64,000 nt of DNA. It comes from Chiloscyllium plagiosum (lineage: Eukaryota). Below the pieces are notes generated by a model. That model ran no database searches. It was not told the DNA's origin and saw only the letters and a list, made by a program, of their open reading frames with translations. Of this stretch, positions 1 through 64,000 are shown one piece after another; the stretch's first letter is position 1; every line of letters begins with the position of its first letter. Location: assembly GCF_004010195.1 (NCBI RefSeq), contig NC_057719.1, positions 34,569,692 through 34,633,691 on the forward strand, in the 5' to 3' direction. The position numbers and the translations under genes are program-made.

Positions 1-217
1 TATGGAATGAGCTGCCAGAGGATGTGGTGGAGTCTGGTACAATTGCAACATTTAAGAGGCATTTGGATGGGTATATGAATAGGAAGGGTTTGGAGGGATA
101 TGGGTTGGGTGCTGGCAGGTGGGACTAGATTGGGTTGGGATATCTGGTTGGCGTGGACAGGTTGGACCGAAGGGTCTGTTTCCATGCTGCACATCTCTAT
201 GACTCTATGACTCTATG
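1..217 (+). mobile_element. CR1/HER1-like LINE 3' end (cut by window edge)
   Basis: Encodes WNELPEDVVESGTIATFKRHLDGYMNRKGLEGYG (CR1 ORF2 C-terminus), then GGACCGAAGGGTCTGTTTCC and a (GACTCTAT)n tail. Confidence 0.9.
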
Positions 218-863
218 TCGACAGGGTGGTTAAAAAGGCATTTGGCATGCTTGCTTTCAATGCCTAGTCCTTTGAGTATAGGAGTTGGGAAGTTATGTTG
301 AGGTTGTACAGGACATTGATGAAGCCTCTTCTGGAATACTGTGTCCAGTTTTGGTCGATCAGTTATAGGAGAAGGTTCAGAAGAGATTTACCAGGATGTT
401 GTCTGGTATAGAAGGTTTGAGTTGCAAAGAAAGGCTGGAATAGACTAGGATTTTATTTTCACTGGAGCATAGCAAGTTGAGAAAGTGACCTTATTGAAGT
501 TTACAAAATACTGAGATGTATAGATAGAGTTAATAATAGTTGTCTTTTCTCGAGGATGGAAGATTTCAAGACCAGGGGGCACATTTTTAAGTTGAGAGGA
601 GAGGTGTTTAAAAAAGACATATGGGGCAAATGATTTACACAGAGGGTGGCTCGTGTGTGGAATGAACTTTCTGAGGAAGTGGTGAATGTGGGTACAATTA
701 CAATGTTTAAAAGACATTTGAATAAGTACATGATTAGGAAAGATTTGGAGGAATATGGGCCTGGGTCAGGCAAGTCGGACAAATTTAATTTGAGATTATG
801 TTCAGCATGGACTGGCTGGACCGAAGAGTCTGTTTCCGTGTTGTATAACTGTATGACTCTATG
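218..863 (+). mobile_element. CR1-like LINE, 5'-truncated
   Basis: ORF 646-867 RVWNELSEEVVNVGTITMFKRHLNKYM; upstream LLEYCVQFWS motif; tail GTATGACTCTATG. Confidence 0.9.
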
Positions 864-1379
864 TTGAACACTCGGCACCAACATCACAGATACATTCCAT
901 TGGCACCCAGTACACACATCCACACCCATGGACATTGCATCTGATATGTGTCAACATTTACAAAACCTCATGGCACATCTCAAATTTACTTTCAGAGCAT
1001 CTGCCCTTCAATGTTGCACCTCAGGCTATCATTGTAAAGCTGCAGCAAAGACACTGTGTATTCAGGGACATCCAGTTCATTGATTGGACTAGACTGCACC
1101 TCTAGACTCTTCATGTGCTGTCATAATACTTACAGACTCTGGACCTACATGGATGCTCACAGCATCCCAGCCTTGCATTGCCTTGACCTTTCGCCTTCAA
1201 ATACCAGGTTAATATCAATTGTGCCCAGCTTTGCCATTTAGCACAAGAAGAAAGCTTGTCCTGGTAGGTTACAGGCTTCAGTTAAGTAAAGGAGGATGGC
1301 CTTCAGGATCTGGCACAGTATATTAAGGGCTTAGAAATGGACAGTCAGCTACTACGGGTGGTCAGTATTAGGATGCTAT

Positions 1380-2130
1380 GCACATTAGAGGTGAGGAGCT
1401 GAATGTCAGAGAGCCTAACACTCACCTTGACTCTTCCTGTCCTACTGGAGGCTGTTTCCCTCATGGAATAAAAGAACATAGATATTAAGGGAGATGAAAG
1501 TGGGTGCCACATCAGTTACTGTTGTTGCTGCTGGCGATGTGCCAGATGAGTGAGTAAACAATGCAGAGGGCATGCAGGGTAAGTGGTTCAGGTTGGGTAG
1601 GTGACAGTGAGTGAGCAGGAAAGTGATAGAGCATGAGCCTTGACAAGGGATGGGTACAGTAGCAGAAATAGACTGAGTGTGAGGTATCAGAGAGGAGGTG
1701 ATATTATGCTGGGTGAGTGAAGGTCTTTGATCCTCTTCCTATAATGCTGTATGAATCTTCAGATAGCTGAGGTTACTTAACCCAGGTGACAACATTGGAC
1801 CAGGCTGGTATCTTGACCTCCACTGCTGGTCCTGGGGTAAATGAAAGTCCTGCCTCTGCACTACCCTGTCCTACAGAACCTCCTGGTAGTCATATTCTAG
1901 TTCTCGAGGTCTTACGCCCCACAAAGCAGAGTACTGAGATTTCCAATCTGCCAATCTATCCAGGACAAATGTCAGGAACTGTGCAGGGCAGCTTAGACAG
2001 ACAATGCACAACTGGCTTTTAAAGATGGCATGGACAGAAGGGATGCAGGTGAATTCTGGTATATCAGCTAAGTGGTGAATTTATTTAATAACGGGCACAT
2101 GGTAAAATGGGGCCAGAATTGAACGACAGA
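1380..2130 (-). mobile_element. Decayed Harbinger-type Myb/SANT (NAIF1/MSANTD-like) gene remnant
   Basis: Minus strand ~1716-1883 reads EVL*DRVVQRQDFHLPQDQQWRSR / IPAWSNVVTWV / QHYRKRIKDLHS across frameshifts. The upstream motif CAATTCTGGCCC...CATCTTTAAAA is shared with the copy at 35.46 kb. Confidence 0.6.
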
Positions 2131-4399
2131 AACCACAGGGTCAGGGTAGATAGTTAATGTGATGTATTTTATGGGATAAAGTGAGGAACCACGCAGAAAT
2201 CTCTCCAAAAATCTCAATGCAACCCAGATTTAGCCTGGTATGTGTGTATGGAAGAATTGTGTATTAGTCTTTGTCCCAGCTTTGCTGAGTTTTGCTGAAA
2301 CCAATTACTGCCATATTACCTGAACAGGGAGATTTAGCAGTATCCATGCACCACTCCCCACATTTATGTTACTTTGCATTAGGGAATATATAAATATCAT
2401 AACAGCATCTAGATACAGTCTTTCACTTAATTTCAAGAGAGCAAATTCTACCCTATTTGCATTTAGATGGGTGACACATCTCATCAGGCAAGTTTGGAAT
2501 CTTCAAACTAATGAAGGAGGGTTAGTTATGTTGGATAACTACCCCTTCTAAGAGTTTCTTGGTTACCTTATCCCAGGTAAACAAAAAAAACAGAGAAGAG
2601 AGACAGACCAAAGGCAGAAGTGGAATGGTGGTGCAAATGTGACCCAAATGAATAGGTACAACAGGCTTGAAGGGCTAAATGGTCTTCTCCTAGTATCCTA
2701 AAGTATGTATATAATGTACATTACTGGCAATGTGTGTAGAAAAGGTAGGTATGGTAGGTTACACATAGCATCACGTAGTGTTGTAAAATGACATTATCTC
2801 CATACATTTACATAGAATTCTAAAAGTATAATTACTGTTTTTTAATAAAAATAAGTTATTTGATTAAAGATAATACTTTCAATGAATTTTGAATGAATCT
2901 CCTGCACTTTCCAGTTAAGTTTCTGCAGCTGGGGGGTATCAGAGTTTTTTTCACTTTATTCATAGACCATGTGTTTGATTATTCAAAGCTATAACACATT
3001 GTAAGTAAAAATCCTTAATATTGATGCATAAAAAATGATTGCAATATGTATTGTACAATGTTAACATCTGGTTAACATCAGATACATGTCATCTTTTAAA
3101 ATAAAAATCAACCAACCTTTTCGATATCTTTATCTGTTCCTCTCTCTATTTTTGCCCGTTCTTTTCACTGGGTTGAATCCTGAGCCATTTTTAAAATCTG
3201 GGTGCAGTTGGTTGGATGAGGAATGGCAATAATTCTTGTAAAGCACAACTGAACTCTATGAAAATATTAACCACAAAACCTATCAGTCACAAGTAATCAT
3301 CAACTACAAGGCCAAATATGTAACGTGTTCCTAGGTTTTATGTAATGCTGGTTTACACCATTCTATAGAAAGTGCATGGCAATAAATCCAGTTCCCCACT
3401 AACATTTTGGAGACCCTGCTGAGATTTAGAATGAACTATGTAAAGAATCACATACACAAAACAAACAATTCTCCAAAAATGGCTGTCAATTCATTCATAA
3501 GATATGGATATCATTGTTTGGGCCAACATGTAGTGCCTATCCCAGGATGCTCTTTCATTTTCTCAATATGTCATACATGGTCTCATTTCAAATGAATATC
3601 TACGATACACCTGGACTCTGTCTCTCTCTCTTCTGCTGTGCTATCTTCTTCACAAAATTTGTTTGGTCAATAACCTCAAAACCTATGTTCAGGATCCAAG
3701 AGGAATACCAGTCCTTACAAAAATACACTGGGCTGCCTGAGGTCACACACACCTCACCCTCACCGACCTCCCAACGTCCCAGCAGTTAACCTGCTATCCA
3801 ACTGGTCACTTGATATTGCACTGAAAGCAATGGAATGCATTGAGAAGTCCATTTGACATTGGTTTGATACCTGTCAATTCTACTTAAATGAACACAAGAG
3901 TTAAAATGGTCCAAATCTCCAGAACAATCAGATGGTCAGTTCAGTCCAATAATCATCCATCTAACTTTCAAGTGGGGGCAGGGGGCAGGGTTGCAATTTA
4001 ACTTCTCTCAGTGATGTATGCTCAGAGCAATGCATTTGCAAGTACATTGTACACCGTGACTTGCCATAGTCATCTGTTAAAAGTGCTTTCGACTTAGGAT
4101 AAGCCTTAAAAACCTCCACATAAAATATGATTTCAGAAACATGCACCTAAAATGGTGTGAATTTCAGAGCTGTAAGAAATAGCTAAAAAGAATTAGAATA
4201 GAGGTCTGTAACGCTGACTCAGAATGATTGTGAATTTTCCTGTCCCTGGTTCTAAGAAAATGAATGATGATATACAACAGAATTAGAACATTTTCCAGTC
4301 TCAATAGTAAAATTAAGAGACAACTACGAAAGTTAAACAAAAATACAATTAAACAAATTACATCACTGAATAAACAGGAATAGCAACTGTGTCTCTCCT

Positions 4400-4720
4400 T
4401 TTTTACTTGTTCACAGGATGTGGGCATCATTGGCTAAGTCAGCATGTATTGTCCATTTCTAATTTTCCAGAGGGCAGTTGAAACTCAACCACATTGTTAT
4501 GGGTCTGGAGTTACACATAGGCCTGGCAGGCTTCCTTACCTAAAGGACATAGAAGCACCAAAGGGAAACAGACGGGTTTTTGCAACAATCAACAGACTAG
4601 CTTTAAATTCTAGATGTTTATTGAATTCAAATTTCACCATCTGCCATGTGAGATTTGAAACCATGTACTCAAGGTATTAGCCCAGGCTCTGGATTACTGA
4701 CAATATCACAATACCACTGC
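4400..4720 (-). mobile_element. Old tRNA-derived SINE with LINE-derived tail
   Basis: Minus strand starts with a degenerate pol III-like head (GCAGTGGT...GGTTTCAAATCTC) and ends ATGCCCACATCCTGTGAACAAGTAAAAA; tail resembles the LINE end at 63393-63515. Confidence 0.6.
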
Positions 4721-7700
4721 TTTATCAGTTCTGGGGATAGAGTGTTACAAGATGTATTGCACACTAGATCTCACTGAAGGGCAGAAAGGCCAGCGATGCG
4801 CATTGGAAACCCAATCAGAGTGCAAACATTCAACATTCTGTAAAAAGATTGAGCCTATATGGCAACCAGGGACCAGTGCAGAGCACTTGTTATCTCAATT
4901 TTATGCAATGTATGTGCACAGATACTATACCGTTGCAACTGCAAGCATATAGGTACAACTGGAGAAGCTGTTCCTTCACTGAAAACAGCTGCTCCTTCAC
5001 TGAGGACGAAATGATATTACCAACTACATAGACACATTGACCACCAGTCCCAGAGGCTCACTATTTGTCAGTAATAGGAACTGATCAGCAGCCTCAGTTA
5101 TCACAGCAATAGCACTCATCCTGGAAACAAAAGTCTCTGGTAAAGTAACAAAACTCTGCAAATGAACTGATGCCAGATGAACAGCCAACAACAATGTGCA
5201 CACATGCCATGAGTGGACCTGCACCAATTTAGAAATTATAAATGCAAAGAATGTGCAGAGACTGACAAAAGTGTAATGGACTAGAATTAACAAGCAGTTT
5301 TGTTCATGAACGATCTTTTTTTTATTCACTATATATTGTGGGTAACTGGAAACTGCAACGGATAATGCATGCACTTTGTTTGTTCTGATGAAAGTGGAGA
5401 TATTTAGAATGATACATTTGTAAGCCCACTACACGCTATGACCTGCTGTCATCACGTGCTTGTGTATAAAAGACAACCAATCCGAGACTGCCTATGCTAA
5501 TGCCCTCACCAGAATTTAAAATTATCCACAGCAGTAAAATCTTGCTTCTACCTTAAGTGGCTGCAATGAACTGCTGGAGATTCCTTCTAGGTTCTAGTTT
5601 AGTGTTTGGCATGTTTGGGCACACAAAAGAAAAATTAATACTGAATATTCAATGTATATGCAAAACACCTCAGGGAACTCCTAATATGATTTCAAATTGC
5701 AAAATACCATGGCTAATTTCACAAGTTTCACCTCCTGACACATAGTGTAAGTCAGAAATTTGGGTACAAAAACCATTGCTTACGATATTTTGCCATCCAT
5801 TAACATTAACTCCTAAAGCCATTTACCAAGAGCAGGAACTTGAAAAGATTATCATCTACTGCATGATAATAATGGAAGAGCAATCACTGCCTCAGCTAAA
5901 GGATGTCACAGCAAACAAACTCCATTAAAACCATGCTTTGGCCTCTAGGCTCTTGCATTTACAGTACTCATCTATCAAGTGCTGTTCACATTGAACTGAA
6001 ATCATGGGTTTATTTATCAAATAAAGTCAATATTTTAGATTACAACTTATACATCTTTGTAGATGCCTTGAGGGCTTCCTCTAGTGCACTGGAATTCTAA
6101 GTAATTTTTCCTGCACACTGCTGAAAACTTTATCACAGTGCATTCTTCAAACTAAAACAAGTTAAAATTGTAGTTGTGTTCCTGAAAAGTGTTGTTCAGA
6201 TTAAACAGCTTTAAGCGAATCAGATTTTCCCATTAAAAGCATTGTGAAAGCTGTTTTAAGGTTCAAAGGATCTTTGTCATCAGACAAACATTTCTAGAAA
6301 TACATTGCATTGCTAACCTGCTGTATTGGTGAATAGAATAACTTGAATTAAATTTTAAAGAATAAAGAAAATATGCTAACTTTCTATTTGACTCCCACTC
6401 ACTGCCTCTCCTGATCACCAAACATTGTACCTCGCCACACATCCTACTTCCTGACCCTACATGAAGCCAGAACAACCTTCCCTCTTATTGCTGATCCCAC
6501 AGTTCATGGCATCTGCCATTCTATGTCATTGACTCACTGTCATTGCAGGTGCCTCCTCTCCTGTTTGCCTTTCTCAACCCGTCACTGTGAGCAAATATTC
6601 TGGAGATGAACAGCAAGGAGCAGGAAGAGCAGCTTCAAATTGCAGGAGGTAGGTTGCAGGTGGGATGGTCTGTAGAGAGAGGGAGGTTCAGGGACTAGCA
6701 GAGACCATGAACCAGAGTGTCGGTAGTGAGAAAAAAAGTCAGGGAGTGGCAGAGACCACACAGCAGAAGGACAGCACAGATGATGAGCATTAGGGAACAG
6801 CAATTGAAAGCCACAAGTTAGAGAGTCTGCAGCAATCAGTAGGCTCAAGGAGCAGAAGATATCTGAACTAGCGGGTCAGCAAAAAGGAGCATTTGGGGGT
6901 GGCAGAGGCCAGCAACCATAGGGTCAGAGTGAGGCAAAGACTGTTCCAAAATAGCACAAATTGACTCATGCAGGTCTACATTAGATCATATGTGAAGCAA
7001 CTTTAAAACAAAACTCACAACAATAAATAGGAATATGGACCCCACATGAAACAACATAAAGCCAGCAACTTAAAATGGGAACTTATTGTAAATTTAATGT
7101 ATTTTTTTTATTTATATTCAGTCACAGTTGTGTGTATCCAAATGTAGAATTGCTGCCAACCAAATTGTCATTTGTCCTTGTGGAAATGTTATTCATGGTA
7201 ATGTACTATCTCAACATTAGTATGTGCACCAGACCTTAAACTTGCCCTGGCAGATAAATGAAACCACTCTTTTTGGTGATGCATTAGTAAGAACACTACA
7301 CAGGCCATTTAGGTGTATAAATTGGTATGCTTTCCAGCATTTTTCAGACAATAAGTGCCTTCGATGCTATCTGAGAGATTTAGCTGTGTGAGACAACTCA
7401 CACAAATTTGCATTGACCTCAAGCCACGAATGTGTTCATTGGACCCATTTTGTAAACATTCCAGGAGCAACAGGAATTAATGAATCACTTGATGTCTATT
7501 TATGGATCCCTCTGAGAGATTCATGTGTGATGAGTGCAGTAGGCATCCAGCCAGCAGAGGGCCAAAGGTAGGAGGTTGGAACCCGAGGGATTGAGTGCAG
7601 TTGGAGCTGCAGGCAGAAGGATGAGTCATGACGATGGATCTAAATGTGCATTTCTGTTCCTCCTGGTTTTACAGAGTTTTAAAGAAAATAATTACATTTT

Positions 7701-8820
7701 ATCACCATAATAAAAATCTTGGTGTTGTATCCAGAGACATAAAATACAAAAATAATATTGTATTATGTAATAGCTTCCTGCATCATATTGGTTGTATCCT
7801 GGGTGTAATTTTGGTATCTTAAAAATGCAAATTTATAAAAGATTGTGGTCTGATCCCTAGGTGGTCACTGAGTTTGGGCTGGGGATGTGCTTTCTTTGGG
7901 GAGGACGATAGTTCAAATTGGACAATGGGTTAAATAAGATGAAACTGGCCTTGTTATAATATTTGAAAGATCAACACTGTTACCATCACACCCACCACTG
8001 CACCTCAATTCCCCCTCCAATCTTAACATCTTCATTCCAACTCCATTACAACTGAAAATGTCTGAGTTACTGGTGGGTAGGGATTAGCTTTGGAATTTTT
8101 AAAAGTTTTTAAATCTCCTGAAACCCAAATCCACCCATTTTGGCTGACTCAAATTCATCTCATGTTGTTTTCCATTCACTGCAGTTGAGAAGGTTAACAG
8201 GTCACCTCATCCAAAGCTCTTAACTATTAGTAGGGATTCAGGATACAGTTGTGATAAAGCAAAGACAGATTACTGGCTATCGCAAAACCTAGCTATTGTT
8301 ATGCTCCCTGATCAGAGAGATGGTATCAAGATAGCATCAAAGCTAAGATAATCACTAATGGAAAGGGTAAAAAAAATCTTTGCACAGAGAGTACAAAGTT
8401 GGAAATCATAAGTCAACGTTGCGGCGATGTGTTCTTTAAAAGTGGACTGAGATATTTGCATGAAAAATAAGTTGCATTTATGGCTCAACCAGGAAAATAA
8501 GATTAGTTTGGAGGGTGCTCTTGGGAAAAAAAACAGCAAGCAACTGGGCAACCGATTGCTTTAAACAATATACTTGTATGAGAGTCAGGAAATATCATTG
8601 ACATCAAAGTGACAGCCATTCTGTCACTAAAATTTTGGAGGGAAGCTTCTATCTATTTGTGATTACAATTTTCTCTGCCTGATATAAATACACATTCATA
8701 TACAAATAAATTTGAATTCCATACATTATGCGCTTGAGATCCAGTATATCTCCATTACGTTCAGTTTGTATCCATTAATGGGATAAATGAAAGCTGTGAG
8801 TCAATTTGGCCATCATTGTG

Positions 8821-8996
8821 GCGACAGTGAGGACTGCAGATGCTGGAGATTAGAGTCAAGACTAGAGTGGTGCTGGAAATGCACAGCAGATCAGGCAGCA
8901 TCTGAGGAGCAGGAAAAAGGCTCCTACCCAAAACGCTTTCCTGCTCCTTGGATGCTGCCTGACTTGCTGTGCATTTCCAGCACCACTCTAATCTTG
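8821..8996. mobile_element. Penelope (Neptune-type) terminal fold-back mini-element
   Basis: Inverted arms ~8857-8916 and ~8937-8996; 15-bp TSD TTGGCCATCATTGTG at 8806-8820 and 8994-9008; arm sequence matches the terminus of the Penelope at 15549. Confidence 0.85.
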
Positions 8997-10039
8997 GCCA
9001 TCATTGTGTCAGGACAGTGTATAGGAACAAATTTAATCTTTTTCCTCTCCATCTCTAAAGGTTTTGGGTTCACCGGGTTTGTTATAGCAAACAAATCTAC
9101 AGACGTTGTTGCATTGTTTTCCCTTGCTCTGGAGATGCAGCCAAATGATAGTTTTAAAGTATTATATCTTCAAATTATTGTAGAGCATGTCAGTCACCTG
9201 AAGCGATGAAATTATTTTAAATTATTACATAGGGTTCTTTTTAACCTTTGAGAATTATGACGTGGGAAGCAGAGCAAAACTTATCTGTGTGTCTAGCCAC
9301 CACAACACGCTAGTCGTTTATTCAATTAGAATTTCTGAATACTATTTTAATGAGTTTGAAGTTATTATTTCACCATTATTGTTCCTTACTGCATGCAGCA
9401 GCAGTCTTTTTTTATATTAATAGACAATAGTTGTTAAGAATGAACAGACTGAACTAATTATTACTCCATCTTGCCATCCTTTTAGCTTCTAGGCAACAAT
9501 ATTAATTATTAAGGATGATCCAATATTCATTCCCTGTAACATATGTCATTAGGAGACATCCTTCTGGGACATTAAGTGCATATTAATCATCATAAACATT
9601 TTTGGGCATTGCTGTTATTTGCTTTACCATGCTGGCTGTGTTTGTCAAACTGTTAAATAGCTTAAATGTTTATTATAAACACCTGGAGAATTGGTGAAAT
9701 GCAATTAGGAAAGAGATTTATTTCTTCCAGAAATATGTAGATTATATAACATGGAAACTGGCTATTCAACCCTGTGCACAAGCAAACAGTTCCTGTCACA
9801 CATCCTTACACTGTCCGCACGTCCAAGCAACCTTTCTTTAACCTTCATGCAACTATCTGGTACAATCTTGAACACTGACATAGTTTCTACTCCAGCCACT
9901 AACTTAGGAAGTAAATTCCACATTTCTAGTACATTCTAAACATTTGGGGACAAATATTGATAGGATATTCAGGGAATAATGTTTCTATGGGATAGTGTTT
10001 TGAGATGAAACACTGGCCTAGCCAGAACTGCAATCTAGG

Positions 10040-10208
10040 TTTATTCAATATATCGTTTAATTGCATGACACTGTGATCTTTTGCTATAAATTCTGTGTTT
10101 TATGATTCTACTCCACAGCTACCTAATGAAGGAGCAGCGCTCTGAAAGCTAGTGCTTCCAAATAAACCTGCTGGACTATAACCTGGTGTTGTGTGATTTT
10201 TAACTTTG
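10040..10208 (+). mobile_element. Penelope-associated terminal repeat with degenerate hammerhead motif
   Basis: CCTAATGAAGGAGCAGCGCTCTGAAAGCTAG followed by AATAAACCTG...GTGTGATTTTTAAC; same family as 42108-42213 (opposite strand). Confidence 0.7.
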
Positions 10209-10631
10209 CATTTTTAAAAGCTTACCCTGTTGGATTCTGATAAATGTACTTTGAAACTGTTTAAAGTGCAGCCTAAAAGAATGGTGAGAAAGAGAAAGAT
10301 ATCCACAGATGAGGTCCTCAGGCAATTTTAACAGTTTGCTTGCCTACATCTCACCAGACAGCTGAAGTTAAAATTGGTTTCAGAAATTCCGAAGTACAAT
10401 TCGCAGTATGTCAGCACTCTTGTCAAGAATTGATTGAAAGGGTTATTCTTCACTCTGGGTTTTGAGGTTTGAATTCTCCTCTCCTTGGTAGTTTAGTAGC
10501 ATGGTGAGACATCTGCTTCCCATATTATTCTACTCAAACCATTGAAATTTCCACCCTGGTACCTTATTTGTCGTGCAGAGTTATTTGAAGTTGGTGAGGG
10601 CTCTCATCTCTGGGAAGGAGCGACACCTTCA

Positions 10632-10866
10632 TGAATTATTGTAACATGGTCAGCCAGGTGAACCTCATAGAATATGAGTTCCCTGATTGGGGTTGTTAAT
10701 CTTGTTGAACGAGGGAGTCTTGGCTAACAGATATAAACAAGAGTGTCAGAGGTTCTGTTCACTCTGACAGCTGGCTCTGAGGGAGCTGGATCAGCGTCAA
10801 GGACTCTTCACATGTAGATAAAGGGTAACTTGGTGACAGGTTACCAGCTTCACAGGAGTTATTGCA
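10632..10866 (+). mobile_element. Solo LTR, uninterrupted copy
   Basis: Collinear with the LTR at 33194-34436 once its inserts are removed; TATA-like GATATAAA, polyA-signal-like GATAAA, ends TTATTGCA. No clear TSD. Confidence 0.7.
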
Positions 10867-10901
10867 GCAACTACATAAAGTGCAAAATCATGTCCTGATT
10901 T

Positions 10902-11491
10902 TAGAGTTATAGAGTCATACAGCACAGAAGCTCACCTCCAGTCTAGCTCATGCATGATGACCAAGTTTCCCAAACTAAACTAGTCCCGTTTGCCTGCATT
11001 TGGCCCATATCCTTGTAAACCTTTCCTATTCATGTACCTATACGAATGTCTTTTAAATATTGTAACTGTTCCTGCATCTACCCCTTCCTCTGGCAGTTCA
11101 TTCCAGATACGAACCGCCCTCTGTGTGAAAAAGTTGTTCCTCAGATCCCTTTTAAATCTTTCTCCTCTCATCTTAAAATTTGCCCTCTAATTTTGAACTC
11201 CCCTACCTTAGGGAAAAGACTTTTGCTATTCACCTTATCTATGCCCCTCATGAGTTTATAAACCTCTATAACGTCATCCCTCAACTTCCTGCACTCCTGT
11301 AAAAAAGTCCCAGCCTATTTTTATAACTCAAACCCACCAATCACAGTAATATCCTTGTAAATCTTTTTTAAACCTTCTCCAATTTAATAATATCCTTTCT
11401 ATAGCAGGGTGACCAGAACTGTACAAAAGTGGCCTCACCAATGTCCTATATAACTGTAACATAATGTCCCAACTCACATACTCAATTCTGA
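10902..11491 (-). mobile_element. CR1-like LINE 3' fragment
   Basis: ORF 10980-11171 RGERFKRDLRNNFFTQRAVRIWNELPEE; ORF 11328-11594 contains LQLYRTLVRPLL; (GACTCTAT)-like tail. Confidence 0.9.
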
Positions 11492-11527
11492 TCAGAATTT
11501 CTTTCAGCTCAACATCAGTTAAACCAA

Positions 11528-11721
11528 GTAGGAGAAAGTGAGGACTGCAGATGCTGGAGTACCAGAGTTGAAAAATGTGGTGCTGGAAAAACACAGCAGG
11601 CCAGGCAGCAACCGAGAAGCAGGAGAATCGACGAAGAAGGGCTTATGCCCGAAATGTCGATTCTCCTGCTCCTTGGATGCTGCCTGGCCTGCTGTGTTTT
11701 TCCAGCACCACATTTTTCAAC
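11528..11721. mobile_element. Penelope (Neptune-type) terminal fold-back mini-element
   Basis: 66-bp inverted arms 11567-11632 and 11656-11721 around a hammerhead remnant GAAGAAGGGCTTATGCCCGAAAT; 19-bp TSD with 1 mismatch at 11509-11527 and 11717-11735. Confidence 0.9.
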
Positions 11722-12184
11722 ATCAGTCAAACCAAAACTACATTGAAATTGCAGAAGCAACAATGGTGTAAATGATTAAATATTTTCAATTACACTCTTG
11801 GATTGTCAGATTCCAAATTCAACCTATCATCCTATTCAGCAATGAGTTGACCTCCCTCATGCACATGTAGTCTGATGTCGAGACTGCTTTCCTTGTCTCA
11901 GAATTAGTCAGAGGCCTCACATTTCCACTGCCAGTACTCACTTCATTGCCTCAAACATCAGCTTGCAACATTTATTTGGATATTTTTCAAGCTTTCCTCA
12001 GCCACCAATTCTAAATTATTCAGAACCCCCATGCCTCCTCTTCATATCCATGGAAACCAACTTCCGCTTAGCTTGGTTTCAAATCTGGGTAGAACCCCCA
12101 AACCACGCTATCCCAAAGGCTTTCACTAGTTATACATTATCGTCAGTTACAAACCATTCCACTGCTTATTTTCCGCTCTCCATA

Positions 12185-12360
12185 CACCAGTTTACAGTTC
12201 ACTATCCATTCCCTGGACACCAGTCTAACAGTCATTTTCCATTCCCCAGACACTAGTCCAAGGCTCATCTACTACTCTCCAGATACCACTCTACTGTTCA
12301 TCTTCCAATCCCCACTCACCAGTCTATAGTTAATCTTCCATTCTCCAGATACCAGTCTAT
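12185..12360. repeat. 33-bp minisatellite, ~5.3 diverged copies
   Basis: Units start at 12185, 12218, 12251, 12284, 12317 and 12350; consensus approx. CACCAGTCTATAGTTCATCTTCCATTCCCCAGA. Confidence 0.85.
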
Positions 12361-13184
12361 CTCTCATACTAAAATCCCTTAGTGGTGCACATACTTTCGC
12401 CCAGCCTATCAGAATTGTCTTTCCAAATTTTTTTTCCTTGTCACCTCTCAGTATAATTCTGCTTCTCACTGTGCCTCAATGGTTATTTTCTCTCAACAGA
12501 ATTTATCTTTAATTTATTTTGATATTCAATCCAAGATATTTTTGTCAACAGCATTATAAAAATGAAGCTGTTATTTGATGTTCTTGTCAGAATCAGCATA
12601 TGACCAGAAACGATAGTTCATGAGTTGCCACCTACAGAAATGGTAATGATTCATAACAGAGACTGTGATCTGTTCCTTTCATTGTCAGTTGTCACCTTAA
12701 GTAAATTAAAGTTTCAAGACACCTACTTAACCAAACAAATGGTATATTCTTTGAACTATGTTGTATTCTCAAAGGGAAAAAATGAATGAATGACCTGAGA
12801 AGCTGACTCTTTAGCTGCTTGTTTTCCCTCTGCCTTTCTATTGAATAAAGGAGACCAGTGGTTTTTAATTCAGTGATGAAACCTCGTATTACACATGGCA
12901 ACATTTCTGCTATCCAATGAATTTCAAGGTTCTCCAGTCCTGGTTTTGTGCTGGGTCCACAACAGTTTATTTTAGCTCATTTTTTTCTGGTAGAGCTGTT
13001 TTTGTGTCAAATGTGTTCTGCTGAAATTTGCTCAAATTGCACTAAACAGCTCCACCTACTGAAAATTGTGCAGCCTGACAATAATCCTGTTCACCTTGAA
13101 GTGAAGATGGCCATGTTCATCATCTGCTATGTTTGGTAGGTGTACACGGGTGATTGCTGAGGTTAACCTGCACACAGGAGATTC

Positions 13185-13717
13185 TGGGTTGAGAGTGTAG
13201 TGCTTGAACGTTTCAGTCATAAGCCCTTCGTCAGGAATGGCAGAGGAAAGGATTTGGGCGGTACAGTGAGAGAAGGACTCACTGAGATCTTTGTAGAGAA
13301 AGCAGGAGAACCTCTTCAAGGTAAGGATCCTTGGAAGATGCTTCGCAGTAAAGTTAAAATCAACTTGGAGACAGTGAGATCTGCAAATGCTGGAGATCAG
13401 AGTTGAGAGTGTAGTCGAGAGTGAAAAGCACAGCAGGTCAGGCTGTGGTGGGCGTTTGGAATGCTTTGCCAGCAGAGGTGGTAGAGGCAGGCATGGTACA
13501 TTAATTTAAGATGCTTCTGGACAGATGCATGAGTAGGTGGGGAACAGAAGGATACAAACGCTTGGGAATTGACCGACAGGTTTAGGCAGGACATTTGGAT
13601 CAGGTCAGGCTTGGAGGGCCGAAGGGCCTGTTCTTGGGCTGTAAGTTTTCTTTGTTCTTTGATCTTTGTTCTTTGAACAGGAGAATCGACGTTTTGGGCA
13701 TAAGCCCTCGATCAGGA
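13185..13717 (-). mobile_element. Neptune-type Penelope terminal remnants, interrupted by a CR1
   Basis: Two hammerhead-like motifs on the minus strand (CTGACGAAGGGCTTATGACTGAAAC ~13209-13233; degenerate copy ~13686-13714) and the GAAAAGCACAGCAGGTCAGG terminal motif. Confidence 0.75.
13443..13675 (+). mobile_element. CR1-like LINE 3' end
   Basis: VVGVWNALPAEVVEAG; GGGCCGAAGGGCCTGTTC; (TTCTTTG)n tail. Confidence 0.85.
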
Positions 13718-15159
13718 TCCCCACAGGAGATTCTGCTGCAAATAGCACTGGGCGAAGTTGTAGGAGAGTTGCAGGGTTGGAATTTCATTTCCTTATGGTT
13801 TTCTTTCCGCAGCTCATATAAACCTGCTTTTGAAGGAAACTGCACTTTTTGTTTCATTTCATGCAGAGATCCTGAGTGAGCTTCAAGTTAGGCTGTTAAA
13901 GTGTCCTTGTAGTGGCTTTTTTGACTGCCCTGAATGGGCACTCCAGCTTCAAGCTTTCTTTAAAAAAATCACTTTTGTGAGCAATCATCAGGCATCCTGA
14001 CCCCATGATCAGTCCAACTCAGTTATAATTGCCCATCACTAGTATTTTGTCAACCACCTGATCTTCTGAAGTTTTGAAGGCAGCTAAACTGTATGCATTT
14101 GCACGGCTTTGCCTGACCCTTTGTCTGAACCTCACACATGGACAGAACCGTTGCTCTGTAGACTTGATGTTTGGCACACAGACTTACTCACGTTCATTTC
14201 CTGACTGCTGTTCGAGTCTGCTGAAGGCTATTGTTGATTTATTCTTGCATGTGCCACATCATCAATGCAGATAGCTGAAGAGAGAGAGAGAGAGGGAGAC
14301 AGGGTGTACTGCTGAGAAAAGTGAACTTATCCACTGCTGATGTGTTCTGTCATGGGCTAAAATGCTGGGCTTGAGATCATGCTCTCCTGAAGAGGCTGAT
14401 GCATTCCTTCACTTCTCTATGTACTGATTGTTAGGTGTCACATGCGTTGGAGAACATCTCCATGTTACATTGCATTTCCAGCTCTGAACCAGCAGTAGAA
14501 TACAATTGACGCAAAACAGGAAATTGTGAACTACGTCATTGGAGATTTTGGTCTTTTCCTGGAGCAGTCTCAAATTAAGCAACTTCTCGACGATGTGAAA
14601 CCTGACATTGAGTTCAAGATCTCTGACATGGAAGGAATTGAAGAGCACATAGTGGAGAAAACATACTGAAGATGATTGTTGCTAGCATGCAGCCCTTTTA
14701 ACTCCATTCAAGATTGGGTAATGGATCAGAAGACTCATTATCATCCAGGAAGTCTGTGAATTTGCCACCATGGAACAGTTGAACCATTTTGATTAATTTC
14801 TTAGGACAGGCAAATTTCTCTTTTTGCCTTTCAAATTCTTTGTCATATCCACAAATATGGTGCAGATATTCATATTTTGCTCTTGACATTTTCCCTGGAG
14901 CTGTCCAACTTAATGGCTCCTTGTTCTGAAGCTACTCTGACTCTCTGGCAGCAGATTCAGGTCAAAATGTTGCACTAAACAGTTCAGAAAGACTCTAGTG
15001 AAGATGTTTCCTGTGCTGAAGAGGAATTTGTCTGTTCGATTGTTGCAAGAATGGTGAGTTCATACAGGTGAACAAGAGAACCATCTTTGTAGGATATCTC
15101 CTGGCTCACAAATAAACTAGAAGAGTTCAGCATTGCCCTCCAGCCTTGTAGACTGGCAT

Positions 15160-15485
15160 GGTGGCATGAGTGGCTCAGTGGTTAGCATTGCTGCCTCACA
15201 GCACCAGTGGCCCAGTTTTGATTCCTGTCTTGGGCAACTGTCTGTGTTGAGTTTACACATTCTTTGTGGGTTTCCTCCAGGTGCTCCAATTTCCTCTCAC
15301 AGTCCAAAGATGCACAGGTTAGGTGGATTGGCCACACTAAGTTGATCATAGTGCCCAGGGATGTGTAGGTTAATTGGATTAGCCATGGGAAATGCTGAGA
15401 TAGGGGAGTGGGGTATTCTTTGGAGTATTGTTGTGAACACAATAGGCCAAATGGCCTACTTCCACACTATAGGGTTTCTATGATT
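15160..15485 (+). mobile_element. HE1-type tRNA-derived V-SINE (diverged)
   Basis: Box A TGGCTCAGTGG, V-domain TTTCCTCTCACAGTCCAAAGATG, CR1-like tail. Confidence 0.85.
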
Positions 15486-15548
15486 GTTGACCTCAAATGA
15501 GATGATTTCAGCTCCTGGAGTTCCACCACAAGACAGCAGTTTAATTGT

Positions 15549-16892
15549 TTAGATCAGAGAGGTGCTGGAAAAGCACAGCAGGTCAGGCAGCATTCGAGGA
15601 GCAGGAAAATCGACGTTTCGGGCAAAGGTTGGAACTGGGGTAAGGTGGGGGGAAGGGAAATGAGGAAACTGGTGAAGTCCACATTGATGCCCTGGGGTTG
15701 AAGTTTTCCGAGACAGAAGATGAGGCGTTCTTCCTCCAGGCATCGGGTGGTGAGGGAGCGGCGGTGGAGGAGTCCAGGACCTGCATGTCCTCGGCAGAGT
15801 GGGAGGGGGAGTTGAAATGTTGAGCCACGGGGCGGTGGGGTTGATTAGTGTGGGTCCGGAGATGTTCCCTGAAGCGCTCTGCGAGGAGGCGTCCAGTCTC
15901 CCCAATGTAGAGGAGACCGCATCGGGAGCAACGGATACAATAAATGATATTGGTGGATGTGCAGGTGAAACTTTGACGGATGTGGAAGGCTCCTTTGGGG
16001 CCTTGGATGGAGATGAGGGAGGAGGTGTGGGCGCAGGATTTGCAATTCCTGCAGTGGCAGGGGAGGGTGCCAGGACAGGAGGGTGGGTTGTTGGGAGCGT
16101 GGACCTGACCAGGTAGTCACGGAGGGAACGGTCTTTGTGGAAAGTGGAAAGGGGTGGGGAGGGAAATATATTCCTGGTGGTGGGGTCCATTGGAGGTGGC
16201 GGAAATGATATGGTTAATGCGAAGGTTAGTAGGGTGGAAGGTGAGGACTGGGGGGTTCTGTCCTTGTTACGATTGGAGGGATGGGGTTTGAGGGCAGAGG
16301 TGCAGGATGTGGATGAGATGCATTGGAGGGCATCTTCAACCAAGTGGGAAGGGAAATTGCAATCTCTTAATAAGGAGGCCATCTGGTGTTCTATGGTGGA
16401 ACTGGTCCTCCTGGGAGCAGATACGGTGGATGCAGAGGAATTGGGAATACGGGATGGCATTTTTGCAGGAGGTAGGGTGGGAAGAGGTGTAATCCAGGTA
16501 GCTGTGGGAGTCGGTGGGTTTGTAAAAAATGTCAGTGTCAAGTCTGTCATCATTAATTGAGATGGAGAAGTCCAGGAAGGGGAGGGAGGTGTCAGAGCTG
16601 GTCCAGGTGAATTTAAGGTCGGCGTGGAATGTGTTGGTGAAGTTGATGAACTGCTCAACCTCCTCGCGGGAGCACGAGGTGGCGCCAATGCAGTCATCAA
16701 TGTAGCGGAGGAAGAAGTGGGGAGCGGTGCCGGTGTAACTATGGAAGATGGACTGTTCTACATAGCCGACAAAGAAACAGGCATAGCTGGGGCCCATACG
16801 GGTGCCCATGGCTACCCCTTTGATCTGGAGGAAGTGGGAGGATTCGAAGGAGAAATTGTTAAGGGTGAGGACCAGTTCAGCCAAACGAATGA
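15549..16892 (-). mobile_element. Penelope-like element (Neptune type), 5'-truncated, frameshifted RT + GIY-YIG endonuclease
   Basis: ORF 16336-16884 has QIKGVAMGTRMGPSYA...FLRYIDD (PLE RT). Minus strand ~15865-15995 reads FTCTSTNIIYCIRCSRCGLLYIGETGRLLAERFREH (GIY-YIG). Terminal repeat with GCCCGAAACGTCG at ~15610-15625. Confidence 0.95.
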
Positions 16893-17450
16893 GTGTGTTT
16901 GTTCATTCCAACAGCATGGGAGGGTCTTCAGGAGAGCACTTACTAGTATCCTGCTGAAGTCTGTTCATTATTTGCTCATTGATGGCTGAAAGCTAACCCC
17001 CTAGGCTATGCTTGAAAGTGTTTTGCTCTTCATTCTGGAATTTGGGTTTGTCTTGTGAGTGATGCTGATCCATTGGCAACATGGATTAGCAATGATCCAC
17101 TGGACTGGGACCTGTAGAGATTTCAGAGCACTATAGAATCCCTTCATGTCTTTGTGTTTCACGTGTAGCAGAAATTTATCTGCTTTATGATGAAGTTAAG
17201 TAACTTGTATCTCCCTGAGCTTGCAGTTGACAGTCCTGCAATACTTTCAGTAAACATCCTGCTTAAAAACTGTTTCAGAGTTACAAAATGGCAGCGACCC
17301 AGCAAGTCTGAGTCTGTAGTACTCTGCCCAAGACTCAGGCAAAGTGGGGTACCCGCCTCTACCACACCCTCTAAACCATTTAAAATAACTCTTACCCAGC
17401 ATGTTTAGTCATTTTGCACTAAACTTGAACAGTTTGATGCTGTGCTTAAA

Positions 17451-18308
17451 ATGAATAAAGGAAAAAATGCCTGCAGCTCGCAACAAGCGGGGACCCCTCC
17501 CCCACCCCGTCCAGCAGCAACGGAGACATCCGCGGCCGCCTCAGAGGGACTTACCTGCAGAAGTGAGCTTAGTCTCCGTGATCAATAAGTTTCAGGAGAG
17601 GATCGACGCGTTTATCGAGGAACCCAGGAGCAGGTGGGAGTCGCTCTCGGTCGTGCTGCGAAAGCACGACCAAGAAATTAAAAAACTTGAACATCGCATT
17701 GGAGGGGTGGAGCTAAAGGCCCCGACGTCAGAGACTGCTGCTGAATCAGCCATGGGCCCGATCCGGGCTCTCGAAAAGCGAGTCCGGACCTTGGAGGAGC
17801 ACATCGATGACCTCGACAATCGGAGTCGTCAAAAAACATTCAGTTGCTGGGCCTTCCTGAACGGGAAGAGGAAGGCCAGCTGGCTATTTTTTTGGAGCAA
17901 TGGTTCCCTGAGATATTAAAGTTGGAGTCCAGACCAGGCCAGATGCGGGTAGAGTGGGCCCACCGGGTTGTTATATGCAGGCCTGAGTCGGACCAGTGCC
18001 CCTGTCCGGTTCTGTTCCAGCTCTAATGCTATAGAGAGAAACAGATGCTCCTGGAAGCCTCTAGAATCTTGGGGAAGGATCCCCAGGCCATGGTGTACCA
18101 GGGCTCTAGGATTATGCTGTTCCAGGACTTTTCTCCAGCCGTGGTCTGCAAAAGGAGAGCATTTGATGAGGCGAAAAAGTGTCTGAGAGACTTAAACATT
18201 CAATATTCCTTGCGTTACCCAGCAACGCTGCACTTCAGCCATGAAGGATCCGTTTATACCTTTGGATCACCGGAGAAGGCTAAAGAGTTTTTGGACTCTC
18301 TTAAATAG
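17451..18308 (+). pseudogene. L1 ORF1p (coiled coil, RRM, CTD), frameshifted
   Basis: Pieces: LEKRVRTLEEHIDDLDNRSRQK; LGLPEREE...RVEWAHRV; IMLFQDFSPAVVCKRRAF...YSLRYPATL...SPEKAKEFL*. These match the L1 ORF1 (Transposase_22) layout. Confidence 0.9.
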
Positions 18309-19013
18309 ACTGTAAGAATTTAAACCGTATAGCTCATGATGCTATTTTGCAACCCCTCTTCCCCGGTTTACTTTTACTTTTTCTTTCACTTTTCATCCCC
18401 TTTATTGTTTAATATCATCTCCGGTGGGGCAGGGAGGGGGCTTATTTGTTATCCACTATGTGATTTTCTTTTTTTTTTACAGGCCGGGCGGATTAGTTGA
18501 TTCGGGGGGGGAAGGGGGGGGTGGGGGCGTCTGCTCTGTCCTACCTCAATTTTTTTTCGAGTGGGGTTTTTTTTCTTCTGTTATTATACTTAGTTATCTA
18601 TTACCAGCTGGGATTGTAACTTTATAGTTTTATATCTTTATACTTTGTATTATCTTTACTAAACGTATCCAAGTGTTGGCATGAGCGGGGGGCTGGGGCA
18701 TTCACTTTTAACTTTGGTTCTATAGGACACTTGAATTTATTTACTCTATTATGTGGTGCCTGGGTCGAGGACAGGGCGCTGGTTGGGAGAGGATAAGGTG
18801 GGTTTACTGACACATAGTGATGCCCCTGGGAACAAGAGGGAAAATCTCCTTTTAAATGTGTTTTGTATTTTTCTTATTTAGAAATAGTTTTTAACTATAT
18901 TGGCGTTAATGTATTAAAGAATTTCTACTTTTGTGAATTTTCTACGGTCTGTGCTCGTGGTGTTTTGGGTATGGTTCTCCTTCCCGGGGACTCTCGGACT
19001 TGCCTGGACGTTC

Positions 19014-22000
19014 ATGGTTCGTCATTCAATTAGGTGGTGCACCTGGAACGTCAAGGGGAGTAATTCACCAGTCAAAAGAAAGAAAATACTATCAAACCTC
19101 AAAAAAGAAAGGGTAGATATAGCTCTCTTACAGGAGACACACCTACTGGATAAAGAGCACTTAAAATTACAACAAGGAGGATTCGATCAGGCCTTCTTTT
19201 CATCTTTTAGTTCAAAAAGTAAGGGAGTAGTCATTCTCATTCGGAAGAACCTCCCTTTCAAAATCTTAAGTCAAATAAAAGATGAATCTGAACAGTATAT
19301 ACTGATCAAAGCCCTCATAAATGGACAGGAGTATGGAATTTTGAATCTTTATTGTCCCCCGGCACACCCCTTCAAATTTATAATGAAAGGATTCTCCAAA
19401 CTGATGGCTTTTGGGGCTCATCACACAATTATAGGAGGAGATTTTAATTTTACTATGGACCCAGAGATAGACAGGATACCCAGGAGTACTGCAGGTATAT
19501 CTCTTAGATCCAGACAATTGGCAGATTTGAACAAGGAGCTAGGGTTAGTAGATGTGTGGAGGTGCCTTCATCCGCAGGACAGAGACTTTACTTTCTACTC
19601 TAACCCACATAAGTGTCACACTAGAATTGATATGTTTTTTGCTCCCTTGACCTTTTTGAACTCCATATTATCCTGCAAAATAGGTAATATAATAATTTCT
19701 GATCATGCTGCAATATATATGGAAGTTAAGACTAGGGATGATGAGACAAGCTCCCGACATTGACATATGGATTTCTTCTTAATGAAGGATAGCAAATTCA
19801 TTAAATATTTCTCTCAAGAATTCCAAACCTTTTTTGGAAATTAACTCAGGTATGGCCAGTAACCCGTCAGTGATGTGGGAGACCATTAAGGCTTATGCAC
19901 GAGGTCTCATTATTTCAACACCAGAAAAAACAAAAGGGAGAACAACAGTGTCTACTCAAGGCTTGCTTGAAGGCAGCTGAGATAGCCTATGTTGATAGGC
20001 CCTCTATTGCTAAGTTATAAAAGGATTACAGCCCTTAGGACAGCCTTGAGTACCACACTTACCCAAACAGCAAAGAGGGAAATATTATTTGCAAAGCAAA
20101 GACTATATGAATACGGCGATAAGCCTGGTAGATACCTAGCATATCTCACAAGGAGACAAAAGGCCCCTCAAGCTATCACGTCCATTAGGGAAAGTGCTGG
20201 TACTTTGACTCATGACTGCACAAGGATTAATACAGCCTTCAGAAAGTTTTATTCTGATCTGTATAAATCACAGGATTGTGAAGACAGAGCTAAGAAGATG
20301 GAGTCCTTTTATAAAAGCCTGGCCTTTCCGGACTTAACCCCGGAACAGGTGTCGTTCCTGAATGCTCCCCTGACAACCCAGGAAGTACTGCCTGAAGCAA
20401 TCAGGCAGCTTCAGAGCGGTAAAAAACCTGGCCCAGATGGATTCCAGGCTGAATTCTACAAAGGGTTTATAGGGATACTGGCTGGCCCACTTATAGACAT
20501 GTACAATTAGTCAGGGCTGCCTATCGCCTTTGATGAGAGAAGCAAATATTTCTCTCATTTTTAAAAAAGGGAAGGCCCCAGAAGATTGCACAACATACAG
20601 GACAATATCTTTGCTAAATGTAGATTTTAAAATTCTTTCTAAAACATTAGCATTAAGGCTGGAGAGGGTTTTACCATACATCATAAAAGAGGACCAGATG
20701 GGGTTTATCAAGGGGCATAGATCATCTAATAATATTAGAATGGTTTTAAATGTGATTCAAGTCTGTCATCAGGAAAGAATACCAGGAATAGTAGTCTCTT
20801 TAGGTGCGGAGAAGGCATTCGATCGGGTTGAATGGTCATATTTGTTTTACACACTGGAAAATTTTGGAATTGGAGAGTTATTCGCCAAATGGGTCTCAAT
20901 ATTGTACAATGACACCAAAGCAGCCATGATTACTAATGGTTTAGGCTCAGATAGCTTCAGTGTGGGTAGGGCTGTCGTCAGGGATGTCCTCTCTCACTTA
21001 TTATTCATACTAATAATTGAACCATTAGCAGAAGCTATACAGGCCGATTCTAATATAATAGCTCCGAGGGTTGGTTCAGGTAAACATAAAATTACCCTTT
21101 ATGCAGATGATGTTCTCCTTTTTCTTAGTAATCCTTTGATATCTGTGCCCCACTTGATCCAAGTAATCAATTTATTCAGTGCGTTCTCAGGTTACAAAAT
21201 CAATTTCACAAAATCGGAGGCCATGCCGATGGGTGGCTTCACTAGTATGTCCAATTTATTGGACGGGTCTTGCTTTCCCCTTCGGTGGTCTCTGGAGGGT
21301 TTTTTATATTTGGGTATTTTTATCACCCCAGTATTTGATCAGCTGTACAAAGCCAATTTTGTGCACCTATTAGAGAGGATAAGGCAGGACCTTCAACGAT
21401 GGGGGGAATCTCCCGATATCTTGGTAAGGCAGAATAGCTCTAATTAAAATGACTATTTTGCCTCGCCTCCTATACCCTATGAGAATGCTCCCTGTGATGT
21501 TGCCAAGGCTGGCATTGCGTAAACTATACGGTTGGCTTGGTTCTTTCATTTGGAATCATAGGCAGCCCCTTATTAAATTAAAGAAGCTGCAGCTTCCACA
21601 AGCAAGGGGAGGACTGGATTTTCCAGACTTTAGGAAGTACCAGCTGAGTTCTCTATTAAGCTACGTAGCCGACTGGGTCTCATGTGACCCGCAATCAATC
21701 CGGCTGGACATTGTGGCTTCTCAAGTAAAGTGTTCCCTAATTAATCTCTTATTTTTAGATAAGGTGAAAGTTATTATGGACCATTGTAAAAACCCCATTG
21801 TATTAAATACAATTAAAGCCAGGAAGATAATGTGGCAAGACGAGGGTAATTCACAAAAAAACCTCTCCTCATACTCTTATAGTGGAAGCATGGGATTTTC
21901 AACCGGGGCACTCAGACGCTACATTTAAAACTTGAAGGTCCTGGGGTATTTCTTGCTTAGGGGATCTGTTTGATGGGGTGGTTATGATGTCTTTTGGACA

Positions 22001-22783
22001 GCTGCACCAGAAATTTGGAGATCTTTTTTGATATTTCCAAACTCAAGATTATATACGGAAGAAGACCACATTATTGGATAGCTCTTATAAATCGGATAGG
22101 GAAAGAAGAGTGTTATGACCAATGGGTCCACCCTCAGTCAGCACTCTTTATCACTCATTACAGAACGAAGTATCGAAAGACATGGCACAATTGTTTAAAA
22201 CATGGAATCAGGAATTGGGGTTGGAAATCCCTTCAGAAATGTGGGACAACATCTGGGAAAATGCCAGAAAAATCTTCATTTGTAATAGAACCCAAGCTAT
22301 TCAATTAAAGGTACTCCATAGGACTCATATAGCACTGGAACGACTGGCAAAATTTAGGGCAGGAACATCTCCTATGTGTCCTAAGTGTAAAATAGAAGTG
22401 GGCACTCTCACACACTGCTTATGGACATGTCATAAGATCCACAAGTACTGGATCAGAGTAGCAAATGCGCTGACAGAAATCTCGGGAGCAGAAATTAGAG
22501 TAGATCCAGTATCTCTTCTCCTGGGCTTTTTGAACCTGCCCTCTCTGGATGTTGGTGGGAGGAAGTTATTTTCCATTCTCTCCCTTTGTGCAAGGCAAAA
22601 TATCTTGGTAAATTGGGTAGCTGAGGGCCCTCCAGGACTTTCAAATTGGCACAGGTTAAATCCCTTGACTTCCTTACAAATATGGTGCACCAAAAAACTG
22701 AATTATTCTATAAAATATAGCAGCCCTTCCTGAACTATATAAATACAGATATTTTGGCCATATTGTCAAGGGCTTTTATCTAG
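19014..22783 (+). pseudogene. L1 ORF2p (APE endonuclease, RT, CCHC), multiple stops and frameshifts
   Basis: TWNVKG, LLQETH, GGDFN, TRIDMFF, ISDHA (APE); KKPGPDGF, AEKAFDRVEW, LYADDVLL (RT); CPKCKIEVGTLTHCLWTC (zinc knuckle). Confidence 0.95.
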
Positions 22784-25051
22784 TTGTGGTAGTGGTTCTG
22801 GCTGGTCCGGGGACCCCCGGGGGGAGGAATCTCGTATGAATATGGGTTTTATTATGACTTGATGTTAATTCATTCTGAACATGTACTTCATTATTTAATT
22901 ACTATGTTTTTTTGAGTAATGTAAGATATTCTATTATATGCTTTGATTATTTGTAGGTTAGATTAGTACTTAGTTGAGTTTTTTTTCTTTTATTGTTTGT
23001 TGTGTTTTGGTTATTATTTATTTAGTATTTAATTGAATATTAGTGTTTATATTTGTTTGTGTTATTTTGTAAGTTTTTAAAAAAAGTTTAACAAATTTCC
23101 TTTCTTTCAATAAAAATATCTATTAAAAAAACTGTTTCAATAGAACCACTGAAAGCTTACTTGTGCTTGATTCTTGGTCAAGCAGTTGCTATTAGAAACT
23201 CTTCAGTATTGTCAACTTGGATAGTCACCATGTGTTATGAGTCCTCTACTAATTATTCCAATGAACTCTTCTCCATTCAGTTCAAAATGACAGAAACATT
23301 GATTGCTAACACACAATGCTATACTTTGCATTTTCTTGGATAAAGACAGCACTTTCCAACAATAGATGATAAAGTCAGTTTACTCTGTTGAAATAACCAC
23401 CAATCGTCGTTGATGCTGCTTGCAATAAAGAAAAGGTGCTTCAATTCATTCCAAGCAAATAATTGACACATCAATAAACGATAACACAGTTATAAACAAT
23501 GGTGGGTGAGCTGAAGCTTTTCTTTTGCTCTCTCAAGGGAAATGAATTTCTGATCTTGACCACATTCTCTGACCCCTCAGCTAAACCTGTCAAGTTTTAT
23601 TTTTAATCTCTTTCTTCCTTATGTACTTACTTCATTTCTCCTAAATGAATTTATGCTACTCACATCAACTCCTCCATGTGGTAGCAAGCTGCATGCTGTA
23701 GTCACTCTCTGGTGAAAGGAACTTCTCTTTAATTCCTTATTGAATTAGTGACTAACCTAAGTTAATGTGCATTAGCTAAATGTTTGACTCTGATTATGTC
23801 AGCCACAGACTAAGGCTGAAAGCAGGCTGTACAATACAATAAAATGTCTAGGTCTAAGGCCATATTTTTCTTTAGGTTTTCAATGCTTACCACAAATATT
23901 CAGCTAGACTGACAATTGTTTTCCATGTGCACTCGGCATTTGTCTGGTAGTGAACACTGTGTATCCTACAACAAAGTGTCTGCCTAGGACCAAATTTACA
24001 CTTTCACAATCAATCAATCAAATGTCGTTTATAAGATGTTTCGCCGTGTTTCACTAACAAAACAATGGTTTAAATGTAGTGAAGATTTGTTGTAGTCTAT
24101 ACAACAATTGTCTTGAAGTAGTGGGAAAGCATTTTCATGGAAGCATAATATAAGGATGAGAGGTTTTTATTAAAACAATTTTTCAGCTGAAAGTTCAATT
24201 AGTATGTTTTGAGAAGCTGTGAATAGCGCTGATGGACAATGGCAACTGTATCAAATAAAACAGGCCTAATTATGAATGCTCGGCTGAGTTCCTAAAATTG
24301 TTAATGCACGTTTATGCAGCTGCCCAGGGGAGGAAAAGCATTGCTTATTTAACATCTCTATTAGCTTGAAATAGCCTGTTCTTTCTATGAACATTTTTAA
24401 TTGAATATGCATTTATTTGTATGGGATTATGCAGTGTAAAATGGAGAAGAGTCTTTGATATTGATACTATGAATAGCTGTGATGGGTTAGCAGTTTTCTG
24501 AAAGGGTAAAGGGGTCACTATATTCCAATGAAAATGCTGAATATCTGTTTATTTTTGGATAATAACACAAGATTAGGGTCTTCCCCTGTTCACAAACCCT
24601 CCGAGAATCCTGAACCATGTCCAGAAGGGACCCAATTCTGCCAAAATTGCAGGGAGGAAGGGTTTGAATTGCTCATCTCTACAAAGGAGCTAACAATGAC
24701 AGGAAGGTAGCCTTGAAGTTGGTAATACACATCTTTACCCTATGCTGGCAAAAGATGCTGGAAACAAGAATGGGGACTAGCATCACTTCCTGCCTATCAT
24801 TTCAAGTGACTCATGCGTTGGCTTAACTCAGAAAAAATCCAGGCCCTTGTGTAATTATATGAGACAACTGTGTGAACAAAACCCTTCACTAAACAATCCT
24901 TACCAGAACATTGGGCGAGCTAGCTAGTTGAGGTTTGCTTGAGCTATGCAGTAAATCAATCGTTCCAGTGGACTTCACACAATGGAATTTACTGAAAGGA
25001 AGTTGAAGTAAGATGGACTGTACCATAATGGCTTTAAATGTACTTTGTAGT

Positions 25052-25370
25052 TTAGATTAGATTAGATTACATTACAGTGTGGAAACAGGCTCTTCGGCCC
25101 AACAAGTCTACACCGACCCGCCGAAGCGAAACCCACCCATACCCCTACATTTACCCCTTACCTAACACTACGGGCAATTTAGCATGGCCAATTCACCTGA
25201 CCCTGCACATCTTTGGACTGTGGGAGGAAACCGGAGCGCCCGGAGGAAACCCACGCAGACACGGGGAGAACGTGCAAACTCCACACAGTCAGTCGCCTGA
25301 GGCAGGAATTGAACCCAGGTCTCAGGCGCTGTGAGGCAGCAGTGCTAACCACTGGGCCACCGTGCCGCCC
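25052..25370 (-). mobile_element. HE1 SINE, full-length and young-looking
   Basis: Minus strand GGGCGGCACGGTGGCCCAGTGGTTAGC (box A), GGTTCAATTCC (box B), V-domain, (AATCT)n tail; CpGs retained. Confidence 0.95.
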
Positions 25371-25389
25371 ACAAATTATGTGTTTTAGA

Positions 25390-26145
25390 GTCTTTACAGG
25401 GAAACTGGTCCTTTAGACCGTCATGATCATGCTGGTCACCAGGCATCATTTTCTTCTCATCCAATTTTCCAGTACTTGGCCAGTAGCCTTGTCTGCTATG
25501 TCATTTCAAGTGCCCACCTAAATACTTTGTGAATGTCTTGAGGGTTCCTGCTTCTACCGTGCATTGGGAGTAAGTTCCAGATTTCCAACATGCTCAGCAA
25601 AAAGAAACTATCCTCAAATTCCATTTTAACCTCCTGGTCGTTACAATTTTGCCCCTTGGTTATTTTCTCCCCTACAAGGGGCAATGGTCCTCCCTGTCTA
25701 CCTTATTTATGTCCCTCAGAATTTTGTACACCTCGGTCAGGTCTCTGCCCTCCCCCAATCTTCTCTGTTCTAAGGAAAACAGCTCTAGCCTATCCAGTTT
25801 CCATCATAATTTTCTTGCTCTTGTGTTTAATGCCTTTAACAATAACATCAAGTGTCCCATATGTTCTCCTAACCATCTTATCCACCTATCCTGCTACCTT
25901 TAAGGATATTTGGATATGCACAACAAGATCCATCTGATCATCTGTACTTCCTTGGGTCCTACCAATCAATGTTTACTCCCTTGCCTTGCTCGTCCATCCA
26001 AAATGCATCACCTCACACTTTTCAATATTAATTTCCATTTGCTACTGCTCAGTCCATCTGAGCAGCTTGTCTATATGGTCCTGTAGTCTGAGACTTTCTC
26101 CTTGCGATTTAACATACCACCAATTTTGTGTCCTCTCCAAACTTG
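25390..26145 (-). mobile_element. Old CR1-like LINE 3' fragment
   Basis: ORF 25496-25684 has FFLLSMLEIWNLLP; upstream decayed RT C-terminal sequence. Confidence 0.65.
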
Positions 26146-29009
26146 GAATGGTGAAAAGTGACAGTGGCAGCAGCTTGCAGTCTTCACCTCTACATATCAA
26201 TGAGCCCCCAATTATCATATTCTCTCCTAGTGGGACCTTCCCATCAACTCCATAGACTTTGCATCTAACCTAGTCTTCACCGAACCCATCGACATAATCC
26301 TGTACCTGCCTGCCTTTCCCATCCTTCTTTACCATTCCCCCTGCCTTACAAATACTGTTATGCCCCCCTGCCATGTCACAACTATCGTTCACCCCTTTCC
26401 CTCCCCCCAGCTTACAGCACCCAATCCTCACAAATATGTTACGAGCTTCCTTCCTTTGTATTTATCCACAGTCTCCCTTTCCTTAATTTTTTCTGATGGA
26501 CAGATCATTGTCCAATCTCTTGAGCAACCTAACTGCATAGCTTTAAGGTGAGATGCGCCCAGACCCCTGACTGAGGCTTATCCACCTCTGTGACTGTGTT
26601 AGCAATATCTCCCAGGACTAGCCACTTCAGAACCACAGGATTGACTGCAACCCACTCCCTGAACTAGAGAAATATGGATCCCCTGACCAAGGACACCCTA
26701 ATATTGTCAATCCTCTGGACTGATATCTGAAGCCATTCTTGACTTACTGCGCTGGGACCTCCCTTCTGATGGGTACCTCCATAGACTTCAGTAAGACCTA
26801 CTCCCCTAAGACCATGAGACATGGTTGTTTGCTCGCTGCCATTGCCATGTATTTGCTGCATCAGCCGCTGGTACATGGAGCAAATAAAACACTGCTGTAC
26901 AGCAAGGTGTCCATTCCTTGACTGAGGACTGCTGAGTGGCAACGTGAGCTGCCTCGTCATGTTACCCCACAAATAGGCAAAGCAAGGCAAGGGATGGCAG
27001 GGATACTGTCAGCATACATATAGGCACTATGTGTGGGAGCACTACGGGAGCAAGTGAGTGGCCCTGATGTGCAGCCTGAGGATCCTAAAGGATTGGAGAA
27101 TATCAGATGCAGTGTCCACAGATGAGGGCTGTGCAAGGCTGGTGCCCACGGTTGGACACCGGAGAAGCTATTATGTGGTGAGCAACATGGAGGCTCTTCA
27201 TGGCCAGTGATGAGCTGGAGGCCAGCTCCAGAGCTGATGCAGTCAGGGGAAGGTTCAGGTACCCACTCTGACTTCTGTGTCGAGAATTCTAGCATCTAGT
27301 TTGCTCCTGGCAGGATAGGGAGCTGCATTGTAATGAAGCAAGATCTGCAGTTGATAAGGCCATTAACAAGCAATAATCCCCTTTAATAGGCAACTGGCAG
27401 TCCCTTAGTGAGAGTTTCATTTTAATTTCCATTTAATTTCATTTTTAAAAATGCAGCAAGCTGCTCCCGGGTCAACATAGGCATCACAGGGCCTTTGACA
27501 TGGCTCTGCTATATTCCCATATTATTCAGGTTCATATGAGATTCCATCCATTTTTACTGCAGTCAAGTAGTCAGAAAGAATGTTTCAGTCATAAGGGAGG
27601 ATCCAGCCAATCATCAGAAGGAGAGAGCTGTAAGCAACACAAGCTGTCCACTTTGAGGTAAGCATTTATTTGGAATATGTTTGGACACTGTATTGCTGAA
27701 ACTCTTTTTTGCTTTGGGTAGACCAAGAAGGGAATTGTATTTCCAATGGACTAAAAAGGACATTGCGTTGTTGTTTAAATCTATTCATGATTTCATTTTC
27801 TTTCCCCTCTTCTTTCCATTAATAAATGACCTTGTTTAACTCAAAAGGTTTGTAGGTGATTCATTCATTATTTCCTTTACAGTTCGTTGTTCAAAATGCA
27901 GCAAATCTTCTCAGAAATCCATTATATTAGTATTCTTAAATACAGGAGGATCAGTTGAATGGTTTTGAAATTAAGCCGCACAAGTAACAATTTTCTACAT
28001 ATTTTCCTTGTGGAATAAACATAAATAAGAGGACCTTTTATTTGAAAGGGTGCATTTAACACACATCCTACTTAGTAGCTGTGAACCATAGCTGGTGAGT
28101 AATGTTCATACGTGAAATGCATAATAGCCTCACTAAGGGAGAAGAAAATACGTAATCAGGTTTGAAATGACTCGAGGTGCAATTTCCCAATTTTTCAGCT
28201 GGTTGCCTTTTGCACCAATCAGCCCCTGGGCTGGAGAATAAAAAAATATGTTTGTTGAAGCTGTTAATGGAGAAAGAGTGTTTTTAAGCCATCTCCTTTC
28301 ACGTGCAGTTTAACAATACAGTTTTGTATGTTACTTTTGTTTTATTTCCTCAAACTAACTCTGTACTGCTTTTGTAGATTTCACTCAAGTAATATTTTTA
28401 GCGCGTCCTCATTGTAATTAATGTTAAAGTCCACTATAAAATAGCTGGTTATTGTTTGCTAATTCACTAGAGACTTGACAGTAATTGAAGCGGATGGAAT
28501 GTGTGCTGTGCTGGGATGTGGATATGCATAATAATCGATAGAGTTGGCATTAGCCAGTGACATATGGCACAGGTTAGCAGGCAGTGCTTTGTGGTTTGTA
28601 TATCAGGAGAACACTTGATAGGTAGCACTGTTCAATCATTTCACCTTGGCAGCTTCTTTGCACCATCCTCTGCATCAGTTCTCCAGCCTTGCAGGAAGTC
28701 TGAATGCTCCCATCACCTGCAGTGACGTTCTCTGGAGAAGATGGTTTGAAATGTCAAATATATGCTGATGGATAAATGAGGCAACATCATGGCTATTTCA
28801 GGCTCGCAGCTGACAAACAATACGTTCACAACAATCGGATGCCACTGACTTTTGAAACACAACTGGGAAAGAAATTATATCAGCGGCTGAATGTTCGGGT
28901 CCCACTGGTATTCGGAAGTTGAGGCAGATACCTCCCAAAGATAATGAGGTCTGTGGTAAGCAGCAGCCTGATATTAGTCATTTGGGCCAATGCAGAGATT
29001 TAAATTGAT

Positions 29010-29520
29010 CTGAGAAAAAGCAAGGGCAAAGTGAGGAAAAACCTTGTCATTTCCCCAGCGACTAGTGGAGTTTGGAGTGCACTGCTTGAAAGTGTGGTGG
29101 AGGCAGGTTCAGTTGAGGGGTTTCCAAGAGGCACGAGATGATTATTTGGAGAAACCTCCAAGGGTATGAAGAAAAAAACAGGAGAATGGCACTAGACAGT
29201 GATGGTCATTTTGACAGTGATAGGCTGAATGGTCTCTTTCTGCACCATTGCTACAAATTGAGGGGTGATAGATTTAAGACAGATGTCAGAGGCAGGTTCT
29301 TTATGCAGAGAGAGGTAACGGCGTGGAATGCCCTACCTGCTAATGTAGTCAACTCAGCCACATTAGGGAGATTTAAACAATCCTTAGATAAGCTCATGGA
29401 TGATTTTGGGATAGTGTAGGGGGACGAACTGAGAAAAGTTCACAGGTCGGCGCAACATTGAGGGCTGAAGGGCCTGTTCTGCGCTGTGTTGTTCTATAAC
29501 ATTTCTGTGATTCTGTGAAT
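29010..29520 (+). mobile_element. Two nested CR1-like 3' ends (younger 29251-~29497 inside the tail of an older one)
   Basis: YKLRGDRFKTDVRGRFFMQREVTAWNALPANVV follows an older 3' end (VWSALLESVVEAGS); the older (TTCTGTGA)n tail resumes after 29497. Confidence 0.8.
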
Positions 29521-30289
29521 AAAAAGGCTGCCAAGCTCTGTCAGGAAGAAAGACAATTACGCTCTTTAAACACACTGTTGAGCAGGTGTAAAGAGGCTGA
29601 CTGGGTTCTTCAAGATAACTTCCAGTTTATTTGCCTAAGATGGGCGCTAGGCTGTTCCTCCATGTCTGCCTGGATTGAGTACAGCCAAAAGCCACCTGAC
29701 CTTCCTACACCTCCAGCTTTGAGACTCTGGCTGCCACTTGTAATTAGAAGGGATCACGATATATCAACATAAATTTTTGACATTAATCATTTACCACTGA
29801 AAGCAGATTCAGGAACTGAAAGCAGTGTTGACTAGTATTTCCCATCTCCAGAGGGAAACTTCACCCCAATATCCTAACAGTCATACAGCAGTGTTCGGCC
29901 ATTTCTTAAGTTATCACTGCTTTCCATAAGGAGATTCAATGTTTTAAGAACTACATAATAAGCTCATGAAAACATAGAGATCCACTGTTATTCCTGCAAT
30001 ACCTATGTTCTGTATCAACTGTACTCAGATACTATTGATCTATTTTGCAGAGAATGTGTATTTAATCAGTAAAGATGACCATTCTTAAAAGGCACTAATT
30101 ATGCGCATTGTTTACTGTTACTTACGGGACTGATATCTTCTTGCCAATCCTAAATTAACTAGGATTTTCGTTAAAGCAATTGAAAGATGGATTTCTGTGA
30201 ACTCTACATCATTGTCTTTTTGTTACTTATTTTACTTTATTCTTTTGTGAGAAATAGAAACAATGGTTTGAAACAAAGGGAACAATGGC

Positions 30290-32755
30290 AAAGTTCCTAA
30301 TTTATCGACTGGAAAAGTGGATTTAAACAGAAGCCAAAAACATCTAAAGACAATTGGCAAATAATGTTAAGGAATGGATCAATAGCAATTCAGTGGGAAA
30401 TGTTTAAGGGGATGTTACAGAATTTGCAGAATGGTTACATTCCAAAATGAAACAAAAGATTCCAAGGAAAGGACCACCATATGTGCTTACCTAAGAATAG
30501 TTCAAAATAGCATCTGTTAAAAAAAAAAGCATAGTTATTGTCAAGATGAGATGCAGGTCATTAGATTGGATCAAATATACAAAACAGCAAAATAATTCAA
30601 GGACTATTAAGGACAGAAAAATGAGACTATAACAGACAATAACCTGGAAATATAAAAAGAGTTAATAAGAATTCCTATAGATATTTCACAAAGTAAAGGG
30701 TAAATAACGTATGCATTGCTCCTATAGAACATGTGTCTGGGGAATTAATAACGGAAAATAAAAGGTGAATTGAACAGGTGTTTTGCATAAGTATTCACTA
30801 TACAAGAAGCAAGTAGCACTCAAAATGTAATTGTAAATTAGGCAGTGGAGAGCAGCAAGGAATTCAAGAAAACAACAATTACCAGGTCATTGGTACTGAG
30901 AAAATTGTTGGAACTGCAATTTGAAATATCCTGGGTCTGGTGGATTTCGTCCTAGGATCTGAAAAGAAATGGTTAGTGTGACACTTGATACATTTGTTTT
31001 CATTTTCCAATGTTCCCTAGATTTGGAGAAGGTTCCTGTGGATTAAAAATAACAAATGTAACTGCTCTGTTCAAAATGGAGAGTCAGAAAGCAGGAAACT
31101 ACAAACCAATTACCTTAAGATTTGCCAAAGCGAATAGTGGGAAGGTATTGTTAAGTCATTATAGTAGAGCCATTAGAAACGTATAGGCAGGATCAAAATG
31201 GTTCTGTGGAAGGAAGAACATGTTTGATCAATTTATTGGAATTCTTTCAGAAAATTACAAGTGCTGAAAATAGAGAATACCAGTAGATATATTGCACTTA
31301 GTTTACAAGATTAGGTAAGGTGCCACATAAAAACATTTTGCAGAAAATAAAAGCTTATTAGATTAAATTACATACAATGTGGAAACAGGCCCTTTGGCCG
31401 AACAAGTCCACACTGACCCTCCGAAGAGCAACCCACCCAGGCCCATTTCCCTACATTTACTCCTTCACCTAAGACTACGGGCAATTTAGCATGGCCAATT
31501 CACCAAACCTGCACATTTTTGGACTGTGGGAGGAAACCAGAGCAAACCCACACAGACATGGGGAGAATGTGCAAACTCCAGACAGACAACTGCCTGAAGC
31601 AGGAATTGAAACCGGGTCTCTGGCGCTGTGAGGCAGCAGTGCTAACCACTGTGCCACCCTGCTGCCCAAATGGTGTAGGGGATAAAATGTTGGCACAGAA
31701 AGAAGATTGGGTTCACTAAAAGTAAACAGAGATTAGACATATATGGGTCATTTTCTAGTTGACAAGATTTACAGAGTGTTGAGTCACATGGATCAGTGGG
31801 CATCAACATTTTACAATTTATAGAAATGCCTCAGATAAAGAAATTGAAAATATACTTGCTAAATTTACTGATGATCCATAGATAGTAGGGGTATAGGTTG
31901 TGAAAAGGACATAAGTTCACTATAAAGATTTATAGATGGGTTAACATAGTGAAGTAAAATCAAACAAGTGGGGCTTAATGTGGGAAAATGTGTAATTTAC
32001 AGGAAACATTCAAATGAAACATGTTATCTAAATGGTGAAGGATTGCACAGTTCTGAGATGCAGAGAGGTCTGGGTGTCCTTGTGTATGAGTCACAAACAA
32101 ATGCAAGGACAGTAAGTGATTAGGCAAGCTAATAGAATGTTATCATTTATTGCAATGGAAATTGACTACAAAAATAGAAAGGTTACACAACAGTTATGCA
32201 GGTCATTATTGAGAACACATCTGGAGTACAGTATGCAGTATTGGTCCGCTTAGTTAAGAAAAGATGTAAATGTATCGGAAACAATTCAGAAATTTACTAG
32301 ACTAATTCCTGAAATGGATAGGTCTTCTTATGAGGAAAGGTTGCCTATTAGAGTTTAGAAGACTGAGGCATGAATTGAATGAAACATGTAAGATTCTGAA
32401 GTGTTTGACAGGTGAATGTGGAGAGGATGTTTCTGCTGGTGAAAGAACCTAGAACTGGCGTCACTCTTTAAAATTAAGGGGTCACCCATTTAAAATGGAG
32501 ATGAGGAGAAATATTTTCTCATGGAGGGTGATGAATCTTTGTAAATCTCTTCCATAAAAGCCAGTGGAGGCAGAGCCTTTGAATATCTTTAAAGATATAT
32601 TAGATGTACACGAGAGGGTGAAAGGGTGGTTGAACCCTTTATCAGGGGTAAGCAGGAATATGGAGCAATCTGATCAAACACAATCTTTTTGAGTGGCTGA
32701 ATGGACTTGAGGGGCCTGGTGGTCTATCTTCGACCCTTAATTTGTGTGTTCATAT
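30290..32755 (+). mobile_element. Decayed CR1-like LINE ORF2 (~2.1 kb), interrupted by HE1
   Basis: Remnants of the SPGPDG..PR.LKE motif, IFQCSLDLEKVP, NVTALFK, QKAGNYKP, LAKFTDD, HLEYSMQYWS, NLCKSLP. Confidence 0.8.
31358..31667 (-). mobile_element. HE1 SINE
   Basis: High similarity to 25052-25370. Confidence 0.95.
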
Positions 32756-33310
32756 GTACATAACTAGAGCCGGAATTTGATAAGTTTATGAGTTTTGAAA
32801 AAGTACTACTTTTTAAAAATTTTGTAATTTTATGAGTTCACAGTTAGAAGGTTACAATACATTCCCAGGATGGTTCCTGAAAAATTTAATATTGCTGTAT
32901 CTGGAACAATGGAAGTAAAAAACCATGTCAGTTTTGTCCCAAACAGCATCCTAAAGAGCTGTAGAAATTTACTCCTTAAAAGTTAGTAGCTGAATTATTG
33001 CAGGAAACGTGGCAACTAAGCTGCTGTAATTCTCAGTGAGTTTATGACCAGCCATTCCAGTTAGCATTTTCAGTTGTAGAAAAAAACATGAACCCAGGAA
33101 TAAAGAATGCCTGGGTTAACTCCTCACTCTTCTAATTAAATTATACCACAGACTTTTTTTTTAACATCCTTCTTAAAAGACATCTGGGGACTCTGTGGTG
33201 ATTGTAATGAGGTCAGCCAGGTAGACTTCATAGAATATGCGATCCCTGATTGGAGCTGTTAATCTCGTCCAATCAGGGAGCCCTGACTGGCAGATAAAAA
33301 CAGGAATGCT

Positions 33311-33627
33311 TTCAGGGAGAGGTGGGTGCCGCAGGGAATGGAGTGCATCATTTCTCCCTCCAACTCTATTTTGATTTAGTCCCTACCCTCCCCCTCACTG
33401 TTTTGATCACACAGCACTGCCCTTTGATGTGAAGGGCAGTGTTTGTCACTGGCCACCCGGGTGTTTTCCTATCTTCCTGGTGGTGGCATTTGAATAAAGA
33501 TTCGTGCACTTTGTGTCCTTCACTGTGTCTCACACCTGCACACACACACACCATGGGTGCTGGGGAAAAAATAAGCACTACCGCACTTAGGTGGTAGTGT
33601 GGGGGTTAAAAACAAAGAAAAAAAAAG
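33311..33627 (+). mobile_element. Tx1-like LINE 3' end, copy 1
   Basis: Encodes FRERWVPQGMECIISPSNSILI* (33311-33379), which resembles a Tx1-clade ORF2 C-terminus; 3'UTR, A-rich tail; 17-bp TSD AAAAACAGGAATGCTTT at 33296-33312 and 33628-33644. Confidence 0.75.
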
Positions 33628-33635
33628 AAAAACAG

Positions 33636-33921
33636 GAATGCTTTATTCATCCCCCCGACTCTATTTTGATTTAATCCCTGTCCTCCCCTCCACCTTTTGA
33701 TGACTCAACATTGCCCTGTGTTGAGAAGGGCACTACTTGTCACTGGCCACTCGAGTGTTTCCTTTCTTCCTGATGATGGTGGAATATAAGTAAAGATTTA
33801 TACACGTGTTTTTCACTGTGTCCGACACCTGCACACATGACAAGGGTGCTAGGGAAAAATAAGCACTACCGTTGTCAGGTGCAAGTGTGGGGAATAAAGA
33901 AAAAAAGAAAAATAACCGAAC
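33636..33921 (+). mobile_element. Tx1-like LINE 3' end, copy 2
   Basis: ECFIHPPDSILI*, homologous 3'UTR, A-rich tail followed by AAACAGGAGTGTCAG of the LTR. Confidence 0.75.
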
Positions 33922-34034
33922 AAACAGGAGTGTCAGAGGTTCTGTTCACTCTGAGAGCTGGCTTTGAGAGAGCTGAATCTGTGTGTGAAGAACTCTCCAC
34001 TTTTCTGTGTTAAAGAGAAGAGACTGAAAAAAAA

Positions 34035-34304
34035 GGAATGCTTTATTTCCCCCTCTCCCCAACTCTGTTTTGATTTAATCCTTGCCCTCCCCTTCACTTT
34101 TTGATGACTCAGTATCGCCCTGTGCTGAGAAGGGCACTGCTTGTCACTGGCCACTTGAGTGTTTACTTTCTTCCTGATCGTGGAATACGAGTAAAGATTT
34201 CTGCACTCTTTCTTCACTGTGTCCGACACTTTCACACACACAACATGGTTGCTGGGGAAAAATAAAGTAAAAACAAAGAAGAAAAAGGAAAAAAAAAGAA
34301 GAAA
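34035..34304 (+). mobile_element. Tx1-like LINE 3' end, copy 3
   Basis: ECFISP...SVLI* with an indel, homologous 3'UTR, A-rich tail followed by AAACAGTAGTGTCAG. Confidence 0.75.
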
Positions 34305-35459
34305 AAACAGTAGTGTCAGATATCCTGTTCACTCTGAAAGCTGGCTCTGAGGGAGCTGGATCAGTGTCAAGGACTTTCCATATATAAATAAAGAGTGGCT
34401 TGGTGACAGGATATTGGCCTCTGTGGCATTATTTCAGACTCAGGTTAATGTCTTATCGGAAAACCATTCTTCGGACAATGTAACATCACCAGTCTGAACC
34501 TTTGCAACCTAGTCTATTTAAGGGATAAGGAGGACGCTTGGAGCGATTGAAGATGGATGGTCATGGAGCACATAATGACCTTTCGTCTCTTTATTGTTCC
34601 ATACCGTCCTTTTTATTTCTTAAAAGCTTCCCAGCTTCAAATCAAGTTAAGTATTCGGATAAGCTGATAAACTCCAATTTATTCTTTGTAGGAACATGAT
34701 GGATGCTGAGTTGGCAATCCTCCATTTGTTTGAAAATGACAAATGTTATGGTGAATAAAATCTGGATTCTAATCCCTCTTTTAAAAATGAATACAAAGAA
34801 GCCCTGGCAAATTCCTATGTTAAGTGCTTAAAAATCTAATTTCTGTATCCACAGAGCTAGATAAAGGAGTGTGATTCAGGTCACTCTGCACAAAAAGTGA
34901 AGCAGCAACTAATTACATAATTTTTATCTGAATTAATCAGAGAGCAGCAGCAGCAGCAGTGAGTCTCCAAGTTTCAAAAACCATAACTTTTGTGTGGAAT
35001 ATCAACACCAAAATCTTTTAAACATTGTTCAATGAAGCAATATGTTTTCTGTCACAATTCATGAAGAATTTATACTCCTTGGAAATAATGTGATGTGCTG
35101 CTTAGCCGTCGCTGCAATCTGTCATGTCTATACATTTTAATACTGCTCACTTTCGATAATAAGTAGCGGAATAAACAAAACTCTGCTGAACTGGGTTACG
35201 AGGTTCAGACCAAGTATAGAGCTGTTGCCAGAGCAAACATTTATGTTTCAGAAAGCTTCATCAAAAAGATATGGTTTGTTTCTGGATGGTCCATTTGTTA
35301 GTAACATTCCATTTGTCTTGAATGAAGAAATAATGGGCTGAAACATACTTTTTATTTTCGTCAACACTGAGTTGCGTTAGATTTTCTGGAAAGGTTTGCA
35401 AAGTGAGGTGTCTCTTACCAAATCCACGTCATTAACTGTCTGCCCTATATCACGCTTCA

Positions 35460-36760
35460 CATCCAATTCTGGCCCATCTTACCACATGCTGTTGCCAGAA
35501 CAATTTGCCATTCAGTGGAAAGCCACCAACATCACTTGTATCCACATCATCTTTAAAAAAAACCTCTCTTCACCTGGTGGAGCACTGCCTGCCCACTCAC
35601 TCAAGGATGTTTGCAGAAAAAGATCGGAAGAGGGGAAGATGATGCTGTAATGATCATTCAGGGATCCAGAGGTCCTAATTGAAGGGCAGGTACAAAAGAG
35701 GTCCACCTTCTTTCTGGAAGACCAACAAAGGAGGCTGTGCCACCAGACCCTGTCAGCCTGATCCAGGCTGACCACTCAGATCAAAAATTATGCCATGTCC
35801 ATGGTGTGGAGGAATGTCGGCAGTGCCATAAGAAACTCAATCACTTTCCCCACTCCACCAAGGTAAGTGCCACACTCTTTCTTCTGTCACCTCACACTCC
35901 CTCTGTCTTTGCTACTGCACACAAATCCCATCAAGGCTAATGCATTTCCATCATCACTGAACTTTGAAATACCTTCCCTCACTCTCTGCTATACCCTCCC
36001 AATATCCCACACCATTAACCCAGTATGGCCTCTTTACTGCTTCCTCACTCCCTCGGAACATCCCATCTCCTTTTAACCAGCTACACTAAGGCTAACAGCT
36101 TTACCATGCACTTCCTCCCTTACTCGCATCACAGGAGAAGACCATAATAAGGCAGAGAGGATCTATAGGGGTAGAGGGGTGTTTAATACTAAGCTCCTCA
36201 GCCACTACAAGGAGAAAATCCCGGCCCTCGCACGAGAAAACTGGAATGACTCCTGTGGGGATGCTGAAATATCCGTGTCCCACCAACTGAGTAGTCTTCA
36301 TTACACTGTGGCTCTCACATTAACCCCACTGTCAGTATCTTTCATTGCACACCACAGCTGGCCACAAAGCCATTCTTCTCTCTTCTTGATCTTGCAGGTA
36401 CAACCAGTATTTTCATGGAGACATACCTAAGTCTCCCACAAGCCACCTTCTTAACCTTTTGAGGGTGAGAATATCGAAAGCTCAGAGGAAGCATCAGCAA
36501 GGCACACCACCTCCCAACCACCAGCACTCGCCCAGATAAGACATCGTGGTGGCAAGGTTAAGCTGAGAAAATGTGGAACCACAATCTGGTGAACAATTCA
36601 CTACGATGTCTATCAAGAAAGACACACCCCGGGCCTCTGGCATTTTCACAGAAAACTCACAGAGACTAGGCATTTACTCAGTCGCAAGTAGTGCTATCAA
36701 CAATCAGCAACCTGGTCAGAATGTACAGGGAGGAACAGGAATGGCAGGCAGCAAGTTGGG
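35460..36760 (+). mobile_element. Decayed Harbinger-type Myb/SANT gene with introns
   Basis: FRDPEVLIEGQVQKRSTFFLEDQQRRLCHQTLSA*...QCHKKLNHFPHSTK, donor GTAAGT at 35863; acceptor CAG at 36134 then EK..HNKAER..GRGVFNTKLLSHYKEK. Confidence 0.65.
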
Positions 36761-36774
36761 ACACAAAAGCTGCA

Positions 36775-37270
36775 ACAATGCAGAGAATCTCTCAACTTCA
36801 TTTTCCTGCCTTCTCCCCTTAACCTTTTATCTCCTTTATCCAGTTGTCCTCTGCTGGTGTTTAAAGGTTTCCCAATCCTCTGGCTTCCCAATAATCCTAC
36901 CGACATATCATGCTTTTGCTTCTGCTTTTATGCTGTCCCTGACTGCCCTTGTCAGCCATGGTTACCTTGTCCTCTCCCTTGTATGTTTCTTCTTCATTGG
37001 GATGAATTTCTGCTGTGCCTCCTGAATTACCCCCAAAAACCCCTGCTATTGCGCTCCCACCATTTTCCATGCTAGGTTCCCTTCCAATCAACTCTGACTG
37101 ATGTGTTTGTAGATATATTAATTCAATTCTGATCCCACTTTCTTCCCCTCAAACTGCAGGGTGATTTATATCACATTATGATCACTTTCCCCAGGAGTTC
37201 GTTCAACTTAAGCTACCTAATTAAGTCTGCATCATTCCACATCATCAAATTCAGAATTGCCTCTTCTACC
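36775..37270 (-). mobile_element. CR1-like ORF2 internal fragment (endonuclease end and linker)
   Basis: Minus strand EEAILNLMMWNDADLIR, followed by a frameshifted LG.SDHNVI motif. Confidence 0.65.
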
Positions 37271-37493
37271 CCATTGCACACTTTTGTTTTGCAGCACAAT
37301 GGAAGGTGACAGTGAGCCCTCCAGGGGCTCAGTGGCTTACAGCCTCCATCGGAATGTATCAGTAATCCCCCAAACCCTTCCCATTTGTCCTTCCTGTGAA
37401 CCCCAAAGGCTTCGCACCTCCCCAGGTCTCCACCCGACCTGTTAACATGAGTTCAAGCGTTCAGCAAAAAGATGCCAAATATATTACCCTTTG

Positions 37494-38004
37494 AATGTAG
37501 GCTTGCTTGCTGAACTGGAAGGTTCAGTTTCAGATGTTTTGTCACCATATCCAATCTCATCATCAGTGAGCCTCTGGATGAACAACTGGTGGTATGGCCT
37601 GCTTTTTATTTATGTGTTTAAGTTTCCTTGGATTGGTGATGTTTCCTAGGAGAAGCCAAACAGAGACACGCACGAGAATTCCTAGAAGCATGGCATTCTA
37701 ACCGGAATTCTATCAACAAACACATTGACTTGGATCCCATTTACCACCCCCTGAGAAAAAGAACAGGAAATGGCATCACCAACCCAAGGAAATGGCATCA
37801 CTAACCCAAGGAAATGACATCACCAACCCAAGGAAACCTAGACACATAAATTAAAAACGGACCATATCACCAGTGCTTCATCCGAAGCCTCACTGGTGAT
37901 GTTACCTAGTACAGTGATGAAATGTCTGAAACTGAACCTTCCAGCTCAGCAAGTAAACTTATATCCAGAACCTCAAACTGAGCTACAAATCTTCTCAAAA
38001 CTCG
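37494..38004. mobile_element. Poseidon-type Penelope 3' end with inverted terminal repeat
   Basis: LGEAKQRHAREFLEAWHSNRNSINKHIDLDPIY (GIY-YIG C-terminus, +); inverted copy of the terminus at 37494-37645; three 22-bp tandem units AGGAAATGGCATCACCAACCCA; TSD-like 13-mers at 37481-37493 and 38005-38017 (2 mismatches). Confidence 0.85.
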
Positions 38005-38291
38005 ATTTTACCATTTGCTAAAGCCACAATGGGCAGAATCTTATAAGAGTGAGCTGGGGTGAGATGTGCAGCCAAATCAGACAAGAATCCCCAGACAGTC
38101 CCTGGTAGCTGCGATATGTCAGTGTAGTTATACACTGCACTCCACCTCGAAGCCAGGATGCTGCTGACTCTGGGTGAACTTTCCTCCTACATGGCCCTAT
38201 TCCCAGCCTTGTTTTAGCGCATCCCCGTTCGTACCATTTAGTTCCTGTGGACAGAGCATATGGACTGACCATGGTCTACCCCTTTGGCCTT

Positions 38292-38690
38292 TAGAACAAT
38301 ACAGCATAGTACAGGACCTTCAGCGCTCAATGTTGTGCTGGCCTTTTATTCTAAGATCAGACTAACCTACCTACCCTTCATTGTACTATCTTCCATGCGC
38401 CTAACCAAGTGTTGCTTAAATGTCCCTAATGTATCTGACTTTACTACCACCGCTGGCAGTGCATTCCATGCACCCACCATTCTCTGAGTAAAGAACATAT
38501 CTCTGACATTTCCAGTAACCTTTCTCCAATTACCTTAATATTACAACCCATAGTGATAGACATTTCCGCCATGGGAAAAAGTCTCTGTTATCCACCTTAT
38601 CTATGCTTCTCATCATCTTGTACACCTCTATCAAGTCACCTCTCATCTTTCTTCACTCCAATGAGAAAAACCCTAGCTCCCTCAACCAAG
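38292..38690 (-). mobile_element. CR1-like LINE 3' fragment
   Basis: Minus strand MFFTQRMVGAWNALPAVVVKSDTLGTFKQHL; tail CTGTACTATGCTGTATTGTTCTA. Confidence 0.85.
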
Positions 38691-39599
38691 CTTTCTAGCC
38701 TGACATCCCCAGACCCAGATGTACCCAGACGCCTGACCAGTGGTTGTAGATTTCTTACTCCTGTGTGATTCTGCCCTTTGGAATTTTTGCCAATAGCAAT
38801 ATAGTTGGCATCTTTTTGCTGCCTTGCCCTACAAGGACCAGCTCCACGTTTCCGCCCTGCCGTAAACAATCACAGGTATTTTCTGCTTCAAGCAAATGGA
38901 ACACAATGCAAAGTATATCTGTATATCAGCAAGTTCTTTTTGTCTCAATTTTTCATCTGAGGCATAATTTTACGGGAGTTGTAAAGTTAAAAATTTGAGA
39001 TGGATTTGTGGATGGATTATATTGCAGAGAGACCATCTAAAACCAACCAGAAATGATAACCCATTGTGTTCTTGCATAGAAAGTAACCAACAGAGAACAA
39101 TGGACTTTCTTAATACTATTTGCATAAGTAAATTTTTTGCATTAGTGAATTTTTAAAACATTTTAAATAAAAAAGTAACACTGTATCAAAAGGAGAAAGA
39201 CAGGTTAATTGTTACATCATGACAGATATATAATTACACCCAGGTCAATGCATGTTGAAATGCTGACTTGGTGCATCCTTACAACACTTGTAACTTTTTA
39301 TTAACTTGTAATTTAAATATTTTTCATACATGTATTTATTCCTGTTGCAAATTTAGTCCAATGGAATTGAATGCAATTGTGATAGTGAAGCATGTTAGCA
39401 AAAGGAATTGAACTGCTGACCTTTAATGATAGGTCAGAATTTAGCTCCACTTGATCTAAAGCAAATTGGCTGCCAGATTCCACCAGGGCACAATTTACAT
39501 TTAAGGAAGAGTGGTAGATCATTTTTGTGTATGGGTGTGTATGAGCTGTTTCCAGCTCAAAGTCATATAGTGTAAATGAGAACAGACACTTCTCTGGTC

Positions 39600-40350
39600 T
39601 AAGTAGAAGAATCTTGGTGAGGGAATAATAGGAAGTGTATTACATTACTGTGGAGACTTACAGATTCCATAAATATGAGTTACATTAATACAGAGACTGT
39701 TAGAGTCCACTTGTGGTAACACAGATGGATGAGGTGGTCAAGAATGCATACAGCGCACTTAACCCTCAAAGGCCCAGGTTCGATTATAAAAGTTGGCAAG
39801 TCATGTTACAGTGGTATAAAATGTTAGTTAGGCCACATCTGGAATATTCCATGTAGTTCTAGTCGTCACCCGACAAAGACTTGGATGCTTAGGAGAGGGT
39901 GCATAGAATGTTTACCAGGATGTTGCCTGGTTTGGACGGTTTTAGTAATGAGGAGAGGTTGGATAAACTCAGATTGTTTTCACTGAAAGACAGAGGCTGA
40001 GGGGTGGTCTGATGAAGATCTACAAAATAATGAGGGGCATAGAGAGGTTGGGTATTCAAAGACTATTTCCCAGGGTGGAAAAGTCAACTACAAGAGGGAA
40101 AGGCTTAAGGTGAGAGGGGGGAAGTTTAGAAGTTAAGTGTAGGGAAAGATTTTCACACAGAGGGTGGTGGGTGACTGCCAGTGGATGTAGTGGAGGCAGA
40201 CACATTAACATCACTTAAGGCGTTTCTTGATAGACGCATGAATTAGAGGCGAACAGAGGGATAGGGCAATAAGTAGCGGGTATAAATAAGGACTAGGAAT
40301 CAGCACAGGTTTGGTGGGCCGAAGGGCCTGTTCCTGCACTATATTGTATA
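39600..40350 (+). mobile_element. CR1-like LINE 3' fragment
   Basis: YKMLVRPHLEY, ERVHRMFTRMLPGL, KIFTQRVVG; tail GGGCCGAAGGGCCTGTTCC. Confidence 0.85.
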
Positions 40351-42107
40351 AACTCAGATTTGTCTACTACCACTCAGACTTTTACACCGACCAAATCCTC
40401 ATGGCTTCATCACAGTGGAAGGTACTTACTGCACTTAATCTGTAACATTTTCAGACATCATTCCAGATGTGACATTTCCCCAATGTATGAATATACTATT
40501 ACAGTCTTTATTTATTTATATATTTACATTTGCCACTATCCCTTCTCTCCCCAAGTCTTTGACTTCACAAAGATGATCTGGAGGTTTTTCTAATCTCCCT
40601 AAACATGTTACCTTTGGTCTTAGAAGAATGATAATTTGTGGGATAGAAAGTCATGACTTGTACTAATTTGCTGATGGTCTGGGGCCTGTGGTTCTCTGTG
40701 GAACTCAAAGGCCTTTAAACTTTCTCTTTTTATCCACAAGGAACATACATCCACAGTATATGACTGTCCGTAAGGCCCCAACTATATCAGATGTTTCTTT
40801 GCAACAGTTTGGATGTTCGATTGTTATATGCCTATTATTAGTGGTATCTTCTGTAGAGTTGTATTCACCAAATCTCTAATTTCTGCCCCTTTATTGAGTG
40901 GTTTGATACCACATTATAACTTTGAGTCATTTACACTGGCCATGGAAGAATCAAAGTCAAGTAGTGCCCTCAGGCTTGGATGTCAAAGTAATACTATTTA
41001 TTATATATTACTACTAATTATCCAACATAGGGCAGTCATGAATATACCAGGCTCTATCTTATTGTTACATTAGGTAACGACTAATCTACCTTCATCATGA
41101 GTTCATGTCCATGTGCTGGTGTGAGTCTTCCATGTAGTCTAGTGGAATTTCTTCTAGTGTGTTCTAACTCTGCCTACACCGCTATTAATGCTCAGTGATG
41201 TGTAACTCTATGACATCATTACAAGGTTGTTTCTGGGTCCTGAATTCCTGAAGTAATGCCATTAGAATTTATTCCTCATTCGGCCTGTAGATCTGTGCTG
41301 AACTGGATCAGCTTATTACATCATTCTCTTGAATATTTTGAGCTCTCTCCTTCTCTTTCAGGAATCAAATTATTAATGAAACTATCTCATTGACTTCCTC
41401 AGTATTCTTCTTGGAGATGCATTCTTATTCAATATAATATTGTTATTCATTGTTGTTGGGGAACAAGTGGGGAAGGTTGGACATTTTGCTTGAACTTGTC
41501 CCCTCTTAGTCAACCCAGTCCCTAAAGGCAGCCTTAATTTTGCAGATAAACGTTCATAGTAGCATGGGGAAAGCTGATTTAACTCATTTGCAGATGCTTC
41601 CATTGTCTGTTCATCACAATACACCTTCAAATAATATAGATACTTCAGTTGCTGCCTCTTTGCATGCACTTCTTCTCAAACTTCATTGCCACTTGGAATC
41701 TAAACTCTCTTCAGCTTAAAAAGCAGTAGGAACTTTCTTTGCAACCAAGTTACTATAGTCACAGCTATCTATCTTATTTACATTATGAAACAAAAGTTTC
41801 ATTCCAATATAACTCACCTCAGGAGTTTCACTTTTTGTCTATGTTCCAACATAAGTTTCTGGAATCCAGCAAAGTTTTCTACCAGCTTTCCTTGGTATTT
41901 TGTTGTTTAGCCTTTCCCTTTTGAATGAGATTGAGGTCAATACATGTCCTTCTGCTGAGGAATTAAAATGTTTGGTTGTGAAGTGTATACTTCTGGACTT
42001 CGAGCTTTCTTTGTATTCAGTGTCCCCTATGTTGGAGAACTGGTTATTGCACACCTTTAACATTAAATGCTCAGAACCATGTCATTGAACTGCCAATAAT
42101 AAACAGT

Positions 42108-42213
42108 TAAAAATCACACAACACCAGGTTATAGTCCAACAGGTTTAATTGGAAGCACACTAGATTTCGGAGCGACGATCCTTCATCAGGTGATTCATCA
42201 GGCATCTCCAAAT
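42108..42213 (-). mobile_element. Penelope-associated short element with hammerhead core
   Basis: Minus strand CCTGATGAAGGATCGTCGCTCCGAAATCTAG; perfect 14-bp TSD CAATAATAAACAGT at 42094-42107 and 42214-42227. Confidence 0.8.
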
Positions 42214-42339
42214 CAATAATAAACAGTGCTGTGTTAACCAGGGCTTACTATCTGATGCCTGTTCCCATGTTTAACTTGAATTTTGTGAGACGACAACATG
42301 CTTGTATTTGCCCAATTGCTATAGGTGGAAGTACTCACC

Positions 42340-43450
42340 ACTGATGGGATTTTCTGGGATTCTTGGCATTAGTACCATATTTAATATGCCATTATGTACC
42401 TGGTTGAGTGCTGGCAGTCTAGTGCTGCCCTACACAGTTTGACTCATTTGCCCCAGACATGCCAAATAATGGCAAATTGGCACCATACTTTGTAAACAGG
42501 GACCTGGAGGCCCTGGTTGATGGGGTGGCACAGATGATGTCTGTCCTCTTCTCCCAGGACTGGCAGAGCAGGTCACAACACCAGACCATGCCAACCTGGG
42601 AAAGTGCAGTTTCCACAGTACAGAGATTCCACCAGCAGAGTTGGGTGGAGCTCAGTGACCTGCGTTCTCCAGGGTAAGTGTCACCATCTTCCTACCTCAT
42701 ATTCTTTCAATCTCTGCCACCGCACCCACTGCCCACCAACACAGTTCCTGCATGACCACTTACACCATTGCAGTAACATTTTCCCTCACTCACTCTACCT
42801 ACTCAAATCCCCACAATGTTAAATCTACACAGTCTCTGTACTTCCTACTCACTCATTCAGGACTCCTCACCGCCTTTATCTCACCCTTATCAGTTGCGCC
42901 ATGCACTTTCATCTCACTCAATCCCTCTGTTTATCTCATTCCAGGATAAAACCGCCTGTACTAATGCACAGAGAGCCAGTGCAGTTGATGGGGCACCTGA
43001 TATATGGCTCCCCACCCCATTGAAGAGACAATTCAGGTACATACCAGCAAGCTCTGGGACTGCACAGGAGATTCTGAAACCTCCACATTCCACCAACACA
43101 TAAAACATACATAGTAGTGCTACCTTCCAATTACTGCCCAGTATTACTGTACCCTTCACATGACCGATTTTTCACCCCTCGCTTGGGGCAAATTTTGGCC
43201 TCCATGAGTACAAGTGGCATCAGCAGTTTCTCAACAGCCTAGAGGCATCTCCTCTATCACCTCAGAGGAAGAATTAGCAAAACTGCCTCTAGACACATTT
43301 GTCCCTGGGATCATCTGACCAAACTTCCAAAGCCAACAGACTCCTCTGTTGGCTAGGCTCCCCTTATCACAGCTGCAGATCCCAGAACAATACCAAAATG
43401 TAACAGAAGGGCAAGAAAGACAACCTTAGGAGGACACATTTGTTAATAAA
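42340..43450 (+). mobile_element. Decayed Harbinger-type Myb/SANT gene with introns
   Basis: ORF from 42459 MPNNGKLAPYFVNRDLEALVDGVAQMMSVLFSQDWQSRSQHQTMPTW, donor GTAAGT at 42674; acceptor CAG at 42944 then DKTACTNAQRASAVDGAPDIWLPTP. Confidence 0.65.
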
Positions 43451-43749
43451 TATTCATTTATCACAATCATGACTGTAAGCGAATGTCTGTCCAGTTGCAG
43501 TTAAAGACTGAACATGCAAAGCCTAACCATTCTTCAGTGCTACATGAGGTTTTATTGTCCAAGGTGCAAAGTGAGCAGCACCTGCTCCTGTACCATGTGA
43601 AGCCTATGGGAAATATTGCGAACAAATAGTGATGGCTACTTTGGCAGCTCAAGGGAATCTTTTCAGGCCTTGATTGCTTGTGTGTTACAGCCATTAGCTG
43701 GATTTATTCCTGATGCTACATGCTACGATCAAGAATGCTTAGAGACAGG

Positions 43750-45620
43750 AATTGGTCTCCAAATAGTAAATTAATGTTTAAGATTTATAAAGCATGCCGC
43801 TGGACTGTTTCCAATTCAGTGTATCAGTGTCAGTATAGTACTATTACAGTATCTCACGACTTGAGGTGTTGGAGATGGTGTCCATGACAGAGGACCAGAG
43901 AGTCACCAGATAACCACTCTGACCTTCATGTCGGGAACTATCGCCATCTAGCTCCAAGCTGACAGGTAGGAAAATGTTAAAGGTGCACATTAAGAAGGTG
44001 AGATTGTATAATAATCACACGCTGATGCATGTAAATAGGATTCTCACAGTTCACAAGCAAGAAACTTGCTTGTTCCATTCAACACTTGGTTGCAAAATGG
44101 GATGTTTTGCTCTCAACATTCCAAATCTCTTGCTAGTAATTTCACATGATTTTCACAACTTTTCTTCCAAGGCCCACATCATTCAGGAGCTGGGAAGATT
44201 CCATCCATTGTTTAGCAAGTTACTATCTCATTTTGATAGAATTTATTTCAGAGCCTTTAAGAAAGACAGAATATTACGCTTCATTCTTTCAAGATCCTAA
44301 GGTGTTCTGTCCTCAAAATGATAAGACATCATCATAGTGAATGGTGATTGTGGCACTCCTCTGTATAAATCGTTTTGGACGTATGTATAACAATTTTAAG
44401 CCACCTGACTTCCATCACTCCATTTGTCTATATAGTTCATTAATAAAGTCATCTCAGGATTCCCATGGATGCTATATTCTTCAATTAAATAATGTTCTTT
44501 CAACAATTTCAGGATGTGAGGTTCTGGATCTGAGGTTGAAATAATTGTCAAAGACTTTCAGTATCTCTTTCAATATCTCTGTTACTTCTTTTATTCCTTG
44601 ATGAATAAATAATATGGTCTTCTATACTTCTAATTGTGTACAGCAGTGTAATTACTTGTTCAGCTTCTAGCTTAACATCCAGTTTAGAAGTTATTCTATA
44701 TTATTCTATACTATTCTCCAGGATGTCCAATGTTTTCCATCTCTAATACTAAGTCTGCTTGACATTGTTACTTTTGTTGCCAAAGATTCTCAATTCATTC
44801 AGTATTTTATCTTCTTTTATTTTGCATTAATAGCAATTCTCCCATATGTTGCTGTGTTCTAGGGAGTATTTGTGCTATTTGTGGCTGTAAAGGAGGATTC
44901 TTTCATTTCACAGCTGTGATGAGGATTATGTGTTTTTTCCTGATTTAGATGGAGTCTCATAAGAAAAAGCAGTTGTAGAGCAGAATCATCACTTCTTTAA
45001 ATTGTCCAACGTCTATTGCCTTTAAATGATTGAGTTCATAATTTCCCTGGCCATTCCCAGATTATTTGAGTTTCTCCACTGGCCTGTTAGTTCCATGATT
45101 TAATAGCCATAACTCATGAAAATTACACAGTACTGCAGTAACACTCAATCTGACTTTCAACTAATCTTTTAAATTCTCCCTTTTTTTAGCCTGAATTACA
45201 GCATCATATAATGTTTCTGCACTTGTAGCAGAGACTTTTAGTATTGACTCTCACAATTTCTGATGTCTTCATTCACCGGCGTACCTCAGACTCAAGACCA
45301 CTGCTGCCCAATGCAGTCTGTATCATGGCCTGTGCCTTGAAGTGCAGATTTCTTCTGTTTCAGTGTCTGTCTGAGTCCAAAATGTTTTCTGTTGTTCTTT
45401 GATGTAGTCTGCAGTGTTGAATATTGCCTCAAGGTAATTTGGGGGTTTGCTGTGTTTGGCAATGAACAATATCAGATTTCTTTAAAGTCTATGGTTAACC
45501 ATCATGATTGTTTCATTGGGATTGGTGCTGCGAAATTATATTATTAGGTCTCATACTGATCACCATGTTGTACGTGCCTGTTCTTTCAAGCCCAACATGA
45601 TATAGTGTGGATGAGGATAG
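43750..45620 (-). mobile_element. Possible very old DNA transposase fossil (hAT-like)
   Basis: Only short minus-strand peptides near 45.2-45.3 kb (VVLSLRYAGE, LKVSATSAETLYDAVIQA) recall hAT transposases; weak. Confidence 0.3.
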
Positions 45621-45838
45621 CAACTTTTCTGGACTAACTGAAAGAGGCTTTGTTCAATAAGCAATTGGAATTTTATTGCTTCACTACAACTATTTAAAGA
45701 GTAAATAAATATGACCTACATTATCTCAGAGAATTTTAGGAGCACAACAAGGTATCCCTTAGATGTTTACTGTACCAGCTCCTACTTTGCTCTCACCCAG
45801 TCCTTGTGGAATATCACACTAAATGGTGTTTATTGCAC

Positions 45839-46148
45839 TTAGATTAGATTACTTACAATGTGGAAACAGGCCCTTTGGCCCAACAAGTCCACACCGACCT
45901 TCTGAAGAGCAACCCATTCTCCTACATTTACCCCTCCACCTAACACTATGGGCAATTTAGCATGGCCAATTCACCTGACCTGCACATTTTTGGACTGTGG
46001 GAGGAAACCAGAGCACCCGGAGGAAACCCACGCAGACACAGGGAGAATGTGCAAACTCCACACAGACAGTTGCCTGAGGTGGGAATTGAAACCAGGCCCC
46101 TGGCGCTGTGAGGCAGCAGTGCTAACCACTGAACCACTGCACCACCCA
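45839..46148 (-). mobile_element. HE1 SINE
   Basis: High similarity to 25052-25370. Confidence 0.95.
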
Positions 46149-46276
46149 CTTAAGTATTAACACTTTCCAAACTATATACAACAGATATCATAAATTTATT
46201 CTTATATATTCAGTATATCTATTTACTTTAGCTAAGAAGCACAGGCTTTGCACAGCTGAGTCCATAGTCATTAAAA

Positions 46277-46603
46277 TTCATAGAATCTTTACAGTGTGGA
46301 AACAGGTCATTTGGTCCAACAAGTCCACACCGACCCTCCAAAAAGCATCCCACCCAGACCCATTCCCCTGAATAATGCACCTAGCCTACACATCCCTGAA
46401 CACTATGAACAATTTAGAATAGCCAATTCAGCTAACCTGCACATTTTTTTGGAATATGGGAGGAAACCAGAGCACCTGGAGGAAACTCATGCAAACACGA
46501 TGAGAATGTGCAAACTCCACACAGATAATCGCCCGAGGCTGGAATCAAACCTGGGTCCTGGCGATGTGGGGCAGCAGTACTAACTACTGAGCCACAGTGC
46601 CAT
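46277..46603 (-). mobile_element. HE1 SINE (older subfamily)
   Basis: Box A/B, V-domain, tail ...CCACACTGTAAAGATTCTATG on the minus strand. Confidence 0.9.
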
Positions 46604-46779
46604 CCTTGGCTAAATCTCAATTACAACAGTTTGATGTTTCCATAAGTAAATCTATATATGTGTATACACCTTTACTATCTAGTACACCTGCCTTCAGCCT
46701 CAGGCTGAATGTGAGTATACACTACCACAGTATCCTGTTTGGTCCTGAGGCCACATTCAATGCTGCTCTGTTCCATTCG

Positions 46780-47270
46780 ATAAACCACCTGCTTTCAGCT
46801 CTACAGTATGATGAAAGGCCACTTCTAGCTCAACCTACCAGCTGCTAACACCCTCATCCATCATTTGTCACCTCTAGACTTGACAATTAAAATGTTTTCT
46901 GGCCTCCTCCTCCTCCATAAATTTCAACTCTCCTGTCTATATTGTAGCCAATTCCTGTTCACCCTTGGCCTGTCCCCTCACTGACCTAGATTAGGTCCCT
47001 GTTACCTAATGTCTCAAATTTAGAAATTCTCATCTTCAGCGTTTAAATGCTTTCATGACCTTGCCTCCTTTGTATTTCCCTCACCCTTTAACCCACTATT
47101 GGGCACTCATGTCTTTAGCTACACAGGTTCCACAGTTTGGAATTACTTTCGTATAACCCTTAGTCTCTCCACTTCCTTCCAAATCTTTAAAACACATTTC
47201 TGTGAACAAGGTTTTAATTACCCTTCCTAATGGCTCATGTTCTCACTCAGTATGTTTTTTTTTCCCTTCC
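46780..47270 (+). mobile_element. L2-clade LINE 3' fossil
   Basis: FVTSRLD, LTDLD..P, ILIF..FKCFHDLA and FKTHFCEQGF remnants fit the L2 ORF2 C-terminus. Confidence 0.6.
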
Positions 47271-47289
47271 AGTCCTGTAATTGGGTTAT

Positions 47290-47507
47290 AAGATAAAGTA
47301 ACCTTGGTTCCAGTGGGCCACTTTCACATTAGAGAGAGGTGACTGGCAGTGGCTCAAGCTGAAAGTCACCATACCTCAGGCAAGGGGCAAGGTTGAGAAG
47401 GAGAATCCTTCATATAACCACAGCTGGTGCAGGAATCGAGTCTATGCTATTGGTATCACTCTGCATTACAAATCAGCCGTCCAGCCAACTGAGCAAACCA
47501 ACACCCT
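47290..47507 (-). mobile_element. Short tRNA-derived SINE (non-HE1)
   Basis: Minus-strand box A TGCTCAGTTGG and box B GACTCGATTCC; perfect 12-bp TSD TAATTGGGTTAT at 47278-47289 and 47508-47519. Confidence 0.75.
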
Positions 47508-48477
47508 TAATTGGGTTATGGTTCAATATTAGAACATTATGGAATACAAAAACCAAATAAATGTGCAAATTGCTATTTCTTTGATTGGAATTTTCCATTA
47601 CTTATACTGGGTAATTCATGCTGTGGATTCACCATTGGGGTAATGAAATGAAACTTTGTGATTTGATTTTTTTGAGGGGATATCATTGCCATTGAATAAA
47701 ACTAGTTTTGTTTTCATTATATGAGCACTAAAGATAGTGACCGTTATATTATTATCTTCATACACCATCTGCAAAATGCAGTTAACACAGCCCTGAGCAG
47801 CATCCAATAAAGAGAAATGTTTATCTTCCTATTTGACCTAAGCTCTGAAGATCTGAAATTAAAATGAACATCTTTAACAAAATACAACTATATTGACATA
47901 AAATTTTAATAATATAGTAAATATTTCATAATGTTTTATAAAAATGGACGCTTCAAGAGGCAAATGGTCTTAAAAATAATTTTTAGTGGAGAATGTATCC
48001 CTGAAAAATCTCATAATTAAACTGTCATCATGTCAAAGAAAAACCAGGGTAGGCTGAAAGTAATAGGTGTCCATCATTCAGTGGAATTCAATTCAGTTCC
48101 TATTCAGCTTTGATAATGGTGTAATATAAAACACATCACTGATAGTTATTATCAAGAAAACCTAATAATTGAACTAGAATAAGGAACATCCTATTGTTCC
48201 ATGATATCCTTATTACAGTCCTCTGAATATATGCTCTTTGAGACCAATGGAAAATCTCACTATAATTAAACGTTAAAGAAAGTACTGCATTATCACTGTC
48301 CAAATGCATTTTGAAAAGGGTACAGTCAACAAGAGGAGCAGACATTCATTCATCAGTCAAGGTCAGATCCAACTCCAAGTCCCAGAGTTTTAAGAGGCAT
48401 TCTAAATGTAAATTTACATTGTGTGAATTTACATAGTGAACCCCCCAGCTCCAGTCAGATTCAGCATCAGTTCTCGT

Positions 48478-48678
48478 GTCCATTCCTAGTCTGATGTATC
48501 TGTCAGAAATGCTGTTTAGCTCTCAATCTTGAAGTATCTCACCTTTTTTACAGACCCGGGTTCAATTCCCGCCTCAGGCGACTGACTGTGTGGAGTTTGC
48601 AGTCCATTCCTAGTCTGATGTATCTGTCAGAAATGCTGTTTAGCTCTCAATCTTGAAGTATCTCACCTTTTTTACAGA
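48478..48678 (+). repeat. Perfect 77-bp direct duplication flanking a 47-bp HE1 internal fragment
   Basis: 48478-48554 is identical to 48602-48678; the insert CCCGGGTTCAATTCCCGCCTCAGGCGACTGACTGTGTGGAGTTTGCA is the HE1 box-B region. Confidence 0.95.
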
Positions 48679-49182
48679 AGTAACTTATTACTGATCTTTA
48701 CAAAATTGCATAATCAATTTCATTGAACTAAATAAATATTATTAGATTCATTTTTGGCATTATGAAGTATTTTGACCTAAGTCAAACATAACCATCACCA
48801 ATAATTAACACACATTTATTGAGACCAAAACAAAGCAATATGTTTAGGAAATAATTATTAGTAATAAATTATTCTAAAACAATTGGCTATGATTAATTTG
48901 AAGATCCAACATGAATATGTTGAATACTTGAGGAACCCAGTGGGCTCTATGACCTACTCCTGATTAATGCAATGATTTTCAGCGGATACCATTTCAGCAA
49001 ATTCTTGAAGTTGTCTTTTTATCAGAAAATTGAGTCTTCATTCAAAGCAGAATTCAATATTTCATCAAACTTCTTTTTCAAATTTATATTCCCCTCAAGA
49101 CATCCTAAGGTGTTTCATACATATTTAATTATTTTAATTATCTTACATATTTTTTATTTGTAAGTAATGCTGATTTGTCCAA

Positions 49183-49474
49183 TGGCATGGTGGCTCAGTG
49201 GTTATTACTGGTCCTCACAGTGCCAAGGACCTGGGTTTAATTCCAGCCTTGGGTGACTGTGTGAAATTTTCGCATTCTCCCCATGACTGCTTGGGTTTCT
49301 GCCAGATGCTTCAGTTTCCTCCCACAGTCCAGGTTAGCTGGATTGGCCATGCTATATTGCCCATATTGTTAAGAGATATGCAGGCTAGAGGTATTAGCCA
49401 AGGGGATAGGGATGTGCCTGGGTAAGATGCTTTTCGGGGGCCAAATGGCATCTTTCTGCACTGTAGAAATTCTA
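49183..49474 (+). mobile_element. HE1 SINE (diverged)
   Basis: TGGCATGGTGGCTCAGTGGTT head; TTTCCTCCCACAGTCC; tail CACTGTAGAAATTCTAT. Confidence 0.85.
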
Positions 49475-49477
49475 TAT

Positions 49478-50060
49478 AAATGTGCAGCTGCTTTGTGCAC
49501 AGCAACATCCCAGAAATTAGGCAAGTGATCAGTTGGTCTGTTTTTGGTGTTAATTGAGAGATGCTGTATTCTTCGAACAGTAACATGGAATGCTTTACAC
49601 TCACTTGGGGTGGCATGGTGGCTCAGTGGTTAGCACTGCTGCCTCACAGTGCCAGGGGCCCAGGTTCAATTCCCATCTCGAGCAACTGTCTGTGTGGAGT
49701 TTGCACATTCTCCCAGTGTCTGCGTGGGTTTCCTCCCATAGTCCAAAGATGTGCAGGTTGGGTGAATTGGCCATGCTAAATTGCCTGTACTGTTAGGTGG
49801 ATTAGTCAGGGTAAATAAAGGGGGGTGGGTTTCTCTTCGGAGGGTCAGTGTGGATTTGATGGGCCAAAGGACCAGTTTCCACACTGTAGGTGATCTAGTC
49901 TAATCACTTGAACTGTCAGAAATAGCTTCAGTTCAATATCTCATCCAAAGAGCAAACATCTCTGACACCATGGTGCTGTCTTGAGGACTCAGTCTATTCT
50001 ACATACACAGGCCTTTAAATGCACAATCATCTGATAGAACTACTGCAAAACTAAGCTGAC
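49478..50060 (-). mobile_element. Ancient Deu-domain-like SINE (AmnSINE/SacSINE group), split by HE1
   Basis: Minus strand CTTTGGATGAGATATTGAA, CCATGTTACTGTTCGAAGAA and TTGCTGTGCACAAAGCAGCTGC resemble the Deu domain as I recall it. Confidence 0.55.
49608..49903 (+). mobile_element. HE1 SINE
   Basis: Full head to tail; TSD TCACTTG at 49601-49607 and 49904-49910. Confidence 0.95.
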
Positions 50061-50598
50061 CAGTTATCTTGCACTTTACTTTTAATAACCACGATTCAGT
50101 TTATTACCGAGTCCTTTCATGATAAACTCATTTTAATAGAAGTAAATGACAATCACTGTTGAACTTCCCAAGGGTTTACTAAGTGGTAAAGCAAATACAT
50201 CATTCAATTTAATTCGACAAATGGCAGTAATCTAGTGCCCTGTTGTCTTCTAAATGAAATCAAAGCAAGATTAGACCACTGACAAAATTTTAATCCTATG
50301 GTAAGCAATATTAAGGCTGCAGGATCATAAGGCAAGAATAACTAGTATTCTATAACAGGACATTTGAAGGCATTATGCACGACTACCTTTATGAAAATCT
50401 GTAATCAATAAGCTAACACATAGTTAACTGCAAAGATATTTGCAAGTGAATAAGCAACATCCTTTCAACTTAATTTACCTTTGTTACAACTGTTCCCAAG
50501 ATAGATATGATACAAGCCCTACCATCACAGCATGAGATACAAGTAAAATTTTGTTCCATTAATTTCTTGAACTGAATGCCACAAGTCCTTGTTGTGCT

Positions 50599-51666
50599 GA
50601 ATGTAGGTTTGCTCGCTGAGCTGGAAGGTTCATTTCCAGATGTTTTGTTACCCTACTAGGTAACATCTTCAGTTGGCCTCAGGCAAAGCAGTGCAGAAAA
50701 TTCCTGCTTTCCATTTATATGTTTGGGTTTCTTTGGGTTAGTGATGTTATTTCCTGTGTGATGTTATTTCCTGTGGTGAAGTCACTTCCTGCTCCTTTTC
50801 TCAGGGGGTGGTAGATGGGGTCTAATTCGATGTATTTGTTGATAGAGTTCCGGTTGGAATGCCATACTTCTAGAAATTATCGTGCGCATCTTTGTTTGGC
50901 TTGTCCTAGGATGTTGTCCCAGTCGAAGTGGTGTCCTTCCTTATCTGTATGTAAGGATACTAGTGAGAGCGGGTCATGACGTTTTGTGGCTAGTTGATGT
51001 TCATGTATCCTGGTGGCTAGGTTTCTGCCTGTTTGTCCAATGTAGTGTTTGTTACAGACCTTGCACGGTATTTTGTAAATGATATTAGTTTTGCTTGTTG
51101 TCAGCATAGAGTCTTTCAAGTTCTTTAACTGCTGTTTTAGTGTGTTGGTGAGTTTGTGGGCTACCATTATGCCAAGGGGTCCAAGTAGTCTGGCAGTCAT
51201 TTCCATGATGTCTTTGATGTAGGGGGGAGTGGCTAGGGTTTCTGGACATGTTCTGTCTGCTTGTTTGGGCTTGTTGCTGAGAAATCAGCGGACTGTGTTC
51301 ATTGGGTACCTATTATTTTTGAATATACGGTATAAGGTGATTTTTCTCTGCTCTGCATAGTTCCAGAGCTATCCAGAACAGAGGAAAATCACTTATACCG
51401 TGTATTCAAAAAGAATGGATATCCAAAGAACACAGTCCGCCGAGGAAAAGGAACAGGAAATGACTTCACCACAGGAAATGACATCACCAACCCAAAGAAA
51501 CCCAAACATATAAATAGAAAGCAGGAATTTTCAGCATTGCTTCACCTGAGGCCCACTGAAGATGTTACCTAGTAGGGTAACAAAACGTCTGGAAATGAAC
51601 CTTCCAGCTCAGTGAGCAAACCTATATCCAAAACCTCAACCTGAGCAACAAATCTTCTCAAAACTC
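50599..51666. mobile_element. Poseidon-type Penelope with GIY-YIG fragment (-) and inverted 3' terminus (+)
   Basis: ORF 50877-51206 NIIYKIPCKVCNKHYIGQTGRNLATRIHEH; inverted terminal repeats ~50599-50800 and ~51444-51630; hammerhead-like CTGAAGATGTTACCTAGTAGGGTAACAAAAC; TSD CCTTGT(T/A)GTGCT at 50587-50598 and 51667-51678. Confidence 0.92.
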
Positions 51667-51727
51667 CCTTGTAGTGCTATAGAAAAGGATGATATTTAAC
51701 TCAGATTTTGTAACAATTATTTTCCTG

Positions 51728-52355
51728 GAGTAGAGTAGAGTAGCTTTTTATTTGTCATTTCTACGATACACAATTGATACAATAAAAATGAGACAGCGTT
51801 CCTCCAGGATCGAGGGTGCTACATGGACAGCATAAACTACACAATCGTACATGATATAAAGTACATAAATAGTGCAAAATACACAAGTTACAGTGTAAAG
51901 AAGAATAATAAATAATAGACATTTTTCTAGCAGCAATTCAAAGTTGTGCAAAGAATTTCAGATGGGAAAGAGTCCGATCATACAGTGTTAATGAGCCTGA
52001 TGGCTTTGGGGAAGAAACTGTTGCACAGTCTGGCTCTGAGAGACTGAATGCTCCGGTATCTTCTGCCAGATGGCAGGTGGGGGAAAGAGTTTGAGTGAGG
52101 GGTGTGTGGGGTCTTCCACAGTGCTCTTAGCCTTTCGGATATAGCATGTGGAGTAAATGTCTATAATGGAGGGAAGAGAGACCCGATGATCCTCTCAGCT
52201 GTCCTCACTATCCGTTGTAGGTTGTTATGATCTGAGGCAGTGCAATTCCTGAACCAGGCAGCGATGCAGCAGCTCAGAGTACTCTCAATGAACCCTCTGT
52301 AGAATGTGGTGAGGATCAGGGTGGGAGGTGGCTTTCCTCAGCCTGCACAGCAAGT
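51728..52355 (-). mobile_element. Rex1/Babar LINE 3' end
   Basis: Minus strand ILTTFYRGFIESTLSCCIAAWFRNCTASDHNNLQRIVRTAERIIG...DPTHP...LPSGRRYRS...RLCNSFFPKAIRLIN, then a 3'UTR and (CTACT)n tail. Confidence 0.85.
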
Positions 52356-52791
52356 CTATACAACAAATGACTAGAAATAGTTCTGAAGAAGTCATATTCA
52401 ACAATGGGCTAACTGTCTTCTGATTTTACCAGTTCTGTGATTCAAAACATTGAGCAGAATCTTCCCAGTTCATAAGCACTGGCGAACTAGTTAAGCGTAT
52501 ATGGTGAAATCGGAGAAAAGAGATCTTGCCATCAAGAAAATAAAGTCTGATTCTATAATTGTTTGAACACTGAGATGGGAATCTTGATGGTAAGTGGTTA
52601 GAGGTGTATTTGTATACATTAACATAGAGTTAGTAGCTAACCTCGCGTCAGTGACATGCAGGTTTCCATTCTCCCATGGACAATCAAGCTACTGACTTCT
52701 TGTAACCTGTTCAGTTGGAGACATCAACAAGGATTCAGATTTTTTTTTAATTGTTATCCTCCAGCATTTAGTTGTGTTTACTCAATTCTTA

Positions 52792-52963
52792 AGCAACTAG
52801 TCTGCAAACTGTTTAATCATGCATTTGATAATCTAAGAGCCACATTCCACTGCTTGGCCCAATACATGTGTTACATTATGATTCACACATGTATTGGGAC
52901 ATAATTTTACACCACAGCAACTAGTCTGCAAACTGTTTAATCATGCATTTGATAATCTAAGAG
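52792..52963 (+). repeat. Perfect 48-bp direct duplication flanking a 76-bp filler containing a 14-bp hairpin
   Basis: 52792-52839 is identical to 52916-52963; CCCAATACATGTGT (52858-52871) pairs with ACACATGTATTGGG (52885-52898). Confidence 0.95.
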
Positions 52964-54559
52964 ATTAGCATTTGTTAACGACTTCAGATGTTATATTAGA
53001 AATTGTTTATTTTTGCTAGCTAGCTGAGTTATTTGATTTTTTGAGTGAATATTCTCATATTCCAGGAGACATTCTGCTGTTCACAGTCCGTTATTTAAAA
53101 GTCGAGTCAATTCTCCCTCAAAGGCAGTATACCAATCAGAAAGAAAGAATTACCTCAGCTGTGCTGAGAATCATTTTTAGAATGGGGAACAGCACATGCA
53201 TTAGCAATGGGGATGATTGACTGTTCACTCAAACAATTGTAGACTTGGTCTGATCAGCAGGTCTGATTAACCTGGAGGTACAAAACCCTCCACAAGGGAC
53301 AACCCTGAAACAGACATGTGCCTCATTAGTGTTTATGGCCTTTGACTGTTAAATTCAATATTACCAAGTGGATTGGAGCTATGACTGCTCCATTCATAAT
53401 TCTTAAGGATTTTTCTGAATAAGCAATGTCCCAAAGATAAGTTTTTTGAAAAGCGCATTTTCCATATTCTCCAGTCTCAGGAGGGTGAGAAACCAGAGAT
53501 ATGGCCCAAGATGCACTTCAGTACCCCTTAAAATTCTCACCACACTGATTCTGTGGGATTTGACTGGGAGGTCTCAACATTTTACTGGCAATTGATCTGT
53601 TCACCATGAACTTCTGAAGCAGAAATTTTGGACAGTTCTGATGTATTTACCTGGATGGAAAAATCCTAGTCTAACTGATTAGTAAATGCAGAACTGCATC
53701 CCTACTCCCTCTCCAAACACACAGACTGACTCCCTTCTTGGCCCCTTTAAACCCTGAAAACCCCCCTCGGCTACCCACCTGAACTGACCCCGATCTGACC
53801 CAACTACCCCACACCATCTGACCAAACCACCTTCTGATCTGACTTTACTCACCTCAACTACCCAGTTATCCTCTGATCCAGTGACCCTGCCCTCAACATG
53901 ACCTGATAAGGCCTCTCAATCTGGTTTGACTACCCATCACCCTTTCTCACCCATCTACTTTACCCACCTGTCACTCTACCCCTCAGCCACAATTCCATCC
54001 TCCCACCATCCACCCTGCTCACCTACTTCACCCATCTACCCACCCTAACACTCCATTTGTTCGCTCATTCACTAACATTCACAGAGGTTACATTACGGGA
54101 GTTGGTGATGTTAAAAAAGGGGAAATTGCTGATCATCCCCATGACACGCAGCACAACGTAAAGGCTCTCCATTTTAAAAGATTGACTTTGCATTTCTGAA
54201 AAAGCCGCTACTGGAAAAGCTGCCTATAAATGCAGAGCTGTGATTGGCATGGAGCAGTAGTTCCCAATTCTGTAGTATCCTAATTGCCCCATCAATGATT
54301 GCTGCCCCAGGCCTGCACTGTTCCCACACAATAATACTGTCAGTCGAACCAAATCCAGTCCACGGCGTCACAAGATGAATTACATCCAGTGAAAATGAAG
54401 GAAATTAGATCAGAATTAACATGGAGATTTAATCAAGTTTGCTGAAATGATAAGCAAATGACAGAGCTCTCATTAAGCAGGAAAGTAAAAAACACGTACG
54501 CTATTGGTGAAACGCTTTCAGGACATTTCAATATATGGGTAAATATCACACAAAATTAG

Positions 54560-55740
54560 TTAATACCAAAACTCATATTGCTATGATGCCTCAGTACCTT
54601 CTCTAAGCCCGAAGAAAACCTGAGCTAGAAACATAAATGGAACAAATGAACGTGTTAGGAATGCCTGACAAGGAAAATTACTAGCAAAGTAAACACTAAC
54701 CTACTGCATGGGTGATAGAGGACATCCTGAAACCAATCAACCTAAATAATAATGAGAGGATCATGAAGACAGAACACATTAATGGAACACCTTTTCATCA
54801 TCAGAAAAACTGATTATTTATGATGGGATTAATTTCAGAAAAGAAAGCAGCAACATGAGAGCCTGCAGAAGCCTTAATAACTGAGTTAAGGTGAAAAGTA
54901 ACAGTGTTCATTGCGACTTGGCCTCACCGTCCCAACAGAGATTTCACCACAGGAGCAAGAATTCTTTTAAAGGGACTTATTGCCTGAAACAGACCAGTGT
55001 TTTGTATCCAGGTGGAGATCCATATCAAATTGGATCTGGCCACATTATCTTTGCTCACAGCCAGTTAAAGCACTCCAGCAATGAGCACCCTGTAGAGAGT
55101 GTCAGTGAGCTTATGATATCATTATGTTACTCCAAAATGATTTAGGAACTGCATTCTAATGTGTGGGTGTACATGTACATTCAGAGTGCTACATCATTCA
55201 CTGCTGTGCCTCAGGGTACCAAAGCAACAATATCATTCCACCCCACGGAGATATGACAAGCACAGTCAATGACAGTCAATGTGATTACTTACAGGCTTCT
55301 GGGAACCACAATACACAACAGAGCTCTTGGGTTCTTGTGGAACTCTACAATCAGGACAGATTAATGCACAGATCTGCAAAGTTAATGCTCATGAGCCCAG
55401 CCAGAGAGTACCTTTCAAATATGGTGCTCCTAATAACAAAAAAAAAGCAAAACTAAAGAAATCTGCACAATACTGCCTTATACGGACAAGACAATGTCAG
55501 CAGGTTAATTACAAAATTGATACAGTACAATGTTGCAAACCTATCAATGAGGGAATGAAACATTGTCAGGGAACTGTGGATATGTCCCAACTTTTGCTGA
55601 TGCCCAAAGTCTCAGGAATTCTTACTCCAGTTCAGAATAAATAAAATGATTCTATTGGCAATAAATGATTTAAAGTCATTACACCAAAAAACATTGGCAG
55701 ACTCAAAAGGTCTGCAGAATATTAACCACGTCAGTAGCCT
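54560..55740 (+). mobile_element. Highly decayed Gypsy gag/pol fragment
   Basis: Frameshifted VNT.YCMGD.EDIL and RKQQH..AEALITELR (gag-like); QRVPF near 55.4 kb is weakly RT-like. Confidence 0.45.
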
Positions 55741-56249
55741 GCATATTAACAGGGGTAGACTCCTGGACTGGATGGGATTTAGGGATAATACAGGGAGAGG
55801 TTTTTATTAAAACTCTACAGCATACACCTTTTGACTTTGACAGCTTCTCCACAAAGAAAAAAAGTCTGTTTGACAGACTTTGATTCCAGTTGGACCTAGA
55901 GGATGTTGGAACATGCTGAAGGACTTAGGGGATGGAGAGGACTATCAAAGCTCTGAGTCTAGTTAGGTGTCTGATCCTAGAAATGGTGTGGAGATCAGAT
56001 GGACCTGAGGGAGGATTACTGAATTTTGAGTGAGAGGATCCAATCTCTAATCCTGGGATTGCTCTCCAACCCCAAGGTGTGGGGTGAGAGGAAGAGGGTG
56101 ATCTGAAGCCCAGGAACAGGGTCCACATTCCTGATCCTGAAAAAGGGGCAGCCTACTCTAACCCCAGGAATATTTGTATAAAGAGGGGATCTAACAGAAA
56201 GAATGGTTGAAGGGGATCTAACAGAAAGAAGCTCTCCTGTTTCTGCGAT

Positions 56250-56562
56250 TGCTCAATGGTTAGCACTGCTCCCTCACCACACCAGGGACCCCGGTACAAT
56301 TCGTGTCTTGGAAGATTGTGTGTGGAGTTTGCATGTATTTCTCGTGTCTAAGTGGATTTCCTCTCACAGTCCAAAGATGCACAGGTTGGGTAGATTGATC
56401 ATGGTAAATTGTCCAGTAGTGTACAGGTTTGGTCAAGCTAGATGGATTATCCATGGTAAATGCATGGTTATGGGCATACGGTAGAGGTGGGTCTGTGTGG
56501 GATATTCTTCAGAGGGTTGGAGCAGACTCGATGGGCCGAATGACCTCCTTCTGCACTGTAGG
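56250..56562 (+). mobile_element. HE1 SINE (diverged)
   Basis: GCTCAATGGTTAGCACTGC head; V-domain; tail GGGCCGAATGACCTCCTTCTGCACTGTAG. Confidence 0.85.
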
Positions 56563-56992
56563 TAGACTAGGACAAGGAGTGTTGTAAAGGCTCTCAGAAT
56601 CTTCATCCCATCGTTGTCAGCGGGCATGTCCTGAGAAAGCCAGATTCAGGCTCAGGCCTCTAAAACAGCTTAAATAAGAAGTTGCTAGCCTGATTAAGAC
56701 ACTTCAATTGACAAACCACCTTCTGATGACAGCAAGGTGACTGTCTGCTCCTCATCCCACCCCAGTTAAATCCAGGGGTAAGAAAGGTGCGGTCAAGTTG
56801 AAGACTTTATCAATCTTAGCCTCTGATTGACCCCTTTTTGGTGTTAAAATCCAGTCTAATGAGCTCTGATTTACTGCCCAATCAGAAATTAATCTGTAGA
56901 TTTTCTCAAACGTAAAATCTTCCTTCAAACATTATCAGCTAAAACATCACTTCTCTCACCTTACCTACTGCTACCTGTAAATTCAAATCTAT

Positions 56993-57297
56993 AGTGGCTC
57001 AGTGGTTAGCACTGCAGCCTCACAGCATCAGGGTCCCAGGTTCAATACCAGCCTTGGGTGACTGTCTGTGTGGAGTTTGCACATTCTCCCTGTGTCTGCG
57101 TGGGTTTGCTCTGCGTGCTCCGGTTTCCTTCCATAATCCAAAGATGTTCAGGTCAGGTGAATTGGCTATACTAAACTGCTCATAGCGTTAGGTGCATTAG
57201 TCAGAGGGAGATGGGTCTGGGTGGGTTACTCTTCGAGCGTTGGTGTGGACTGGTTGGGCCGAAGGGCCTGTTTCCACACTGTAGGGAATCTAATCTA
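56993..57297 (+). mobile_element. HE1 SINE
   Basis: GTGGCTCAGTGGTTAGCACTGC...GGGCCGAAGGGCCTGTTTCCACACTGTAGGGAATCTAATCTA. Confidence 0.95.
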
Positions 57298-57574
57298 TAT
57301 CTTTCACAAGCCTTTCACGAGTTTGGAGTGATTACTGCCTCATCTGTGCAAATACCCAAAATGGGCAGTTATCAAAGGTGTTAACAGTCATTGTTCTCAC
57401 CATTTCTGATGCTAATCTGTTAACAGTGGTACAGAAAGAAGGAAAGATGAAATTATTCTAATTACTGCCATCTTCAATGCTTCCAACTATGTTGAGAAAT
57501 CCAAGTTAATCTGTTAATAAGTTATTGTAAAACGTCATATAATTGCAGTAAGCAATGATGACTGCAAGTCAACA

Positions 57575-58362
57575 AATATTGAAATATGCACAGCAGTCAG
57601 GCAGCATCTGAGGAGCAGGAGTGTCAACATTTCGAGCATAAGCTCTTCATCAGGAAAGGTGGGGGGTGCCCAAAGGTGTGAGAGATAAATGGGAGAGGGT
57701 TGGGGCTGGGGGGAAGCTGGCTAGGAATACAATAGGTAGATGTAGGTGGGGACTGATGGTGATTGGTTGGTGCAGAGGTGGAGCAGATAGGTGGGAAGGA
57801 AGATAGACCAGTAGGACAGTTCAGTTTCAGACACAACAAGAATTCAGATAATTTTTTAAAAATTGTTATCCTCCAGCATTTAGTTGTGTTTATTCAATTC
57901 TTAAGTACGTGTCTGTGGGAGATATTTTCTGAAACATTCTGCAATCTCCTTTACATTGGATAGACAGGACGCTATCTCGCAGAACAGTTCAGAGAACATC
58001 TCCAGGACAAACGCACTAAATAACCCCACTGCCTGGTGGCTGACCACTTCAATTCCCCCTCCCAATCCGCCAAAGACATGCAAGCCCTGAGCCTCCTCCA
58101 CCGTCAATCATAGCCACCCAATGCCTCATCTTCCGCCGTGGGACCATCCAACCACATGGCATCAATGTAAATATCACCAGTTTCCTCATCTCCCCTCCCC
58201 CAACCCTATCCCAGATCCCATTTGTCTCTCAGCCCCCTTGGCCCAACTAATGCTCAAAACATCAATTCTCCTGCTCCTCAAATGCTGCCTGCCCTGCTGT
58301 GCTTTTCCAGCATTGCACTTTTTTAACTCTGGTCTCCAGTATCTGCAGTCTTCACTTGCTCC
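57575..58362. mobile_element. Neptune-type Penelope, inverted termini with GIY-YIG remnant
   Basis: Minus-strand terminal repeat with hammerhead core CTGATGAAGAGCTTATGCTCGAAAT (within 57624-57654); plus strand CNLLYIG*TGRYLAEQFREHL from ~57940; ends CTCCAGTATCTGCAGTCTTCACTTGCTCC. Confidence 0.85.
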
Positions 58363-59548
58363 TAAATGTTGGAATATGCCTAAATAATTTTAATCTTTCA
58401 GACATGCTTTACAGTTAACATTTTCATACCTTTCTTTATACAACATATACTTTGTGATCCATGTTAAACTTGATGCCATCACATTGTGAGAACTGCGCAC
58501 TGTAACCTTCTTCCCTGAAAATGAATTGATTATCACTCTAATGTCACAACTAAAACAATTATTTGAAATCAGCAATGGGAAGTTTTCTTTGTGTGCTAAG
58601 TGTAATGCAGTTAGCAAGACAACCTTTATAAATTCTTTATACTTTTAGTACACATAGCAGACAGAAAAACATCGTTTGAGAAATCATTCTAAATAACACT
58701 CAAATAATGAAATTTCCACTGATTAGGATGTGGTGAGTTCCGGGTGCCAGGATTGTCACAAATACCCAGTTGTTCAGGGCTATACCACATTAGATCTTCT
58801 GGTAATTCTTTCACTTCCATTAGCAGTTATAGTATCATCACCTTTTTGTGCTTTTTTCATTTCCGATGTATGTTTTGACCTGCATTACCTTTTTCTTGTT
58901 TTTCCTCATTCTTTTTTGCATGCTTATCAACTTATACCAATTTTATTCCTTCATATCCTGAAAGCACTGATTCTCTAACATAGTTCACATAACCCACATT
59001 ATGTGCAATATTAGTTGGAGTATAAGTACACAACTTAATGGAAAATGGTTCACAGCAAAACCATATTATGGCCCCACCCAAACCTCATTGCTTTGCAAAT
59101 ACATTGATATAATGCAGCCTCAGATTAAGAAGCCCGTTTAGTAAAAAAAAGAGAATGCCACCCTAAAGATGGTATTAATATTCAAAGTAATGACAAAAAG
59201 GGCACCTTTCAAACATTGGCTTAATATGCTTGCCTTAACTTCCAGAAAAATAATGGAATTTAGTATCAGTATTCCATGTAAGGATTGTCTATAAAACACT
59301 AATTCAGCAATTAACATTTAAAATGGTTTTAAATGGAAAAACCTGACCAACAGAACTCCTGGATTTCTTTGATGAAATGAAAACCCAAATCAGCTGTTGC
59401 AAACTCTATATTTACATCTCCATTTTATAGCATTTCATACAAATAAATGCAATATTGTAAGTTTTCTCAGCTTCTTATGGATAGGAAATTGGTTAATTGG
59501 CAAAGTACATCACAAATGGCATTGACAGAATGAAAAACAAAGTTAACA

Positions 59549-59630
59549 AAAACAGAAGTTGCTGGAAAAACACAGCAGATCAGGCAGTATCTGTGCAGAG
59601 AAATCAGAATCTGGTGACCCTAACTCAGCA
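59549..59630 (-). mobile_element. Short Penelope-type terminal fragment
   Basis: GCTGGAAAAACACAGCAGATCAGGCAG motif; 16-bp TSD-like repeats at 59533-59548 and 59651-59666 (1 mismatch). Confidence 0.6.
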
Positions 59631-60039
59631 GCAGATCCTTCGGATTTATTAAAAATAAAGTTAACACAGACTTAGAAAACTTAGGCCCAGAATTTCATCA
59701 GATCTGCTCCAATCCACCACTTTGCCTCTTCCAGAAAAGTGTGAGAAAGACCCTTTTACATTGCACTTCCATCAAAGCGAGCGCATTATGGCAAGAACAG
59801 CTTTGAGGAAATCATAGCCCCAGTGAATGCTGTCCTCATGATCAACATGACCAACTAATACAGAGTAGTAATTAATAAAGCTAGCAGAATATTGACTACC
59901 AAAGCCAAAACAGTGGACTAGAATTTCAGATGGAATTGTGATCATACTTACCTACAATCAGGTCAGTTTTAGTTGCTAACTTCAATACAATAAAATACAT
60001 AATCTCATCTCCCTCATCTGTAAACGGGAGGGTATGACA

Positions 60040-61200
60040 GAGGACCTGTGAGATTCTGTGTGACCATCTTCAAGAAAGAAAATGAGACTGATTGCAATAA
60101 CTACAGAGGAGTGTCCCTCCTGTCCATCACAGTGAAATCATTACAAAAATACATGCCAACCGCCTTCTCCCATTAGCTGAAGATCTTATGCTAGAGTCAC
60201 AATGTGTATACCATCCATTAAGACGCACAGTGAACATGATTCTCAAAAGCTAAACAAAGTCAAAGAAAAGTGCAGAGAACAGAAGTAACATTTGTAGGTT
60301 GCCTTCTTCAATCCCATAAAGACCTTTGACTCTGTCAGTTAGGAGGAATTATAGAATATTCTCCTTAAATTTGGTAGCATGCAGAAACTTATCACCATTC
60401 TCTGCTGCCTGACAACATGCAAGCCATGATCCTCAACTACAGATCTACCACAGACCTTATGAGATCAGGCATGGCTGTGTCATTACACAAATGCTGTTCT
60501 CCAACTTCCTCACTGCAACATTCCACCTATATCCATGAAGTTTCCTGCAAGAAACTGTCCAACCTGAATTATCTCCAGTTCAAAGTCAAGACTACCCCAT
60601 ATTTCATTGTCAAGTTGCAGAATGTAGGTAATGTTTGTATGCACACTCTCAGAGGCTAGGCTCAAAATCTTTGTTACATATTCATAGATGAATATGAGAG
60701 AATAGGTCTTAGGCTAAGCATTCACATGATAAAGGATTTCTACCAGCCTGCTCAAGACATGTAACACTGTCCCTGACTATCATTCACAATGATAGTCAAT
60801 TCTCTTAGGAGTCTCCTTTCAGCAACAGGAGATTTCAAAAATGAAATTTAATGTCAACTGTAGTGTGCCACTACAGCTTTTAACCATCTGAGGAACTGAG
60901 TATTTGATAACAAAGATTTCAAACCCTACACAGAGTTAATGGGACTTTGCAGGATAGTAATGTTAGTTGTCTTTCTACATCCATAGTGACATGGATATTT
61001 TGAATGAATAAATGCATGAATAAATGAATGGGTTATTGTCATATATATCGTGAAGAATGCAGTAAAAAGCTTATTTTAAGGCAGTCATTACAATTCCATT
61101 GAGAAATATCACCAATGTTGACTGATGGTACAAATCCAATGGCAGAAAAGGCACTCCAGTGTCAATGTCCACTAGGTCAATATCTCTAGCATGTTGAATA
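60040..61200 (+). mobile_element. Decayed RTE-clade LINE RT fragment
   Basis: IFKKENETDCNNYRGVSLLSI, NRLLPLAEDLMLESQC, EKCREQK, KTFDSVS, NILLKFG. Confidence 0.8.
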
Positions 61201-62596
61201 ATCTGGTCATGGCATGTAAAAGGAAATCAAAAATGAAGAATCACCACTAATTTGTCAACTACTAATTTAAATAGACAAGATTTTATATGCTTCTCGCTCC
61301 ATACACATGTAACCTCCTCCACCAAATCCAATTCAACACACTGCATCTAAGTGATCTAGTAGACAAAGATGGTGAATGAAAAAGAAAATGCCAATTCCAT
61401 CCACCAGTACTTCCATTTTCTAACTTACAAACAGTATCAGTTGCAAAAGAACAACAATGCCATGACTATAGTAAATGTATCTTATTAAAGTATGCTGGCA
61501 GGAATAATGTAAAAGAAGATTACAAAGGCACACATTTTTGTTCGGAACATTGGACTTCTCAAAACCCTCAGAGACTACTAGAATTCAAGGTATGCCACTC
61601 AAGAAGTGGTACTCCCACATTAGTTGGTCATGTAGTAATTACATTTCACTGAGAAGCAAACCAAAGCTCACGTTATCCTGAAAGTAACATGAAACAAGAC
61701 AACAATTGAGTGACTGTTTAGAATTTAATGCAAGATGGTGCAAAACTAAGGTTCAAAGTATAAGTAAAAATACCCAATAGATTATTTCATAACCCCAGAC
61801 AACCCTGATGCAACAATTTATTTGAACGCATTTATGTGACAAGAGTATGACTATAATATTTCATCTGGTACAAGTTTATTATCATGGTTGAAGCAATATA
61901 TCATTTGGGATGCAGACTTCTATTCATGAAAGTCTAGCTCTTGTTGCCCTTACTTTCTGCTCTGTCTGTGTCTCATTCACACATTGTGCTGAAGTGATCA
62001 CTGTTGTAACTATTTGACTTTTTTCCTCTAGCACTTACTAATCTATGTACTATAATTAACAGGGGAACTTCCTCACAACCTGCATTCTGATCAACTGGAG
62101 ATGTTGCTTTCAACTGCAAAAGACTCAAAAGAACTGGAAAGCAAAGAAAACAAAGCTGTAGCAATAAATCGATCCAATACTTCATAATACACATAGACAG
62201 AGTAAGATGAGCCCAGTACACTAAGTGGAAAGTGATGACAAAGCATGGATGGTTGCCTCCCCAGTAAAACATTTTCACATTATGAATAGCTTTCATCTAA
62301 TTTATTAAATTATAAAATCCATCTAACTCTATGCAGAATAATTTAACAGGGATTAAAGGCCCCTGAGATATTGATACTCAACAGCTTCTCCTGCTAAAGT
62401 GGCACCAACCAAATATATAGCTATCTTTTCATTAAAGTTGATAACTTACTTCAGCATCAAAATATGGCAGGTTCATGATACAGCCTTTCAACATAATTTG
62501 ATAAATTTTATTGTGCCTTATGAATGCAAATTCTAAAGTACATAAACATTAGATGATTCATACAATTGAAAGAAAGATCAAAGGACTCACATCAGA

Positions 62597-62795
62597 GAAC
62601 CATAGAAGTGTTATGGTGCAGAAGGAGGCCATTCAACCCATTGTGTCTGCATCACCCTGTTAAATAAACACCATTACTGAGGATGAATCGCTTGCTTTTT
62701 CCCTTTACCTTTCCATATTGTTTCTACTCAAATAATCATCCAATGCCCTCTTGAATGCCTCATATAAACCTACCTCCATCACAATTTCAGACAGG
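62597..62795 (-). mobile_element. CR1-like 3' fragment
   Basis: Minus strand VMEVGLYEAFKRALDDYL; tail ...CCTTCTGCACCATAACACTTCTATGGTTCT. Confidence 0.7.
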
Positions 62796-63392
62796 TGAGA
62801 AGTGAAACAAGTATATTTTTGGTGGAACAACACGTAGTAAAGTTCTGGCACACAGCAGAATCACTGTATGTCTAAATCCAAGGCAAATCGAGCCAGAAGC
62901 CGAGAAGTCTTCATGTCTCAAAAAATGGCAAGACATGATTACTCTTGGAGATAATCTCATAAAGAGCCTTATTCTGAGAAATTGATGTAAAGTCTCTTTT
63001 TACCTACATCAGCTCAGCAGATCCACTGGAGATTCTCAATGGAGAACAGAGTTTATTATTGAGCTGGCTGGAGGAAAGTTTGTACAAGGCCTTTCGTAAA
63101 ATGAGGGATTGACTTGGATATTCCAGTCATAGGCAAAAGAGCTCGGAGTCAGCTGTATTAACATGGCAAAGTTCAAGACTTTAACTTACACAACATGGAT
63201 ACTTCAGACTGACATAGGTTGAACCCAGAAGTAACAAATATGGTGTATGAAAGAACTTAGAAGAAAAAAGATCAATATACTTTCAAAGTCTAAAACTGTA
63301 AAAGGATCTTTACTCTTGAATGATGTGAAATGGAACCCAGATTATTTATAAATTTTGCATTCTATTCAAACTTATGTTTAATTTCTAAGAGT

Positions 63393-63515
63393 TTTATTTA
63401 TTCTTTCCTGAAATGTGGGTACCACTGGCAAGACCTTCATTTGATGCCCGTTCCTGATTCCTCCTAAGAAGGTTATGGAGAACCAGCTTCTTGAACTGGT
63501 GCAGTCTATTTGGGA
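63393..63515 (-). mobile_element. Old CR1/L2-group LINE 3' end
   Basis: Minus strand GACTGCACCAGTTCAAGAAGCTGG...GGGCATCAAATG...CCCACATTTCAGGAAAGAATAAATAAAA. Confidence 0.55.
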
Positions 63516-64000
63516 CTTACTACGCTGTGTCACAATCATGTTTGGGGACTGTTTTGGCTGAGGGGAGCGCTGTGTACTCACTGCTGTGGGTGCAGGGCAA
63601 CCATGCTCCGTTAGAGATGAGGCACTGTGAATGAGTCAAGGGCAGGTCCAGAGACCCTGGTTAGGAGTAGCAGAGACCAAGATATCTGACATGGCCAATG
63701 GACATTGCACTTATGTTTGAAGTGCACCAGATGAACTGGATCTGAATGGCAACCATTGATGGGCAGGAAATGCTGCAAAGAGCATTTTCAATCTGCAACC
63801 CTTGGCATATTGCTATCTTACCTAATGGAAATAAGGAAGCAGCTTTCCATTTCTGGACATACATCGGCATATCTTCGATCTTGATCATTCATTCTGTTGT
63901 TATGGCACAGGAGTAGCAGGCCAGACCAAATCAGATTTGCTAACAGTGGATTCAATACACAGTGAAATTAAAACATATCAGTAACCCTCAAAATTGCTCA

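Follow-up and report, generated by a model that had tools for sequence, protein, structure and literature searches.

A Tx1L-lineage LINE of Chiloscyllium plagiosum prefers one position in a Gypsy-type LTR, and its site choice appears to depend on an upstream CCAAT box

The window, a 64-kb stretch of Chiloscyllium plagiosum DNA, contains a solo LTR (33194-34436) that is split by three 3' pieces of one LINE family (Table 1). The LTR is flanked by GACTC on either side, and each A-rich tail of the LINE leads into AAACAG(G/T)A(G/A)TG, as described in an earlier note made from the sequence of this locus. The left LTR half stops right past a TATA-like word and CAGG. Copy 1 consists of the final ORF2 codons with the stop codon (33377-33379), the 3' UTR, a terminal hairpin motif and an A-rich tail. 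An uninterrupted LTR elsewhere in the window matches both halves of the split LTR, and no further copies of the LINE were found within the 64 kb beyond this locus; both points had been recognized previously. The segment following copy 2 is more than plain LTR, as it runs on into a LINE 5' head. The first 75 nt of this head are LTR-like and carry a GT expansion, the sequence thereafter is LINE-specific, and as a whole the head is unlike the right half of its own LTR and belongs to an older LINE subfamily.

Table 1. Features of the split LTR and of the empty LTR; positions are those of the window.
Feature	Position	Strand	Basis or remark
LTR target duplication GACTC, 5 bp	left 33189..33193, right 34437-34441	+	sequence
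Gypsy-type solo LTR, left half, subfamily A	33194..33308	+	78.7% to empty LTR 10638-10745
Proximal CCAAT box, intact, 41-44 nt ahead of LINE junction	33269..33273	+	
Copy 1 target duplication, 17 bp	33296..33312, partner 33628-33644	+	
Copy 1, young-subfamily Tx1 3' end	33311..33627 (3' piece 33311-33608)	+	97.2% to nearest genome copies
Copy 2, Tx1 3' end of the old subfamily; A-rich tail and terminal hairpin motif present	33635..33921 (3' piece 33635-33893)	+	84.9% to nearest copies
5' head of older full-length LINE and A-run	33922..34034 (head to 34026)	+	matching head at 5 other loci
Copy 3, old Tx1 3' end without terminal hairpin	34035..34302 (3' piece 34032-34265)	+	85.3% to nearest copies
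LTR right half with AATAAA (34387-34392) and terminal CA	34303..34436	+	85% to empty LTR 10735-10843
Empty LTR of the same family	10632..10866	+	proximal CCAAT mutated (about 10706-10710)

Three further repeats lie in the window. Long open frames are located at 18918-22730 (+), which we take to be an L1-type ORF2, and at 15552-16902 (-), presumably a Penelope-like reverse transcriptase element. A repeat of about 315 bp at 25057-25372, which served as a control, has copies that are 97-99% identical genome-wide and was therefore recently active.

The genome copies of the LINE, when walked upstream, extend into ORF2 and then to full-length elements of about 7 kb, and the idea of a short SINE whose 5' end is fixed was accordingly rejected. 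While the window holds 3' ends only, ORF2 of the genome copies comprises an AP endonuclease, a reverse transcriptase (RT) and a C-terminal zinc motif, and a separate ORF1 is present; among the Pfam domains, RVT_1 scored above the cut-off, and PF03372 and zf-RVT scored below it on broken pieces. The best-named homologue is the Tx1L ORF2 of Xenopus laevis, YTX2_XENLA, with 61% identity over 92% of a 319-aa piece. Compared with Tx1L, the RT region is 60-62% and the endonuclease region 40-42% identical, and ORF1 is 28-35% identical to the proteins it matched. In an IQ-TREE analysis of 26 rows, which all came from the homologue list and included no L1 outgroup, the element grouped with Tx1L, a sturgeon, a turtle and one unnamed protein at 100/100, which agrees with the Tx1 clade membership first proposed. 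The hallmarks of Tx1-type elements were found as well, namely an A-rich tail, variable 5' truncation and target duplications of 12-19 bp (29 off-LTR cases). The genome contains 3,729 exact matches to a 29-mer from the young 3' end and 95 matches to a motif of the older subfamily.

The history of the three copies differs from the initial reading as three independent insertions. In a FastTree tree of 83 of the 238 long fragments, copies 2 and 3 are mutual closest relatives (86.3% identity, support 0.945), and they have nine rare bases in common, at most four of which are shared by any other of 339 fragments; independent insertion of all three copies is therefore unsupported. The 17-bp duplication around copy 1 is present as reported, but it is not just a pair, since a third occurrence of the 17-mer, differing by one mismatch, lies at 34028-34044. 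As it also precedes copy 3, copies 2 and 3 share their LINE start position. The duplication of copy 1 takes in the first bases of copy 2, suggesting that copy 1 arrived later. From these sequence relationships, the locus is likely to comprise two insertions and an old local duplication, with copy 3 being the probable duplicate of copy 2, and the head at 33922-34034 was likely brought in by 3' read-through, that is, by transduction. An old insertion with its read-through head would then have been duplicated locally, the duplicate would later have lost its last part, and the young insertion would finally have been added in front. In organism B, the LTR edges, the copy 2-head junction and the head-copy 3 junction are all present with a flank difference of about 4%, on contigs that are too short to read the presence or absence of copy 1.

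The target LTR is about 240 bp long, has TG...CA ends and shows 5-bp duplications at several solo copies. Paired LTRs lying 2.5-8 kb apart enclose RT and H2C2-integrase remnants, and cross-mapping of loci L098 and L096 placed RVT_1 (weak) upstream of Integrase_H2C2. With RT before integrase, TG...CA ends and a 5-bp duplication, the target is a Gypsy-type LTR retrotransposon. Three LTR subfamilies, A, B and C, were distinguished, with a similar word at the insertion site across them. Intact LTRs were found at a density of 6 in 415 kb, or about one per 69 kb.

The LINE prefers this LTR genome-wide. In the young subfamily, 34 of 60 clusters lay in a split LTR (28 with the left half, 29 with the right half, 23 with both) in a position-ordered sample made up of 60 of the 64 clusters from the first 100 listed matches to the 29-mer, while an antisense LTR was nearby in only 4 of the 60. 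These counts follow a 2.5-kb rule; strict adjacency gave 29/60 with either half, an undercount because of gaps and nested inserts. Old-subfamily arrays split the same LTR family in 27 of the first 40 clusters, the best-match sets gave 20/39, 18/39 and 12/22, and a further set, comprising 30 loci from which 12 already-seen ones were removed, gave 11 of 18 arrays; two loci are common to different sample sets. An unrelated SINE analyzed as a control was found in a split LTR in 0 of 29 cases. Thus, one sequence type makes up 46-68% of the flanks in six samples, where the rule of Kojima (2015) sets more than 20% for a target-specific Tx1 family. The LINE inserts on the LTR's own strand with target duplications of 12-19 bp, and at the left junctions it begins 3-6 nt past the same CAGG in 54 of 76 cases. 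Its truncation points are diverse, falling into 53 distinct bins among 73 placed left junctions in three LTR subfamilies, so that dispersal as a single composite unit is ruled out. Of the 25 split LTRs with callable ends, 8 had a readable 5-bp duplication of the LTR itself. Position-specific insertion into an LTR family and re-use of the site, both anticipated from this single locus, are supported by these samples, and the element is a real, site-preferring family of the Tx1L lineage.

A second, unrelated A-tailed 3' end occupies the same LTR position at L220, L225 and L274; all four exact matches to its motif lie within 1.5 kb of an LTR half, and similar text occurs at L234, L241, L305, L317, L355 and L126, which suggests that another retroposon family uses the same LTR target. 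Identical junctions on different contigs, at L066 and L074, likely represent a segmental duplicate or a transduced unit. At L070, L146 and L352, the LINE inserted just beyond the 5' end of an LTR in opposite orientation. The spacing of 41 nt described below does not explain these three; the insertion at L352 lies 25 and 64 nt from CCAAT words, not 41.

In each of the three LTR subfamilies, a CCAAT box is located 40-42 nt before the insertion junction. Outside the LTR, a sense CCAAT was present 36-43 nt upstream at 8 of 72 junctions compared with a background of 1.1%, this interval having been chosen after inspection of the flanks. Antisense CCAAT at the same distance (1/72) and CCAAT in adjacent windows (1-2/72) were not enriched. 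In a replication with a window of 30-50 nt fixed beforehand, 3 of 29 junctions had the box, all at 40-41 nt (p=0.047), in a small set in which several junctions are array-internal or repeats of earlier loci. Overall, about 11% of the off-LTR junctions have CCAAT at this spacing, with 0/12 in the old subfamily. Four off-LTR insertions, L316, L342, L347 and L452, lie in what is apparently a single old repeat that has two CCAAT boxes, with two of the insertions behind each; since L316/L342 and L347/L452 thus apparently share one repeat family, these sites are not fully independent. The translated flank at L347/L452 presumably resembles a Penelope-type endonuclease end, and a Pfam scan of this repeat gave no match.

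The proximal CCAAT box is also better retained in LTRs that carry the LINE. It was intact in 73 of 95 occupied but in 21 of 45 empty LTRs (p=5e-4, one of 8 words tested, with empty LTRs that were not chosen by their left half). No such contrast was seen for the distal antisense box (53/95 versus 24/45) or for TATAA (42/95 versus 22/45), and occupied subfamily A LTRs are otherwise less conserved than empty ones. Within subfamily A alone the contrast is weak (46/61 versus 9/16), and the box is missing from 22 of the 95 occupied LTRs. The window agrees with this pattern, as the occupied LTR keeps the box and the empty LTR has lost it. At the site itself, off-LTR target duplications were taken from a stricter set, 33 rows minus 4 doubtful ones, as the first automatic calls were often false; the likeness of these 29 duplications (12-19 bp) to the LTR word is no greater than that of A-rich background. 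(T/A)TAAA at the nick, 11-21 nt, was present at 22 of 72 off-LTR junctions versus 4.7%, and TATAA in the same interval at 6 of 72 versus 1.3%. In 30 arrays within the LTR the leading copy was the younger one, in 3 it was the older one, and 32 arrays were tied. This order is expected if only the box-adjacent site is re-used, and is also expected from 3' read-through. Specificity thus seems to be tied to the CCAAT box upstream rather than to the LTR word at the site; the LTR position itself is preferred, as the earlier note had it.

Copies outside the LTR frequently carry a trace of it. Between their own tail and the true target duplication lie a short piece of the LTR target and a second A-tail (for example L314, L063, L003, L107, L025, L123, L394 and L438), and by a loose rule such tags occur in 31 of 77 off-LTR arrays, so that the source copies likely sat in LTRs. 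Since the word after the A-tail is not always the target site, the tally of 3' flanks initially suggested as a test of targeting overcounts. A tRNA-Leu copy at L085:856-939 (-) is placed in an array straight after the target duplication and is likely a passenger of the same machinery, and a truncated LINE copy has a full 5S rRNA copy, at L352:2767-2891 (+), fused straight to its 5' end, forming a chimeric retrocopy.

About one third of 30 full-length 5' ends open with some 75 nt that resemble the LTR right half and include a GT expansion. In 2 of 5 full-length pairs (L405, L411), the first 35-40 nt of the head clearly have private variants in common with the LTR at their own locus, a pattern suggestive of homology-assisted joining that involved a long duplication. 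As the origin of these heads, a long duplication alone was rejected because the GT expansion is found in 0 of 30 empty subfamily A LTRs, and the private variants led to rejection of a purely element-borne head. At most of the other full-length 5' ends, the head is joined to a variable stretch from the 3' region of the element itself, which reads as rebuilding from the upstream neighbour in the array. These pieces include up to 340 nt of the ORF2 end and the 3' UTR and all break at one 3' UTR position; such copies are found among L125-L154 (e.g., L128, L129, L141, L145, L148 and L153). Judging from the LTR-derived heads, full-length copies probably borrow the LTR promoter. RNA runs X21 and X15, examined on one full-length LTR-head junction, revealed no site at which many molecules start, and X22 placed no reads there.

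With moderate confidence, we propose that this LINE is placed in the Gypsy-type LTR by a host protein on the CCAAT box, probably NF-Y, at a fixed distance. CCAAT(C)A/G is the NF-Y site, and it is this motif by itself that predicts NF-Y as the tether. The endonuclease would nick an A-rich word that follows the box at a distance of about 26 nt, and the CCAAT-bound protein would hold the insertion machinery at a set distance, putting the 5' junction about 41 nt past the box. Re-use of the front site beside the box would make arrays grow at the front, and full-length copies would rebuild and use the LTR promoter, with transcripts reading through into downstream sequence. More tentatively, a vertebrate LINE lacking a promoter might be tethered by NF-Y at a fixed 41 bp behind the box and thereby come under a working Pol II promoter with every full-length insertion; the Gypsy LTR would then be not the true target but just the place where the LINE lands most often.

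Alternatively, a protein of the element could read the DNA directly, be it the LTR site word or, via another domain, CCAAT, without a host factor; we consider this unlikely. The endonuclease region is related to that of Tx1L, which is sequence-specific and nicks almost only its own target in vitro according to the parts of PMC1950540 consulted, and both the (T/A)TAAA excess at off-LTR junctions and the similar site word in subfamilies A-C are in keeping with direct reading. However, off-LTR duplications resemble the LTR word only in the A-run, occupied LTRs are better conserved at CCAAT only and not at the site or TATAA, and the regenerated sites at the backs of arrays seem to be seldom used. 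These counterpoints weaken the case for recognition of the site word but leave that for direct recognition of CCAAT untouched. It is likewise unlikely that no tether exists and that LTRs with an intact CCAAT are active, open germ-line promoters in which a loose endonuclease cuts the TATA-like word, the spacing simply mirroring promoter layout. While CCAAT retention in occupied LTRs, the TAAA preference and the TATAA excess fit such a scenario, the spacing of 40-43 nt persists without a TATA word (L115, L175, L322, L452, L141 and L410), CCAAT is enriched on one strand only and the distal antisense box shows no preferential retention. Multiplication of a LINE-bearing LTR as a unit, with arrays made by local duplication and 3' read-through and no targeting at all, is highly improbable: copies 2 and 3 look duplicated, tandem pairs with the same truncation occur at L030 and L064, and the target-like tags and the proportion of readable LTR duplications are compatible with it, but the junction diversity at one LTR position refutes it as a general account, copies 1 (97%) and 2 (85%) fall into separate age classes, and a second unrelated tail is found at the same site. 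Local duplication, which the earlier note had named as speaking against targeting, is thus likely only as the history of copies 2 and 3.

Placement by a CCAAT-bound protein can be compared with known systems, here as far as the consulted parts of the cited papers describe them. Tx1L targets the DNA transposon Tx1D (PMC1950540, PMC4494074); our LINE resembles it in its closely related RT and in inserting into another transposon, but it differs in targeting a Gypsy-type LTR, in having about 30-55% of the sampled arrays outside this target and in that its site is predicted by a distant CCAAT. The closest precedents, missed among those cited earlier (Tx1L and others), are the crocodilian Tx1-8_Crp and Tx1-4_AMi of a Keno-related group, which prefer LTR retrotransposons (PMC4494074). 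They share the LTR preference, while the consulted parts of that paper give neither an LTR position nor a CCAAT rule. The one alligator protein in our tree, whichever family it may represent, falls outside the Tx1L group. The same source describes tandem SINEU-3 insertions (Tx1-Mar/SINEU-3) and dissimilar preferred sites among Tx1 families, and target choice in Tx1 elements is usually attributed to the endonuclease (PMC4494074).

A model for how such a tether may work is TRE5-A of Dictyostelium, an L1-type LINE that inserts at a fixed distance and orientation from promoters and whose ORF1 contacts host transcription factors (PMC5911963). In statistical terms, our LINE likewise keeps a set distance and orientation relative to a factor site, at the LTR sites and at about 11% of the off-LTR sites. 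For TRE5-A, an amoeba element, the interaction has been demonstrated and concerns TFIIIB at Pol III genes, whereas here a Pol II-type CCAAT box is involved in a vertebrate and the factor interaction is predicted from the motif. The LTR-derived head recalls the earwig R2 element of the rDNA, a ribozyme-bearing element in which all copies carry a heritable downstream target piece of 22 bp at their 5' end (PMC3774820); in our LINE, the head includes about 75 nt of LTR, and there is a second head type from its own 3' region. A literature search made mostly outside subscription papers found no shark Tx1 family targeting LTRs and no LINE insertion guided by CCAAT or NF-Y.

Within the Tx1 clade, LTR targeting is a known habit; the new part is the rule of CCAAT spacing, provided that a host tether underlies it. 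If the LTR preference alone holds, this LINE is a well-documented new member with that habit. If a promoter-bound factor does position this relative of Tx1L, it would account for Tx1 families hitting unrelated transposons at dissimilar sequences, would be a Pol II counterpart of TRE5-A/TFIIIB targeting and would suggest a way, amenable to testing, in which LINEs are directed to promoters in vertebrates. The LINE exists in thousands of copies, and the LTRs with and without it constitute a natural mutagenesis series for mapping the rule.
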